From a bacterium (lineage in GTDB: Bacteria; Patescibacteriota; Patescibacteriia; Veblenbacterales; UBA10138), in contig JAGVEX010000020.1 in assembly GCA_020057885.1 (NCBI GenBank), positions 1 to 57,175 of the forward strand: a stretch of 57,175 nt of DNA, written 5' to 3'. Of this stretch, positions 1 to 57,175 are shown piece by piece. Numbering within the stretch: the stretch's first letter is position 1; each line of letters begins with the position of its first letter. A program made the translations under genes and the position numbers. The notes below the pieces were generated by a model. It saw only the letters and a program-made list of their open reading frames with translations. It was not told the origin of the DNA and searched no databases.

Positions 1-1
1 A

Positions 2-1183
2 AACTGTACCGTTCTTAGCAATGGTAATACCGCCCTCATCTACACCTGCCACAGTCATAGTATTACCAATAAGGGTAAGGCCAGAGGCTGTTACGCCAGA
101 GGCTACCAAACTGGTCAAACTAAAGGTGTGGACATCGCCAGTAGAGGCGCCTGCGGCCATATCAGCTAACACATCCAAAATAATGGAACTGCCAGCTGGA
201 ACAGTAGTGTTAACGCCAGTGAATACTGAATCGTTAGTAGATGAATTTACGGAGTGACCACTGGTCAAACGAGCCGCGCCTTGGAACAAATAAACATTGT
301 CAAAGTCGCTAGTTGAACCTGGGCCAGTGCGGTGTACTGTTACGTTAGTAATACTAATTGCTGTGGAGTTGCCGTTTGACACGGTGAACTTCAAGAACGG
401 TACCGAAGTAGCGCTCTGTGGGATAGTGGCTGAAGCTGGATTATTAGCAGCTAAAGCAACTGATACACCACCAGTAACTATTGGGCCTACGGTTATACCA
501 CCAACAATATCAGAAATGGTACTCTCCTTACCAGTAATGGAAGAACCATTTGAATAGGAGATATCAGTAGTAATACCATACTTGGTTGCATTGATTCCGT
601 TAGCAAGCAAAGCAGCATCCGAAGCGAATGGTTTCTTTGTGCCATTGTCAATGTAATACCAAGTAGTGTCATTGGTATATTTAACTATAGTGCCAGTTGG
701 GTGAACATCGGAATTGAGAGCCGAGCCGCTCTTGTAGTTAAACCAGAAGGCATCGGATACATCTACAATTTTTTTGTTCCAATTAGCACCATATAGTTTA
801 AGAGCCCGAGCTTCGCTGACGATAGAGCGGAGAGTTCCGCCTGTTTCAACAGCATAAACTGTAGGGTCGGTTGTTATTTTCACAAGCCAAGTACCTGGCC
901 TCATGGTAACGTTGCCACCAAGAGGATAGGAAGAAAGCTCGGAAGCAGGAATTGTCTTCACAGTAGAAAAGTCATTGTACCAAGACATATAGACATTCTG
1001 GTGTGGGAAGACATAACGCTTTGAGCCATCGAAGTAGTACACGGCAGAGTTGCCGGCCATCTTGATCAAATCACCGGATACGGCGGCGGCACTTACTCCG
1101 GCAGGAGCAGTAAGCACACCAGCAGACCAAACGATTGTCAAGACAGTCACCACGACGGAGAAAGTCTTTTTGAAATTAGACAT
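2..1183 (-). CDS. Secreted/cell-surface protein; N-terminal 394 codons only, C-terminus lies beyond the window start
   Basis: Missing from the ORF track because it has no stop inside the window. ATG at 1183-1181 is preceded by AAAGGAAAA. Translation begins MSNFKKTFSVVVTVLTIVWSAGVLTAPAGVSAAAVSGDLIKMAG..., a signal-peptide-like start followed by Ser/Thr/Gly/Asn-rich sequence. The frame stays open to the window edge. Track ORFs 21..257 and 297..557 are antisense to it. Confidence 0.75.
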   Translation of the reverse strand, partial: MSNFKKTFSVVVTVLTIVWSAGVLTAPAGVSAAAVSGDLIKMAGNSAVYYFDGSKRYVFPHQNVYMSWYNDFSTVKTIPASELSSYPLGGNVTMRPGTWLVKITTDPTVYAVETGGTLRSIVSEARALKLYGANWNKKIVDVSDAFWFNYKSGSALNSDVHPTGTIVKYTNDTTWYYIDNGTKKPFASDAALLANGINATKYGITTDISYSNGSSITGKESTISDIVGGITVGPIVTGGVSVALAANNPASATIPQSATSVPFLKFTVSNGNSTAISITNVTVHRTGPGSTSDFDNVYLFQGAARLTSGHSVNSSTNDSVFTGVNTTVPAGSSIILDVLADMAAGASTGDVHTFSLTSLVASGVTASGLTLIGNTMTVAGVDEGGITIAKNGTV

Positions 1184-1718
1184 TTTTATAATTTTCCTTT
1201 TAATGAAGAAGTTTAGTAAATAACGAATCATGAATAAAAATCATGGGGGGTTATTAACTTTACTTACTTCATATTATTAAGAGTGGAACTCATCCTCATC
1301 GGCTCCAGCGCCTTAGCGGCAGTGGACGACTCGACCTTTGTAAAAAGAGAGGATTATCCGGCTCAAGTAGTAAATAACTTAAAAAACTTAATGCGTCAGT
1401 ATAATAATTTGCTTTTGCTCACAGAATTTTGGCCTAAACTATTTCTATTCTTAATCAAGCCGCCCATGGGTGATTGAATCCCGCCCGAAAGCGGGACAAC
1501 CTGTCATCCCGCATTTGCGGGACGAACGAGCTATTATAACCCAGCCAGATAGAGAACGAAACAATGTTAAACCTAAATGTAAGTGAACTTGAGCCAACTA
1601 AATACTTACGACATTATATGTTCTTAAGTTGTAAACGAGCTTGAGGGGGGTCGTCTGACCCCATGACTAGCATTCACCTATTGTGCCTAATGCCAAGCAT
1701 GGGAAGGCGACACTGTGT

Positions 1719-1820
1719 TAAAATTTGAAATTCGAAATCCTAAATACTAAACAATATAGGAGTTATAAATTTATAATTTGGGATTTTGGATTTGTTTAGG
1801 ATTTAGATATTAGAGTTTAG
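1719..1820. repeat. AT-rich palindromic intergenic repeat, copy A (aatcctaaa / tttaggatt arms)
   Basis: Imperfect inverted arms (cctaaatactaaacaa vs ttgtttaggatttaga) flank tataggagttataaatttataatttggg. Positions 1785-1820 are identical over 36 nt to 56016-56051. The core has 2 mismatches in about 32 nt against 3078-3109. Confidence 0.75.
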
Positions 1821-1840
1821 CCTGCCTGCCGGTAGGCAGG
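1821..1840 (-). terminator. GC hairpin CCTGCC-N8-GGCAGG just 3' of CDS 1855..2991
   Basis: cctgcctgccggtaggcagg forms a 6-bp GC stem. There is no clean U-tract after it in the gene direction, so terminator function is uncertain. Confidence 0.35.
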
Positions 1841-1854
1841 GATTTAATCTCTCT

Positions 1855-2991
1855 TTATTGCTTCACATTTGTATTCGTATTGGTGCTAGGGGTTGGTTCA
1901 GCTGGTTTTTCTACTTTCTCTGGATTAACAGGAGCTGTTTCGTTAGGCTTAACTTCGGGAGTGGTTGTGGTAGCGCCATCTACTTTACCCTGCTCTTCTG
2001 TTGGGGTAGCTACTGCCGGAGTTTCGGCTTTAGTAATAGCGGCTTCGGTTTTAGTGGTAATATCTTCGCTCTCTTGCACTTTTTGCAAAGCTAAAGTAAA
2101 TTCTTTCTTTTGAATAAGAACCATAGCCTCGGTAAGCGACTTTTTGGCCTCGCGGGAAGCTTCTTTGGCCGGCACTACGGTTTGTTTGGTTTCCAACACT
2201 ACGCGGGGAGCTGACTTGGATTCGGGGAATTCACTAATTCTGTTCTCCATATTATTAAGCTTGTTTTGAATTTTAGAAATTTGTGATTCCAACCTTTGGG
2301 CTACAGCGGCTGGCAATAAACCATTTTGCCCGTTTTGATGCGCATCTACCAAAACAGCCAAAGCAGTGGCAGAAAGTTTATCTGTTAAAACTACAGCCAC
2401 ATTGTAAGAGGTTTGCGAATTAGGCGACACTTTAGTGTTAGCTAATTTATTTTCTAGTTCAGTAGCAACTTCATCATATTGCATGGCTAATTTGCTATCA
2501 TCCGCCGCTTGCAACGAAGCCTGCGCAAAACTTAAATCAATATTATAATCGCGCAATAAACCAGCTTGGGCCGGCGTTGCACTGGGTGGTAAATTATTAA
2601 ACTCGTTCAATCTGCGTTCAGCTAATTTAAGATGAAAAAGGCCTTGCGTGGCTGGAGTGGAACGCAGGGAAAGTTCTACGCGCTCAACTGTGCGCTTAAC
2701 CGGATAAAATAAATTGCCTGGTAAGCTGGCGCTGTAAGCTTGAGAAATAGGTGCATAACCAAAAATCAAACCAAGCATCACAACTAGCATCGGCATAATT
2801 GGCACTGGTGATATTACCAAACGTACTCGCGACCAGCTCAAACTAACCACCTCGCTAAAATTGTAAGTGCGGCTGGTTTGGGTTTCGGTAAGAGTTAAAA
2901 GTCGCTCGCGTGTTTGCTCGCGCCAAAGGGCTGGAGCTCGCTTGGTAACTTGTATCTCTTTTAATTGATTGAATAATTTATGGTCAGACAT
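1855..2991 (-). CDS. DUF5667-like single-pass membrane protein, putative anti-sigma partner of the upstream ECF sigma factor
   Basis: 378-aa ORF with one TM segment (PIMPMLVVMLGLIFGY). It then carries LPGNLFYPVKRTVERVELSL...LKLAERRLNE, the pattern I recognise as DUF5667, and a low-complexity Pro/Thr/Glu C-terminus. It lies immediately downstream of the sigma gene. Confidence 0.8.
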   Translation of the reverse strand: MSDHKLFNQLKEIQVTKRAPALWREQTRERLLTLTETQTSRTYNFSEVVSLSWSRVRLVISPVPIMPMLVVMLGLIFGYAPISQAYSASLPGNLFYPVKRTVERVELSLRSTPATQGLFHLKLAERRLNEFNNLPPSATPAQAGLLRDYNIDLSFAQASLQAADDSKLAMQYDEVATELENKLANTKVSPNSQTSYNVAVVLTDKLSATALAVLVDAHQNGQNGLLPAAVAQRLESQISKIQNKLNNMENRISEFPESKSAPRVVLETKQTVVPAKEASREAKKSLTEAMVLIQKKEFTLALQKVQESEDITTKTEAAITKAETPAVATPTEEQGKVDGATTTTPEVKPNETAPVNPEKVEKPAEPTPSTNTNTNVKQ

Positions 2992-3007
2992 AATAATTTA
3001 ATTTCTA

Positions 3008-3149
3008 CCTGCCTACCGGATTCCGGCGAGCTCAATCGAGTCGTAGGCAGGAATCCTAATATCTAATGTCTAAATATTATAGGAATTATAAATTTATGAT
3101 TTGGGATTTATGATTTGTTTAGGATTTAGGGTTTCGAATTTAGGATTTT
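3008..3149. repeat. Composite element copy B: long GC-closed hairpin (3008-3051) plus AT-rich palindromic repeat (3052-3149)
   Basis: cctgcctac...gtaggcagg encloses 26 nt. It is followed by aatcctaatatctaatgtctaaatattataggaattataaatttatgatttgggatttatgatttgtttaggatttagg. The element shares gatttgtttaggatttag and the tataggaRttataaatttatRatttgggattt core with copy A. Confidence 0.7.
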
Positions 3150-3699
3150 ATAATTGTCCCAGCAGTTTTTTTAGTTCTTGCAAAGCGCGGTGCAGAATAA
3201 CGCGCGTGGCTGCTGGTGACTTGTTAATAATTATAGCTATCTCGTGCGGCTTTAAACCTTCCACATAAGCGAGTACTACTACTTCTTGCCATTCATCTTT
3301 TAATTTAGTAAGCGCACTTTCAATATCTCGTAAGCTCAAACGCATTTCAGGGCTAAGCTGGCCAGGGGCGTGGGTGGCACCAATATCAATCGCCTCTTCC
3401 AGTGACAGTGTTTTTTGTTCACTGCGATAATGATCAGCAATTAAGTTGCGTGCTACCTGATAAAGATAAGCTCGCAAATTTTTAACGCGCGCCTCATTAT
3501 TTTGGGTTAGATACTGCCACAGCTTTAAAAAAAGCTCCGAAGTAATATCTTGCGCCAACTCTTGAGTGCGCACGCGAAATGCCACAAACCGGAACAACGA
3601 ATCAACATAGGTGTCGTACACCGTGGCAAAGGCTTGCTGGTCGCCATGCTTGATTTTTAAAAGCAGAATCTCCTCCTCGATCCTGCGTGTTAATGACAT
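3148..3699 (-). CDS. ECF-type RNA polymerase sigma-70 family factor
   Basis: 183 aa. Region-2-like FATVYDTYVDSLFRFVAFRV...DITSELFLKLW and region-4-like VVVLAYVEGLKPHEIAIIINKSPAATRVILHRALQELKK. Confidence 0.9.
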   Translation of the reverse strand: MSLTRRIEEEILLLKIKHGDQQAFATVYDTYVDSLFRFVAFRVRTQELAQDITSELFLKLWQYLTQNNEARVKNLRAYLYQVARNLIADHYRSEQKTLSLEEAIDIGATHAPGQLSPEMRLSLRDIESALTKLKDEWQEVVVLAYVEGLKPHEIAIIINKSPAATRVILHRALQELKKLLGQL

Positions 3700-3704
3700 A
3701 TAAG

Positions 3705-3729
3705 TAGACGAGATAATGTATTAAACGTT
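3705..3729 (-). promoter_or_regulatory. Candidate ECF-type autoregulated promoter (AAC-N16-CGTCTA)
   Basis: The minus strand reads gtAACgtttaatacattatctCGTCTActtatATG. This is the AAC / CGTC spacing typical of ECF promoters. The -10-like element ends 5 nt before the ATG, which implies a near-leaderless mRNA. Confidence 0.35.
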
Positions 3730-4074
3730 ACACCACATGACTGCTACTTTAACTATTTTAGGCCGTTTTGGCAAGTGGCAAAAATAGGGCTCTGGATGGA
3801 CTACCTTGGTTTTAAACACTAATTTTAGGCTTAAAACACACATAAAATAGGTATGTTTATCTATTTGTGTATAAAATCATTACATATATAACGAATTATT
3901 TAGGCAATACATTATATGACGAATTATATATTGTTATATATCAAATTTAGTCTAAGTTGACTCTTTTAGCCCTTTATTTACCCCTGTATTTATTTATGAT
4001 TATTACCTATTTTTATTTATGTCTATTACCTATTTTTTATCATATTTATTATACTTTTCTTAATTATATTGACT

Positions 4075-4100
4075 GAAAGTATACACTAGTGTATACTTTC
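4075..4100. promoter_or_regulatory. Perfect 26-bp palindrome, candidate operator
   Basis: GAAAGTATACACT|AGTGTATACTTTC, with 13+13 nt perfectly complementary. It lies in the 570-nt AT-rich gap about 170 nt upstream of the HTH gene. Confidence 0.5.
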
Positions 4101-4269
4101 AATATATATACATGATGTGTAATATAAATAAACAAGATGCTTGTCTAAATATTTATCCTAATAAAAATTCAACTAACAAAACTGTAGCTAATAATTTATA
4201 AAACCATCCAACGCGATCTCAGTTTATACTCATTAAGTTATCCACAACCATTTCTTATCCCCTACCACT

Positions 4270-4536
4270 ATGGCGACACTAATTAGAATTTCCATCAGCG
4301 AAGCCTCACGGCTTTTTGGCGTCTCGCCTAAAACTATCCGCTTAGCTATAAGGTTCGGCCAAATTACTTATGTAGTGGTACGCGGCAGATATAAACTCAA
4401 TTTTGAAAGCGTGCTAACTTGGTCGCAAGCCTCCACGCGGCGAAGGAATATTTTTCAAAAATCCGGCCTAGGACAATATGCCGAGCAATGGAAAATCCGC
4501 AACCGCAAATACTCCCCTCACCCACCAACGGAATAA
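4270..4536 (+). CDS. Helix-turn-helix DNA-binding protein (excisionase/MerR-like HTH)
   Basis: 88 aa. ISISEASRLFGVSPKTIRLAIRFGQITYVVVRGRYKL matches the excisionase-family HTH pattern. No clear Shine-Dalgarno sequence. Confidence 0.7.
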   Translation: MATLIRISISEASRLFGVSPKTIRLAIRFGQITYVVVRGRYKLNFESVLTWSQASTRRRNIFQKSGLGQYAEQWKIRNRKYSPHPPTE

Positions 4537-4635
4537 AATCCTCAATAGTATACAATGAATTTATTTAACCTTAATTAATTTGTATATCACTCACTACTTC
4601 TTCTATTTAGATGTATTTTGTTGTAAAATTAAATT

Positions 4636-5574
4636 ATGAAAATTAACCATATAAAAATTCGGCTATTAAAGAAAAGGCTGCTTTGGCTTAAACATGAACA
4701 TTTCAAACCAGCGCTTAGTGGCACACACCATAGTGTTGTAATTTCTCAAAATTACGTGATACGAGAGCGGAAAGATAGGCCGGAACTGATACGGCAAGAA
4801 GCAAGGTTCTTACAACAACTCCATCATCCATTAATCCCAAAGATTATTTGGGTAGGAAAAGTTGGACAATCTACTATAATGGTTGAAAATTATATACCTG
4901 GTATTACGCTTGATAAACACTGGAAGCAGTTATCACGAGTTGCTCAATCTCATATTGTAGGTCAGGTGCTAGAATTCCTAAAGTTTCTACGGCAGAATAC
5001 CACACGTTTAACTTATTCGGTGGCAACCAGTAAAACATACCCTAATTTTACAAATTACCTTACACAACAAATCGCTCAACACACTAAGTTGATTAAAAAA
5101 TGCAAGCCAGCCCGTGCGTTGCTTGAAAAAATTAACGCGGTAATTACTGATTCCGCCCTGCTCAAACTGTTTATAACTAAGCCTATCATAGTGCATGGTG
5201 ATCTTATTAATCACAACTTATTAACCGACGGAAAAAACCTGACCGGTGTACTGGATTTTGAACTAGCCTTATTTGGCGACCGAGATTATGATATATGTCG
5301 GTTGTTCTACTACCAAGAATGCGCAATAGCTTATCACGAACAAGGTAAGGACCCACATTTTGAAGCCACCTATATGAAAAATCTCACAAGTGCTATTATC
5401 AAGAGTACTCTTATTAAGAATCTGGATAAATTTTGGAAAAAATATCAATTTATACGAGCCTTCTTCATACTCGGTGCTTTAGCTTGGGCGGTTAATTCAG
5501 ACAAGCCACAAAAAAATATCAAGGAGCTCGAGATATTGTGGAATAAAAATAGGGTTAAACGAATACACGCTTAA
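4636..5574 (+). CDS. Aminoglycoside-phosphotransferase (APH)/protein-kinase-like fold phosphotransferase
   Basis: 312 aa. Catalytic-loop-like VHGDLINHNLL and DFG-like VLDFELALFGDRDYD motifs. Confidence 0.85.
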   Translation: MKINHIKIRLLKKRLLWLKHEHFKPALSGTHHSVVISQNYVIRERKDRPELIRQEARFLQQLHHPLIPKIIWVGKVGQSTIMVENYIPGITLDKHWKQLSRVAQSHIVGQVLEFLKFLRQNTTRLTYSVATSKTYPNFTNYLTQQIAQHTKLIKKCKPARALLEKINAVITDSALLKLFITKPIIVHGDLINHNLLTDGKNLTGVLDFELALFGDRDYDICRLFYYQECAIAYHEQGKDPHFEATYMKNLTSAIIKSTLIKNLDKFWKKYQFIRAFFILGALAWAVNSDKPQKNIKELEILWNKNRVKRIHA

Positions 5575-5577
5575 CCC
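5552..5577 (-). terminator. Intrinsic terminator of the rSAM-peptide operon, embedded in the 3' end of the convergent kinase gene
   Basis: The minus strand reads GGGTTAA-gcgtgtattcg-TTAACCC followed by TATTTTTATT. It begins 12 nt after the stop of the small ORF. Confidence 0.6.
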
Positions 5578-5588
5578 CACGATTGTAG

Positions 5589-5684
5589 TTACTTACAACC
5601 AGTTCGTTTACCAGGGAACGATGCCCCTGAAACCAAGGATATTACCTTGGTGATTTTGATCTTTTTGATCTCGATCTTTTTCAC
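5589..5684 (-). CDS. Candidate RiPP precursor peptide, 31 aa: (M)KKIEIKKIKITKVISLVSGASFPGKRTGCK
   Basis: Below the ORF-track length cutoff. AAAGGAGGTGA Shine-Dalgarno, 9-nt spacer, GTG start at 5684, and an in-frame TGA two codons upstream. The start lies 39 nt downstream of the rSAM/SPASM stop codon, and a terminator follows. An overlapping 28-codon frame is also open (see findings). Confidence 0.5.
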   Translation of the reverse strand: MKKIEIKKIKITKVISLVSGASFPGKRTGCK

Positions 5685-5723
5685 TTGTTTTCACCTCCTT
5701 TCATAAGGTACATATTTGGATGA

Positions 5724-7157
5724 TCAGCTACCTATGGCAGAGTTATGTGACCGAATATATTCAACCGCTAACGCTTCAGTGACTAAGCGATAAAAATCAC
5801 ACATATCAGCAAATAGCTTTTGTCGCTTTTCTCCAACAGCCCGTGCCGTTACCTCCCTTGTTACATGACACTGACCACCGCATGGCCCCTCAATAATACA
5901 CCCTAAACAATATTCATCGGTTCCGGGGAAACGGTCCTTAACTATTTTGAACAAGCCACCTGTTTCTTGAAACATCTGATTAAAGTTATCAATATGCCCT
6001 ATGGGTGTAGTGGTATGGCTACATATTTTAATACTACCATCAACATTGAATTCAAGTGCTCTTCCCTCAGCAGCGGCACAAAAAGCATGGTTCCCTGTCA
6101 ACAAGCTTTCACTGGTAAGGTTTCGAAAAACACTGTCCCAAGTGCCAAAAAAATCAATGTTCTTATTGTTGGCATACTTTTTGAAGCGAATGAGTTTGTC
6201 TATCCTCGACGTTAATGGAATATCGACTAAGCTAATAAGATCATAATCGAAAGCGATTGATGTCATGCCCCTATTCGCTGCCAGATCAATAATATCAATG
6301 TCAATGAGGTCAAAGTTACCATTTGTTACTGTGATACTAAAACCGTCCAATGGATAACCAATTTCTTCTAAAAGATCAAACTTTTCCAATATGCGGTTAA
6401 AGGTACCTTTGCCCCCTTTAGTTAAACGAATTGCGTCATTAGCTCTTGAGGTACCGTCGAGTGATGTAGCGATACGTATTTGATATCTTTTAAACGCTTC
6501 AGCAATATCCCTCGTCATTAGTACCAAGTTAGTATTGATGGTGAATTCAAAAGTTAAGTCGTGCATTTCTTCACAATAGTGAATGATTTTTTCGATCACT
6601 AGCCAATTGAACAACGGCTCAGCATTTCCAAAATGGACTTTGCAAAGCGTATGTCCATTTTCTCTCATTAAAGCTGTGTAATGATCTATACATTTTTTAG
6701 CTATCTCCCAACTCATGTTGAGCTGTTTTACTGGCCTCTGGTACACGGAGAGAATTGTGTTAGTATTACCCGAAGGTTGAAAATGGAGACAATGAGCACA
6801 CCCAAAATTACAAAAATCACTAATTGCGAGTCCCATTCGATCAATTGTCTGTCTGGTGTTGACTACGGATAAATGCCGAGCTTTTTGCTTTTGCAAAAAC
6901 TCTTTCTCGTCGAAGCCTGGTTCAATGAGAAAAAAGATGCTAGCAAATTCTTGGATAGTATTTTTTGGATTACCATCACACATTTCAATAATTTCTTTTT
7001 CGGTTCTTGGTTGTTTGAAAAAATTTAAGAATCGCAAACCTTCATGGCTTACAATTTGGGGATTACCATACAATGTATGATACACCATCGCCAAGTTTGA
7101 TCTCGGATCGAATATGGTGTGTATATTCGGAGACAATTTATATTGTTTTATTGCCAT
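5724..7157 (-). CDS. Radical SAM/SPASM-domain peptide-modifying enzyme with N-terminal PqqD/RRE-like domain
   Basis: 477 aa. The CNFGCAHC motif (C116-X3-C120-X2-C123) is present. The C-terminal SPASM pattern is C-X13-G-X4-C (CAAAEGRALEFNVDGSIKIC), then C-X2-C-X5-C-X3-C (CLGCIIEGPCGGQC), then a final Cys. The first ~100 aa (IVSHEGLRFLNFFKQPRTEKEIIEMC) look like a winged-helix RRE. Confidence 0.93.
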   Translation of the reverse strand: MAIKQYKLSPNIHTIFDPRSNLAMVYHTLYGNPQIVSHEGLRFLNFFKQPRTEKEIIEMCDGNPKNTIQEFASIFFLIEPGFDEKEFLQKQKARHLSVVNTRQTIDRMGLAISDFCNFGCAHCLHFQPSGNTNTILSVYQRPVKQLNMSWEIAKKCIDHYTALMRENGHTLCKVHFGNAEPLFNWLVIEKIIHYCEEMHDLTFEFTINTNLVLMTRDIAEAFKRYQIRIATSLDGTSRANDAIRLTKGGKGTFNRILEKFDLLEEIGYPLDGFSITVTNGNFDLIDIDIIDLAANRGMTSIAFDYDLISLVDIPLTSRIDKLIRFKKYANNKNIDFFGTWDSVFRNLTSESLLTGNHAFCAAAEGRALEFNVDGSIKICSHTTTPIGHIDNFNQMFQETGGLFKIVKDRFPGTDEYCLGCIIEGPCGGQCHVTREVTARAVGEKRQKLFADMCDFYRLVTEALAVEYIRSHNSAIGS

Positions 7158-7212
7158 GTCTTCGCCTTTCTCTAATTTTGATTGTTAATGAACACTCTAA
7201 ACTGCTCTTATT

Positions 7213-7239
7213 TTTATACTAGTTAGGTATAAATGTCAA
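7213..7239 (-). promoter_or_regulatory. Sigma-70-like promoter of the rSAM operon
   Basis: The minus strand reads TTGACA-tttatacctaactag-TATAAA. The spacer is 15 nt, or 17 nt if the -10 is read as TAAAAA. It lies about 60 nt upstream of the ATG; the SD-like sequence is GAAAGG. Confidence 0.5.
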
Positions 7240-7307
7240 GAGCGTGGCCCTCACTGGTTTACTCACTCAGAGCAATCAACTATGAAGGTAAAATAATATT
7301 ATAAAAA

Positions 7308-7330
7308 AGAGCTGATATATTGTCAGCTCT
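7308..7330. terminator. Bidirectional intrinsic terminator
   Basis: agagctga-tatattg-tcagctct, flanked by an A6 run and a T4 run. It ends the transcript of 7344..7550 and insulates the rSAM operon. Confidence 0.7.
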
Positions 7331-7343
7331 TTTTGTAATGGCG

Positions 7344-7550
7344 TTAATATTTTCTACGTTTGGGGGTGTTTTTGTGTATTATCCAAATTCCTATGGCAAT
7401 AAGAGTAAGGGCAATAAAGACTACCCACATAGACCCTTCTGGTATTAAACTGCCGAGTAGATTAAGAGGTATGCACGATACGCCAAGCAAAACTACTAAC
7501 GCCCCAAACGATAAAAATATCGCCTGCTTTATTGATCTGTTTTTATTCAT
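7344..7550 (-). CDS. Small two-TM membrane protein
   Basis: 68 aa with two hydrophobic helices and a basic C-terminus (KNTPKRRKY). It has its own terminator. Confidence 0.6.
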   Translation of the reverse strand: MNKNRSIKQAIFLSFGALVVLLGVSCIPLNLLGSLIPEGSMWVVFIALTLIAIGIWIIHKNTPKRRKY

Positions 7551-7657
7551 TATTTCTCCGTTATTTTAATATATTTCTGTTTTATTTTTGTTACGGAACT
7601 CTATACTAATTCAAAAACAACATTATGTCAATAATGTTAATTATGGATATACAAAAC

Positions 7658-7678
7658 CACCCAGCAAATTGCTGGGTG
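7658..7678 (-). terminator. Intrinsic terminator after 7712..8029
   Basis: cacccagc-aaatt-gctgggtg, followed by GTTTTGT on the minus strand. Confidence 0.65.
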
Positions 7679-7711
7679 AGTTGAGTGAAATTATAAAACT
7701 ATAGTTACTAA

Positions 7712-8029
7712 CTAATAAGCATGGAAACCAAATGGCATTGGATTTTCAAACAGACCACCATCTATGTTCAACCATATAAATAAAAGACAAAAAAATATAA
7801 TAATTAAAAATATAACTTTGGTTGGTAATTTAAAAATTCTATAAAAAAAGAAAAAGCTAACTAAAAAATAAAGAAGATATGACCAAAGAGCCCAGGATGT
7901 ACCACCAATATCGAAGGATGAAAAATTTGTTACTTCACTTATAAATATTAATAAAAAAGTTCCTAAAAAACTAACAATCAAAAAACTAACATATCTAAAA
8001 ACTATTTTTATCGGCTCATTTAATTTCAT
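7712..8029 (-). CDS. Small polytopic membrane protein
   Basis: 105 aa with about 3 TM helices. It overlaps the end of the 1188-aa gene by 14 nt, so translational coupling is likely. Confidence 0.6.
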   Translation of the reverse strand: MKLNEPIKIVFRYVSFLIVSFLGTFLLIFISEVTNFSSFDIGGTSWALWSYLLYFLVSFFFFYRIFKLPTKVIFLIIIFFCLLFIWLNIDGGLFENPMPFGFHAY

Positions 8030-11000
8030 AATTAACGTCTCCTTTATTTGTTAAAATTCTAATTAATTTTAATCCATTTAATTTCTCTTTAATCCTGCCC
8101 AGTACAACATCTTTTCCTGTAACCCTAGTAATATTTTTTCTAAAATCCCAATTAGCTGAAATTGTAAAATCATTTTTAACCATTATTGACTGAACTAATC
8201 TGTTTAAAGCGCCTTTTTTATCATAACCCCAATAAAAATTAAAACGGCTATTTTTGCTGATTGGAACGTTAATTCCATTATACTTAATTCCCAACAAAGT
8301 AGCACTAAACAATTTAACTCTGCTACGCTCCTTAAAAATTAATTCTGTAGTATTACCGGCCTCATCAGCAAGAACAACTAAGCCTGGATTATCAACTATG
8401 GTAACGGTTGAAAGATTATCAATTCCACTAATCACAATGTCTTTCAATTGTGAGCTAAATACTAAACTGGCCTCGGGCGGTGTTTTATCTATTTTAATAA
8501 TCTTAGACTGTTTTTGCTCAGCGTTTCCTGCTTTATCTATTGAGCGATAAAATAAGGAATTACTCCCCTCTTTATTAACTATAAATGGATTTTGATAGTT
8601 AAGCCAACTGGCGCCGTCATCCAAACTGTACTCAGTTTTTAATACTCCAGAATTATCATCTATGGCTATTAAATTAATCGCGACATCCGATTTATACCAA
8701 CCATTATTGCTTGTTGTCCCGCTAAATACTGCCGTAGTAAAGGGGGAAGTTAAATCTTCGCTTTGCGAGGCATTAAGTACAGCGCTGGCTGGCACGGGCT
8801 CAAAATTGCCAGATCCACTAAAATCCAAATTAATTATATTATCGGCGCTGGTACTACTCACCACCATTTCTCCTTTGCTCGCGCTTGTAATGACAATTTT
8901 ATTATAATAAACCGTTTGTGTAACATTGCTATTTTCAATACTTTTCACACGTAAATCAAAATTACCGCTACCTGTAGCCGCCAATTTAATTGTATAGTTT
9001 TGTTCACCATCTGTAGGGATAAAAACAAACTTGTTACCACCAACTTCCTCATAACTTAAACCTGCTATACCTTCCTCTAAGGTATTATTATCCCCTGGTC
9101 CGGTATGATTACCTTGCTCGTCATAAATATGCAGCTCCACTGGACTATGCACTGAAACAAACTTGCCATTTAAAACGCATTGCGTTTTATCTTGAATTAC
9201 ATCAGCTGGTAAAAACAAGCTGTTAACACTGCTGGTAATAATTTGCGTAACCAATTCGCGTACACCGTCTTGGCTTGGCATTTTACCGTGGCTGGCCTTG
9301 GTGTAATAAAAACTATGAGCCTCTGACACGTTTACGGCCGTAGAGCTGCCTAAGGGTACTGTTTTATCGCCTGCGTTCATATACAACAAATACTCACCAT
9401 CGGCAACTGACCCAACTTGAACAATGCCGGAAATGGTAGGAGTGGTACAACCAGAAATATTATAACTATCTATTCCATAACTATTTAAATCCATCAAATC
9501 CAAAGCTGGCGTATGAAAATCAACGCCATCTTGTATGGCCGAAAGATTATATCCACCATTTAACATTAATAGCTGTGTTTCCAAAAAATTTAAAAGTTTA
9601 TGCTCACCTGGGTCGTCCCAAACTGGTGCGGAATAATATCCGCCAAGTTTATTAAAATATTCTTGGCTCGGCAAAAGCTGATACAAACTGTACATATTTT
9701 GGGATATTTTTTTCATCTCATCTGGATTAAGAACTACTGGCACGCCAAATCTATCACCAAACATTAAAGCTTTTAACGCTTTAGGCGCTCCAAGATGCGG
9801 GGTGCCTATAAAAATTAATTTATTAATTTTAGGATTAATATTGTTATTAATGTATTCCTTAGCAATTAATCCGCCCATACTATGGGCTACTAAATCAATT
9901 TTAGGACTACCAGTTTGAGATAAAATTTGATTTATTTTTTCTCGTAACTTTACGCTATTAATTCTGTTATCCAAACGCCAATCGTAAGGAAAGACAAACA
10001 TGTCTATTCCCTCAGAATATTGTTTTATCGTAAACTCATCAACTAAACCATTAAAATAATCATAAGATAATAAGGGAAGGCTACCAATTTGTCTTATAAC
10101 ATCCCCTACAGAAACTTCTGTATCGCTTGGATTACCATTTTCATCCATTGCCAATGGATCCATAAAACTATCGGTAATATCTGTAAACATTTCACCAAAA
10201 TCCATCCACAGGGTATCAGTGCCCTTTTTCATCTCTGTGCCTAAAATTCCCGGGATTAACAAAACTGGCACATTTCTAACCTCAAAAGTTAATTCACCAC
10301 TAACTGGCAAACGTGTAGCAACCTTACCATCACTCGCTTCAAAATGATAATTATAAATCCCCTTACCAAAATATCCAGTTGTAGGGTTATATGAATATTG
10401 CTCGCCGTTTGAATAAACGCCATCCTGACCAGTATCTTTTACCATCTCGTGAGATATCTCATTTACCACAACTCTAAAATAGGAAGGCGTGTCATTATTG
10501 GCATCTGTATAAGTTGTCTTAAAAACCGGCGCGCTGGGTACAAAGGCAATATTTGGCTCTACACCATCAATAATATAACCCTCTGTGTTAACATAAGATA
10601 ATACTGGGGACTGATTAGGCGGCACTTTACCTGTCCAGGGATCGTAAAGTAAATTGCCATAAATTTTATCACCCGTACCGCCAGGGTTGCCATATATAGT
10701 AGGCCCTGTATCACTTCCCCACCAATTATTACGCGCGTCTACTAAAGCATAACTAGAGTGGGCGTTAATAGCATAGATTGAATTATTGAATAATTTGCTA
10801 CCACTTATGCTCCATGGTACGGGAGTATAACTAACAATACCTCTCTTGTGATACCTAACCTCTGAATCTATTAACTGAAGGTTTGAACTGCCTCCAATTG
10901 ATATAGCCGTATCATAACTTTTTTCAATAATACTAGAGTTGATAGATATGCTGGAATTTTCTATATGCAAAAAATTAAAATCCGTAGTAATAAAATAAAT

Positions 11001-11582
11001 ACCATTAAAATCAGTCACATAATACCCACCATAGCGCAAAATAGTGTGAGTCAAAACCGAACCGGTTGAGCCGTTAAAATAAAATCCACTCCAATTACCG
11101 GGCGCTGGAGTGTAAATACCATTATCATTATTACTATCGCCACCAAAACTATCATCAAGATATGAGGTAAAAACTATTGGCAGACCAGCTGTGCCTTGGG
11201 CAACCAAATTGCCATTTATTACAAGCCTACCGCCGCCCATAAATTTAACCACCACGCCAGGCTCAACTGTTAAAGTGGAGATAATCTTTACTACGCCATT
11301 ACCATGTACGATGTAGGGACTTTGAATCATGGTCCAGGTGGTAGGCGTGCTAATAGTAATCGGAGTGTAAATATGAGTCGGCGGAGCCGCTATAACCGCC
11401 CTAGCGCCAACTAAAAACCTTACCGCCGAGGCAAGGTTTGGTGCAAAATTTGATAAATTGTTTGGCTCTATTTGCCCTAGAAATAAAAACAGCCCGACGA
11501 CAAACCAACCAGTTAAACGGGCTAAAACTTGAACGCCATTCCAACGTTCCCTCCGATTCCAGTGATTAGATTCTTGTGACAT
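8016..11582 (-). CDS. Large secreted multidomain protein: right-handed beta-helix, LCAT/PGAP1-like alpha/beta-hydrolase (lipase/acyltransferase), Ig-like C-terminal domains
   Basis: 1188 aa with an N-terminal TM/signal segment. Beta-helix-type repeats are followed by NNWWGSDTGP. A PVLLIPGILGTEM start and the DLVAHSMGGL nucleophile elbow (GXSXG) resemble LCAT-family lipases. The segment GWYKSDVAINLIAIDDNSGVLKTEYSLDDGASW...YRSIDKAGNAE resembles an OmpL47/chitobiase-C type Ig-like module. The SD is AAGGGGG. Confidence 0.9.
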   Translation of the reverse strand: MSQESNHWNRRERWNGVQVLARLTGWFVVGLFLFLGQIEPNNLSNFAPNLASAVRFLVGARAVIAAPPTHIYTPITISTPTTWTMIQSPYIVHGNGVVKIISTLTVEPGVVVKFMGGGRLVINGNLVAQGTAGLPIVFTSYLDDSFGGDSNNDNGIYTPAPGNWSGFYFNGSTGSVLTHTILRYGGYYVTDFNGIYFITTDFNFLHIENSSISINSSIIEKSYDTAISIGGSSNLQLIDSEVRYHKRGIVSYTPVPWSISGSKLFNNSIYAINAHSSYALVDARNNWWGSDTGPTIYGNPGGTGDKIYGNLLYDPWTGKVPPNQSPVLSYVNTEGYIIDGVEPNIAFVPSAPVFKTTYTDANNDTPSYFRVVVNEISHEMVKDTGQDGVYSNGEQYSYNPTTGYFGKGIYNYHFEASDGKVATRLPVSGELTFEVRNVPVLLIPGILGTEMKKGTDTLWMDFGEMFTDITDSFMDPLAMDENGNPSDTEVSVGDVIRQIGSLPLLSYDYFNGLVDEFTIKQYSEGIDMFVFPYDWRLDNRINSVKLREKINQILSQTGSPKIDLVAHSMGGLIAKEYINNNINPKINKLIFIGTPHLGAPKALKALMFGDRFGVPVVLNPDEMKKISQNMYSLYQLLPSQEYFNKLGGYYSAPVWDDPGEHKLLNFLETQLLMLNGGYNLSAIQDGVDFHTPALDLMDLNSYGIDSYNISGCTTPTISGIVQVGSVADGEYLLYMNAGDKTVPLGSSTAVNVSEAHSFYYTKASHGKMPSQDGVRELVTQIITSSVNSLFLPADVIQDKTQCVLNGKFVSVHSPVELHIYDEQGNHTGPGDNNTLEEGIAGLSYEEVGGNKFVFIPTDGEQNYTIKLAATGSGNFDLRVKSIENSNVTQTVYYNKIVITSASKGEMVVSSTSADNIINLDFSGSGNFEPVPASAVLNASQSEDLTSPFTTAVFSGTTSNNGWYKSDVAINLIAIDDNSGVLKTEYSLDDGASWLNYQNPFIVNKEGSNSLFYRSIDKAGNAEQKQSKIIKIDKTPPEASLVFSSQLKDIVISGIDNLSTVTIVDNPGLVVLADEAGNTTELIFKERSRVKLFSATLLGIKYNGINVPISKNSRFNFYWGYDKKGALNRLVQSIMVKNDFTISANWDFRKNITRVTGKDVVLGRIKEKLNGLKLIRILTNKGDVNYEIK

Positions 11583-11726
11583 ACCCCCTTATATATTTAA
11601 CTATACACCAAAATACAAACGGGGGGAATAATATTGCAAACAAAAGTTATCCACAGATTAACACTAATTTAATCTTTTGAAGATAGATTTTTATTCACTA
11701 AATGACACAAAATACCATCCAGTAAA

Positions 11727-11756
11727 AAAGCTTACCCGATGTTTAGGTAAGCTTTG
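11727..11756 (-). terminator. Intrinsic terminator after 11796..12233
   Basis: aaagcttacc-N10-ggtaagcttt, followed by a T-run on the minus strand. Confidence 0.65.
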
Positions 11757-11795
11757 TTGTTAAATCGCAATCAATTTTGTTCATTTGGAAATATT

Positions 11796-12233
11796 TTAGA
11801 GCATAGCGGTAGTAAAAAATATACCCGCAAGTAGGATGAGTATTATGCTATTAAATACGATGTAAATATGCAGCCCTATTCGCTTTGCCGCAATTTCATA
11901 TTGTATCTTGTGCGCGGTAAACACTGCCGCCACGAACACACCAACTATAAACCATGGAGAAATAAAACCAAGCGCACTAAAACAACTCAATGCCGCTACA
12001 GTAATAGTACTGTCGAAAAAGTGCACCCATCTTCTTATTTGATCTGTGTCTACCAGTGTATTATCGACAATGGCCAATAATGCCACTACAAAAGAAGTCA
12101 TGGTTATGGCCTTGGCAAAACCAAGATCATAAACATAAAGAAATAAAAAATACGGCGCAAGTGTAAGGAGTAGCGAGGCGAGCATGGCATTGCGTAAACG
12201 ATTTGCTAAACCAGTGGTAATTGTAGTCTTCAT
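11796..12233 (-). CDS. Polytopic membrane protein (about 4 TM)
   Basis: 145-aa hydrophobic ORF. No family recognised. Confidence 0.65.
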   Translation of the reverse strand: MKTTITTGLANRLRNAMLASLLLTLAPYFLFLYVYDLGFAKAITMTSFVVALLAIVDNTLVDTDQIRRWVHFFDSTITVAALSCFSALGFISPWFIVGVFVAAVFTAHKIQYEIAAKRIGLHIYIVFNSIILILLAGIFFTTAML

Positions 12234-12341
12234 AGCATCTTGCCTTTCTGGGATAATCCCATATTGTTTTGTAAAATTGCTATTTTATTTATTTGCCCAA
12301 ACTTTACAGCGAATACCATTAAAAGTCAATAAGTTCAGTAT

Positions 12342-12539
12342 AAACAAAAACACCCCGTAGAACGGAGTGGTTTTGGGATGAGGTTGATAGATTGTTTGTT
12401 GTTGTGATTGGTGGGGGTTGTTTTTGGGGTGGAGATTTAGGAGAGGTGTTGAAAACTCAATCTTCAAACTTTTTGAGGATTAGGGTTTCAACCCCTCTGC
12501 TTTCCACTTTATTCCCTTTTCAATCTACTCTATCAACCT
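12342..12539 (-). ncRNA. Candidate structured small RNA (~195 nt), class unknown
   Basis: A promoter at 12546-12574 places the TSS at about 12539. The 5' segment AGGTTGAT(AGAGT)AGATTG (12539-12521) pairs with CAATCTATCAACCT (12394-12381), giving 8+6 bp. An inner helix pairs AGAGGgGTTGAAA with TTTCAACaCCTCT. A C/A-rich tract follows, then the terminator CACTCCG-ttcta-CGGGGTG plus TTTTTGTTT (12369-12342). Confidence 0.4.
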
Positions 12540-12545
12540 ACTTAT

Positions 12546-12574
12546 AGAATACACGATCTAGAAAAATCTGTCAA
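12546..12574 (-). promoter_or_regulatory. Sigma-70-like promoter of the candidate ncRNA
   Basis: The minus strand reads TTGACA (12574-12569), a 17-nt spacer, then TATTCT (12551-12546). Confidence 0.45.
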
Positions 12575-12640
12575 ACCCCTATAAACATTACTTAATATCA
12601 CTTACTAGTAAAAACTTACCTAAAGTTATCCACAGATAAA

Positions 12641-14707
<2,067 letters not shown>

Positions 14708-14718
14708 TTAATAATTAA

Positions 14719-17196
14719 TTAAGAACGCACTGTGGCGCCGAATTTATTCTGCAATAAATTAACAGCTTGTTTAACAATTTCTTCAACCTCTTCGCTCTTT
14801 AATGTTCGCGCAGGACTGCGGAAAGTAATATGAAAAGCCAAACTGCCTTTGGTTGAATAAACATCAAACAACTCAATTGATTCAATAAGTGGTGAAATCT
14901 TTTTTAAACCAGATTCTATATCAATCCACCTAACATTATTAGACACAACAATGGAAAGGTCTCTGATTTGAAAATCATTTGGTTTTAAACCAGAATAAAT
15001 TGATGGGGTGCTTAATTGCGGTAAAAGATCCAGATTAATTTCAGCAAATGATATTGCTAAATCAAGACTTGATCGTTGCATGTTAATAATCCCAATTCCG
15101 CCAATATGCTTACCATCTACCACTACTTTGGCCATATTACTGCCAAACGACTCAAAAACAAAATTTATACCGAGTATGGTTAATATTTGTTCTACTGTAC
15201 CCTTAAGCAGTCTAAATGAATTGACTACATCTCCCACTGCCAAGCGCTGACATAAAACCAAATGATAAGGCTGCGAGGGTAGGAAAGATGAAGTGTTTTT
15301 ACCTCCACTTGACCAATCGCCTTCTGCGCCAAAAAATACTCGACCGATTTCAAAAACTTTTAAATTATCGTGCGGCAGTAAAAGTATATTTTTAACAAAT
15401 TGCTCCAACACGTTGGGTAAAAGCGCTGGCCTAAGATATTTTTGTATTTTATCAACAGGATTCAAAAGCTCTACCAAAGAACTTGTGTTAATATCGGCCG
15501 CCTCATAAACCTCGTCTGCTAAATCGGTTATTAATTTTTCACTAATAAATGAATAGCTTAATGTTTCTATAAAATCCGCGCCTATTAAAATATCTCTAAT
15601 TTTCCAGCGTAAATCTTGTGCCAAATCACGCTCACTAGGCTCAATGGGAAATTTAGGCAGAGCCAGCGGAATTTTGCCATAACCATAAATACGCGCCACT
15701 TCTTCCACCAAATCTTCCGGAATAGTAATGTCGCGCGTCGCTCGCCACGAGGGCGGAGTTACCAAAAATTTTTCATCGTCCTCCCCAGTACCAGATCCGC
15801 CCTCGGCGGCACGGTACGGGGTTCCGCCGTCCGTTTTCACGGTCCGCTCCACTTTAAAACCTAAACGCTCTAAAATATTTTTTACTTCCTCTTGCGGCAA
15901 TTCAACCCCCAGCCGCGCAAAAAGCCAAGACAATGGCAGTTCAATTGGTTGGGCGCTGCGAGGATTATTATAAACATCAACCAAGGGGCTTAAAACTTTA
16001 GCTCCTGGGCAAATTTCTTTAAACAATTCAATAGCGCGACGCAAAGCCAGCTCAGCCAAATTAGGGTCAAGCGCTTTTTCAAAGCGCGCCGAAGCCTCTG
16101 TACGCAAACCAAGTTTAGCCGCTGTGGTACGAATGTTTACAGCCTCAAATGTCGCGGATTCCAAAGCTATTGTCTTGGTTGAATTGCTTACCTCGCTCGT
16201 TTGCCCGCCCATTACTCCGGCAATTGCTTGGGCGTGTTTTTTGTCGGCTATCATTAACATTGATTCATCAAGTTCACGCTCCACGCCGTCGAGTGTGGTA
16301 AACTTTTCACCTTTTTTAGCTTGCCTAATTACAATTTCGGGGCTCACTAATTTATCCAAATCAAAAGCGTGCAAGGGTTGCCCAAGCTCCAGCATTACAT
16401 AATTTGTAACATCCACAATATTATTAATTGGCCTCATGCCAAGACTTAAAAGCGCGCTTTGTAACCATTTAGGCGAAGGCGCTACTTTAAGATGCCCAAC
16501 CGACACGGCTAAATAACGCCCCACGTGTACTGGTTTTTTTACACTTACCATTAGTGGCACATCTATCTCGGGTTTAATGCGTGGAGCTTTTGGTTCATAA
16601 AGCGGTACCTGCCACATAGCAGAGAGCTCACGCGCCAAACCAAAGTGTCCCCACAAATCAGGCCTGTGAGTAATGGATTTATTATCAATGTCCAAAATAA
16701 TATCGTTTAAGCCAAGCGCGTGAGCCAGCGGAGTGCCTGGAGGCACTTCAAGGTATGTTAAATCCATAATACCACCCTCCACCGCTTTATCATCCTGCAA
16801 TTCCAACTCTTCTGCCGCGCAGGCCATGCCACAACTTTCTACGCCGCGTATAGTAGCTTTGGCAAGAGTGACCCAATCGCCTTGCCCGTGCCAACGTACG
16901 CGTGTGCCAATGGTCGCAAAAGCCACTTTCATACCTTCGTGCAAATTTACTCCACCACACACAACTTCTATTTCTTTTTTACCAATATCAACTGTGGCTA
17001 ATTTTAATTTATCAGCTTTAGGATGCGGACTAACTTTAATAACCAAACCAACCACTGCACCAGCTAAACTTTTAGCTTGATCAGTGTAATCGTCCACCTC
17101 CACGGTGCTCATAGTAAGAGCGTCGGCTAACTCGCGGCCAGAAAATTCACGTGGTGGCGTGACAAACTTTTTCAAAATGTCAAAAGAAACTTTCAT
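14719..17196 (-). CDS. pheT: Phenylalanine--tRNA ligase beta subunit
   Basis: 825 aa. N-terminal tRNA-binding domain, B3/4 and B5 regions and a C-terminal FDX-ACB-like end. It lies directly downstream of pheS. Confidence 0.95.
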   Translation of the reverse strand: MKVSFDILKKFVTPPREFSGRELADALTMSTVEVDDYTDQAKSLAGAVVGLVIKVSPHPKADKLKLATVDIGKKEIEVVCGGVNLHEGMKVAFATIGTRVRWHGQGDWVTLAKATIRGVESCGMACAAEELELQDDKAVEGGIMDLTYLEVPPGTPLAHALGLNDIILDIDNKSITHRPDLWGHFGLARELSAMWQVPLYEPKAPRIKPEIDVPLMVSVKKPVHVGRYLAVSVGHLKVAPSPKWLQSALLSLGMRPINNIVDVTNYVMLELGQPLHAFDLDKLVSPEIVIRQAKKGEKFTTLDGVERELDESMLMIADKKHAQAIAGVMGGQTSEVSNSTKTIALESATFEAVNIRTTAAKLGLRTEASARFEKALDPNLAELALRRAIELFKEICPGAKVLSPLVDVYNNPRSAQPIELPLSWLFARLGVELPQEEVKNILERLGFKVERTVKTDGGTPYRAAEGGSGTGEDDEKFLVTPPSWRATRDITIPEDLVEEVARIYGYGKIPLALPKFPIEPSERDLAQDLRWKIRDILIGADFIETLSYSFISEKLITDLADEVYEAADINTSSLVELLNPVDKIQKYLRPALLPNVLEQFVKNILLLPHDNLKVFEIGRVFFGAEGDWSSGGKNTSSFLPSQPYHLVLCQRLAVGDVVNSFRLLKGTVEQILTILGINFVFESFGSNMAKVVVDGKHIGGIGIINMQRSSLDLAISFAEINLDLLPQLSTPSIYSGLKPNDFQIRDLSIVVSNNVRWIDIESGLKKISPLIESIELFDVYSTKGSLAFHITFRSPARTLKSEEVEEIVKQAVNLLQNKFGATVRS

Positions 17197-17205
17197 GGTT
17201 ATGTG

Positions 17206-18228
17206 TTAAAATTGTTTTAAAAATCTTAAATCGCCGCCGAGCAATAACCGAATATCATCAATTTTATATCTCATCATTACCAAACGTGAAAGCCCCAAAC
17301 CAAAGGCAAAGCCAGAATATTCTTTAGGATCAACTCCACCTGCCTCCAGCACTTTTGGATGCACTAATCCGCATGGCAAAAGTTCCACCCAACCGCGCTG
17401 TTTACAAACACTGCACCCAGTTCCGCCGCAAATAAAACATTTAATATCCAGTTCAAAACCAGGTTCTACAAATGGAAAATAGCCAGGCCGCAAGCGCACC
17501 TCAACCTCGCGATAAAAAATTCCCTGCAAAAGCTCTTTCATTGTGGCTATAAGATGGGAAACGGAAATATCTTTATCGACTACCAAACCCTCCATTTGCC
17601 AAAAAGTATGCTCATGCGAAGCATCGGTTGCTTCATAACGAAAAACCCGGCCCGGCACCACCGCGCGCAAGGGCACACCATATTGCTGTAAAGCGCGTAC
17701 CTGCATTGGTGAAGTATGAGTGCGTAATAGTAAACGATTATCTGACGCGCCGCCTTTTACATAAAAAGTATCCTGGCTCTCGCGCGCCGGATGCCAGCTG
17801 GGAATATTTAAAGCTTCAAAATTATAAAATTCACTTTCTACTTCCGGACCATCGAGCACCTTAAAACCCATAGAACGAAACAAATCCTCTAACTCGCGCT
17901 GAACTTGCAACACGGGGTGTATATTCCCTCGCTCTGGTTTAATGCCAGGCAAAGTAACATCAAAATTAGCAGAAGACACAGTGGCTGACTTAAAACTTTT
18001 TGTAATTTCGTGAAAAGCTTTTTCAATATCAATTTTTACCTCATTTAATAACGCACCAATTTTAGGACGCTCTGCTTGAGCGAGTTCCTTAAATTTTTTC
18101 ATCATCTCGGCTAATTCGCCTTTGCGACCAAGATATTTTATCTTAATTTTTTCCAAATCAGCTTGCTCGGTAAGAGTTTTTAACTCCTCCTTGGCACGCT
18201 CACGAAGATGTTCAAGCTCTTTTTGCAC
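17206..18228 (-). CDS. pheS: Phenylalanine--tRNA ligase alpha subunit
   Basis: 340 aa with class II motifs (HPARESQDTFY, LRTHTSPMQVR, FRYEATDASHEHTFWQMEGL, GFAFGLGLSRLVMM). Confidence 0.96.
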   Translation of the reverse strand: MQKELEHLRERAKEELKTLTEQADLEKIKIKYLGRKGELAEMMKKFKELAQAERPKIGALLNEVKIDIEKAFHEITKSFKSATVSSANFDVTLPGIKPERGNIHPVLQVQRELEDLFRSMGFKVLDGPEVESEFYNFEALNIPSWHPARESQDTFYVKGGASDNRLLLRTHTSPMQVRALQQYGVPLRAVVPGRVFRYEATDASHEHTFWQMEGLVVDKDISVSHLIATMKELLQGIFYREVEVRLRPGYFPFVEPGFELDIKCFICGGTGCSVCKQRGWVELLPCGLVHPKVLEAGGVDPKEYSGFAFGLGLSRLVMMRYKIDDIRLLLGGDLRFLKQF

Positions 18229-18232
18229 AAAA

Positions 18233-18622
18233 TTAAATGCGCGGCGGCAAACGCCGTGCTGTTAATAAAAAGAATTCCAAAAGAGTAAGTCCTACTATTA
18301 ATAATCCCAAATTCCACCAGGTTAAAAGTTTGTTGACTTCTAAAAACAAAGCCCCTACTACCATAATGGCCAAAAATACTCCCTGGCGAAACGAAATTGA
18401 AACATGACGAAATAAAACTTCTTCACGGTGACGCCAATATCTCCAAGCAAAGCCCAAAAGGGTCAAAGTGCCTGTAACACTCAAAAAAATTGATAAATAA
18501 AAAAACAAAAAACCCGTCATACCAGCAACTTTCGGGTCTAAATAATTCAATGCGGCGATAAAAGCTCCCCAGGCCATCAATGTGCCTAAACCCATCCAAA
18601 TTAAATACTGCCGTAATGTCAT
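18233..18622 (-). CDS. Membrane protein (4 TM)
   Basis: 129-aa hydrophobic ORF, 4 nt upstream of pheS. Confidence 0.65.
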   Translation of the reverse strand: MTLRQYLIWMGLGTLMAWGAFIAALNYLDPKVAGMTGFLFFYLSIFLSVTGTLTLLGFAWRYWRHREEVLFRHVSISFRQGVFLAIMVVGALFLEVNKLLTWWNLGLLIVGLTLLEFFLLTARRLPPRI

Positions 18623-18649
18623 ATTTGAGGCTAAAAATAGGGAAAAATT

Positions 18650-18667
18650 AGAGGTTTATTTACCTCT
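18650..18667 (-). terminator. Hairpin plus U-tract after 18741..19031
   Basis: agaggt-N6-acctct, followed on the minus strand by AATTTTTCCCTATTTTT. Confidence 0.45.
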
Positions 18668-18740
18668 TAATTTTAGCATATTTTAGTCTTTTCTACAATA
18701 CCTGAATATAGCAAAAAAATGGCTAATTTAAGCCCTAAAA

Positions 18741-19031
18741 TTAACCAAAAATCCTCAAACGATAATGTCTACCATTAAAGTGGTCTTTTAAGGCGTCCTC
18801 AAGCTCAAATTCAGCCATTCTGAGCTCACTGGCCAGGGCTTGCGAGGTTAACAGCACTTCCAAGGTGTCGCCCCTTAAAACCAGCTTACGGTAAGCATCG
18901 CGAGTGGAGGGCCCAAAACGTTTGGCAACCTCGTCTTTAAACACTTCAGTAACCTGCGCCGCCTCCACGGCATCGGATATCCCTTGTTGATGAAGACGAT
19001 CAAATAGTACGTTTTTTAAAGTTTGAAACAT
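18741..19031 (-). CDS. DUF721 (DciA-like) family protein
   Basis: 96 aa. Size and pattern (...LVLRGDTLEVLLTSQALASELRMAEFEL...) resemble DUF721. This rests on recognition only. Confidence 0.55.
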   Translation of the reverse strand: MFQTLKNVLFDRLHQQGISDAVEAAQVTEVFKDEVAKRFGPSTRDAYRKLVLRGDTLEVLLTSQALASELRMAEFELEDALKDHFNGRHYRLRIFG

Positions 19032-19033
19032 AG

Positions 19034-19573
19034 TTATATTTTTTCTAGATTATAAACCCACCCCGGCTGCCACTTCCATGGCGCGATAACTGCCTCTTTA
19101 AGCGGCACGCCTTTAATCCAAAGCTCTAAACCATACTGCGTAGCACGATGGCCAATAATCATAACTTTTTTATCGTCATAATTTTTAAGTAAATCTTGGA
19201 GGAAGTTTTTTATTTCTTGCGCTTTTTGTTCATAGCTATCACCGTTGGGAAAAGGTTTATCTACGTACTCTAGTCTTAAAGCTTTCACTTCCTTATATGA
19301 ACGTCTTGTAAAATCACCATAATTAGATTCTTTTAAACGCGGGTCTTTTATAATTTTAAAATTTCTGTCAGCAAAAGCAATTTCTGCAGTCTTATATGAA
19401 CGCTGTAAATTAGAACAAAATATCGCATCATAATAATCTGACTTATATCGTTCTCCCAATTCCCTTGCCTGCTGCTCACCTAGAGGTGAAAGTGCTACGT
19501 CATAAATTCCTGACGACAAATCAGATTCATTATCAAAAGTGGTGCCGTGCGATTCAAAAATTATTGTAACCAT
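19034..19573 (-). CDS. Histidine phosphatase (phosphoglycerate-mutase-like) family protein
   Basis: 179 aa. N-terminal ESHGTT replaces the usual RHGET-type motif. A second GHRATQ motif is present. Confidence 0.75.
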   Translation of the reverse strand: MVTIIFESHGTTFDNESDLSSGIYDVALSPLGEQQARELGERYKSDYYDAIFCSNLQRSYKTAEIAFADRNFKIIKDPRLKESNYGDFTRRSYKEVKALRLEYVDKPFPNGDSYEQKAQEIKNFLQDLLKNYDDKKVMIIGHRATQYGLELWIKGVPLKEAVIAPWKWQPGWVYNLEKI

Positions 19574-19574
19574 A

Positions 19575-22565
19575 TTATCCTAAATGTTGATATTTACAAC
19601 CTTCATGGTCCTTGTGTATAGCGATAAAAGAATTTTGTTTAACTGCTTCAATAATCTTTTTAATCTCATTTGTATACTCTTCTTTAAGAGAATCAATTTG
19701 CTCTTTAGTGGCTATAAAAGTTTCCGAAAATTTATTTGGCTCTAAATACCAATATCGTTCGTCCAATACTTTTTCGCGCAAAAATTCTTCTGCTGCAATT
19801 TGGTAAATAATAAGCTGATCTTTGTCCACCTTTTCTAAACCACTCTTCGGCTCGCCACCAGTTTTATAATCATAAATTACTACCCCGCCCTGAGCCTGAT
19901 CAATGCGGTCAATTTTACCAGTAAATTTATATGGCCCCATAGCTATTTTAAACATTTGCTCTAAAAATTTCGGCTTGGGCGGCGAGGCTAAAAACTCTTC
20001 ATAAAAATTTTTAAGCTGTTTGGGCGCGCGCACTGTGCGATATTCCTGTTTTTGCGGCTTGTCCAAATACCAATCATCTAACCAAGAAGATTCAAAAATC
20101 GCTTTTAATTCATGCTCGGTTGGAACCGAAACTTTACCACTTGCTTTGGTGTCGCCAAATAAACCACCTTGCACCACGCCTTGCCGTGATTGCCATAATT
20201 TTAAAAACTGCTCAAAAGTTCTGTGCATTGTTATACCAAAACTCAAAGCCGCTGCTCCCGGAGTTGGCAAACGCAATAGGTAGCGGTATTTATACTCCAA
20301 AGGACATTTACGAAAAGCAGAAACCGAACTAAAAGAAAAATTTTCTGGTATTGGATACGTCGCCTTGCCCTTGGTAATAATCTCTGGCAAACTCGGTTTA
20401 ATTTTAGTCGGTGCCGCTTTAAATTCTTCCTCGCTCACAAAGCCAAGTTCATATAAGAAACGCGAGGGTTTGCGCGTAGTTTTGCCAAAATAATCCTCAG
20501 CGCGGGTTAGATAAATACCGTCGCGCGCGCGAGTTAGACCCACATAAAACAAACGCCGCTCTTCTTGTAAATGCACATCGCCTTCGGGTAAAACTTCTTT
20601 TATTAATTCGCGCGGCAATTCAATTGGTTCACGCCGTTCAGTGGAAGGAAATCGCCTATCCACCAGCTGTACCACAAAAACATATTTCCACTCCAAACCT
20701 TTGGCCGAATGCACGGTAATAACTTTTACTGTATCGGGACCTTCTTCAAAATTTTGCGGCAGTTGGCCTTCTTCGCCAGATTCAAGCTCCAGCTCCAAAT
20801 ACTTCAAAAAATTATTTAAATTGTGAATCGGAGTATCTACTTCAAAACGCTTTAAACGGTCATAAAAACTTGTTAAATAAGAAGCTTCGCGCACCAATGC
20901 CGGATGAGCCACTCTTTCGTTAATTCCTAAATCCTCCACCACGCGCACATAAACCTCACTCGCGGGCCGCTCCCGCGCTATGGCAGTATGTTTTTCCAAC
21001 AATTCCAATAAATTACTGGCTACTCTTATTCCGTTCTCGCCAAGTGAAATAGTACGTGCCATTTTAAGCGCTTCATAAAGTGAAATTGTTTTCCGGTTAG
21101 CAAAATAAATAAGTTTAGCTACATCCTCCGCCGGCATCTGGAATGGTTCCATATTTAAAACGCGGTACAAAGCTTCGGCCTCGTGATAATTATCTAAAAG
21201 TTTAAGGTAACTAATAATGTCCAAAATAATAGACTCATTATAAAGTCCACGGTTGGCCACATAATCAAATGGCAACTGACGCGCTTTTAAGGCCTGCAAA
21301 AAAATCTGCGCGGATGAATTAGCGCGTACTAAAATGGCAAAATCGCTCCAGCTGGCGCCATCTTTTGCTTGCAGTTCCACAATTTTATTAATCACTCCTT
21401 CGGCTTCGGCTTGCGCTGTTTTATACGGATAATAACCAACATCGCCTTTACCTTTCCGTTCCGCTACTAATTTTTTCGACAAACTTTTACCCTTGGTAGC
21501 CAGCCTTACCTCTAAACGATAAGGATTATTAAGCTGAATAAATTCGTAAGCTGTGTCTAAAATATTTTGATAACTGCGATAACTGGTCGTGAGAAAAATT
21601 TCACGGGCCTGAGGATAATCTTGTTTAAATTCTAAAATGTTGGAAATGGAGGCACCGCGGAATTTATAAATTGACTGATCGTCGTCGCCTACTACCGTAA
21701 CATTGTTGCCTGGCGCTGCTAATAATTTAATAAGCTCATACTGAGCATAATTGGTATCTTGAAACTCATCCACTAAAATACATTTAAACTGTTTACGTAA
21801 ATACTCTAATACTTGTGGTCGCTCACGCAAAAGTTTTAAGGGATAATTAATAAGATCACCAAAATCCAAAGCACCATCATCTAGTAATAATTGTTGGTAA
21901 ACACTATAAGCCCGCGCTACTTCACCAAGACGTAAACTTTCTGACTCCTCAACATCGGCCAAATTATCGTTTTTAACTTTGATTTTATTTTTTCTTTTTC
22001 CTTTTTTTAAATATTCACCAGCTCCAGTATTCAATTTTTTATCCTCAGCAAATTTTAAATAATTATCAGGATATACTTCTTCGTCTTTAGCGCGGGAAAA
22101 ATGTTGAACCAAAGCATGAATAAAACGAGTAGGATTACCGAGTGGACGATAATAATCCAAATTAAATTTATCCAAATTATTACGCACCAACATCCATTGT
22201 TCAGTGGCAGTAAGCACACGAAAATTATTTGGCAAACCAATTTCCAAAGCCCAATCTTTTAAAATACGCTCACCAAAAGCATGAAAAGTTGAAATTGGAA
22301 TATTTACATAACCGGTCGGCAAAAGTTTGTCCACCCGCTCCTCCATTTCTAAAGCGGCTTTATCGGTAAAAGTAAGGGCTAAAATCTCCTCTGGTTTAGC
22401 CAAACCCTGTTCAATAAGCCAAGCAATACGGCGCGTAATAACAGTGGTTTTGCCAGTACCTGCGCCGGCCACTATTAAAAGAGGCCCCTCACCATGGGTT
22501 ACGGCCTGTTTTTGCTCAGGATTAAGATCAGCTAATAAATCAGGATTGTTTTTAACTTTCGGCAT
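19575..22565 (-). CDS. UvrD/PcrA-type SF1 helicase fused to a C-terminal PD-(D/E)XK (RecB-like) nuclease domain
   Basis: 996 aa. Walker A AGAGTGKT, DEFQDTN, VGDDDQSIYKFRGA, and TVHSAKGLEW...VGLTRAR. The C-terminal GKIDRID...IYDYKTG...QLIIYQ is a nuclease motif. Confidence 0.92.
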   Translation of the reverse strand: MPKVKNNPDLLADLNPEQKQAVTHGEGPLLIVAGAGTGKTTVITRRIAWLIEQGLAKPEEILALTFTDKAALEMEERVDKLLPTGYVNIPISTFHAFGERILKDWALEIGLPNNFRVLTATEQWMLVRNNLDKFNLDYYRPLGNPTRFIHALVQHFSRAKDEEVYPDNYLKFAEDKKLNTGAGEYLKKGKRKNKIKVKNDNLADVEESESLRLGEVARAYSVYQQLLLDDGALDFGDLINYPLKLLRERPQVLEYLRKQFKCILVDEFQDTNYAQYELIKLLAAPGNNVTVVGDDDQSIYKFRGASISNILEFKQDYPQAREIFLTTSYRSYQNILDTAYEFIQLNNPYRLEVRLATKGKSLSKKLVAERKGKGDVGYYPYKTAQAEAEGVINKIVELQAKDGASWSDFAILVRANSSAQIFLQALKARQLPFDYVANRGLYNESIILDIISYLKLLDNYHEAEALYRVLNMEPFQMPAEDVAKLIYFANRKTISLYEALKMARTISLGENGIRVASNLLELLEKHTAIARERPASEVYVRVVEDLGINERVAHPALVREASYLTSFYDRLKRFEVDTPIHNLNNFLKYLELELESGEEGQLPQNFEEGPDTVKVITVHSAKGLEWKYVFVVQLVDRRFPSTERREPIELPRELIKEVLPEGDVHLQEERRLFYVGLTRARDGIYLTRAEDYFGKTTRKPSRFLYELGFVSEEEFKAAPTKIKPSLPEIITKGKATYPIPENFSFSSVSAFRKCPLEYKYRYLLRLPTPGAAALSFGITMHRTFEQFLKLWQSRQGVVQGGLFGDTKASGKVSVPTEHELKAIFESSWLDDWYLDKPQKQEYRTVRAPKQLKNFYEEFLASPPKPKFLEQMFKIAMGPYKFTGKIDRIDQAQGGVVIYDYKTGGEPKSGLEKVDKDQLIIYQIAAEEFLREKVLDERYWYLEPNKFSETFIATKEQIDSLKEEYTNEIKKIIEAVKQNSFIAIHKDHEGCKYQHLG

Positions 22566-22600
22566 AACCTAATTTTAGCATGTACCGAATTATAAACAAA

Positions 22601-22622
22601 AAACCCGCTGTTAAACGGGTTT
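22601..22622 (-). terminator. Intrinsic terminator of the atp operon
   Basis: aaacccg-N8-cgggttt, with TTTTTTG following on the minus strand. It begins 9 nt after the atpC stop. Confidence 0.7.
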
Positions 22623-22630
22623 TATTATTT

Positions 22631-23077
22631 TTATTCAACTGCTTTGGGGCCTAAATTTTTCCGTTCACGATGTTTGCGCACAACCTTCAAACGAGCTAAT
22701 TCTCTCTCCAATTTAGCAGCTAAACCAGTGTAATCAGTAGTTTCAGTCTTCTTCTCCTGCATTAACTGTCGCGCTTTCTCGCGCGCCTCTTCCGCACGAT
22801 GCTCATCAATTTCTTCTGCTCTCTCAGCAGTATCTGCCAGTACTACTACTTTGCCAGGACGCACCTCAATAAACCCGCCCGAAACTGCCATGCTTACTTC
22901 CTGCCCACCAACTTTAACGCGTATTTCACCAGCCACCAAAGAAGACACCAATGGAATATGATCAGGCAAAATAGTAATCTCACCCATTTGAGTGGGTAAG
23001 ATAATCTCTTCAACTGCCGGCGCTTCAAACACTACGCGTTCCGGAGTGGCAATTTGGAATTCAAGAGTTTTAGGCAT
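22631..23077 (-). CDS. atpC: F1 ATP synthase epsilon subunit
   Basis: 148 aa with a typical N-terminal beta-sandwich (LEFQIATPERVVFEAPAVEEIILPT). Last gene of the operon. Confidence 0.9.
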   Translation of the reverse strand: MPKTLEFQIATPERVVFEAPAVEEIILPTQMGEITILPDHIPLVSSLVAGEIRVKVGGQEVSMAVSGGFIEVRPGKVVVLADTAERAEEIDEHRAEEAREKARQLMQEKKTETTDYTGLAAKLERELARLKVVRKHRERKNLGPKAVE

Positions 23078-23086
23078 AAATATTAT

Positions 23087-23159
23087 GAATTATGAATCAA
23101 GAATTATGAATTTTAATGCTTTTATTATATTCACTATTCAGTATTCTTGATTCGGTATT

Positions 23160-23160
<1 letters not shown>
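23087..23160. repeat. AT-rich imperfect inverted repeat between atpD and atpC
   Basis: gaattatgaatcaagaattatgaat pairs with attcagtattcttgattcggtattc (about 20 of 25 positions). The architecture matches the other intergenic palindromes. Confidence 0.6.
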
Positions 23161-25501
<2,341 letters not shown>

Positions 25502-25518
25502 GAATTAAATTAAAAATT

Positions 25519-25581
25519 TAAAAATCAAAAATTAAAATTATTTATAATTACAATCATTTTTCATTTTGATTTTTGCATTTT
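25519..25581. repeat. AT-rich palindromic repeat, atp family copy 1 (between atpG and atpA)
   Basis: taaaaatcaaaaattaaaattatttataattacaatcatttttcattttgatttttgcatttt. By hand alignment, 59 of 63 positions are identical to 28175-28237. The arms aaaatcaaaa / ttttgatttt are complementary. Confidence 0.75.
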
Positions 25582-27076
25582 ACATTTTCTTTACATCGGC
25601 AATCACTTTTTTCAATCCCTCTTCAATTTCTGGCGTTAGCTCTTTCTTTTCTTGCAACTCTTTTAACACTGGCTGTGATTTTAAATAATCATGAAAGCGT
25701 TTTTCCCAATTACGAATTTCTTCAACCGGCACTTCATCTAGGTGCCCGTTAACCACGGCGTACAAAATAGCAACCTGATTAAACACTGACATTGGTTCAT
25801 ACTGACCCTGTTTTAATATTTCAGTAATTCTCTTGCCTCGTTCAATTTGCTTTTTAGTAGCTTCATCCAAATCCGAACCAAACTGAGCAAACGCAGCTAA
25901 CTCGCGGAACTGCGCTAAATCAAGTCTTAATTTACCTGCTACTTTTTTCATAGCTTTAAGCTGAGCGGCCGAACCAACGCGTGAAACTGACAAACCAATA
26001 TTCAAAGCTGGGCGAATACCCTGGAAAAACAAATCACTTTCCAAATAAATTTGCCCATCGGTAATAGAAATAACATTGGTGGGAATATAAGCCGACACGT
26101 CACCTGATTGAGTTTCAATAATAGGAAGTGCGGTAAGCGAACCACCACCGTTATCTTTATTTAGTTTAGCCGAACGCTCCAAAAGCCTGGAGTGCAAATA
26201 AAAAATATCTCCCGGATAAGCTTCTCGTCCTGGTGGGCGTCGCAGTAAGAGGGAAATTTGCCTGTATGCCACGGCGTGCTTGGAAAGATCATCGTAAATC
26301 ACTAAAACATCTTTGCCTTGGTCCATAAAATACTCACCCATCGCGCATCCAGAGTAAGGCGCCAAAAAAGAGAGTGAGGCCGGATGTGAGGCGCCAGCTA
26401 CTACCACAGTGGTATATTCCATAGCGCCGTGTTCTTCTAATTTAGCCACAATTTTTGCTATCTTAGATTCTTTTTGCGCCACCGCTACATAAATACAAAT
26501 TACATTCTGGCCTTTTTGATTAATAATAGCGTCAATCGCTAGAGCAGTTTTACCTGTTTGCCTATCACCAATAATAAGTTCACGCTGCCCACGACCAATG
26601 GGAATCATTGAGTCAATTGCCTTAATACCAGTTTGCAGTGGAGTAGTTACAGATTGACGTGTAATAACGCGCGGTGCGATTTTTTCCACTGGATAATAAG
26701 TGGTAGCCTTAATTTCACCCTTGCCGTCAACTGGCTCACCCAAAGGATTAACCACGCGACCAATAATACCAGGGCCTACTGGCACCGAAAGAATTTTACC
26801 GGTTGATTTTACAGTATCACCTTCTTTAATCTCTAAATAATCACCCAAAATCATAGCACCCACTTGATTTTCCTCAAGATTTAGGGCTACACCTTTAATA
26901 CCATGGGTAAATTCCAACATTTCCGAAGACACACATTCGGCTAAACCGGAAATTTTGGCAATACCATCGCCTATCTCCACTACTGTACCAACTTTAGTCT
27001 CGGTAACTTTGGCCTCAAAACCCTTAAGCTCTGCTTCGAGTGTTTTTAATAATGCATCTTTGGTTGAATCTGACAT
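25580..27076 (-). CDS. atpA: F1 ATP synthase alpha subunit
   Basis: 498 aa. GDRQTGKT P-loop plus the [11 protein letters not shown] and PGREAYPGD motifs. Confidence 0.97.
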
Positions 27077-27125
27077 AAATATGAAATTAAATCTTCAATT
27101 TAAAATTAAAAGTCAAAAATTAAAA

Positions 27126-27545
27126 TTAATTATTTTCAGAATTTGCTCCGCCAGCAAGTTTTTGGTAAAGCGCATCCAAACGGCCCTTTAATGAAGCATC
27201 ATATCGCCTATCATTCATAGTTATAATTATACCCGACAATAAATGAGGTTTAATTGTTTCCTTAAGTTCAATATCTTTATTTAAACTAGATTTTAATTGG
27301 CGTTTAATATGTGCCCTTACAGTGTCGCTTAGTGGTTTGGCAGTAGTCACATCCACTATCACTTTACCTTCTTGTTCGTGCTGCAATCTTTCTACTTCGG
27401 CTAAAATTCGACGCTTCCAAGACAAATGCCTATGCTTCCACACTACCTGCCAAAATTTATTAGCCAGTTCAGGCAATTTAGCTGCTGTAGTTTGGTGCGC
27501 AGCAGATAAATAAGCGTTAGCGTAAGTGGTGGGTGAAAATTTCAT
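27126..27545 (-). CDS. atpH: F1 ATP synthase delta subunit (short form)
   Basis: 139 aa. Assigned from its position between atpF and atpA and an OSCP-like C-terminus (GIIITMNDRRYDASLKGRL). Confidence 0.8.
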   Translation of the reverse strand: MKFSPTTYANAYLSAAHQTTAAKLPELANKFWQVVWKHRHLSWKRRILAEVERLQHEQEGKVIVDVTTAKPLSDTVRAHIKRQLKSSLNKDIELKETIKPHLLSGIIITMNDRRYDASLKGRLDALYQKLAGGANSENN

Positions 27546-27550
27546 AATAA

Positions 27551-28054
27551 TTAATTACGTTTAGCAACCTCTTGCACTGCTTCTTCTACTAATTTTTTAT
27601 CAATCTCACTGGCTGACAATTTACCAACTACTTTAGTAACAGCTTGTACCACCAACTTGGCGGCCTCACGGCGCATTTCCCGCATTGCTTCAACTTGCTC
27701 AGCCTCAAACTTGCTTCGGGCTTCTGAAATTACGCGTTCAGCTTCGGCGCGTACACGAATCAAAGTTTCTTGACGCTGTTTTTCGGCCTGCACTTCGGCC
27801 TCTTTCAAAATAGCCTGCGCTCCTCGTTTAGCCTCGATTAAAACTTCTTCTCTTTTAACTTCAATGGCTTTAAGCTCTGTTTCAATCCTTTGCGCTTCTT
27901 GTAAACTATGCTCAATGCGTTGGCGTCGTTGTTCTAAAAACTTAAGCAATGGTTTGTATAAAAATTTATACAGCACCGCCAGTACAATTAAAAAATTTAC
28001 TGCTTGCGCTATAAGTAACCGCCAATCAATACCAAGTTTAGTTAATAATTCCAT
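27551..28054 (-). CDS. atpF: Fo ATP synthase subunit b
   Basis: 167 aa with an N-terminal TM segment and a long charged coiled coil. Confidence 0.88.
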   Translation of the reverse strand: MELLTKLGIDWRLLIAQAVNFLIVLAVLYKFLYKPLLKFLEQRRQRIEHSLQEAQRIETELKAIEVKREEVLIEAKRGAQAILKEAEVQAEKQRQETLIRVRAEAERVISEARSKFEAEQVEAMREMRREAAKLVVQAVTKVVGKLSASEIDKKLVEEAVQEVAKRN

Positions 28055-28071
28055 AATTTAAAATTAAAATT

Positions 28072-28174
28072 CCCGCCTGCCTAAGCCTGCGCTCAGATAA
28101 GCGTTGATGGATAAATAATTAGATTTAATGATAAATAACATATGATTGATTAAATAAGGCAGATGGCGGGCAGG
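28072..28174. repeat. Long GC-closed hairpin (CCCGCCTGCCT ... AGGCAgatGGCGGGCAGG) inside the atpE-atpF gap
   Basis: The arms at 28072-28082 and 28157-28174 are complementary apart from a 3-nt bulge and enclose about 75 nt. The CCTGCC/GGCAGG stem sequence matches the hairpins at 1821-1840 and 3008-3051. Confidence 0.6.
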
Positions 28175-28237
28175 TAAAAATCAAAAATTAAAATTATTTA
28201 TAACTACAATTATTTTTCATTTTGATATTTACATTTT
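28175..28237. repeat. AT-rich palindromic repeat, atp family copy 2 (between atpE and atpF)
   Basis: 59 of 63 positions identical to 25519-25581. A partial left arm (gtcaaaaattaaaatta) also occurs in the atpA-atpH gap (27077-27125). Confidence 0.75.
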
Positions 28238-28258
28238 TCATTAACAATCAGCACTTCA

Positions 28259-28286
28259 GGCTTACCATCGTAATTGATAGTAAGCC
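28259..28286 (-). promoter_or_regulatory. Hairpin directly 3' of atpE (possible mRNA stabiliser or attenuator)
   Basis: ggcttac-N14-gtaagcc. Its nearer arm ends 15 nt downstream of the atpE stop. Confidence 0.4.
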
Positions 28287-28301
28287 AGGAAGTAACGACT
28301 A

Positions 28302-28571
28302 TTATACAAACTTAATAATGAGTGCCATTACTAAGGCATAAATGGCAATAGCTTCACAAAAAGCTGTTGCCAAAATCATGGCTGTTTGCACTTTAGCTGC
28401 GGCCTCTGGATTACGACCAATGGCGGTCATAGCAGAAGAGGCTAACTTGCCGATAGCCAAGGCTGGCACCATACCACCAATAGCAATGGTAGCACCTGAG
28501 GCAATTCCCTTTATAACATCTGGGCTAAAAGCGGAAACGGCCACATTAATTGTTTCTAATTCTGCTGCCAT
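28302..28571 (-). CDS. atpE: Fo ATP synthase subunit c
   Basis: 89 aa. Two-TM hairpin with the loop GRNPEA and a conserved carboxylate (FCEAIAIYAL). Confidence 0.93.
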   Translation of the reverse strand: MAAELETINVAVSAFSPDVIKGIASGATIAIGGMVPALAIGKLASSAMTAIGRNPEAAAKVQTAMILATAFCEAIAIYALVMALIIKFV

Positions 28572-28700
28572 ATTTTTACCTTTCTTGCAAGATTGTTTGC
28601 TACGGCTAATAATTTTTTATTTTAAGCCGTCAAACAAACTTACGGTTAATTAGTGATTAGTAAATGGATTTGTATTTAAAACCCATTTATCAAGCGCCAA

Positions 28701-29474
28701 TTAATGTTCAGCGTGCTCCTCAGTGCCAATAGTAAGAAAAACTAATGTCAAAAGCGAAAAAACCAAAGCCTGCACCATCCCTACAAAAATTTCTAAAAAC
28801 AAAAAAGGAATCGGCGCTAAGTACGGCACTAATGCAGAAATAACAATCAACAACACTTCACCGGCAAAAACATTGCCAAATAATCGAAAGGAAAAAGAGA
28901 CAACTCTGGCTACTTCACCTATTAATTCAAGAAAACCCACAAAAAACATAATGACGTTCTGAAAACTGAAATGTTTTATTAAACCACGAAAATTAATATA
29001 TTTACTAGCGTGTTTAATAAAACCAAGGGCTATAATTCCAAAAAACTGTGTGCCAAGCACCGAAATAAGCGCGATTGCCAAAGTGGTATTAAGATCAGCC
29101 GAGGCAGAACGGAAAAATGGAACTAAGATACTTGCGCCAGCGTGCTCTTCCCACAAACCAATTGAGCCAACTCCTGGTAATAAACCAAACCAGTTAGAAA
29201 GTAAAACAAAAAAGAAAATAGTGGCGACTAATGGAAAAAATCGTTTAGCTTTTTCCTTATTACCAGTCACGCCTTCAACAAATTGAATGCCACCCTCCAT
29301 TATAGTCTCCAATAAATTTTGGAAACCTCCTGGCACATCAGCTAAAACTCGGCGGCGAAATGCTAGTGATACAGTCACAAAACCAAACATTAATATTACA
29401 GCTACTATAAATGAGTTCGTAACAGGAAACGATCCGAGATGTAAAATTGGTTCAGCTGCCAAAGAAATGTTCAT
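28701..29474 (-). CDS. atpB: Fo ATP synthase subunit a
   Basis: 257 aa polytopic protein with the conserved SFSFRLFGNVFAGE motif. Confidence 0.93.
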   Translation of the reverse strand: MNISLAAEPILHLGSFPVTNSFIVAVILMFGFVTVSLAFRRRVLADVPGGFQNLLETIMEGGIQFVEGVTGNKEKAKRFFPLVATIFFFVLLSNWFGLLPGVGSIGLWEEHAGASILVPFFRSASADLNTTLAIALISVLGTQFFGIIALGFIKHASKYINFRGLIKHFSFQNVIMFFVGFLELIGEVARVVSFSFRLFGNVFAGEVLLIVISALVPYLAPIPFLFLEIFVGMVQALVFSLLTLVFLTIGTEEHAEH

Positions 29475-29496
29475 AACACACTAATAAATTTACAAA

Positions 29497-29790
29497 TTAT
29501 TTGGAAGTGGAATTAATGCGTTCTTTATTCTCTTTTTGAATTTTATCTTCTGCCAAAGCCGCGTTCATAATAGATTGCGTTTTTTTTACAACCAAAATAC
29601 TGGAAATTGCAATTGAAAGTATCACGCCTGTTAAAAAAAGCCACGGACCAGTATTAAGCCATTTATCCGCGAATCTGCCCAAAAGCGCTAAACCTACCAA
29701 AGGAACTGCGATAGTATAACCAAGCTCCCAAGCCAAACCTAGTGCTTGCCAAAGGGCAGAGTGAGTTGATTTATCAAGTGGTTTTAACAT
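29497..29790 (-). CDS. AtpZ/AtpI-like small membrane protein
   Basis: 97 aa with two TM segments. First gene of the atp operon. Confidence 0.6.
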   Translation of the reverse strand: MLKPLDKSTHSALWQALGLAWELGYTIAVPLVGLALLGRFADKWLNTGPWLFLTGVILSIAISSILVVKKTQSIMNAALAEDKIQKENKERINSTSK

Positions 29791-29828
29791 GGAGGGAAAT
29801 TAAGTAATAATATAAACTTCGATGGTTT

Positions 29829-29857
29829 ATTATAGCCCGATAAGTTACATTAGTCAA
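29829..29857 (-). promoter_or_regulatory. Near-consensus sigma-70 promoter of the atp operon
   Basis: The minus strand reads TTGACT (29857-29852), a 17-nt spacer, then TATAAT (29834-29829). Confidence 0.65.
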
Positions 29858-29890
29858 TGATTGAAAAAAAATTTGGCTAAGATAAAACAA

Positions 29891-29924
29891 AAAATGGCTA
29901 TCTAGCCGATTTTTTAGCCATTTT
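29891..29924 (-). terminator. Intrinsic terminator after rmuC
   Basis: aaatggcta-N14-tagccattt, with TTTTTTG following on the minus strand. Confidence 0.7.
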
Positions 29925-29972
29925 TAGAGGTTCACTATATGAGTATCTAAAGATCGGTCCCATTATCCTATT

Positions 29973-31028
29973 TTACACCTCTTCTGTATTTTTTGGCTTA
30001 TCTATTAATATTGGTTCAACACCGACCGCTTCACCAGAAATTCTTAAAACATCCGTATCAATATACTTAAGACGTTTAGATGCCTCGTTATAACTATCAA
30101 CCGTTCGATCCAAATTACCGCCAATTTTTTTAAAATATTCATTATACGCGGCTATGTGTTTTCCAAGCGCTTCAACATTTTTACGTATCTCTTTTGCTGA
30201 TTCCTCGATCTCCATTCCGCGTAAACCTTGAAGCACTGTCTGCAAATAGGCAAGAAAAGATGTTGGCGAAACTATAATAACCTTATACTTGCCAGCGGCA
30301 CGTTGTATAAGATTCTCCGTGTCTTCTGTTATAGCTCCTACCTTATTAATAAGAAGGTCATAATAAATAGCTTCATGTGGAATAAACATAAATGCAAAGT
30401 CAGTTGTTCCTTCTTCGGGACGGATATATTTAGATGTTTCTACAATACGATTTTTCAAATCATTTACAAACGCTTTTTCCAATCGTTCTTTTTCCGACAC
30501 ATCTCGCGCCTCAATTAATCTGTTATAATTCTCAAGTGAAAACTTCGAATCAATTGGAACAATCTTTTTATCCTTTCTAATTGAAACAAAAACGGCTGCA
30601 TCTACAATATTACCATCTTTAAAAGGGTACTGCATTTTATACATTTCTGGTGGTAAAATATTTTTCAACAATGTTTCTAAATAGTACTCACCCAAAACGC
30701 CACGTTGCTTGGGGTTCTTAAGAATATCTTGTAAACTTTGTAGCTGGTCGGCAAAATTAACCACCTGACGATTTGTTTCGTCGAGCTTTACTAAACGTTC
30801 CGTAACATCACGAATAATTTTAGCTGACTCACCAAACTGATTCTGCATCATCTTAGTAGATTCCCCTAGCTTGTTATCTAAGGTACGGGTTATCTCATTA
30901 AGCTGATTTTGCAATAGTAATAAAGAACTCCCATCAGCTTGCCCTGAACCGCGTGATTTAAGGAATAAAAATAAAGCAACAAACCCGCCTATTACGATAA
31001 TCAAAAGTATAATAAATTCCAAACTCAT
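29973..31028 (-). CDS. rmuC: DNA recombination protein RmuC
   Basis: 351 aa. N-terminal TM segment, coiled coil and a C-terminal nuclease-like region (RGVLGEYYLE...VDAAV...PIDSKFSLE...FMFIPHEAIY). Confidence 0.88.
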   Translation of the reverse strand: MSLEFIILLIIVIGGFVALFLFLKSRGSGQADGSSLLLLQNQLNEITRTLDNKLGESTKMMQNQFGESAKIIRDVTERLVKLDETNRQVVNFADQLQSLQDILKNPKQRGVLGEYYLETLLKNILPPEMYKMQYPFKDGNIVDAAVFVSIRKDKKIVPIDSKFSLENYNRLIEARDVSEKERLEKAFVNDLKNRIVETSKYIRPEEGTTDFAFMFIPHEAIYYDLLINKVGAITEDTENLIQRAAGKYKVIIVSPTSFLAYLQTVLQGLRGMEIEESAKEIRKNVEALGKHIAAYNEYFKKIGGNLDRTVDSYNEASKRLKYIDTDVLRISGEAVGVEPILIDKPKNTEEV

Positions 31029-31159
31029 ATAACTATTATAACAGAACTTTATCCTTTTACCATAATCCTATTTAAATGAAATAAAAATTGTACTATACTT
31101 AAAGTAAATCTAACAAAAAGTGCTATTTTCTAAATCAATACCCCTGAAAGGAGTACGCC

Positions 31160-31870
31160 ATGACCAAAGCTCTTGTTTTTAACCGCACTATTTATCTACC
31201 TCTTGTTAGCCGCAATTTAACTATTGCTTTACCTATATCGGTCTCATTTCACTTAGTGTTGATCGCTATTTATTATATTGTCTCATCATTTTCCATTGAA
31301 GAGCAGATAGTAACGATCAGACTAACAAAATATATCGATCTGCCACCTCCGCCATCAATAGATCAGGTTAATAACACACCAATAGTCAATGTTAATACAC
31401 CAACAACAATGGGAAAGGGCATACCTGTTCCTGTACCCGATGCCGACGTTAATCCAGAGCAGACTATTGCCTCACAAATAGATTTAGCCAGACTAACTGG
31501 TCCGACGGATGACATTTTAAATAGTAAATCGCAAGTAGAATTTATTGCTGATGAGATCATAATTGAAGAAGAGTCGTCTTTAGATGCTTTTATACCAGTA
31601 GAAAAACAACCCGTACCAATTACACAAGTAGCGCCATCTTATCCAATAATCGCCCAACGGACAAACATTGAAGGAACTGTTTGGGTAAAAATATTAATTG
31701 ATAAAAATGGTAAAGCTAAAAAAGCAATAGTTATCAAAAGCGATGCAGAAATATTTAACGAAGCAGCAATTCAGGCTGCACTGCAATGGGTGTTTACACC
31801 TGCCATGATGAATAATGGCCCAGTTCAAGTGTGGGCGGCTGTTCCTTTTAAATTTAAATTAAATAAATAG
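31160..31870 (+). CDS. TonB-family protein (N-terminal TM, Pro-rich spacer, TonB C-terminal domain)
   Basis: 236 aa. PPPPS spacer and C-terminal VAPSYPIIAQRTNIEGTVWVKILIDKNGKAKKAIVIKSDAEIFNEAAIQAALQWVFTPAMMNNGPV. Confidence 0.8.
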   Translation: MTKALVFNRTIYLPLVSRNLTIALPISVSFHLVLIAIYYIVSSFSIEEQIVTIRLTKYIDLPPPPSIDQVNNTPIVNVNTPTTMGKGIPVPVPDADVNPEQTIASQIDLARLTGPTDDILNSKSQVEFIADEIIIEEESSLDAFIPVEKQPVPITQVAPSYPIIAQRTNIEGTVWVKILIDKNGKAKKAIVIKSDAEIFNEAAIQAALQWVFTPAMMNNGPVQVWAAVPFKFKLNK

Positions 31871-31897
31871 AGTAAATTTTTTTGCAAAACAAAAATA

Positions 31898-31928
31898 ATC
31901 CCGTGTTTTATTACGCACGGGATTTTTT
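31898..31928 (+). terminator. Intrinsic terminator of the TonB-like gene
   Basis: atcccgtg-N10-cacgggat, followed by TTTTTT. Confidence 0.75.
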
Positions 31929-31945
31929 ATAAAACCAACAAAACA

Positions 31946-31989
31946 CCATCCAGTGATTTATGTCCGGCCGGACATAAATCACTGGATGG
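31946..31989. repeat. Perfect 44-nt palindrome (22+22), probable terminator for the tatD-side operon
   Basis: ccatccagtgatttatgtccgg|ccggacataaatcactggatgg. On the minus strand it is followed by tgttttgttggtttt. Confidence 0.8.
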
Positions 31990-32029
31990 GAAATTACGTA
32001 CACGAAGGCGAATAAAGATTGTTTTAGTA

Positions 32030-32866
32030 TTAAACTATATTGAATAATAACTTAGCGTTCGCAGTAGTCGCACGATCAACTTCTTCTAGTTCTATATCCT
32101 TAATTTCCGCAAGTTTCTTAGCCACTTCTACTACATAAGCCGGCTCGTTGCGAGTGCCGCGGTAAGCTTGGGGCGCTAGGTAAGGTGCGTCGGTTTCAAT
32201 CATTATTTTTTCTAGGGGTGTTTCTTTAATTATTTTTAGCAGAGATGAGCCAACATTTTTAAAAGTAATTATTCCCGTAAATGATAATAAAAATCCTAAA
32301 TCTAAAAATTTCTTAGCCTGCTCTTCGGTGCCCACAAAACAATGACTCACACCCCGCTTGGGCAACAAACCTTGTTTGATTGATTTTTCTAATACTTGAA
32401 AAATATCATCATAAGACTCGCGGCTGTGGATAATAATGGGTAAATTAAGTTCGCTGGCTAATTTTATATGTTGTTCAAAAAGCTCAATTTGTTTAATTTT
32501 AACTTCTTCTTTGGCAACATTTTCCGGAAAACGATAATAATCCAAACCACATTCCCCTATAGCCACCACTCTTTTATTATTGGCAAATAATTTTTTATAC
32601 TTAGCTGGATTAAATATCTCAGCCTTGGTTTTAAAATGAATTTCTTCTTCATCCACTTCCTGCTCAAATAAATGAATGGGATGCAAACCAATTGCGGCAT
32701 ATAAATTATCATTTTCCTGCGCCAGTTTTACCGCTCGTTCGCTAGTTTTGTACTGACTGCCAACATTGATAATAGAATTAACGCCCGCCAATTTGGCGCG
32801 CGCAATAACCTCGGCGGTATCATCTTTAAAAGCTCGAAAATTTAAATGGCAGTGAGTATCAATCAT
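32030..32866 (-). CDS. TatD-family metal-dependent hydrolase/DNase
   Basis: 278 aa. MIDTHCHLNF, GLHP, GECGLDY, HSR and ETDAPYL motifs. Confidence 0.92.
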   Translation of the reverse strand: MIDTHCHLNFRAFKDDTAEVIARAKLAGVNSIINVGSQYKTSERAVKLAQENDNLYAAIGLHPIHLFEQEVDEEEIHFKTKAEIFNPAKYKKLFANNKRVVAIGECGLDYYRFPENVAKEEVKIKQIELFEQHIKLASELNLPIIIHSRESYDDIFQVLEKSIKQGLLPKRGVSHCFVGTEEQAKKFLDLGFLLSFTGIITFKNVGSSLLKIIKETPLEKIMIETDAPYLAPQAYRGTRNEPAYVVEVAKKLAEIKDIELEEVDRATTANAKLLFNIV

Positions 32867-32906
32867 ACTTAAAAACCCATAGGATTTTAATTTTAGACTT
32901 AAATTA

Positions 32907-33446
32907 TTACTGTGGTATTGGCAAATTAATTCCCGGTATGTATGGTTGCACCTGCTTAATAATATCTGGTAAAAGCGGTACTAAAATAGAAGCGATGGAT
33001 GTAAATTTCAAAGCCACACGCGAAGCAGCAATTGCTTCTTCCACCATAATTGGCAAATCTATTCTGCTGGCAAAATAAAGCGTTAAGCCAATTACCAAAA
33101 CTCCTTCAATTAATCCGAGTAGCGCGCCGGCCAAATGATTAATGGTTTTAAGAAAAGGAATGACAGATATAAAACGGAAAGATCTATCCAAGATATAAAA
33201 AATAAATCCAACTAAACGATTTGCTACTATAAAAAGAAATACAAAAGAAAGTAGTTCCACCCAAGCGCTATTAGTGCCGAGCAACATCTGCAATGGTCCT
33301 GTTAATTTATCGTAAAAATGACCAGCCAGCCAAGCGCCAGCTACTGTACCAACAACACCGCCCACCATATGAATAATACCAAACCAAAAACCAAACCATA
33401 CAAAACCAACCAAACTGAGAATGAGAAGAAAATCAAGGAGTGTCAT
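32907..33446 (-). CDS. cvpA: CvpA-family membrane protein
   Basis: 179 aa with 4 TM segments. The N-terminal LDFLLILSLVGFVWFGFWFG is typical of the family. Confidence 0.75.
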   Translation of the reverse strand: MTLLDFLLILSLVGFVWFGFWFGIIHMVGGVVGTVAGAWLAGHFYDKLTGPLQMLLGTNSAWVELLSFVFLFIVANRLVGFIFYILDRSFRFISVIPFLKTINHLAGALLGLIEGVLVIGLTLYFASRIDLPIMVEEAIAASRVALKFTSIASILVPLLPDIIKQVQPYIPGINLPIPQ

Positions 33447-33478
33447 ATGATTAATAAATTAAGTATTTAAAGTAAGGA

Positions 33479-34924
33479 TTATTTTTTATTGAGGCGAGGA
33501 AAAAGCGGATCGGCTTTGGTAATTTTATCAGCCCGCAATGCATCTTCCATTTTTTTAGTCGTTTCTAGCATAAATGGTTCTAAATACATTGATACATCAA
33601 GTAACATGGTACCCCACTTATCCAACAACAACTCAATGGCGTTCTCCTTGCCGTCCTTGGCCATTTGCCAAGGTTTAGTTTTTTCTATTTCCTCATCAAT
33701 TGAACTAATAATATTAAAAATTGCTAATAAGACAACATCAAATTTAAAATTACGCAAAGAGCTCTCAATGGCTGAAGCCACACCAGCGGTAAATTGATTG
33801 CCTCCTTCGCCTTGCTTAAAACGCCCTCGCCCAAATTTTTCTATCATATTTGTCACCCGCGAAAAAGTATTACCTAAACCATTAGCCAAATCACTCTCGT
33901 ATCGCTCACGAAAACGTTTTAAAGAAATATCACCATCGCTCTCAAACGGAACTTGCGATAAAATTAAATATCTGGTTGCCTCCACACCAAATTCATCTAC
34001 TAAATCATTCGGATCAATTACATTACCCAAACTCTTGGACATTTTCTGTCCATCAATAGTAAAAAATCCGTGGGTCGCAATAATTTTAGGCAAGGGCAAT
34101 TCAGCCGCCAGTAAAAGTGCCTCCCAAATAATGGCATGAAACCATAAAATATCCTTGGCCAACAAATGCACATCCGCCGGCCAAAAATCTTTTTTACCTT
34201 CGACAAATTGCGTGGCTGAATAATAATTTATCAAGGCATCTACCCATACATAAACAGTTTGACTTTCGTCCCATGGCACTTTTACGCCCCAGCTCACGCC
34301 TGCGCGCGAAATGGAAATATCTTCCAAGCCATGCCTAATTTTGCCAACAATCTCTTTGTAGCGACCATCCGGCACTATCTTGTAATCAGAATCATCTAAG
34401 GCTTTGAGTAATTTATCCCCAAACGCGCTTAATTTAAAAAAATAATTTTTTTCTTTTTGTGCTACCGGTTTTTGATTAGGATGCAAAGGACAAACATTGT
34501 TTACCAAATCATCGGTTTGTAAAAACTTTTCACAACCCACGCAATAAAGCCCCTCATACTCCCCAGCATAAATATATCCTTTATCATAAATCCGCTTTAA
34601 CAAATCCTGCACTACTTTTTCGTGTTGTGAATCAGAGGTGCGAATAAAATAATCATAATTTATATTAAGTTTAGACCATGCGTCTTTAAAAGTCTGCGAC
34701 GTTTTCTCCGCAAATTCCAGAGGTGTTAAACCGGCCGCTTCGGCTGATTGCTGAACCTTAGCACCGTGCTCATCTGTACCGGTTAAAAAGAACACGTTTT
34801 CTTTGCCATATTTTTCACGATAAAAACGCGCCAAAACATCAGCGCAAAGAGTAGTATAAGCATGCCCCAAGTGCGGCTTATCGTTTACGTAATAAATTGG
34901 TGTAGTAATATAAAATCTTGACAT
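33479..34924 (-). CDS. metG: Methionine--tRNA ligase
   Basis: 481 aa. HLGH signature (PHLGHAYTT), KMSKS, and Zn-knuckle Cys residues CVGCEKF...CPLH. Confidence 0.96.
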   Translation of the reverse strand: MSRFYITTPIYYVNDKPHLGHAYTTLCADVLARFYREKYGKENVFFLTGTDEHGAKVQQSAEAAGLTPLEFAEKTSQTFKDAWSKLNINYDYFIRTSDSQHEKVVQDLLKRIYDKGYIYAGEYEGLYCVGCEKFLQTDDLVNNVCPLHPNQKPVAQKEKNYFFKLSAFGDKLLKALDDSDYKIVPDGRYKEIVGKIRHGLEDISISRAGVSWGVKVPWDESQTVYVWVDALINYYSATQFVEGKKDFWPADVHLLAKDILWFHAIIWEALLLAAELPLPKIIATHGFFTIDGQKMSKSLGNVIDPNDLVDEFGVEATRYLILSQVPFESDGDISLKRFRERYESDLANGLGNTFSRVTNMIEKFGRGRFKQGEGGNQFTAGVASAIESSLRNFKFDVVLLAIFNIISSIDEEIEKTKPWQMAKDGKENAIELLLDKWGTMLLDVSMYLEPFMLETTKKMEDALRADKITKADPLFPRLNKK

Positions 34925-35139
34925 AAATATATCCCTATGGTATAGAATAACGTACTAATACAAACAAAACAATACTTAAAATTTACACTGAAATAATGTG
35001 AACAGATACGATTAATTTATCGTACATAGCTATTTAGGCCAAAAACCAAAAAATAAGCTTAAACCCCTTAACTTATTAATGGAGCCTCAGCACAAATTTA
35101 CTGAGATAGTTAAACGTTTACGTTACTCAGTGTTATATA

Positions 35140-35179
35140 CCGTCCGTCGCAAGTATCTCCCTTGTGACGGCGGTTTTTT
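35140..35179 (+). terminator. Plus-strand-oriented intrinsic terminator with no annotated plus-strand gene
   Basis: ccgtccgtcgcaag-N7-cttgtgacggcgg forms 13 bp with one bulge and one G-U pair, followed by T6. The orientation is wrong for rsmI, whose stop codon abuts the T-run. Confidence 0.5.
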
Positions 35180-35180
35180 A

Positions 35181-35855
35181 TTATAAATTATTAACTGACA
35201 CTATTACTACAAACTCCCCTTTAGTTGAAGATTTATTTAGCTGATTCACTATTTCACTTGGCTCTCCTCGATAAATAGTTTCAAACTTTTTTGTAAGCTC
35301 GCGACACACCACTATATTACGTTTTGGCATCAAGCGCCCCAACTCCTGTAAGGCTTTTATAATGCGGTGAGTTGATTCATAAAAAATTATTGGATACTCG
35401 CTGGCAACAATTTTTTTAAAAAAAGTTTGTCGGCCCTTTTTGTGTGGCGGAAATCCTAAAAATAAATAATTTTGAATTGACAAACCAGCAACCGATAAAG
35501 CGACTGTTACAGCAGAAGGGCCTGGAATAGGAACTACATTTATATTATTAGCTATTGCCTGCTCTACTAATTTACCGCCCGGGTCAGATATACCTGGGGT
35601 ACCTGCATCAGAAACATAAGCCATTGCTTCTCCAGCTTTTAAACGCCCTATTAAACTATTTAAAATTTGTAAAGAAGAATGATGGTGATAACTTAATGTA
35701 GGAACATTAATATTATAATGCGCTAATAATTTTTTTGTTACTCTCGTATCTTCACATACTACAAAAGAAACACGCTTTAGTGTTTCTAAAGCGCGTTCAG
35801 AAATATCACTCAAATTACCAATTGGTGTGGCCACCACATACAATATTCCGTCCAT
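35181..35855 (-). CDS. rsmI: 16S rRNA (cytidine1402-2'-O)-methyltransferase
   Basis: 224 aa. LYVVATPIGNLSDIS, CEDTR and SDAGTPGISDPG motifs. Confidence 0.93.
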   Translation of the reverse strand: MDGILYVVATPIGNLSDISERALETLKRVSFVVCEDTRVTKKLLAHYNINVPTLSYHHHSSLQILNSLIGRLKAGEAMAYVSDAGTPGISDPGGKLVEQAIANNINVVPIPGPSAVTVALSVAGLSIQNYLFLGFPPHKKGRQTFFKKIVASEYPIIFYESTHRIIKALQELGRLMPKRNIVVCRELTKKFETIYRGEPSEIVNQLNKSSTKGEFVVIVSVNNL

Positions 35856-35867
35856 AAAACCTACAAA

Positions 35868-36941
35868 CTAAACCAATTTGCTAGAACTCTGATCGTTTGA
35901 TTCTAAATCAACATTAAAACGCTTATCACAAAAATCCGACACAATTACAGCCACTACCACAGCTACTGGAATTGCCATTAACGCCCCCACAATACCACCT
36001 ATTTTAGCACCAATTAAAATTACAATAATTGAAATTACAGGATTCAATCCCACAGCCTTTTTCATAATTGTTGGCACCAACAAATTATTTTCCAATTGCT
36101 GTATTATCATATAAGTAAGAAATATACCAAGCGCTTTAATTGGCGAAATAGAAAACGCCAAAGCCACCGCTGGTATAGCTCCTAGTACCGGCCCAACGTA
36201 AGGAATAATCTCTGTTAGTCCAGCCCACAAGGCTAGCACTAAGGCATACTCCATTCCCCAAATAGTTAAACCAATATAAGTCAACAACCCCACGACAAAC
36301 ATAAGTATAAGTTCACCTCTAAACCAAAGACCAAGTTTTTCTTGTATTTTACTCATAGTGCCAGCAACCTTGTCCTGATATTGGACAGGAGTAAGAGAAT
36401 GAACAAACTGTCTAACACCATTTTTTCTCACTATTAAGTAAAAAGTTATCACAAAAACTGAGACAAATTGAATTAAGCCGCCAAAAATACCGGCTAAGGT
36501 AGAAAATACTGAAGTAGTAGCGCTGGCTAAACCTGCTCCAGCCGATTGTAGCACTTGTTGCAAAGTAGCTGCCACCTCGTCGTTAAAAGCGCCACCCGCA
36601 GTCGAAAAGCTAGCAACCAATTTATTGTAATAATAAGGCAAATTATTCGCTAACTGACCTAATTGCTCCACCAGTGGTGGTATCATGAGGATAAGAATAA
36701 TTGCTAACAGGGAAAAAATTGCTAAATAAATAAATACAACACCAAGTGGTCTGGGGATATGATTTTTTTGCATCCAATCAACCCAAGGATCAAGCGCGGT
36801 AGAAAAAATTATAGCTATAAATAGTAAAGCCAAAACATCAAAAACGGCGTAAAAAAAGTAAAACAAAACAATAGCCAACAACACTTTAAGTAAAGTGGTA
36901 AAAGAGATATTAATAGTGCGACTAGTGGAATCTTGCGCCAT
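35868..36941 (-). CDS. AI-2E family transporter (PerM-like permease)
   Basis: 357 aa polytopic protein with the conserved IPYVGPVLGAIP segment. Confidence 0.88.
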   Translation of the reverse strand: MAQDSTSRTINISFTTLLKVLLAIVLFYFFYAVFDVLALLFIAIIFSTALDPWVDWMQKNHIPRPLGVVFIYLAIFSLLAIILILMIPPLVEQLGQLANNLPYYYNKLVASFSTAGGAFNDEVAATLQQVLQSAGAGLASATTSVFSTLAGIFGGLIQFVSVFVITFYLIVRKNGVRQFVHSLTPVQYQDKVAGTMSKIQEKLGLWFRGELILMFVVGLLTYIGLTIWGMEYALVLALWAGLTEIIPYVGPVLGAIPAVALAFSISPIKALGIFLTYMIIQQLENNLLVPTIMKKAVGLNPVISIIVILIGAKIGGIVGALMAIPVAVVVAVIVSDFCDKRFNVDLESNDQSSSKLV

Positions 36942-36969
36942 ATATAAATTGGATTAATTTATAATTCTA

Positions 36970-38235
36970 TTATTTTAAAAATTTAAACCAAGTATCAGAT
37001 TTTTTAAACGGGCCAATAAGTGCTAAAGTAGCCTTTTTAAAATTAATCAATTCCTGCGCTACTTGCTTTACTGACTTTGCCTCCACTGCCTGTAAACGCG
37101 ATAGATATTGGTGCGGTGTTTCGCGACTATCTTCTAAAAACCACTGCTTCCCCACCCACTCAGCCTGCGAAGCAGAATCTTCCAAAGCTAAAATAAACCT
37201 ACCTTTAATATACTCCTTTGTGCGATTAAGTTCATCCCCCTCCACTCCACGGCTCGATATTTTCTCTAATTCTTCACGTATTAAGCTAATAGCCAACGGC
37301 AAACGCTTTTGGTCCAACCCAGCCTGCACTGCAAATAAACCAGTACCCTGATAACATTCTGTTCCGGTCCTAATTGAGTAACACAAACCCTCTTGCTCTC
37401 TTAATCTCATAAATAACCGCGAGCTCATATTGCCGCCCAAAATAATGGAAAGGAGTTCAAGGGCTAACAAATTTTTATGTTTCCAGCCATAACTCGGAAA
37501 ACCAAGGGCTAGTTGTACTTGTTCTGTATCTTTATAATGCAAAACTACTTTTGGCTTTTTGGGCTGAGGGACAAAAGAAGCAAATTTTCCCAAACTACCT
37601 TGTGGCCGCTTTACGCCAAATGTTTTATTTAATAATTGCGGAAATTTAGAATTTAATTTGCCAGCGGCTATCAACAACATATTTTTAGGATGATAATAGC
37701 TCTGCCAAAAATTAACAAGTTGAGACCGATTAAGAGATACTACACTATCCCTAGTACCGCTTATCAACTTACCTAAAGTTGAACCGGTAAACACACCATT
37801 TTCCAAAAGATCGCCTATATGCATTAAAGGATTATCCTGATACATATTAATTTCCTCCACAATTACTTTTTTCTCACGCTCCATTTCAACGCCCTCACAA
37901 CGTGAATACCACAACATATCTGCCAACACATCTAACACTACTGGCAAATGATCAGCCGCGGCCTTAATATAATATCCCGTATATTCTTTAGTGGTATAAG
38001 CATTATATTCCGCGCCTAATCCATCCAAAATTTGCGTTAAAACACGCGCGGTTGGACGACGTTCTGTGCCCTTAAACATCATGTGCTCTAAAAAGTGCGA
38101 AAGTCCGCCTTGTTTAGTATTTTCCAAACGCGAACCAACGCGCACTAACACGTGTACACAAACAGCCTCCGTACCGGCAACCGGCACAGTTATAAGAGGC
38201 AACCCATTGGGCAGCTTGGTGTATTTGGTCAACAT
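36970..38235 (-). CDS. M16-family (pitrilysin/insulinase-like) zinc peptidase
   Basis: 421 aa. HFLEHMMFKGT carries the inverted zinc motif HxxEH. Confidence 0.88.
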   Translation of the reverse strand: MLTKYTKLPNGLPLITVPVAGTEAVCVHVLVRVGSRLENTKQGGLSHFLEHMMFKGTERRPTARVLTQILDGLGAEYNAYTTKEYTGYYIKAAADHLPVVLDVLADMLWYSRCEGVEMEREKKVIVEEINMYQDNPLMHIGDLLENGVFTGSTLGKLISGTRDSVVSLNRSQLVNFWQSYYHPKNMLLIAAGKLNSKFPQLLNKTFGVKRPQGSLGKFASFVPQPKKPKVVLHYKDTEQVQLALGFPSYGWKHKNLLALELLSIILGGNMSSRLFMRLREQEGLCYSIRTGTECYQGTGLFAVQAGLDQKRLPLAISLIREELEKISSRGVEGDELNRTKEYIKGRFILALEDSASQAEWVGKQWFLEDSRETPHQYLSRLQAVEAKSVKQVAQELINFKKATLALIGPFKKSDTWFKFLK

Positions 38236-38242
38236 GTAATTA

Positions 38243-39643
38243 CTATAAAACTAATTTATCCTGCAAATATTTCGCAACTTCTGCCAAACTTATGCGCTCC
38301 TGCTTCATAGTATCGCGATCTCGCACTGTCACAGCCTGATCCTGCAAGGTTTCAAAATCAACTGTAATGCAATAAGGTGTACCGATTTCGTCTTGTCTGC
38401 GGTAACGGCGGCCAATGGAAGAAACTTCATCGTAAGCAGTCATAAAATGCGGGCTTAACTTGACCAATAAATCTTCTGCCACCTTAGTTAGCTCCGGTTT
38501 TTTAGACAACGGCAAAACAGCCGCTTTAATCGGCGCTAAAGCAGGGTGTAAGCGCAACACTACTTCCATTTCTTTGTTTGATTCAGTAGTGGTAGTGCGG
38601 CCGCCATCTATTTCAGTGTAAGCATCGCACAAAAAGGCTAAAGCGGCTCTATCGGCTCCAGCGGAAGTTTCTATAATCCAAGGTATAAAACTTTCGCCCG
38701 CTGCTTCGTCGCGATAAGTAAAATCGTGACCAGAAAATTTCGTATGTCGTGATAAGTCCCAATCACCGCGATTGTGAATTCCACCAAGTTCCTTCCACCC
38801 AAAGGGGAAATTATACTCTACATCAAAGGCCGCTTTGGCATAATGTGCCAATTCATCTTTGGCATGGGGGCGAAAACGAAGATTATCCGCTTTTATACCT
38901 AAAGCTAAATACCAATTTTTTCTACGCTCTTTCCAAACTTCAAACCAATGATCAGCCTCTTTGGGATTAACAAACCACTGCATTTCCATTTGTTCAAATT
39001 CGCGTGTACGGAAAGTATAATTTCCTGGCGTAATTTCGTTGCGGAATGCCTTACCAATTTGCGCAATACCAAAAGGTATTTTTTTTCTCATACTTTGCTG
39101 GACGTTTTCAAAATTCACATAAATTCCTTGCGCTGTTTCTGGACGCAAATAAATTTGTGAGGCAGTATCCTCCACCGCGCCCATAAAAGTTTTAAACATC
39201 AAATTAAAATCACGTTTGGCTGTGAGATCGCCGGCGCACTCCGGACATTTTAGCTCCGAGACATCCTTAGGCTCTTCTTTAAGATATTGCGGTTTTAGAG
39301 CACGTGCGGCTTCCAAAAGATGATCTGCCCGAAAACGTTTACGACACTTTTTACAATCCACTAGTGGATCGGTAAAACTGGCAATATGCCCCGAAGCTTC
39401 CCAAATTTTGGGATGCATTAAAATAGAAGAATCTAGCCCCACAATATCAGCGTTTTCCTGTACCATTGTTTTCCACCACAAACGCTTAACGTTGTTTTTA
39501 AGTTCCACACCCAAAGGACCATAATCATAACAAGAATTAAGCCCGCCATAAATTTCCGAAGACGGAAAAATAAATCCCCGGCGCTTAGCCAGTGATATTA
39601 TTTTATCCATTAACTCTGGTTCGGACTTTTTAGCCTTACTCAT
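38243..39643 (-). CDS. glyQS: Glycine--tRNA ligase (single-chain GlyQS type)
   Basis: 466 aa with class II motifs ([34 protein letters not shown]). Confidence 0.95.
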
Positions 39644-39689
39644 AATAAATATACTTTAACAAGTTTTAAAGCTTTTGGCAAATATAAAA

Positions 39690-39717
39690 CTGCCGTTATG
39701 AAAGAACATAACGGCAG
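39690..39717 (-). terminator. Intrinsic terminator after 39735..40175
   Basis: ctgccgttatg-N6-cataacggcag, with TTTTAT following on the minus strand. Confidence 0.7.
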
Positions 39718-39734
39718 GTGTATAATTTGGAAGA

Positions 39735-40175
39735 CTACTTCCTTAAAAATTTTTTGACGTTTTCTACTACCTCCTCAACTGTAAGATAATTTGTTATTTG
39801 TTTCCTAAAAACTGTGGTAATTAATCCTTCTTCTAAAAAGGACCTTGTCTTGTTTGGGTCAACATATGATAATGGCCAAATTGCCATTATAGGAGCTCCG
39901 GCAGTTAAACTTTTGAGTGATTTTATCCTCTTTTGATCTACTATCCCCAAAGGAGATTTCTCAGATAAAGAAAAAATTACCACACTGGGTTTAAATGAAC
40001 CCATATTTGCACTCTGCTGACTCTGGCTTATCCCATTGATACCCCTTATGATTTTTTTAATTTCAGACAACTTATTACCACTAACATGCGCTCGGTGGCC
40101 CAGTTTAATAATTCCATGAGCCATATCCTCACGTAACACTGGTATACTTTCACAAATAAAAACGAATTCTGACAT
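39735..40175 (-). CDS. Hypothetical protein (possibly a degenerate receiver-like alpha/beta fold)
   Basis: 146 aa. It has its own TTGACA-N17-TAAGAT promoter in the 40176-40336 gap. No motif recognised with confidence. Confidence 0.55.
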   Translation of the reverse strand: MSEFVFICESIPVLREDMAHGIIKLGHRAHVSGNKLSEIKKIIRGINGISQSQQSANMGSFKPSVVIFSLSEKSPLGIVDQKRIKSLKSLTAGAPIMAIWPLSYVDPNKTRSFLEEGLITTVFRKQITNYLTVEEVVENVKKFLRK

Positions 40176-40336
40176 AATGATTACCTCTTTTTTATGTTAA
40201 TGTTTTTGTTGTTTTATTTACAATTATTTTATTTCATAATATCTTACTTTAAATCAAAATAAATGTCAAATGATAATAACCCATACCATTTATTTAAAAA
40301 ATTAATCAATTCAACTATTTTATAAATACAACATCT

Positions 40337-41083
40337 TTAAGCGGCCACGCTATAGTTTGATTGTTTAGCCAAACGTGTTGCAAGTTGCTGTTTCAGCCTA
40401 TCAACACCTTCATGATAATAATTTTCATCATTTACCAAACGCTCATATTCATTCTTAACATCGTTTGGTAGTTTATCAAATTTATCTAAAATATTTTCCA
40501 TACTTTGTCGCTGTTCTTTTGAAACTGACACAACCTGAGAATTATCCTTTGCTTTTTTATATTCCAACGTTTCTTTAAGCGCCTGGCGTTCGGCAATTAA
40601 TTTTAGCAATTTTTCGTCTTCGGGTGCGCGAAACAAATCAACACGAGGCGTAGGAATATCTTTACCCCTATCCCCTAAAGCAATTATTCTTTCTACCTCC
40701 TCGTCGGCTTTTTTTAATTGTTCTTCAACTTGTGGATTAACCCATGGAATTTCCACCCCTTGCCGCCTTAATTTTAATCCAAGAGTTGCCACTTGCCGCA
40801 ATGCCTCATGACTATCATTAAGTATCTCAATTCTTTTGGGGTCGCCACTTGGCACCCACATAGAAAAAACTCTTTCTAAATCTTCAAATATTTTTTTATG
40901 TAACATTAAATCAACAAAAACGTGATAAAGTTGCCGTTCTTCTGATAACATATTTTTTTCACCCTTAACCAGAGCGTCAAAAATATGTTCATCTAACTCT
41001 ATCCGTTCAGTTTTTAATTCAGCGACCTCAGGATTAAATGAAGTTGATACGTTTAAATTAGATTCAGTTGATTCGCGAAACAT
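40337..41083 (-). CDS. Hypothetical charged, coiled-coil-rich protein
   Basis: 248 aa. Its start lies 4 nt after the stop of the Clp-like gene, so the two are tightly coupled. Confidence 0.65.
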   Translation of the reverse strand: MFRESTESNLNVSTSFNPEVAELKTERIELDEHIFDALVKGEKNMLSEERQLYHVFVDLMLHKKIFEDLERVFSMWVPSGDPKRIEILNDSHEALRQVATLGLKLRRQGVEIPWVNPQVEEQLKKADEEVERIIALGDRGKDIPTPRVDLFRAPEDEKLLKLIAERQALKETLEYKKAKDNSQVVSVSKEQRQSMENILDKFDKLPNDVKNEYERLVNDENYYHEGVDRLKQQLATRLAKQSNYSVAA

Positions 41084-41087
41084 AATT

Positions 41088-43643
41088 TTATAATTTGCCA
41101 GCTTTTTCTACCCTTACCACCCCTCCCGGCTCCAACATTACCAAATCTCGACGGGTTAATTTACCAGTCAACAAATGGGTGGCCAAAGCATTATCTACAT
41201 TTTCTTGAATCACGCGGCGCAATGGCCTAGCCCCAAACAAAGGATCAAAACCCTTAATAGCAAGCTCTCTAATGGCTTCAGGCGAAGCGTGAAAATGAAT
41301 ACCCTTGGCTTCCAACCCAAAAGCTAATTTACCAATTAAAAGTTCGGTTACTTTTTCCACCTCTGTCATAGTTAAAGGCTTAAACAACACAATGCCGTCA
41401 AAACGATTTAAAAATTCTGGTCTAAAGTATTGTTGTAATCCATCCTCCAGTAATGTTTTACGAATTTGTTCTAATGGTACTTTATTTTTAATTTGTTCTT
41501 GAATGGTTTGTGTACCAGCATTTGAGGTGGCAATAATAATACAATTGGTAAAATCTATAGTGCGGCCAGAAGCATCTGTTAATCGGCCATCATCCAAGAG
41601 TTGTAAAAATACATTCAAAATATCGGGGTGTGCCTTTTCTATTTCGTCAAGCAATATTAAAGAATAAGGCTGGCGGCGTACAGCTTCTGTTAAAAGGCCG
41701 GCGCTATCTCCTACTCCAGCTGGCGCGCCAATTAAACGATACAAACTTTCCGCTGTTTGATATTCCGACATATCCAGACGCACCATTTTATTTTCGCCGC
41801 CAAAATATTCTGCTGCCACCACTTTAGCCAGTTCGGTTTTACCAACACCCGTAGGCCCTAAAAATAAGAACGAAGCAATGGGACGTTTTTGATCGCGCAA
41901 ATTCACACGCGCGCGACGCAGGGCCTGCGCCACCAAATCAACCGCCTCCTCTTGCCCCACAATACGCTGGTGTAAAATTTCTTCCAAATGCAACAACTTT
42001 TCACCCTCCGACTGTGTAACTTGCGTTAATGGCACGTGAACTTTTAGGGCCAACACTTGGGCGACGTCGTCGGCTGTAACTGCCTGATGCTTACCTTTGT
42101 GCTCACGAGCGTAAATAGCTACCTCTTCTATAAGTTTAATTGCCTTTTCTGGCAAAAAACGCTCTGGTAAATATTTACGTGAAAGTTTCACAGCTGTTTC
42201 CAAGGCACCATAAGAAAAAAATATTCCGTGCTCCGACTCTAGCGCTGGCACGCGAGACTCCAACACTTGAATGGAGTTATCATCGTCTAATTCCTTAATC
42301 TCCACTGGCTGCAAAACCTGCCCCAAAGAAGTGGCCGACACAACCTCCTGCCATTCTTTTTTACCAGTATTGGTAATTAACAAAATATGATTCTTACTAA
42401 TGGTATTTACTAAAATCTCAGATAAACTGATTTCTCCCTCACTATGATTATTTAATAAGAGATGGATATTTTCAATCGCTAATACAATATTTCCAGCTCT
42501 AATAATTTCAGTGAGCGCGTGCAATAAACGCTCACTAGCTTGATTAGGAGTAACACCGCTTAAAAGCTGTGGCAAAGAAAGTTGAACTAAGTGTTTATCT
42601 TTTAATAATTCAGGAACTTCTTCTGCCGCCATAGCTTGGGCTATACCTTCTAACATTGAAGTTTTACCCACACCAGGCTCCCCTATTAAAACAATACTCC
42701 CATGTCCGCCCTCCATAATTCGATAAGTCTCTTTTATTTCGTTGTCTCTCCCTACACAAGGCGCTAAATAACCCTTGGCCGCTAACATGGTAAGGTCACG
42801 CGATACTTTGTTTAAAAATGGCGTGGCGGCGGCCAAATAAGCACGATCAAGCGAATGCTTTGGCCTAGCGCCAGCACGGTGACTACGACGACTATATTCC
42901 GATAATAATTTGTGCCTCAAACTAAACCAACTTGTAATATTAGCTATGGCCTGCTGTTCAATTGCCAGTTCCTCTAATACATCTCGTACTACGGTGTCGC
43001 TTTTAGTTATAGCTAACAAAACCTCACTAGCATCCACGTGGTGCGCGCGACGCGATACCGCCAACCTGCCGGCCTCCAGTAATACTGTGCGACTATTTAA
43101 AGAAAGTTGCGGATGTTTGCCTTGCGGCAAAGTTACCATAGCGTGCCGCAGAGTGGATATAAGTTTATCCCATGGTACACCCAGGCGTACAAATAAACGT
43201 TGACCTGTGCGGTATTTTAAAGCGGCTGCTAATAAATGAAGCGGCTCTACCTGAGCGTGCTTTAACCGAACAGCGTAACGAAAGGCTTGTTCTAATACAT
43301 GCCAAACTTCTTCTGTTAAATATTTATCAACCACAATCGTTTCTGCCAGTTGAGGCTGAGGTATTGGAGGGTACCAAGCGCGCTCTCGATCTAAACGATA
43401 CCAAGCATAAGCCACAAATAAAATCCCCCACCAAAACAAATGGGCTCCTGGGGTTGGTGGAAAAAATATTTGCCATGAATAACCCTGCTCAACCAACGGC
43501 AAAGAACGTAAAATAAATACTATCCAAAATTTCAGTACTATTATGAGAGATAAAAAAGCCGCCAATCTATATACCAAAAGGCGAAGGTGTCTGAATTTTA
43601 AATCAGCCAATGAATAATTATAATGCCAAGTAAATTCTGCCAC
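41088..43643 (-). CDS. Clp/Hsp100-family double-AAA+ ATPase with N-terminal membrane anchor
   Basis: 851 aa. About 2 TM helices lie in the first ~85 aa, followed by Clp_N-type repeats ([10 protein letters not shown]; DASEVLLAI). NBD1 has Walker A GEPGVGKT, but its Walker B reads [12 protein letters not shown]2 is canonical ([32 protein letters not shown]). I saw no M-domain and no IGF/IGL loop. Confidence 0.9.
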
Positions 43644-43654
43644 AAAATTATAAA

Positions 43655-44014
43655 TTAATTAACACGACTTAAAAGCATAATTATGGTTAGTGGAAAAAGC
43701 AAACACCAGCCAAGTAGTATAATAAAATACCATACTGCCGCTACTAATAAACGAATGAATTTAGCAACTAAGATAACTAATCGGGTAATCAAACTAATAG
43801 CTCGGCCAGATTTAGAATAATCCCCGTACATAGGGGTGAATAAGTGTTTGACAAAAAGCTTCAAACTTAAACGCCAGGCCGTCTCTTGCAAACCGCGCTT
43901 GCACCAAAGGCCAACCAATAATAATCCTCCGGTGTACCACCAATAAGGAAAACGCACTACATCAAGCAAAAATTCAAATATAAGCTGGCTTAGCTGTTTT
44001 AGCATTAAGGGCAT
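43655..44014 (-). CDS. Small membrane protein (3 TM)
   Basis: 119 aa. It ends 11 nt upstream of the Clp-like gene. Confidence 0.65.
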   Translation of the reverse strand: MPLMLKQLSQLIFEFLLDVVRFPYWWYTGGLLLVGLWCKRGLQETAWRLSLKLFVKHLFTPMYGDYSKSGRAISLITRLVILVAKFIRLLVAAVWYFIILLGWCLLFPLTIIMLLSRVN

Positions 44015-44156
44015 ATGTATTTATTATAATGTTTTTTGGCTAAAAATAACAGATTTTGTAAAACTAACCGCCCCACCTGTAAACCTTGACTTTTGTACCC
44101 AAAAACTGTTAAGGTATGTTCAAATAAAACTAAAAAATAGGCTAAGGAGATAATAA

Positions 44157-44401
44157 ATGAAAATTGTTCGTTTACTAATCATAGCCGAAAATATAGCTAC
44201 CAAGGCTGTAGATACTAAAAAAATATATTCGATAAGCTTCTTGCATACTTTGTCCCCCGACCAGAAATTAGAGCTATTATAAGACAATGGTTTATAAAAT
44301 TCATAAAATTATTTTCTAAACCACTATCAATTAAAGCAGAACTTCTAATTAAAACAAACTACATAACGTCTGCTAATATTGTCTCGCTTATTCGAGGTAT
44401 A
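44157..44401 (+). other. 5' extension of the phosphatidyltransferase gene: SD-led ATG ORF, A7 slippery run, then 61 sense codons in the -1 frame
   Basis: AAGGAG is followed 7 nt later by ATG at 44157 (MKIVRLLIIAENIATKAVDTKK...). An A7 run lies at 44217-44223. The frame of 44402 is open back to 44219 with no ATG, GTG or TTG. That stretch encodes ...YITSANIVSLIRGI, the conserved family N-terminus. Confidence 0.55.
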
Positions 44402-44890
44402 ATGCTCGGTCCAATCTTTTTTGCCTTTGTGCATTTACAAGCTGGAATCAATTATTACCTTTCCATTCTAGGAGCCGCTATATTTAGTGACTACTTAGAT
44501 GGAGCTCTGGCAAAAATAATGCAAGAAGAAACCGAATTCGGAGCAAGGCTTGATCCATTGTGTGATAAAATATTTGCTGCTTGGGCAGTGGCTGCTTGTT
44601 GGCGTTCGTTAATAATTTGGCCGCTAAATGCTCTGGCATTCATAGTATTTGAGGGAACCCTTTTATCTCTCTCTGTGGCTTTATCGTGGGCTAAACGCAA
44701 AGGACAATATCACGGCAAAGCTCAGGTAAAAGCAAACTCACTCGGAAAATGGAAAATAAATTTTCAGGCCGCAGTCTGCTTCTGTTTCTTATATAATTGG
44801 ACTATCACCGGACAATATATTTTAGTAGTAGCTAATCTGTTTGCTGTTGGCAGCTTAATTCGGCATTTAACACCCAAAGAGAAATCTTAA
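44402..44890 (+). CDS. CDP-alcohol phosphatidyltransferase (PgsA-like); the true start is probably upstream
   Basis: The signature DYLDGALAKIMQEETEFGARLDPLCDK matches D-x2-DG-x2-A[RK]-x8-G-x3-D-x3-D. As drawn, the ORF lacks the first TM segment and its motif. Confidence 0.85.
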   Translation: MLGPIFFAFVHLQAGINYYLSILGAAIFSDYLDGALAKIMQEETEFGARLDPLCDKIFAAWAVAACWRSLIIWPLNALAFIVFEGTLLSLSVALSWAKRKGQYHGKAQVKANSLGKWKINFQAAVCFCFLYNWTITGQYILVVANLFAVGSLIRHLTPKEKS

Positions 44891-44938
44891 AAGCGACTGG
44901 ATAATTTGTACCAGCCGCTTTTTTATTTATATAAATTT

Positions 44939-46837
44939 TTACCTTGTCACCACTCCCTTGCCCTGTGTAGCCATATCATCATCTAATTCAGTGGTAACAA
45001 ATTTGGCGGTAGAAATTAAATCCGCGTCCGAAAAAGTATCGTGCGCTGTGGCAGTAGTGGTTTTGGTAAGCACTAAAATTTTATCAGCATCGCTTTCTTG
45101 TGGTGTTACTGCCACTTCAAACGAAGCTTCTGGTTTAAGGAATGTTTTTCCCGCGCCAGCTGGCAAACGATTCAAAACCCAACGCACTTCGCGCGTATTA
45201 GGATTGTAAATTACTTTCTGCCCAGCTGTTACCGTAGTCTGACCTGTCCAATTGACCCCTTGGGGCAATGTAGTAGTAACTTCTACATTTTCTACTTCAT
45301 TCAAAGTATTCCCCAAGCGCCAAAATATAACATAACTTGTGGTTTCACCCACGCGTGGTGGCAATGGCCCGCTGCCTAATTTAATTAATTCATCTGTGTA
45401 ATAACGCCCTTCTACTGCCAAGGAAAATTGAGTATTTATTTTAGTAACCACTTCGTTAGATTGTGACGTTAAATTTTCTAAATTATTATTCACTAAAGCC
45501 TTGCCCTGCGCTTCTACTTGTGCTGTAAAACTAGGTGCATTTACACCGCTAGGCAAACTAGAAACAAGCTGCAAGCGCCAACGAACGCTTCCTCTGGTAC
45601 CGGGCTGTAATGTTTCAAGTAAAGGCAAATTGGCTTTGGTCCAAGTGATAGTTCCAACACTCTGGTTAACTGAACCCAAAGCATCATCCTTTAAGCTGGA
45701 CCAATCAAACCAAGTACTGTTAAGTTTGGCAATAAGTGTGAGGTTAGTAAAAGGGGTGTCGCCCTCATTGGAAAAAGAGGCTTCAAAAGTAATTTCTTGT
45801 CCAAAATCAACCGCACTTTTTAAACTAACGTCGTTCGCTGTTAATTGCAAAGTTAAATGCGATTTAACTAAATTAACATTTACAATTTTTTCTTCTTGTA
45901 AAGTAAACTCCCCTTTATCAGATTTTAAACCAATGGCTAATTTAAATTCTTGTGGGCCTGGGGTGGCTATGCTGGTAAAACGCCCCTTAAGTTCAACTTT
46001 ATTTTCACCACGCGCTTCAATATCATTGAGCTGCCAAATATTAGTGCTATTGACTAAGGGTGTTAATTGCGGCAATTCCAATTCAAAACCATTGGGTACG
46101 GTTAATTTAACTAGCGCACCAGTTAACTTGCTGGTTGAACTATTTTTATAAGTAATCCCCAGCACTAATGTTTGATCAATTGGCAATTGATCAGGATTGG
46201 TAATATCAATATTTAAAACCGATGTTACGATTTCAGTAGTAAAAGCAACATTTTTGTTAAATTGCGCTTTAAAATTAGCCGGCTCATACGAAAACAAACC
46301 TGAAAAATCCTTTTTCTCACCCACCTCACCGACCAACTGACCTTTAACCACTACACTGCCCGACTCATGCGCCTTTACTTTGTCTACTGCAAATATATTA
46401 CCATCTGCATTTTGCGCCGATGGCACTGCACTTTTAAAAATAAATCCAGTTGGATAGCGTAAATTTAATCCCAACTGATTTAAATCTACATCTTGATCGT
46501 TTTTGTAATTAAAAACATATTCCACCTCTTGTCCCGAAGGAGCGGTTAGAGGACCGTTTAAATTAACTTGCACTGCTTCCTCACCAAACTTGCCGCTACT
46601 CTTGGTGCCAAAAATAAAAAATCCAGCCAAAACCAAAGCTAAAAGTATGGCTAATGTGCTTGTTAGATAAAGCCAACCGCGCCGACGACGTGATTGTTTA
46701 AGCAAAACCGATAAATCAGCCTGCGATTGCTCGTGATAAAATTCGGCAAAATCCTGTTCCGCCTGCTTTAACTCGTGCCGCGAAGCAGGCGCATTAGGAT
46801 CAATTGTTATATCATTAACGCGAGATTTTTCTGCCAT
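44939..46837 (-). CDS. Membrane-anchored extracytoplasmic protein with repeated beta-sandwich-like modules
   Basis: 632 aa. Cytoplasmic N-terminus, one TM segment (WLYLTSTLAILLALVLAGFFIF), then long beta-rich Thr/Val/Asn sequence. Its start lies 9 nt after the recO stop. Confidence 0.8.
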   Translation of the reverse strand: MAEKSRVNDITIDPNAPASRHELKQAEQDFAEFYHEQSQADLSVLLKQSRRRRGWLYLTSTLAILLALVLAGFFIFGTKSSGKFGEEAVQVNLNGPLTAPSGQEVEYVFNYKNDQDVDLNQLGLNLRYPTGFIFKSAVPSAQNADGNIFAVDKVKAHESGSVVVKGQLVGEVGEKKDFSGLFSYEPANFKAQFNKNVAFTTEIVTSVLNIDITNPDQLPIDQTLVLGITYKNSSTSKLTGALVKLTVPNGFELELPQLTPLVNSTNIWQLNDIEARGENKVELKGRFTSIATPGPQEFKLAIGLKSDKGEFTLQEEKIVNVNLVKSHLTLQLTANDVSLKSAVDFGQEITFEASFSNEGDTPFTNLTLIAKLNSTWFDWSSLKDDALGSVNQSVGTITWTKANLPLLETLQPGTRGSVRWRLQLVSSLPSGVNAPSFTAQVEAQGKALVNNNLENLTSQSNEVVTKINTQFSLAVEGRYYTDELIKLGSGPLPPRVGETTSYVIFWRLGNTLNEVENVEVTTTLPQGVNWTGQTTVTAGQKVIYNPNTREVRWVLNRLPAGAGKTFLKPEASFEVAVTPQESDADKILVLTKTTTATAHDTFSDADLISTAKFVTTELDDDMATQGKGVVTR

Positions 46838-46846
46838 ATATCTATT

Positions 46847-47593
46847 TTATAGGATACTACGTAATACTTTCAAAGTATATAGCTCTTGCCCGGCTTGCCC
46901 AACCACATAATCAGTTAAAAAAGCCAGCACCGCGGACGGCAAAGCGTCAGTTTGCGCAATTCCCAAGCCAGCGGCCTGTTGTAGCCAAGTGAGAGCTGAT
47001 GATGGTATAGCCACCCTTTTATCACCTGGAAAAATACAAGTATGATGCGCAAAGCTATGATTTACCCAACTAAAATCCACTGGATCAACTAATTCGCCCC
47101 GACAATGTTCGCAACGCGTTAAAGAAACAGACAAACCAACAAGTTTTAAAACTTCAATTAAATATTTGGCTAACAACCAACGCGCTTCTAGTCGCCAATT
47201 TTCTTCACTTGTTGGCAAGCTGGAAAGTTCTGTTAAATACTGGCGGAGCAGTTGATGAAGTCTTGGTTCTGGTTCGCCCACGCGAGTTAAAACATCAACC
47301 ACTTCCAAAAGTGCTGTGCCAAGCACGGCCGTATTAAGCTCATAAGGCGGACGTAGGTACAATTGTTTCAAATTAGCCGAAGCCAAACGATCCAACTGCT
47401 TGCCACGTGCTACCATTAATTCCACTTCGCCAAATGGTTGCAAGTGCGAGGATAGTTTAGAAACTGCTTTACGAGCGCCAGCGGCAATTAATTCAATCTT
47501 GCCTTCACGTTCGGTAAAAATAGTATAAAGCCTGTCGCCTTCGCGCCAGGCTTTGGAATTTAATACAAAACCGGTAGTAACGTAAGTTGACAT
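46847..47593 (-). CDS. recO: DNA repair protein RecO
   Basis: 248 aa. N-terminal OB fold (GFVLNSKAWREGDRLYTIFTEREGKIELIA) and a Zn-finger-like CEHC...H. Confidence 0.88.
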   Translation of the reverse strand: MSTYVTTGFVLNSKAWREGDRLYTIFTEREGKIELIAAGARKAVSKLSSHLQPFGEVELMVARGKQLDRLASANLKQLYLRPPYELNTAVLGTALLEVVDVLTRVGEPEPRLHQLLRQYLTELSSLPTSEENWRLEARWLLAKYLIEVLKLVGLSVSLTRCEHCRGELVDPVDFSWVNHSFAHHTCIFPGDKRVAIPSSALTWLQQAAGLGIAQTDALPSAVLAFLTDYVVGQAGQELYTLKVLRSIL

Positions 47594-47601
47594 GATATTA
47601 A

Positions 47602-48813
47602 CTAACTCAAACTATCAACTACAATATATTTTCCCAGTAACCATGCTAATTTAGGATGTTTAAATAATAACTCATACCGATAGTGAAAGAAAACTTCAAG
47701 TGCATCAGCGGGTGACAAATCACGATAAGCCTCTACCACTTTATCCCAATCAGCATCACTAAACTTATGGTAGATGATATTGGCATTTTTATATGAAGCC
47801 CGCCAACGTGAACCAAAAACTTTATGCCATTCAGCCTCATAAGTTTTCTTTAACTCAACCTGATCTATAGTGTCGTGTAAACATTGATGTATACTATTCG
47901 CGGCCAAACGTCCACAACGCATAGCATGCCGAATTCCTTCATACGCCAAACCATTAACTTGAAAAGCTGCATCACCAATAAGTATAATGTTATTATAAAC
48001 ATGATTTTTCACACCTGGTGAAATATAGCCCCCCCCACCATGTATCTCCGTGGGCTCTAAGTGTTTAGTAGTATCAAACTTGGCTATAAAATTTTTAAGC
48101 AATGGTTTAAGTTCAACGCCTGGCGGTAATGGGCCATATGATCCTATTCCCATTTTAGCAGCTTTACTTTGTTCCATAGGAAAAACCCAAGCATATCCCC
48201 GTGGTGCCACGTCACCAAAATAAAATCCTAACGTCCCGGCCAAACCTTGTGGCATAGCCGTCATCTGCACTTCCATGGCACTAACAAAATCTTCTGGTAA
48301 TCCTTTATTTAAATGAAGCTGCGAATTTACAAAACCCCAATGACCGGTAGCATCTACAATTACAGGTGCACGCAGTTCTCCCTCACCCCATACGCTCTTA
48401 TAGCGTACACCAACAAACTGCCCACTATCTTCAATTAGTGAAGTGACACCTGTCCCCACCATAATATCAGCCCCTTTGTGCGCGGCATCCTCAGATAAAA
48501 ATTTTCTCAACGCAGCAAAATCAAACACATAACCGCGTACGTCCGGATATGTCCATTCCACCTGTTCATGACTTGACGCAAAGTATATACGATTCCATGT
48601 AGCTGAGAGCACACTCGTTGGTAATTCAAACTCCTCTATGGTTTCTTTTGGCGTTCCGGCGGTAGAATAGTTCGGTTCACCAATTTCCTGTGAATGCTCT
48701 AAAAGCACAACGTGGCGACCTAATTTGGCAAGCTCGCGAGCACACTGACCTCCAGCAGGGCCAGCGCCTATTACGATAACATCTAAATTTTTTTGATCAA
48801 TACCTTCAGACAT
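47602..48813 (-). CDS. FAD-dependent oxidoreductase of the geranylgeranyl-reductase family
   Basis: DVIVIGAGPAGGQCARELAKLGRHVVLLE dinucleotide-binding motif and a GDAA motif (LIGDAAFQVN). I prefer the start at MSEGIDQ (48813), which removes the 38-nt overlap with ileS implied by the track start at 48852. Confidence 0.82.
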   Translation of the reverse strand: MSEGIDQKNLDVIVIGAGPAGGQCARELAKLGRHVVLLEHSQEIGEPNYSTAGTPKETIEEFELPTSVLSATWNRIYFASSHEQVEWTYPDVRGYVFDFAALRKFLSEDAAHKGADIMVGTGVTSLIEDSGQFVGVRYKSVWGEGELRAPVIVDATGHWGFVNSQLHLNKGLPEDFVSAMEVQMTAMPQGLAGTLGFYFGDVAPRGYAWVFPMEQSKAAKMGIGSYGPLPPGVELKPLLKNFIAKFDTTKHLEPTEIHGGGGYISPGVKNHVYNNIILIGDAAFQVNGLAYEGIRHAMRCGRLAANSIHQCLHDTIDQVELKKTYEAEWHKVFGSRWRASYKNANIIYHKFSDADWDKVVEAYRDLSPADALEVFFHYRYELLFKHPKLAWLLGKYIVVDSLS

Positions 48814-48814
48814 T

Positions 48815-51769
48815 TTATTTTTTAATAGATACACTAATAGAAAAACTTTCAATTTCTAATTTATCATCAAAGTCATCATTTATTACTATTACGTCACTAG
48901 CTAAAGTTCCTTTGATAATAATTTCTTTATTATCCTCAACAATTTTAACAAAATTTTCCCTACAACCAATCGTCAATAATATTCTATCATGGATAGTCAT
49001 TTTCTTTTCCTTGCGCAACACATTTACCTGGCGAATAAATTCCCGCACCAAGCCAAGGGCCTTAAGTTCATCATTCATTGAAATGTCAAGTTTCGTTTCT
49101 GTACCAAAAATAACTTTTTGAACATTCACTTCTTCGGCAATGATGGCTGAAATATCTTCGTCAAATTTCACAGCTGTTGTTAAACTACCAAGCACCTGCC
49201 GCACCTTGAATCCTGTTGCGGCGCGCTGAGCCAACGCTTTTTCAACTTCTGATCTAGCTTTTTCCATTTGCTCTAACAATTCATTCTGTTTAGAACTTAT
49301 TTCTTTAACCTTAGGCCAATCTTCCAAATGCACTGATTCTTTATCTCCACCCACCCGCTGATAAAGTTCTTCAGCCACAAAAGGCATAAACGGCGCCAAA
49401 GCCAAAGCCAATTGCCGCAGTAAATAACCTAAAGTATCACGCGCTACTTCTTTATCTGCCCCCTCTTCTTTAAACCGATCACGACTACGACGTACATACC
49501 AAGTTGAAAGGTCGGTTATAAAATCCGCCAATTTTCTGCCTGCTTCGGTAATTTCATATTTATCAAAATGCTCTGTAACTTCAAAAATTGTTTTCTGCCA
49601 CAAACTTAAAATCCATTTATCTAAAATGTTATCTGATTTTGGTTCACTAACCAGTACTTTAGTATCTCCTTTATATAATTCATAAAAGGCCAACACATTC
49701 ATTAAAATAAGTAAAGTGCGTTTTACCACTTCATCCACTGCTTGTGGATCAAAATTCTTTGGTTCACCTGGCTGGTTGCCGGTATATAAATGAAAACGTA
49801 AAGCATCCACGCCATACTTGGCTATTACCTCCCACGGGTCAACAATGTTGCCCTTGGACTTGGACATTTTTTGACCATTTTTATCATTAATATGTCCAAG
49901 ACAAATTACATTTTTATAAGGCGGAATTTCTTTTATCGCTCCTGCTTTTTTAAGCAAAGTCGCTATGGCCAAAAGCGTATAAAACCAACCGCGAGTTTGA
50001 TCAATGGCTTCGGAAATATAATCTGCTGGATAGCTGTTGGCTAATTGCTCCTTGCTTCCTGGTTTATGCGGATATCCCCATTGCGCAAAAGGCATACTGC
50101 CGGAATCAAACCAACAATCAGCTACCTCTGGTACGCGCTGTGTAGTACCACCACATTTACATGGCCAAGATATTTCATCAATAAACGGCCGATGAATATC
50201 AAAATCCTGATTCATAATTCTTGATTCATGATTCGGTGCTAATTTTGCAAGCTCTTCCAAATTACCAACACACATTATTTCCTTACACTTATCACATACC
50301 CAGATTGGTAATGGCGTTCCCCAATATCTTTCGCGCGAAATAGCCCAATCTTTTACACCATCTAACCACTCACCAAAACGCCCGTGTTTAATATGTTCGG
50401 GATACCAATTAATTTTCTCATTCGCTTTTTTTAAATCTTCACGCAAAGCCGACATTTTAATAAACCACGACGGCTTAGCATAATACAAAAGCGGCGTGGA
50501 ACAACGCCAGCAAAAAGGATAGTCATGAGTATACATTTCTTCTTTAAAAATTAAACTACCCTCTGAACGGTTTTTCAAATTATCAATAATTGCATTAGTG
50601 GTTTTCTCTTCAGTTGGCTTATCCTTATGCTTCACCGGCATACCCGCAAATTCTGGCACATCTTTTGTAAACTTCCCCTCTTCGTTTACTGTATGATATT
50701 TTGGTAAACCAACTTCAGTTCCTAAATTAAAATCGTCCTCACCATACATCACGGCGGTATGGACAACACCCGTACCATCAGTTGTTGTAACAAAGTCCGC
50801 CGCATACACGCGATAAGATTTATCGTTCTGTAAAGATTTGATATCAAATAGAGGCTCATATTCTAAACCAACAAGTTGATCTCGTAAAAATTCTTTTTCT
50901 ACTATACCACCAATTCTTTTTTGTACTTCTTCAACCCTATCCTTAGCAAGGATATAAAACTCAGCTGGAATTTCATCAACTAATGGTTCTTGATTATTAA
51001 TACTCAAGACCTCGGATTTTTTAAGAACCTCTAACAGTACGTAAGTAGATTTTGGATTTATTGCCAACGCTACATTCCCTGGCAATGTCCATGGTGTCGT
51101 AGTCCACGACAATATATAAGTATTCTTTGGTAAACCATGTTCCTTTGGTTCTTTAACTTTAAACTTCACAAACACAGACGGTTCGGTAACACTCTTGTAA
51201 CCCAATGCCACCTCGTGACTAGAAAGCGCTGTGCCGCAACGCGGACAATGCGGTAATACTTTATAATCTTTATACAACAAACCAGCCTCGTGAACTTGTT
51301 TTAAAATCCACCACAAACTTTCAATATAATAATTCTCATAAGTTACATAAGGATTTTCCAAATCCAGCCAAAAACCAATGCGCTCTGTTAATTTTTCCCA
51401 ATCCGCTTTATATTTCCATACATCCTCGCGGCACCGTTCATTAAACTTGGCCACGCCGTACTTTTCAATATCTGGCTTGCCACGAAACTTTAGTTCTTTT
51501 TCCACTTGTAGCTCCACTGGCAACCCTTGCGTATCCCAACCAGCCTTACGCTCCACTTGAAACCCGCGCATAGTTTTATAACGCGGAATTAAATCTTTAA
51601 AAGCGCGTGCCAACACGTGGTGCAGCCCCGGCTTGCCATTGGCGGTAGGTGGACCTTCAAAAAAAACAAATCGGCCGGCAGGATGCGGCTTAGTTAAAGA
51701 CTTTTCAAAAATCTTATGCTCTTTCCAAAAGGCCAAAACCTTTTCTTCAAGCTCAGGAAACTTTAACAT
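48815..51769 (-). CDS. ileS: Isoleucine--tRNA ligase
   Basis: HVLARAF (HIGH-type) and KMSKSKGN motifs, plus a CP1 editing region. I place the start at the ATG giving MLKFPELEEKVLAFWKEH. The track's TTG extension (MASKVDIRG) lies in a structured leader. Confidence 0.95.
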   Translation of the reverse strand: MLKFPELEEKVLAFWKEHKIFEKSLTKPHPAGRFVFFEGPPTANGKPGLHHVLARAFKDLIPRYKTMRGFQVERKAGWDTQGLPVELQVEKELKFRGKPDIEKYGVAKFNERCREDVWKYKADWEKLTERIGFWLDLENPYVTYENYYIESLWWILKQVHEAGLLYKDYKVLPHCPRCGTALSSHEVALGYKSVTEPSVFVKFKVKEPKEHGLPKNTYILSWTTTPWTLPGNVALAINPKSTYVLLEVLKKSEVLSINNQEPLVDEIPAEFYILAKDRVEEVQKRIGGIVEKEFLRDQLVGLEYEPLFDIKSLQNDKSYRVYAADFVTTTDGTGVVHTAVMYGEDDFNLGTEVGLPKYHTVNEEGKFTKDVPEFAGMPVKHKDKPTEEKTTNAIIDNLKNRSEGSLIFKEEMYTHDYPFCWRCSTPLLYYAKPSWFIKMSALREDLKKANEKINWYPEHIKHGRFGEWLDGVKDWAISRERYWGTPLPIWVCDKCKEIMCVGNLEELAKLAPNHESRIMNQDFDIHRPFIDEISWPCKCGGTTQRVPEVADCWFDSGSMPFAQWGYPHKPGSKEQLANSYPADYISEAIDQTRGWFYTLLAIATLLKKAGAIKEIPPYKNVICLGHINDKNGQKMSKSKGNIVDPWEVIAKYGVDALRFHLYTGNQPGEPKNFDPQAVDEVVKRTLLILMNVLAFYELYKGDTKVLVSEPKSDNILDKWILSLWQKTIFEVTEHFDKYEITEAGRKLADFITDLSTWYVRRSRDRFKEEGADKEVARDTLGYLLRQLALALAPFMPFVAEELYQRVGGDKESVHLEDWPKVKEISSKQNELLEQMEKARSEVEKALAQRAATGFKVRQVLGSLTTAVKFDEDISAIIAEEVNVQKVIFGTETKLDISMNDELKALGLVREFIRQVNVLRKEKKMTIHDRILLTIGCRENFVKIVEDNKEIIIKGTLASDVIVINDDFDDKLEIESFSISVSIKK

Positions 51770-51910
51770 ACCCCGTATATCAACCTTGCTCGCCAAAAAA
51801 TAAGCGAGAGGAGTAGGTTAATGATAAATTATCTAATCTACAATTAAACATAATTAATGTTAGGAAAGTGATTTTGTCGAGACGAGCTTAAGCAAGGTTG
51901 TATTACGAGG
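51770..51910 (-). promoter_or_regulatory. Structured 5' leader of ileS (paralogue of the argS leader)
   Basis: A 7+10 bp closing helix pairs CCUCGUAAUACAACCUUGCU (51910-51891) with AGCAAGGUUGAUAUACGGGG (51790-51771). The helix ends 1 nt before the AUG. Internal hairpins are shared with 53782-53922. Confidence 0.6.
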
Positions 51911-51923
51911 CATAATATATATT

Positions 51924-51952
51924 ATAATACTGATTTTTGAGTAATTTTGCAA
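51924..51952 (-). promoter_or_regulatory. Sigma-70-like promoter of ileS
   Basis: TTGCAA (51952-51947), a 17-nt spacer, then TATTAT (51929-51924). The predicted TSS lies a few nt before the leader helix. Confidence 0.5.
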
Positions 51953-51973
51953 CTTTTAACCAACCAAACTACC

Positions 51974-52003
51974 ATCCCCCTTATTCGCGCGAATAAGGGG
52001 GAT
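51974..52003. repeat. Perfect 30-nt palindrome 3' of argS
   Basis: atcccccttattcgc|gcgaataagggggat. On the gene strand the T6 run precedes the hairpin, so this is not a canonical terminator. Confidence 0.7.
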
Positions 52004-52041
52004 AAAAAATGGAAACTCTTACTCTTTGCTCTTACTTTGCT

Positions 52042-53781
52042 TTACATCTGCTCCACTACTTCAATTCCCAAAATCTCCAAACCCTGCTTTAAAACTTCAG
52101 CGGCAGTGTTGACTAAAGTAAGTCTTAAATTTTTCAAATGCGGATTAGCGTTTAGTACCGGCGAAACTTGATAAAAATTATTAGTGCTATTAGCTAATTC
52201 ATATAAATAACCAGCCAAGAGATGTGGCCCATTCTCCTCGGCCGCGCGCAAAATAGCCTCGGGATAACGAGATATCATACGCAACATAGTAATATCGCTT
52301 GGCGTGGCCTGCTCCAAAACCGCCGCGCCAATTTTGGGTAATTTAAATTTTTTAACACTTTTTTTACCATTTTGCGCTTTGCGTAAAATACTCTTTAGGC
52401 GCACGTAGGTATATTGTAAATAGGGCGCGCTATTGCCATCGAGCGATAACATTTTATCCCAGTTGAAAGTTATATCGGTATGCCTATTCTGCGACAAATC
52501 ATTATACTTAATCGCGCCTACACCTACCACTTCTGCCACGCGTGCTTTGGCTTTGGTTGGTAATTTGACATTCTTTTTATCCACTATTTGCCGTGCCAGC
52601 AAAATAGCTTGCGCTAGCACTTCGTCTAACTTAATAATCTTACCTTCACGAGTGGCAAGTTTTTGCCCATCCTCGCCCAATACTAAACCAAACTTAATGT
52701 GTTCTAGTTTAAGATGCGGCGCATAATTAGCTCGAGCGGCTGTAGCAAACACCTGTTCAAAGTGAAGTGCCTGTTCATTAGCCACTACATAAAGCATCAA
52801 ATTTGGTTTTAAATGGCTCGCGCGGTAACGAATACTTGCAAGCTCACGCGTGGCGTAAAGCGAAGCGCCATCGGATTTTTGCACCAACATTGGCGATAAG
52901 GAATCTGATTCCAAATGCACCACTATTGAGCCATCGGCGTTTTTAATTGCTATTTTACGTTTGAGCAAATCAGCTACCACGCCCTTCAACATTGACTCAT
53001 AAAAACTCTCACCTGTAATACGATCAAATTTTATTCCTAAACGTTTGTATAAAATATCAAACTCACGCAAAGATTCACGTTTAAACCAGTTCCATAAAGC
53101 TTTATTTGTTCTATCACCCTCTTCTAGTTTGCGAAACTCTTCTTGGCCTTGTTTTTCCAAATCGGGTTTATCTTTCATCACCTCGTGAAATTTTACATAA
53201 AGCTTTAACATTTCTTCAATCGGATGTTTGTGTACGGCAGTCCTACTTCCCCATAGCTTATAAGCGGCGATTAATTTTCCAAACTGCGTTCCCCAATCAC
53301 CCAAATGATTTAAACGGATTACCTTGGCCCCTAAATTTTCATAAATATTAGCCAAAGCCGCCCCTATAATAGTAGAACGAATGTGACCAATGTGCATCGG
53401 CTTGGCAATGTTAGGCGAAGAGTATTCCACAATCACGCGCTGGCCACGCCACAACTCACGCTCTTTACGGTTAGTTAAAAGCGGCAAACTAGTAAGCAAC
53501 AATTCAGGCTTAATGGTGAAATTAATAAAACCAGGCCCGGCTATCTCTATTTTGCTAAAATTACGAATGATAAAACGTGAAGTTTTAAGTTCTTCTAATA
53601 TTGTTTCGGCGGCCTGACGTGGCAATACACCCCATTTACTGGCCACCTTAAGAGCCACGTTGGTGGTATAGTCGCCGTGCGCCAGTTCACGGCTTACCGA
53701 CACCTCAACCTCTTTGGGTGTGAGTTGATAATGCTTTTGCGCCACCTCGGCTATTTCATTTTGTAATTTTACGCTTAACAT
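52042..53781 (-). CDS. argS: Arginine--tRNA ligase
   Basis: SSPNIAKPMHIGHIRS (HIGH) motif, and an anticodon-binding C-terminus ending in IEVVEQM. I place the start at the ATG giving MLSVKLQNEI. The TTG extension MASEVDILG lies in the leader. Confidence 0.95.
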   Translation of the reverse strand: MLSVKLQNEIAEVAQKHYQLTPKEVEVSVSRELAHGDYTTNVALKVASKWGVLPRQAAETILEELKTSRFIIRNFSKIEIAGPGFINFTIKPELLLTSLPLLTNRKERELWRGQRVIVEYSSPNIAKPMHIGHIRSTIIGAALANIYENLGAKVIRLNHLGDWGTQFGKLIAAYKLWGSRTAVHKHPIEEMLKLYVKFHEVMKDKPDLEKQGQEEFRKLEEGDRTNKALWNWFKRESLREFDILYKRLGIKFDRITGESFYESMLKGVVADLLKRKIAIKNADGSIVVHLESDSLSPMLVQKSDGASLYATRELASIRYRASHLKPNLMLYVVANEQALHFEQVFATAARANYAPHLKLEHIKFGLVLGEDGQKLATREGKIIKLDEVLAQAILLARQIVDKKNVKLPTKAKARVAEVVGVGAIKYNDLSQNRHTDITFNWDKMLSLDGNSAPYLQYTYVRLKSILRKAQNGKKSVKKFKLPKIGAAVLEQATPSDITMLRMISRYPEAILRAAEENGPHLLAGYLYELANSTNNFYQVSPVLNANPHLKNLRLTLVNTAAEVLKQGLEILGIEVVEQM

Positions 53782-53922
53782 ACCCAGTATATCAACTTCG
53801 CTCGCCAAAATTTAAGCGAGAGAAGTAAATTGATAATAAGTGATCTAATCTTGAATTTAACATAATTGGTGTTAGGATAGTTATTTTGTCACCAAGCTTA
53901 AAAGCGAAGTTGTATTACTGGG
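53782..53922 (-). promoter_or_regulatory. Structured 5' leader of argS (paralogue of the ileS leader)
   Basis: The closing helix pairs CCCAGUAAUACAACUUCGCU (53922-53903) with AGCGAAGUUGAUAUACUGGG (53802-53783). The geometry matches ileS, with compensatory changes. Confidence 0.6.
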
Positions 53923-53933
53923 ATAACTACTTC

Positions 53934-53961
53934 ATTATAAAGGTTTTTGTTAAATTGGCAA
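53934..53961 (-). promoter_or_regulatory. Sigma-70-like promoter of argS
   Basis: TTGCCA (53961-53956), a 16-nt spacer, then TATAAT (53939-53934). Confidence 0.55.
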
Positions 53962-53968
53962 AATAAAA

Positions 53969-53992
53969 ACGTCCCACCATACGATGGGACGT
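53969..53992 (-). terminator. Intrinsic terminator of infC-rpmI-rplT
   Basis: acgtccca-N8-tgggacgt, with TTTTTATTTT following on the minus strand. Confidence 0.75.
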
Positions 53993-54006
53993 CTCAATCT
54001 CAAATT

Positions 54007-54354
54007 TTACTTTTTCACAGCTTCCACTAACTTCTTAAACACTGCCGGATATTCTCGAGCCAACTGTGATAGTACCTTTCTATCCATCTCAATTTTAGCC
54101 TTCTTTAGCAAGTTAATGAACTTGCTATAAGACAAACCATATTCTCTTACCGCGGCGTTAAGCTGAATTTGCCACAATACTCTAAAATTCGCTTTTTTAT
54201 CGCGCCTATGAGCAAAAGCGTGTACGCCAGCTTTGCGGGCAGCTACTTTAGCTGCAGCAATCTTACTCTTGCGCCCCCATCTATAACCCTTGGTGCGTTT
54301 TAAAAGGTTCTTACGTCTTTTGGAATGCATTACTCCTCTTTTTACACGTGACAT
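54007..54354 (-). CDS. rplT: 50S ribosomal protein L20
   Basis: 115 aa. MSRVKRGVMHSKRRKNLLKRTKGYRWGR... Confidence 0.96.
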   Translation of the reverse strand: MSRVKRGVMHSKRRKNLLKRTKGYRWGRKSKIAAAKVAARKAGVHAFAHRRDKKANFRVLWQIQLNAAVREYGLSYSKFINLLKKAKIEMDRKVLSQLAREYPAVFKKLVEAVKK

Positions 54355-54381
54355 AATATAAAATGATAAATCCTAAATTAA

Positions 54382-54576
54382 TTAGCTCCCTGGAATTAAT
54401 TTTCGCAGGGCCGGAATATTTACCTTAGCAATAGCCACATCACGGCGCTTGCGTCTGGTAACAACACCAGATTCACGCGCGTTAAAATGGTCTTGGCCAG
54501 CAGTGCGTTTCATTAGTTTGCCTTTGGCAGTAACACGAAAACGCTTAACAGTAGCTTTGTGAGTTTTAACCTTCAT
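54382..54576 (-). CDS. rpmI: 50S ribosomal protein L35
   Basis: 64 aa. MKVKTHKATVKRFRVTAKGKLMKRTAG... Confidence 0.95.
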   Translation of the reverse strand: MKVKTHKATVKRFRVTAKGKLMKRTAGQDHFNARESGVVTRRKRRDVAIAKVNIPALRKLIPGS

Positions 54577-54619
54577 AAAATACTAACAATAAACTAAAAT
54601 TAGAAATTAAATATTAAAA

Positions 54620-55183
54620 TTAAGAATTCTCGGCTTCGACCTCTTCTTTTAGAGGCTTAACGCTATCTACTTTCTTTTTAGCCACCTGCATGCTCACATT
54701 TCCACCCTGCCGAGAAAAAGGCACTTCTATTATTACACCCTCACCTAAATCGTTTATAAAAGAAATCATAATCTCCCGTGCTAAATCGCCTCTGCCCTTC
54801 TCACGTCCGCGTAATATCATTTCCACTCTTACTCTATGCCCTTCGTCCAAAAACTTTTTAGCCTGATTTGAGCGAACTTCTTTGTCGTGGTCACCAATCT
54901 TTAATGAAATGCGTACGCCTTTGGTTTCTACTTTTTTAGCTTTAGCTTTTTGGGCCTGTATCAACTTTTGCTGTTTATACTGAAATTGCCCGTAATCCAT
55001 TATTTTGGCAATAGGAGGACGAGCAGTAGGGTTTACTTCAACTAAATCAAGGCCCCGCTCTTGTGCAAGCTTTAAAGCTTCATAAGTCGATAATACTCCC
55101 AAAGGCTTCCCTGTTTCATCTATTACCTGAACTTCGAGAATACGAATGTATTGATTAACGCGATAACGCGGTCGTGTATTCAA
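54620..55183 (-). CDS. infC: Translation initiation factor IF-3
   Basis: 187 aa. VQVIDETGKPLGVLSTYEALKLAQERGLDLVEV..PPIAKIMDYGQFQY and a C-terminal domain. The exact start is uncertain, as is usual for infC. Confidence 0.93.
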   Translation of the reverse strand: MNTRPRYRVNQYIRILEVQVIDETGKPLGVLSTYEALKLAQERGLDLVEVNPTARPPIAKIMDYGQFQYKQQKLIQAQKAKAKKVETKGVRISLKIGDHDKEVRSNQAKKFLDEGHRVRVEMILRGREKGRGDLAREIMISFINDLGEGVIIEVPFSRQGGNVSMQVAKKKVDSVKPLKEEVEAENS

Positions 55184-55569
55184 GTTTGTTTTTTATTAAT
55201 TAATAAGTAGTTAGATAATTGTTTCTTTAAAAACTTATATCCACTGCCACTTTTAAGAAACTTCTCTCGCCCCAAAGCGTCTTGTTTTTCTAAATAATAC
55301 TCTGCATAAATAAGTCGCCATTTACCGAAACGAGTAGAAAAATTCTTGTGGTTATTATGTTCAAGAATCCTACGACTTAGGTTGGTAGTATAACCAATAT
55401 ACCACTTACCTAAATTTTTCTCCTCTAAAACATAAACGACAAAACCTTTGTTAACTCCCTCCGTTGGCTGTGCCACGTGAATTGAGGCATTAATTGGTAA
55501 GGCCCCGTAAAACTCGTAGCTGATGCTACTTCGCCACGGGGCACGTAAAAATTTCGGGCTTGGCCTCAA
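55180..55569 (-). CDS. GIY-YIG nuclease-family protein (start uncertain)
   Basis: Core FVVYVLEEKNLGKWYIGYTTNLSRRILEHNN...REKFLKSGSGYKFLKKQL. The track start lies 9 nt from the tmRNA 3' end and adds about 40 non-domain residues. An in-frame GTG lies at 55476. Confidence 0.75.
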   Translation of the reverse strand: MRPSPKFLRAPWRSSISYEFYGALPINASIHVAQPTEGVNKGFVVYVLEEKNLGKWYIGYTTNLSRRILEHNNHKNFSTRFGKWRLIYAEYYLEKQDALGREKFLKSGSGYKFLKKQLSNYLLINKKQT

Positions 55570-55577
55570 TTTTTACG

Positions 55578-55959
55578 TGGTGGAGGTGACGGGTGTTACA
55601 CCCGTGTCTAGCTATGCAACTCACGCTCAGGTCCAGGTTCAGTGCCGCTGATACTGAAAATGAATAAAGCGGCACAAAAATTCATTTCAGTTTGCCTTGT
55701 AATTTCTCGGTGTTGGCACCAAGACTAATACCAACTCCATACTCGATTAATAACGCCCCGCTAAATTATCGAGTATCATTTAGCGAAACGCTGCTAGCCC
55801 TTAAGCTAAAGCAGGAGCGAAGGAAAATGATGCAAAAGCATTATTTACCTTAGCGACAAATGATTTGGCATTTGTAAGTTGATAGCTTTTTTAGGCAGAC
55901 TATCGACTGCCACCTGCTAAACGCAAATTTACGTTAGCTATCGAATTGTAAACACCCCC
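55578..55959 (-). ncRNA. ssrA: tmRNA (transfer-messenger RNA)
   Basis: The 5' end GGGGGUGUUUACAAUUCGAUAGC pairs with the 3' end CACCUCCACCA, giving a 7-bp acceptor stem with a G3-U wobble and an encoded CCA. The T-arm is ACGGG-UGUAACA-CCCGU. The internal tag frame ends ...AFASFSFAPALA-UAA. It lies adjacent to smpB. Confidence 0.9.
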
Positions 55960-56070
55960 CGAGGTTAGAAATCCTAAATCCGAAATCCTAATACCCAAAC
56001 TTTAGGAATTTGAAATTTGGATTTGTTTAGGATTTAGATATTAGAGTTTAGGATTTTAATCAAACCTCGG
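55960..56070. repeat. AT-rich palindromic intergenic repeat, copy C, closed by cgaggtt / aacctcg
   Basis: Positions 56016-56051 are identical over 36 nt to 1785-1820. The outer 7-bp stem pairs cgaggtt (55960-55966) with aacctcg (56064-56070). It fills the smpB-ssrA gap. Confidence 0.75.
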
Positions 56071-56077
56071 TGAATGT

Positions 56078-56527
56078 TTACCTAAGTTTTAAAGAACTTT
56101 TAATTTCTCTTTCTACTTCTCGTTTGCGAATGCTGACGCGTTTATCATAACGGCTTTTGCCCTGCGCCAACCCTAATTCGACTTTCACAAACCTGTGCGT
56201 AGTATAAACAGAAAGTGGCACTAGTGTCAAGCCCCGTTCTTTTATTTTTCCCAAAAGATAAGCCAGCTCGCTGTGTTTTAATAAAATTTTTCTATCGCGC
56301 AGTGGATCATAAACTGCTTCCGCGCGCTTGGCTGGCGGATAGGCCGCAATGTTCATACCAGTAAGCCAAAGCTCTCCGCCCTTGGGAATTACGTAAGCGC
56401 CCTGCAAATTCACTCGCCCGCCTTTGGCAGATTTTACTTCTGCGCCAGTCAATACCAAACCAGCCTCCTTTTTCTCGAGGATTTTATAATCGTGCAGAAC
56501 GCGGCGGTTTTGAGCTAAGGTTGGCAT
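56078..56527 (-). CDS. smpB: SsrA-binding protein SmpB
   Basis: 149 aa. NRRVLHDYKILEKKEAGLVLTGAEVKS... Confidence 0.95.
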   Translation of the reverse strand: MPTLAQNRRVLHDYKILEKKEAGLVLTGAEVKSAKGGRVNLQGAYVIPKGGELWLTGMNIAAYPPAKRAEAVYDPLRDRKILLKHSELAYLLGKIKERGLTLVPLSVYTTHRFVKVELGLAQGKSRYDKRVSIRKREVEREIKSSLKLR

Positions 56528-56645
56528 AAGTAAGTTAAAGTTAGGGTTTTGTTATTAACCACTCTTATATTCTAAGTTTTTTTAAAAATAAAAGCCATCA
56601 CACGTACGTTGACGAAGATGGCTTTAATTTTTACCTTATCTGATG

Positions 56646-57014
56646 TTACCTATCCGCAGCAACAAATTTTCTCTTCAAATTCATTAAACAATATTTACCG
56701 TTTTCATACCAACGGTAATTTCTTGCAGCGCATCTCATACCGCCACCGCAAAATTTTATCGATAAATCAATAATGACCATAAATCCTCTCATATACTTTT
56801 TCCTCCAAAAAATCTTGAACCAACTTAACGAAACAATAAATGATGCAAGAAAAATTATCCAACCCGAGCTGGAATGAGAGGTTGTGTTGTCATAATGAAA
56901 GACGATGTAATCTCGCGCGATTACCAAATCAAAATATGAACCGACAAACAAGATGGAGTTTATTGCAGCTGCTACTGCTAGAATTGTTAAGGTAACTAAA
57001 ATTAATTTTTTCAT
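56646..57014 (-). CDS. Small membrane protein
   Basis: Start placed at ATG 57014 (MKKLILVTL...), after GGAAG. Two TM segments and a Cys/Arg-rich tail. Confidence 0.55.
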   Translation of the reverse strand: MKKLILVTLTILAVAAAINSILFVGSYFDLVIARDYIVFHYDNTTSHSSSGWIIFLASFIVSLSWFKIFWRKKYMRGFMVIIDLSIKFCGGGMRCAARNYRWYENGKYCLMNLKRKFVAADR

Positions 57015-57090
57015 GACCACTTCCTTCTTTTGTGATTGTTTTTTTATTTTTATTATTTCCTTTTTCTTTTCTATATTATAAAATAAATTA

Positions 57091-57110
57091 CTGCGGTCTA
57101 AAGCCCGCAG
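57091..57110 (-). terminator. Intrinsic terminator after the edge gene
   Basis: ctgcgg-N8-ccgcag, followed by T-rich sequence on the minus strand. It begins 2 nt after the stop at 57113-57115. Confidence 0.6.
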
Positions 57111-57112
57111 TA

Positions 57113-57175
57113 TTAACGGTCTTGTTTTTGATTCTTAATGTAGTTACGGATGATTGATTCGCTGACAACGCTGTG
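57113..57175 (-). CDS. C-terminal 20 codons of a gene truncated by the window end; Y1 (IS200/IS605 TnpA or RAYT)-like tail
   Basis: ...HSVVSESIIRNYIKNQKQDR*. The Y-I-K-N-Q segment fits the catalytic Y-x-x-x-Q motif found near the C-terminus of Y1 transposases. Only 20 residues are visible. Confidence 0.4.
   Translation of the reverse strand, partial: HSVVSESIIRNYIKNQKQDR

Follow-up and report, generated by a model that had tools for sequence, protein, structure and literature searches.

Organization of the locus

The window, the whole 57,175-nucleotide stretch analysed here, carries on its reverse strand the gene of a radical SAM/SPASM enzyme followed by a 31-codon gene, and both meet the convergent gene of an APH-family kinase (Table 1). 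The enzyme and the small open reading frame were found exactly where a sequence-only reading of this DNA had placed them. For the enzyme, the N-terminal alignment of homologues favours the start that gives 477 aa over that of the protein called for the window, which gives 454 aa.

Table 1. Features of the maturase-peptide locus, in positions of the window
Feature	Position	Strand	Basis
RRE / radical SAM / SPASM peptide maturase, 477 aa	5724..7157	(-)	Motifs, NCBIfam/Pfam, AlphaFold, alignments
Shine-Dalgarno AAAGGAGGTGA of precursor gene	5691..5701	(-)	6 nt 5' of the GTG start
Precursor peptide gene, GTG start, 31 codons: MKKIEIKKIKITKVISLVSGASFPGKRTGCK	5589..5684	(-)	Length and stop position conserved
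Double hairpin with U-tract, probable bidirectional terminator	5549..5600	(-)	-24.4 kcal/mol, z = -5.4
Convergent APH-family kinase, 312 aa	4636..5574	(+)	Pfam match, conserved catalytic loop
Promoter-like site, TTGACA with A/T-rich -10	7210..7239	(-)	Consensus match only
Terminator hairpin of preceding 68-aa membrane-protein gene	7304..7334 (approx.)	(-)	-14.4 kcal/mol, z = -7.3

The distance of 39 nt, reported earlier as lying between the enzyme stop codon and the Shine-Dalgarno sequence, is correct as a length, but it is the entire spacer from the stop codon to the GTG; the Shine-Dalgarno sequence itself starts 22 nt past the stop codon. Most homologous loci have AAGGAGGTGA at equal spacing, there before an ATG.

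Both terminators proposed earlier are real by their folding energies. The stop codon of the precursor gene lies inside the first stem of the double hairpin, and since the second stem reaches into the end of the oppositely oriented kinase gene, the element is probably a bidirectional terminator. The hairpin of the preceding gene marks the upstream boundary of the maturase-peptide transcription unit. The claim that the unit has its own TTGACA/TATAAA promoter is weak, as such sites are no more frequent than by chance (4 found versus 7.5 expected in shuffles); the promoter-like site at 7239 is plausible, without statistical support. The description of the surroundings as an AT-rich accessory island proved marginal: the locus has 37-38% GC, and the 1.5-kb bins of the window range from 31 to 45%. 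A mobile island, which we also considered, is unsupported, with no tRNA genes in the window, no direct repeats flanking the locus and a small drop in GC. A search of positions 3500-8200 against Rfam gave no match.

The maturase and its closest relatives

The radical SAM motif CX3CX2C (CNFGCAHC, C116/C120/C123) and the seven SPASM cysteines C360, C379, C417, C420, C426, C430 and C453, which include the CX2CX5CX3C pattern, had both been noted in the first reading. None of these cysteines varies among 32 aligned homologues or between the subfamilies, and the seven SPASM cysteines align with those of TigE. The family-specific Cys156 and Cys195 were considered as additional cluster ligands and ruled out, as neither occurs in subfamily B and Cys156 is missing from subfamily D. 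PF04055 is the only Pfam match to the enzyme (38.9 bits versus a cut-off of 29.5). Because the Pfam SPASM and PqqD models gave no match at E <= 1, the SPASM and RRE assignment rests on cysteine conservation together with structure. The AlphaFold model (pLDDT 89) has a three-domain RRE / radical SAM / seven-Cys SPASM architecture, in which residues 5-73 are predicted as a strand-rich domain with three helices. Its alignment with TigE extends across 469 columns and brings into the superposition TigE residues 3-85, which are the RRE by crystallography (PMC10878394; PDB 8VPO). The N-terminal RRE fold is thus present in the modelled enzyme, and the recognition element suspected from the sequence is borne out by structure rather than by Pfam.

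The top NCBIfam matches are all RiPP maturases, none of which reaches its curated cut-off, and several of the alignments span the enzyme from residue about 20 to 431, the RRE included. The best match is the PapB ranthipeptide maturase NF047865 (91.8 bits versus 340); the sactipeptide maturase RumMC NF035951 scores 81.5 bits versus 720 and covers residues 84-265 only, and the SCIFF maturase TIGR03974 scores 73.1 bits versus 425. A place in a non-peptide family such as the anaerobic sulfatase maturases does not fit the enzyme (anSME; TIGR03942, 59.1 bits versus 349). The best structures, likewise all of RiPP maturases, are TigE, CteB, ChlB and SuiB. TigE is the closest characterised relative, with a profile E of 2e-59, TM 0.81-0.86 and 22% identity, versus 2e-21 and about 0.6 for CteB. 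Hence, the earlier placement among SPASM-type maturase-peptide RiPPs holds, but the closest relative is a cyclopropyl synthase and not a sacti- or ranthipeptide synthase.

TigE is a methyl-cyclopropylglycine synthase and makes C-C bonds, not thioethers (PMC10878394). Cyclopropyl synthases are defined by the GYW motif, whose Tyr serves as an Aux I ligand and is needed for the activity of TigE (PMC10878394). At this site our enzyme has G338-T339-W340, and GTW is found in 111 of 120 homologues, with GVW in one; of the four subfamilies, B has Ser at position 339 and the other three (A, C and D) have Thr, at the site of the cluster-ligating Tyr of TigE. The family thus shares with TigE/TvgB (PDB 8VPO; PMC10878394, PMC9062424) the same layout of RRE, radical SAM barrel and seven-Cys SPASM domain, the G-x-W at the equivalent position and a short precursor gene adjoining the enzyme; most members also have a C-terminal tail as in TigE. 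It differs in the replacement of the GYW Tyr by Thr or Ser in all subfamilies, in its accessory genes and in its precursors, which have a single C-terminal Cys motif in place of TVGG or TIGSVS repeats.

Distribution of the family

The genomes of candidate-phyla-radiation (CPR) bacteria are very small and show little recognisable secondary metabolism, and hardly any of their biochemistry has been studied by experiment. Many members of the family are from CPR bacteria, but the family extends beyond reduced genomes and occurs in cyanobacteria and in an ANME-1 archaeon as well. Hundreds of related enzyme clusters are present in the sequence library searched. The genome-scan loci L035-L080 were left out as distant radical SAM enzymes, and a scan of metagenomes added 8 true members, its other matches (21-31% identity, distant radical SAM) being likewise left out.

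The members form four subfamilies, each with its own accessory gene: the APH-like kinase (subfamily A), an MFS exporter, a GNAT acetyltransferase or a BT1/MFS transporter. The exporters and the GNAT of the sister subfamilies were confirmed by Pfam. The conserved module contains no protease for the removal of a putative leader, nor do the neighbours of the enzyme include a gene for a sulfatase or an amine dehydrogenase.

The view that the pair belongs to no named class was correct. No NCBIfam cut-off was reached by the enzyme, no NCBIfam model matched any of three peptide variants, and we found no paper: the literature searched on the core motifs and on radical SAM RiPPs of Patescibacteria/CPR does not describe the family, and the main text of the SPASM-mapping paper mentions no such cluster. 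We conclude that the enzyme and the 31-codon gene together make up a conserved pair for peptide modification, and that their radical SAM/SPASM family is undescribed.

The precursor peptide

The first reading had proposed to ask whether homologues of the enzyme always come with a short ORF whose C-terminal half is conserved. This is the case: a homologous ORF adjoins the enzyme in 41 of the 41 homologous loci with flanking DNA. Over the last 7 codons pS is 0.64 and pN 0.04 (pN/pS 0.06; 0.31 for the whole gene); the C-terminal motif is under strong purifying selection at the protein level. Among the homologues, 2-4 different codons encode each of the invariant G, K, R, T, C and K, and the stop codon stays at a fixed position, be it TAA, TAG or TGA. 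Conserved across about 40 loci beyond chance, the small ORF is a real gene and its 31-aa peptide a real gene product under selection. An overlapping ORF in an alternative frame (5608-5694) was ruled out, since its homologues range from 12 to 46 aa. Two loci (L027 and L029) have the precursor in two tandem copies, a common RiPP arrangement.

The N-terminal half of the peptide is amphipathic, with alternating K/I (a KIxIKKIKI stretch), and alternating Ile/Val is conserved in the peptides of all subfamilies. The peptide contains a single Cys. Its C-terminal GKRTxCK-stop is invariant within its own clade, and the core remains invariant down to 48% enzyme identity. The only core residue shared by all four subfamilies is the Cys, which is followed by 1-4 residues, varying among subfamilies. 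Counted from the Cys (0), Thr occupies position -2 in subfamilies A and B, and position -1 in D; subfamily C has Ala at -2 and S/T/D at -1.

With CteB/SCIFF, PapB and RumMC the system shares the combination of RRE, radical SAM and SPASM domains and a Cys-containing core. CteB, in which the substrate Cys binds the open site of Aux I, has seven SPASM cysteines, as does the present enzyme. The core here, however, has one Cys instead of several and shows neither a CX3D/E nor a six-Cys pattern (six in 45 residues in SCIFF). The very short precursor, its invariant C-terminal motif, a core that is conserved instead of hypervariable and the radical SAM/SPASM enzyme resemble mycofactocin (MftA/MftC) and PQQ (PqqA/PqqE). 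In those systems the RRE is a separate protein (MftB, PqqD), whereas here it is fused to the enzyme; unlike them, the family has no further conserved pathway genes nearby, a variable number of residues after the Cys, and exporters in sister subfamilies.

The kinase of subfamily A

The pair seen by the sequence-only reading is real; it is not quite self-contained, because the convergent APH-like kinase belongs to the conserved module. The kinase is present in all 16 subfamily-A loci with flanking sequence that were collected from the enzyme, and in all three loci collected from the kinase both peptide and enzyme are present. The lists of kinase and enzyme homologues share 31 exact coincidences of contig size, and the remaining flanking genes at subfamily-A loci are not conserved. 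We consider it quite likely that the kinase is functionally linked to the maturase-peptide pair. Its gene is convergent, therefore it is not co-transcribed with the pair. Subfamilies B, C and D lack it, although the GKRTxCK core is present in B; the kinase is therefore dispensable for the core chemistry. The same distribution speaks against the kinase acting on the core Thr, an idea that we rejected.

The kinase matches PF01636 (64.7 bits versus a cut-off of 23.2) and belongs to a tight family of about 310-315 aa. Its catalytic loop HGDxIxHN with DxE is conserved (H187-G188-D189, H193-N194, D207 and E209 invariant), although the structural model has low confidence across this loop. The best structural matches are APH(2'')-Ia, APH(4)-Ia and APH(3')-Ia, with 13-16% identity and TM about 0.5. 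Against the named aminoglycoside-resistance APH equivalogs of NCBIfam the best score is 29 bits, versus 205 required for APH(3'). The kinase shares with the antibiotic kinases the Pfam APH family and the HGDxxxxN and DxE motifs. APH resistance enzymes phosphorylate hydroxyls of polycationic antibiotics, whereas this kinase is linked to a maturase and a peptide. We found no literature on a radical SAM RiPP paired with an APH-type kinase.

Proposed mechanism

The peptide adjoining the enzyme at every locus, the fused RRE, the intact cluster ligands and the RiPP maturases among the best matches support the RiPP reading of the locus. We consider it likely that the locus is a RiPP module whose radical SAM/SPASM family is undescribed, and propose for it the mechanism below. 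The 31-aa peptide is very likely the substrate of the enzyme, and the modification is rather likely centred on its Cys. A small thioether ring is the leading candidate for this modification, at slightly less than an even chance.

Step 1: The K/I-alternating N-terminal half of the peptide would act as the leader and pair as a β-strand with the N-terminal RRE of the enzyme. The core G-K-R-T-x-C-K would go into the barrel.

Step 2: Aux I would be held by three Cys ligands only, and the invariant Cys of the substrate would bind the open iron, as in CteB. The iron would be available to it because the Tyr ligand of TigE is replaced by Thr or Ser; seven, not eight, SPASM cysteines likewise imply an open site on Aux I.

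Step 3: The 5'-deoxyadenosyl radical would abstract hydrogen at a residue that lies 1-4 positions before the Cys, with formation of a thioether and thus of a small C-terminal ring (-2 Da).

Step 4: The product may be exported by the MFS or BT1 transporters in the sister subfamilies. In subfamily A the kinase may handle the product, phosphorylating the peptide as a tailoring step; alternatively, it may inactivate a cationic product within the producer, that is, serve self-protection.

Against an open iron, an interaction of the cluster with the Thr or Ser at position 339 is still conceivable. Against the thioether itself stand the C-C bond formation by TigE, the closest of the characterised enzymes, and the lack of an acceptor position conserved across the subfamilies.

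Alternatives to a thioether

C-C chemistry as in TigE, giving a cyclopropane or another product on an aliphatic side chain, for instance an Ile/Val of the KIxIKKIKI stretch, or on a core side chain, would leave the Cys as a recognition element or cluster anchor. Among characterised enzymes TigE is the closest by a wide margin in both profile score and fold, the G-x-W motif is retained at the same position, and the Ile/Val alternation is common to all subfamilies. However, the Tyr essential in TigE gives way to GTW or GSW in every subfamily, the precursors lack TVGG- or TIGSVS-type repeats, and the strongest constraint falls on the Cys motif and not on the Ile/Val stretch, where K/I alternation is as expected of a strand-forming leader. 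We regard this chemistry as unlikely.

Marginally less probable still is that the enzyme alters the Cys itself (formylglycine, thioaldehyde or desulfurisation) or yields a small diffusible cofactor or signal, as for PQQ and mycofactocin. Such a role would suit a core conserved beyond that of usual antimicrobial RiPPs, as in cofactor or signalling peptides, as well as the anSME-type enzymes among the structural relatives and the lack of a universally conserved acceptor residue. But the anSME substrate motif C/S-x-P/A-x-R is absent from the peptide and the anSME model stays far under its cut-off. A mycofactocin-like reaction at the C-terminal carboxylate is unlikely because 1-4 residues follow the Cys; conserved genes of a downstream cofactor pathway are lacking at homologous loci, and the exporters that accompany two subfamilies suggest that the peptide is secreted.

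That the small ORF is incidental, the true substrate being another protein (as for anSME or QhpD) or a metabolite and the kinase a neighbour only by descent, is very improbable. In its favour, the kinase gene is convergent with its own transcription, and quinohemoprotein and sulfatase maturases are among the weaker NCBIfam matches. Against it, the peptide stays beside the enzyme throughout four subfamilies and in several phyla although every other neighbour changes, it is under purifying selection at the protein level, the RRE is fused to the enzyme, and neither a sulfatase nor an amine dehydrogenase gene is near.

Implications

A compact two- or three-gene module thus recurs in many CPR bacteria and is common to them, cyanobacteria and an ANME-1 archaeon, with an unusually fixed peptide core. 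The enzyme, nearest to the cyclopropyl synthases yet without their catalytic Tyr, provides a natural comparison for the steering of radical SAM chemistry by the Aux ligand. If the kinase acts in self-protection, the evolution of antibiotic kinases would be tied to peptide products.

A bolder reading, which we hold to be doubtful, is that the G-T/S-W clade is the sister of the cyclopropyl synthases with a novel radical SAM RiPP chemistry on the basic-Thr-Cys motif, and that the CPR kinase phosphorylates the product. If true, this would be, within the literature searched, the first described radical SAM RiPP family of ultra-small episymbionts. Under this reading the unusually fixed core would speak for a molecule with a conserved role, as a signal, a cofactor or in host interaction, over a diversifying antibiotic. 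With a 31-aa peptide, one Cys and one enzyme, the system is simple to test.

The small ORF is a conserved gene

The radical SAM/SPASM maturase gene is followed by the 31-codon ORF with a GTG start that the sequence-only reading had placed there (see the table). Family loci, ~45 in number, were recovered from scans of species-representative genomes and metagenomes, plus individual look-ups of homologues. The check proposed with that reading, whether a short ORF accompanies the maturase throughout, gave a homologous ORF beside it in 41/41 loci with enough flanking DNA. Among the 19 members of the window's clade the ORF has 31 codons and a constant stop position, written TAA, TAG or TGA. Residues G25, K26, R27, T28, C30 and K31 are invariant, with two to four codons used for each. 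In the same 19 members pS is 0.64 and pN 0.04 over the last seven codons (ratio 0.06), and pN/pS is 0.31 over the whole ORF; the overlapping ORF in an alternative frame, our internal control, ranges from 12 to 46 aa. These data show the small ORF to be a genuine gene whose peptide product is translated, kept by selection and inherited together with the maturase. A profile search also matched 29 peptide clusters predicted by gene callers, all unnamed and without a Pfam domain, several of them on contigs of the same size as those of the maturase or kinase.

Features of the window at and near the maturase locus
Feature	Position	Strand	Details
Maturase gene	5724-7157	-	477 aa; contains CNFGCAHC
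Precursor peptide gene	5589-5684	-	GTG start; 31 codons; MKKIEIKKIKITKVISLVSGASFPGKRTGCK
Spacer, maturase stop to GTG of small ORF		-	39 nt; contains AAAGGAGGTGA at 5701-5691
Double hairpin and U-tract, 3' of small ORF	5549-5600		-24.4 kcal/mol; z = -5.4
Hairpin ending the gene before the maturase	~7304-7334		strong; z = -7.3
APH-like kinase gene	4636-5574	+	Pfam APH, 64.7 bits
Inverted repeat	4065-4110		23+23 nt, no spacer; 87% complementary
Small HTH gene	4270-4536
ECF sigma factor gene	3148-3699
DUF5667 protein gene	1855-2991
LCAT-type protein gene	8016-11582		1188 aa

Both terminators claimed for the pair, downstream and upstream, are present. The TTGACA promoter claimed for it gains no statistical support, as the site at 7239 is not above chance (4 such sites found vs 7.5 expected). 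The AT-rich island is marginal because the GC contrast is small (37-38% in the locus vs 31-45% in the window's 1.5-kb bins), and the window has neither tRNA genes nor flanking repeats. Elsewhere the window holds housekeeping genes (gyrB, PheRS, MetRS, IleRS, ArgRS, ATP synthase subunits, ClpB-like ATPase, UvrD-type helicase-nuclease). The database version of the maturase (P0001) has 454 aa and begins at Met24, but since homologues conserve residues 5-23, the 477-aa start at 7157 is the supported one.

The inverted repeat lies ~160 nt upstream of the HTH gene and could be an operator. Homologues of the HTH protein, the ECF sigma factor and the DUF5667 protein are again beside the kinase in one related locus (L005). 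The 1188-aa protein has an N-terminal hydrophobic segment and an LCAT-type lipase/acyltransferase domain between long flanking regions; its gene lies partly within the window's GC minimum (31%, 7501-9000), and no homologue was found in related loci.

The maturase is a sister of the cyclopropyl synthases

Pfam recognises only the radical SAM domain in the maturase. In NCBIfam 44 families match, the best all being radical SAM/SPASM peptide maturases, and no curated cut-off among them is approached: PapB 92 bits (cut-off 340), RumMC 82 (720), SCIFF maturase 73 (425) and anSME 59 (349). A database search gave 248 clusters of related proteins. The best 120 share 45-76% identity and are typically 470-490 aa long; among these, members with a source label come almost entirely from Patescibacteria, and no specific name is attached to any. 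The three radical-SAM and seven SPASM cysteines are invariant in an alignment of 32 members, and the confident AlphaFold model built from it (pLDDT 89, pTM 0.87) has an N-terminal domain of strands with three helices, a barrel and a C-terminal SPASM region. The enzyme carries a complete ligand set for three clusters, plus a fused RRE.

TigE (8VPO) is the top PDB match both by profile search (E 2e-59, full length) and by Foldseek (TM-score 0.81-0.86, 22% identity), followed by CteB (E 2e-21, TM-score ~0.6) and then ChlB, SuiB and anSME. TigE is a methyl-cyclopropylglycine synthase with its RRE at residues 3-85; the Tyr of its GYW motif ligates auxiliary cluster I, and the motif is described as unique to cyclopropyl synthases and required there (PMC10878394). 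Unlike these enzymes, the maturase family has GTW (subfamilies A, C and D) or GSW (B); at this position 111/120 homologues read GTW and one GVW. With TigE closest and GYW replaced, the family stands as a sister group to the cyclopropyl synthases, without their defining motif.

The module follows the pattern of radical SAM/SPASM RiPP systems and shows all their generic features. The earlier view that no named class fits stands for every named family considered, each of which we rejected. Cyclopropyl synthases fail on the GYW motif and on precursors of the repeat type, the PapB, SCIFF and RumMC families on curated cut-offs and precursor types, and anSME on cut-off and substrate motif. We found no curated model for the maturase, peptide or kinase subfamily, nor a paper on them in the open literature; broad radical-SAM RiPP atlases may list the enzyme cluster unnamed. 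We regard the module as a solid, readily testable genome-mining lead and no categorical surprise. Its interest is raised by its occurrence in candidate-phyla-radiation bacteria, the fixed core, the kinship to cyclopropyl synthases despite the missing Tyr, and the partnership with a kinase.

Four subfamilies and their accessory genes

Precursors of all four subfamilies share a stretch in which basic and aliphatic residues alternate (such as KIxIKKIKI or KIKVSL), one lone Cys that lies one to four residues before the C-terminus, and basic residues three or four positions ahead of this Cys. Each subfamily has accessory genes of its own, for a kinase, exporters or an acetyltransferase. Subfamily A, which includes the window, occurs in Patescibacteria; its precursor (30-41 aa, downstream) ends in GKRTxCK, and the APH-like kinase is convergent. 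Subfamily B, from Saccharibacteria, Absconditabacterales and MAGs labelled Peribacteria, has a 20-21-aa precursor, MRKVKxEIxxSMxGKRTxCK, at times in two tandem copies, and a convergent MFS transporter (PF07690). Subfamily C, from Patescibacteria-type MAGs and one labelled Syntrophomonadaceae, has precursors that end one or two residues after (G)W(A/M)KKGKDAxC, and a GNAT acetyltransferase in 3/4 loci. Subfamily D, from Cyanobacteria, an ANME-1 archaeon and one metagenome contig, has the precursor (34-60 aa, ending R(V/A)TCQRR(S/N)) upstream of the maturase, with a BT1/MFS transporter downstream (two loci) and an NB-ARC-type ATPase upstream (five loci).

Maturase and peptide had been described as a self-contained pair; the pair holds, but the convergent kinase, omitted from that description, is also part of the module. 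A homologue of it lies convergent to the peptide gene in 16/16 subfamily-A loci with downstream DNA, among which the other flanking genes vary. In the reverse test from the kinase, the three homologues looked up on long contigs each directly adjoin a maturase and a 31- or 36-aa ORF, and two independent protein searches gave 31 maturase/kinase pairs on contigs of exactly the same size. The HGDxIxHN loop and DxE are invariant. By structure the kinase comes nearest to the antibiotic kinases APH(2'')-Ia, APH(4)-Ia and APH(3')-Ia, though only at TM ~0.5 and 13-16% identity. It could act on the peptide as a tailoring enzyme, or it could shield the producing cell from a polycationic product; self-protection fits its likeness to resistance kinases and the exporters of other subfamilies but is speculation. 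The core reaction does not depend on the kinase, as the same core occurs in subfamily B with no kinase.

In three subfamily-B loci (L027, L029, L033; ~5400-6900) the convergent MFS transporter is one ORF only under code 25 (TGA sense), under which the short precursors are also valid because they end in TAA or TAG. A second, only distantly related radical SAM/SPASM gene adjoins the module in several genomes (L002:5794-6822, L008:1564-3006, L009:7152-8459, L164:1063-2361), and in L164 a 51-aa ORF accompanies it (889-1044); this suggests that RiPP genes of these bacteria sit in small islands. At L006:3555-5204, L017:4001-5471, L166:4077-5547 and L030:4001-6746 the maturase gene falls into two ORFs, and in Dolichospermum circinale ~1.3 kb interrupts it; this could be module decay or assembly errors. 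Assemblies labelled 'uncultured Gammaproteobacteria' (L001, L002, L008, L012, L018, L020) carry the same module as Patescibacteria and are probably mislabelled bins.

Proposed mechanism

Step 1: The amphipathic leader would dock as a strand on the RRE, as in CteB, and the core would reach the active site. We are confident that the peptide is the substrate of the maturase.

Step 2: Auxiliary cluster I is expected to have an open iron, given the seven SPASM cysteines and no Tyr at position 339. In CteB the open iron binds the substrate Cys. Cys is the sole universally conserved core residue of the precursors, and we consider it the probable reactive centre.

Step 3: A nearby residue would lose a hydrogen and then bond to the sulfur through carbon (S-C), closing a small thioether ring (-2 Da). 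A thioether product is put forward tentatively, and two points speak against this step: the closest characterised enzyme forms C-C bonds, and the acceptor position is not conserved across subfamilies.

Last but not least, 60/88 full-length maturase homologues (C-termini of P0002-P0099) have a Cys within the last five residues, mostly in a conserved pattern like ...RSNGxxxVGNRQTCTL, similar to the precursor core (R-x-T-C). Because in TigE the enzyme's own tail occupies the RRE cleft (PMC10878394), the maturase tail may, by analogy, be a pseudo-substrate or auto-inhibitor. The window's maturase ends ~15 codons early (window 5685-5730), which accounts for the extra 22 nt ahead of the Shine-Dalgarno sequence.

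Follow-up and report, generated by a model that had tools for sequence, protein, structure and literature searches.

The argS and ileS leaders of a Patescibacteria contig appear to be two copies of a dispersed repeat that sits on start codons

Judged by sequence comparison, the leaders of argS and ileS in a 57,175-nucleotide contig of a Patescibacteria genome (the window, by which we mean the whole stretch analysed) are two copies of a dispersed Patescibacteria repeat that sits on the start codons of many unrelated genes. On balance we favor the view that this cassette is a MITE-like palindromic insertion, which restores the start codon and hands ribosomes on to the gene through termination of an upstream open reading frame (uORF) and reinitiation.

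The two leaders, each about 145 nt long, are joined by a 116-nt direct repeat of 84% identity (51763-51878 versus 53775-53890), and the repeat comes to roughly 147 bases overall. The paralogy that a first-pass annotation had claimed for them is thus upheld, and all seven of the identical blocks that it quoted are present in both leaders. One 23-nt block, CTCTCGCTTAAATTTTGGCGAGC, is present at just two positions in the window, and none of 100 shuffles gave a chance match. We searched the 57 kb window for a third copy with nhmmer and a covariance model and found none. The pheS, pheT, metG and glyRS genes were located in the window without the cassette, in agreement with the earlier statement that metG, glyQS and pheST lack it. 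The span first assigned to the argS leader, 53782-53961, was too wide: the repeat itself runs from about 53926 to 53782, but the span also includes the promoter (TTGCCA 53956-53961, TATAAT 53934-53939). Features of both loci are collected in Table 1.

We took ATG 53781 as the argS start because 576-aa ArgS homologues cover 100% of the query read from there. We infer the ileS start at 51769 from the N terminus MLKFPELEE, which matches the IleS starts of relatives. The N terminus MAS(K/E)VDI(R/L)G that the two synthetases seemed to share is, as had been proposed, explained by the leader: it is an artefact of the ORF list that comes from a TTG within the repeat. Gene callers add nine such spurious residues (MASEVDILG-like) to proteins whose genes follow the cassette, and the database ArgS entries P0001 and P0045 both bear this repeat-derived N-terminal extension.

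The argS -10 box ends 11 nt from helix P1, and the cassette would therefore lie at the extreme 5' end of the transcript. The ileS promoter ends only a few nt from the ATG in the 5' flank of its copy, an ATG that is presumably the original start codon.

Table 1. Features of the argS and ileS loci in the window (positions are those of the window)
Feature	Positions	Strand	Sequence or description	Evidence or remark
Terminator-like hairpin	53966..53995	minus	after rplT (L20), upstream of argS promoter	terminator scan: 13 pairs then T run
argS promoter	53934..53961	minus	TTGCCA, 16 nt, TATAAT	11/12 consensus positions
argS cassette	53782..53926	minus	TTAT flank, CCCAG...CTGGG, T, then ATG 53779-53781	covariance model R1, 149.9 bits
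argS P1 5' arm	53904..53922	minus	CCCAGTA / ATA / CAACTTCGC	coordinates, pair counts
argS bulge	53892..53903	minus	TTTTAAGCTTGG, conserved, 5' side, between P1 and P2	
argS P2 5' strand	53883..53891	minus	TGACAAAAT	family pair counts
argS uORF	53792..53863	minus	23 codons, MLNSRLDHLLSIYFSRLNFGERS then stop; start is central TATG	shuffled interiors give such an ORF at 0.096
argS competing local hairpin	53806-53820	minus	CTCGC/GCGAG	
argS P2 3' strand	53802..53811	minus	ATTTTGGCGA	doubles as 3' half of competing local hairpin
argS P1 3' arm	53783..53801	minus	GCGAAGTTG / ATA / TACTGGG	family pair counts
argS CDS	52042..53781	minus	579 aa, start ATG 53781	576-aa homologues align over 100% of query
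Terminator-like palindrome	51972..52005	minus	after argS	15 pairs (terminator scan); inverted repeat I4
ileS promoter	51924..51952	minus	TTGCAA, 17 nt, TATTAT (overlapping TATAAT 51921-51926)	
ileS cassette	51770..51914	minus	TATG flank, CCTCG...CGGGG, T, then ATG 51767-51769	covariance model R1, 155.8 bits
ileS uORF1	51860..51913	minus	17 codons, MPRNTTLLKLVSTKSLS then stop; start is 5'-flank ATG	
ileS P1 5' arm	51892..51910	minus	CCTCGTA / ATA / CAACCTTGC	
ileS P2 5' strand	51871..51881	minus	CTCGACAAAAT	
ileS uORF2	51780..51851	minus	23 codons, MFNCRLDNLSLTYSSRLFFGEQG then stop	TGA 10 nt before ileS ATG; shuffle frequency 0.07
ileS P2 3' strand	51789..51798	minus	TTTTGGCGAG	
ileS P1 3' arm	51771..51789	minus	GCAAGGTTG / ATA / TACGGGG	
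ileS CDS	48815..51769	minus	984 aa, start ATG 51769	

The cassette folds as a rod that consists, from base to tip, of helix P1a (7 bp), a 3x3 AUA/AUA internal loop, P1b (9 bp), a bulge on the 5' side, P2 (8-9 bp) and an apical region that is AU-rich, variable in sequence and nearly constant in length. In the window the closing helices correspond to inverted repeats I6 and I12, whose arms are about 100 nt apart, and the folding energies lie well below those of shuffled sequences (z = -3.7 for argS and -5.1 for ileS). The internal loop and the single U before the AUG are as first described. At least four compensatory pairs had been claimed between the argS and ileS copies. Three of these are indeed double-sided (columns 8/153, C-G to A-U; 19/141, C-G to U-A; 21/139, U-A to C-G), but the fourth, column 7/154, is a one-sided change from wobble to Watson-Crick (U-G to C-G). 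Together with the family pair counts, these pairs bear out the claim that the closing helix is kept by compensatory changes: across the family P1a is 94% and P1b 97% paired, both sides have changed in five P1 pairs (column 8/153 is A-U in 8 copies, C-G in 5, G-C in 1 and U-A in 1), and the same is true of six of the nine P2 pairs. Each of five whole-structure measures beat 499 or 500 of 500 shuffles and every slid control. The P1 tally holds about 8 G-U pairs and about 6 A-C mismatches; since G-U is not clearly above A-C, the pairing is possibly selected on DNA as well as RNA.

Two further pairings compete with this rod. A local 3' hairpin, CUCGC/GCGAG, is 90% paired and conserved, but it shows no covariation, and we treated it as an alternative pairing rather than as established structure. 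The bulge TTTTAAGCTTGG can be seen by eye to be complementary to GCTTAA immediately 5' of the P2 3' strand. Pairing of the bulge with GCUUAA is a possible alternative state, and on geometric reasoning it would be incompatible with P2 because the linkers are too short. For P2 specificity we set aside an RNAduplex cross-matrix and used the column pair counts; the matrix was not cleanly diagonal because the subfamilies have GCUCG/CGAGC in common. The arms of the helices hardly vary, whereas identity in the interior is 50-80% and alignment of interiors between subfamilies is difficult; outside the arms, conservation is limited to the AUA/AUA loop and the TAAGCT bulge. A generic ligand-binding riboswitch, with a conserved pocket and variable helices, would show the reverse pattern and was rejected. 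An internal promoter was rejected as well, since inspection of the TTGACA-like P2 strand found no -10 box at usable spacing.

Pattern scans of genomes and metagenomes found copies before mreB, rplM, rplF, ileS, argS, a membrane protein gene and a glycosyltransferase gene, and further copies before rplB, rplC (in tandem), rpmJ, rplQ, a pilT-like gene and a SIS-domain gene. Further copies, before rpmJ in a second genome, rpsS, rplW and the gene for a 630-aa protein after recO, came from the covariance model, which also picked up a decayed remnant. A scan of viral contigs gave nine pattern matches, one of which was a genuine copy (L034, before secA). Ribosomal proteins L2, L3, L6, L13, L17, L23, L36 and S19 are all encoded behind a cassette. 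At least six copies are spread over four contigs of one metagenome-assembled genome (CAZGYI01), and a single S10 operon (L024) holds at least six. The family sample of about 23 copies is biased and small because the pattern scans demanded conserved arms or a conserved hairpin. Most copies measure 146-149 nt, one diverged copy 156 nt and composites about 210 nt. All have the same orientation as the downstream gene and end at its ATG, the 3' end reading ...GGG-T-ATG in 20 of 23. A second TATG flanks the 5' side in 13 of 23, at the position expected of the original start: a few nt after the -10 box, or directly after the stop codon of the upstream gene.

This gene list bears on the main rival of insertion, namely that the cassette is a genuine cis-regulatory leader of a translation and growth regulon (ribosomal proteins, ArgRS, IleRS, SecA, MreB), which we consider unlikely though worth serious weight. 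In such a scheme a trans factor (protein, ribosomes or a small molecule) would attach to the rod, or the uORF would act as a gauge of translation capacity; the extent of reinitiation at the gene would depend on the alternative pairings (P2, the local hairpin, the bulge with GCUUAA); copies would have arisen by duplication, and absences would be losses. Counted by the identity of the downstream gene, 14 of about 22 occupied sites precede translation genes, and argS, ileS and rpmJ are each occupied in two unrelated lineages. This bias and recurrence resemble a regulon, or a strong site preference, more than random selfish insertion. Regulation would also fit the strict orientation and distance to the AUG in all copies, the covariation of P1 and P2, the mutually exclusive pairings (noted by eye and in MFE folds) and a length held at 146-149 nt despite a freely varying interior. 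However, conservation is lowest in that interior, the place where one would look for a ligand pocket; pilT-like, glycosyltransferase, GIY-YIG and membrane protein genes, all unrelated, are served too; and nothing in Rfam matches.

Comparison of relatives speaks to insertion. In six of them (L001, L002, L007, L027, L031 and L033) the stretch from promoter to ATG is short and neither argS nor ileS carries a cassette, and L005, whose ArgS is 93% identical to that of the window, has a cassette at argS. Two sister genomes, L014 and L029 (ArgS 83.5% identical), show reciprocal occupancy: in L014 the argS and ileS sites are occupied and the site after recO is empty, and L029 has the opposite pattern. 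Their flanks align, with TAT(G) single at the empty sites (...GTTATG at argS, ...ATTATG at ileS, ...TAGTTATATG after recO) and double at the filled ones (TAT(G)-element-TATG). The target-site duplication is 3 or 4 nt long, depending on the copy, and its assignment is not fully unambiguous because UAUG can self-pair. The 5' flank is TATG or TAT and never the perfect complement CATA, so duplication fits better than selection for pairing. Interiors are more alike inside one genome than at the same gene across genomes: the argS copy of L014 is 88% identical to the ileS copy of L014 and 72% identical to the argS copy of the window. Tandem copies, two or three, stand before rplC with the junction sequence CTGGGTATGCCCAG; other elements are nested within three copies (L014_argS, L012 and L025); and a solo arm precedes a GIY-YIG gene. 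Tandem and nested copies, the solo arm, reciprocal presence and absence in sister genomes, and the greater likeness of paralogous copies within a genome all count against a regulatory leader.

The cassette has the traits of a MITE. It is small and non-autonomous, it has terminal inverted repeats (19-nt arms, CCCAGTAATACAACTTCGC and GCGAAGTTGATATACTGGG, complementary bar three central nt), its flanks are duplicated at filled versus empty sites, its copies are dispersed, and its insertions are polymorphic. Two observations weigh on the other side. A fuzzy arm-motif search of the window and loci L001-L026 found arms at cassette spacing only, never around a longer element, and no transposase or autonomous partner with matching ends was found in the same set, which leaves transposition putative. 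In addition, the clean empty sites are equally explicable as precise deletions of an old functional leader.

A uORF of 20-31 codons begins at the conserved central UAUG in the apical region and runs down the 3' strands of P2 and P1b. Of 18 copies 17 have it, where shuffling yields such a frame at a frequency of 0.03-0.2 per copy, and it recurs in about nine subfamilies whose interiors are barely alignable. In the main subfamily, to which both window copies belong, a conserved uORF UGA lies 10 nt before the AUG of the gene; the argS TGA spans the end of P1b and the internal loop. Stops range from -24 to +13, mostly -10, in a frame that differs from that of the gene. In L005 the stop is UAA instead of UGA and has been retained even though a P1 pair is lost by the change. 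The three codon positions have taken up substitutions about equally (111/100/110), and hence the open frame is conserved but the peptide is not. A conserved small protein was rejected on this evidence and because a profile of four 43-44-aa frames had no match among 5.8 billion proteins. The ileS copy has a second frame, uORF1, which opens with the 5'-flank ATG and ends 8 nt short of uORF2. A frame from the 5'-flank ATG through the whole element is open in 4 of 10 copies (shuffle probability 0.11-0.17 per copy), a weak hint that it is a real feature.

Most of the 45 ORF starts in the window have no Shine-Dalgarno-like motif at a usable distance, and several have a TATAAT-like box 6-8 nt before the ATG. 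Predicted accessibility was higher for the central AUG than for the AUG of the gene in 13 of 16 copies (means 0.52 versus 0.40). Ordinary window genes score 0.46 +/- 0.13, so the value for the genes behind the cassette is within the ordinary range, and sequestration by P1 is at most putative. This counts against a uORF relay, as do the stops at -24 or +11 in the L029/L010_L36 subfamily and at about -27 in the L034 copy.

We nevertheless prefer insertion combined with a uORF relay, which would operate as follows. The cassette would have inserted at TATG, duplicating or regenerating it, and would then have been maintained or cleanly lost. Most genes in these organisms seem to be without Shine-Dalgarno sequences and many are apparently leaderless; therefore P1 would hinder direct initiation at the AUG of the gene. 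Initiation would instead take place at the central AUG, taken to be accessible (or, in some copies, at the 5' AUG that was retained); ribosomes would then unzip P2 and P1, terminate beside the AUG of the gene and reinitiate there. Essential genes would thus stay expressed, and the untranslated gap within operons would be short. The hairpin would serve the element (mobility, clean excision, RNA stability) or incidental expression control, and it would sense neither Arg nor Ile. More tentatively, and with somewhat less than even confidence, we suggest that the start-codon cassette propagates itself as a mobile element suited to the leaderless, Shine-Dalgarno-poor initiation of candidate-phyla-radiation bacteria: it would insert at the start TATG, regenerate ATG at its own 3' end and, through a built-in uORF relay, keep even essential genes in ribosomal protein operons translated. 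In a bolder variant, the whole rod may be skipped or removed at the RNA level, with the retained 5' TATG context working as before.

A different and rather improbable explanation is RNA processing, comparable to that of Correia elements in Neisseria transcripts or of intervening sequences in rRNA. P1 might be a site at which a double-strand-specific nuclease such as RNase III cuts, freeing an mRNA with only a few nt ahead of the AUG and thereby the near-leaderless state of the relatives; the uORF would be secondary. In favor of this, P1 forms a helix of about 20 bp that has a conserved internal loop and stops 1 nt short of the AUG, and in relatives the distance from promoter to ATG of the same genes is only about 10 nt. 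When Correia elements are co-transcribed, their terminal inverted repeats are documented targets of RNase III (PMC10969869, PMC2649163). Processing does not, however, account for the retention, in 17 of 18 copies, of an open frame whose end lies beside the AUG, or for the L005 stop codon, kept at the expense of a P1 pair.

The first-pass annotation had seen a leader family special to aminoacyl-tRNA synthetase genes and had remarked that a regulator common to Ile and Arg charging was not obvious. Neither a synthetase-specific family nor such a regulator is supported. The same cassette stands before ribosomal protein genes, mreB, secA, pilT-like, glycosyltransferase and other genes; there is no Arg-versus-Ile specifier; and the cassette is missing at argS and ileS of closer relatives. 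A specifier-like position that tracks the amino acid was sought in the aligned argS and ileS copies and was found at no fixed position. What the pattern scans and covariance model reveal is essentially a generic repeat unrelated to synthetase genes. With cmscan we obtained no Rfam hit at the gathering threshold over the whole window, or at E <= 10 over 51700-54050, where noise such as MIR828 and snR85 appeared. That ArgRS and IleRS have a dedicated leader responding to an amino acid or tRNA, T-box-like or otherwise, has next to no chance of being correct: argS and ileS are the sole carriers within the window, and a UGG sits in a hairpin loop with a helix adjoining the AUG, but the gene contexts and the empty argS and ileS sites of relatives contradict it, no T-box (RF00230) or other Rfam family matches even at E <= 10, no specifier codon tracks the gene, and the uORFs of both copies include Arg codons, with Ile encoded once in the argS copy and never in the ileS copy. 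Actinobacteria ileS T-boxes act translationally; like these T-box leaders, the cassette is structured, precedes ileS and argS and has a helix able to occlude the start region. Unlike them, it has no Stem I with a specifier and no T-box bulge, and it is not confined to amino-acid genes. A new synthetase riboswitch or T-box class was a false lead and is removed.

Among known systems, the cassette resembles the Correia elements (CREE, nemis) of Neisseria, ERIC and RUP in its size class (about 100-160 bp), in terminal inverted repeats of about 20-26 nt and in a long mRNA hairpin. It also resembles Correia-type MITEs in having several dispersed copies near gene starts, co-transcribed with the genes, and in insertion polymorphism between related genomes with short duplicated flanks; effects of such MITEs on neighboring gene expression are documented (PMC2649163, PMC10969869). 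Unlike Correia elements, the cassette always lies directly against a start codon, in one orientation, and restores the ATG; its flank duplication is TAT(G) rather than TA, its copy number seems low, and a conserved internal uORF ends beside the AUG of the gene. No element-borne promoter or IHF site was seen in it. The words "start codon" are absent from the text of a 2024 review of MITEs. Rickettsia palindromic elements (RPEs) are likewise palindromic repeats of about 150 bp in small reduced genomes, and their compatibility with translation, through the open frame that they carry, lets them persist within or beside essential genes (PMC10969869). Whereas RPEs are in-frame fusions inside coding regions that add a conserved peptide, the cassette lies before the start codon, its stop is 10 nt upstream and its peptide is not conserved. 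We rejected its assignment to RPEs because all copies are upstream of the annotated start and the internal frame stops before the ATG, out of frame with the gene.

True termination-reinitiation coupling is established in bacteria and archaea (PMC6728339). Like leaders that use such coupling, the cassette has a short upstream frame that ends a few nt from a Shine-Dalgarno-less start beside a helix, and in 17 of 18 copies this conserved frame has its stop within reinitiation distance. The known cases are single-locus leaders or overlapping gene pairs; the cassette is repeated and apparently insertable, and we infer its coupling.

In integrons, attC sites carry RYYYAAC and GTTRRRY core sites at the hairpin base together with extrahelical bases, and they lie at the 3' end of mobile gene cassettes. 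Inspection showed that the hairpin base here is CCCAGTA/TACTGGG, with AAC/GTT triplets on the inner side of the internal loop, and that the contexts are conserved syntenic housekeeping operons rather than cassette arrays. An attC site was rejected on both grounds.

Our literature searches returned nothing relevant on any Patescibacteria repeat or leader like this one, and we found no counterpart, in Rfam or in the literature searched, to a start-codon repeat with a covarying hairpin and a uORF that ends beside the AUG. The cassette is a repeat family defined by its exact position at the start codon, essential ribosomal protein genes included. If the proposed mechanism is true, it would be a case of selfish DNA able to occupy, in very small genomes, the point at which a gene is most sensitive, and it would offer a natural handle on how translation starts without Shine-Dalgarno sequences in Patescibacteria.

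The argS and ileS genes lie head to tail on the minus strand (ATGs at 53781 and 51769), each behind a ~145-nt leader that is itself preceded by a sigma-70-type promoter and a terminator-like hairpin. Over a direct repeat of 116 nt the two leaders were 84% identical, and the 23-nt block CTCTCGCTTAAATTTTGGCGAGC is restricted to them within the window; shuffles gave no match. They are paralogous, as the first-pass annotation had proposed. In both, a 5' arm of ~20 nt pairs with a 3' arm ~100 nt downstream (inverted repeats I6 and I12), and folding energies fall far below those of shuffles (z = -3.7 and -5.1). At least four compensatory base pairs had been claimed between the copies; the changes are real, but they amount to three double-sided changes plus a single U-G to C-G replacement. 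The genes pheS, pheT, metG and glyRS also lie in the window and, as had been reported, all lack the leader. Within this ~147-nt cassette, a TTG is in frame with the gene, and ORF finders therefore add nine spurious residues. The MAS(K/E)VDI(R/L)G common to both proteins in the ORF track is thus the repeat artefact it had been taken for: ArgS homologues of 576 aa span the entire query when read from the ATG. Two public ArgS entries, P0001 (588 aa) and P0045 (578 aa), bear the artefact N-terminus.

Was the leader special to aminoacyl-tRNA synthetase genes, as had been suggested? A hairpin pattern run over GTDB species genomes returned 8 loci, 5 with genuine copies. Copies precede mreB, rplM, a membrane protein gene, ileS and argS in the MAG CAZGYI01, and rplF in a Veblenbacteria MAG. 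A looser pattern in JGI metagenomes found copies before glycosyltransferase, rplB, rplC (a tandem pair), rpmJ, rplQ, pilT-like, SIS-domain and GIY-YIG genes, and a viral-contig scan found one further copy, before secA. The covariance-model scan that the first-pass annotation had recommended, run with a model (R1) built from 15 copies, gained a diverged CAZGYI01 copy in front of rpmJ, ~210-nt composites before rpsS and rplW, one remnant, and, in L029, a copy that follows recO and precedes a 630-aa gene (L numbers denote fetched loci or contigs of relatives or metagenomes). Hence, both kinds of scan place the cassette before unrelated genes, and a synthetase-specific family is not what they describe.

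Our sample comprises ~23 copies, found with patterns that demanded conserved arms or a conserved hairpin. Every copy is co-oriented with its gene. The 3' end reads ...GGG-T-ATG in 20/23, the exceptions being GGGATG, GGGTATATG and GGGCATG. Among intact basic-type copies, length stays at 145-149 nt even where interiors cannot be aligned.

Structure statistics were taken from a model-based alignment (A2) of 15 distinct rows. The two segments of the basal helix P1 were 94% (P1a) and 97% (P1b) paired; five P1 pairs showed double-sided change, and column 8/153 held all four Watson-Crick types. A long-range second helix, P2, joins 5' CUCG(A)CAAAA with 3' UUUUG(G)CGAG and had double-sided change in 6/9 pairs, despite imperfect alignment in this region. 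By eye, P2 reads UCGCCAAAG/CUUUGGCGA in L018, CGCAAAUAA/UUAUUUGCG in L019, CUCGCAAAA/UUUUGCGAG in L024_L2, GGGCAAAA/UUUUGCCC in L024_L3a and AGGCCU/AGGCCU in a variant subfamily. Whole-structure measures exceeded at least 499 of 500 shuffles, as well as every slid control. A local hairpin, CUCGC/GCGAG, is conserved without any covariation. From the P1 and P2 pairing we conclude that the fold is a rod with an AU-rich tip. Since G-U pairs do not clearly exceed A-C mismatches, selection could be acting on pairing in RNA or in single-stranded DNA.

An upstream reading frame (uORF) of 20-31 codons, starting at a conserved central UAUG, is present in 17/18 copies; dinucleotide-preserving shuffles of the interior yield one at a frequency of 0.03-0.2 per copy. 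The uORF recurs across ~nine subfamilies with barely alignable interiors. Its stop lies 10 nt 5' of the gene ATG in 12 copies, including both in the window, and in this group is a UGA within GUUGAUAUAC in all but L005, where UAA replaces UGA: the stop is retained and a P1 pair is broken. In other subfamilies the frame ends at -12 to -24 or +4 to +13. Substitutions fall about equally on all codon positions; what is conserved is thus the open frame rather than the peptide. Four copies retain a 5' ATG fused in frame to the uORF (43-44 codons), a number weakly above chance.

ArgS puts the window in Patescibacteria, the close named matches being Candidatus Kerfeldbacteria, and the synteny rplT-argS-ileS-recO is conserved among relatives. 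All fetched relatives have the order smpB ... infC-rpmI-rplT-argS-ileS-recO. Contigs L008, L010, L012 and L014 (CAZGYI010000003, 16, 53 and 1) belong to a MAG titled 'uncultured Gammaproteobacteria bacterium'; its ArgS (83.5% identical to that of L029, 57.6% to that of the window), IleS and gene order agree with Patescibacteria relatives, and the label looks wrong.

The cassette is present at argS in L005 (ArgS 93% identical to the window's), with unchanged arms and an interior only 78% identical. It is absent at argS/ileS in L001, L002, L007, L027, L029, L031 and L033. At these sites most of the seven carry a TATAAT or TATACT box ~8-10 nt 5' of the ATG and are near-leaderless; the upstream region of L031 argS is longer. 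When the flanks are aligned, an empty argS site reads ...GTTATG and the filled one of the window ...GTTAT-[CCCAG...CTGGG]-TATG. Occupancy is reversed between L014 and L029: L014 has the cassette at argS and ileS but not after recO, and L029 has it after recO but not at argS or ileS. The window, too, is empty after recO.

The 5' flank is TATG in 13/23 copies and TAT in 6. CATA, which would pair perfectly with the 3' UAUG, never occurs there, and this makes duplication a better explanation than selection for pairing. The 5' TATG occupies the presumed original start position. It stands 7-9 nt 3' of a -10 box in window ileS, L014 ileS, L018 and L022, and directly follows the upstream stop codon after rplD (TAG-TATG) and recO (TAA-A-TATG); tandem copies have one TATG in common (CTGGGTATGCCCAG). 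On the likeliest reading, the cassette would have entered at the start-codon TATG and regenerated it. A search of the window and L001-L026 for the arm motifs found them at cassette spacing only, with no longer element or transposase between matching ends. Interiors of two copies within L014 are 88% identical, against 72% for the same gene across genomes. Three copies contain nested other repeats, and the termini of one resemble the cassette's CCCAGTA ends. The insert in the CAZGYI01 argS copy has flanking TTGAC repeats and apparently represents another family of small repeats. In the L024 operon, rplC follows a degenerate and two intact copies, rplB a standard copy, and rplW and rpsS each a 210-nt composite with additional CCAGTACT...AGTACTGG hairpins.

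Locations of the cassette copies and of neighbouring features
Feature	Location (strand)	Remarks
argS cassette	53782-53926 (-)	
ileS cassette	51770-51914 (-)	
Spurious N-termini	53782-53808 and 51770-51796	9 residues, MASEVDILG / MASKVDIRG
ORFs with TATAAT-like box	29973-31028, 43655-44014	examples; box 6-8 nt 5' of ATG
tmRNA gene	55578-55959 (-)	full length (RF00023, 76.6 bits); adjoins smpB
Inverted repeat (I1, I7)	55969-56056	between tmRNA gene and smpB; 32 nt, imperfect, AAATCCTAAATCC-like units
smpB	56078-56527 (-)	
Radical SAM/SPASM gene	5724-7157 (-)	peptide-maturase-like
Conserved ~120-aa gene	L005:9426-9791; L007:2962-3315	no Pfam match; between rplT and argS; absent from window
Split argS copy, CAZGYI01	L014:7095-7393 (-)	~150-nt GC-rich insert, two strong hairpins (ccccaatgcttggcattgggg, catacccatatgcttggcatatgggtag)
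Copy with nested element	L025:981-1238 (-)	~110-nt hairpin, CCCAGTA-like ends GCCCAGTACC ... GGTATCTGGGC
Solo 5' arm	L025	CCCAGTAACAAAACC; immediately after copy, fused to GIY-YIG gene start
Copy with extra hairpin	L012:710-924 (-)	60 nt
Metagenomic S10 operon	L024:2596-6300 (-)	element at nearly all junctions examined

It is a serious possibility that the cassette is instead a leader that regulates translation and growth genes: by our count translation genes hold 14 of ~22 occupied sites, distant lineages carry copies at argS, ileS and rpmJ, and alternative pairings exist. Such a leader sits poorly with tandem, nested and decayed copies, with the reciprocal polymorphism of L014 and L029, with a poorly conserved interior and with the assortment of other genes behind the cassette. 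P1 could be processed in the manner of RNase III under either the insertion or the regulatory explanation. A T-box-like reading is contradicted by the many unrelated genes that the cassette precedes and by Rfam, in which the cassette matches no known RNA family: the search at E <= 10 gave nothing meaningful and no T-box in 51700-54050, and at gathering score (Rfam 15) matched only tmRNA in the window.

Among the nearest known kinds are Correia elements, co-transcribed MITEs that affect neighbouring genes and whose hairpin-forming inverted repeats are cut by RNase III (PMC2649163, PMC10969869); Rickettsia palindromic elements, translation-compatible palindromes of reduced genomes (PMC10969869); and uORF coupling leaders. 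In none of them are a position flush with the start codon, regeneration of that codon and an internal uORF the defining traits, and start codons go unmentioned in a 2024 MITE review (PMC10969869). The radical SAM/SPASM gene of the window matches several RiPP maturase families weakly and below threshold, and hints at a possible small modified-peptide locus in a reduced genome.

How might a gene be translated from behind an inserted cassette? Most of the 45 window ORF starts lack a Shine-Dalgarno motif at a usable distance, several have a TATAAT-like box close to the ATG and many genes look leaderless, which suggests that leaderless or near-leaderless initiation is widespread in this organism. 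Direct initiation should therefore be impeded by a stable helix that ends 1 nt short of the AUG. In the open AU-rich tip, the central AUG has a predicted unpaired fraction of 0.52 versus 0.40 at the gene AUG, and its value is the higher one in 13/16 copies. This contrast is modest and the gene AUG lies inside the normal range of window genes, so the unzipping and reinitiation step is one that we infer. Ribosomes on the uORF would pass along the 3' strands of P2 and P1, unzipping them, terminate 10 nt before the gene AUG and then reinitiate there; coupling by termination-reinitiation is an established process in bacteria (PMC6728339). Translation of the uORF would also hold the untranslated gap short within operons. 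The artefact N-terminal peptide could act as a search tag for further cassette-preceded genes.
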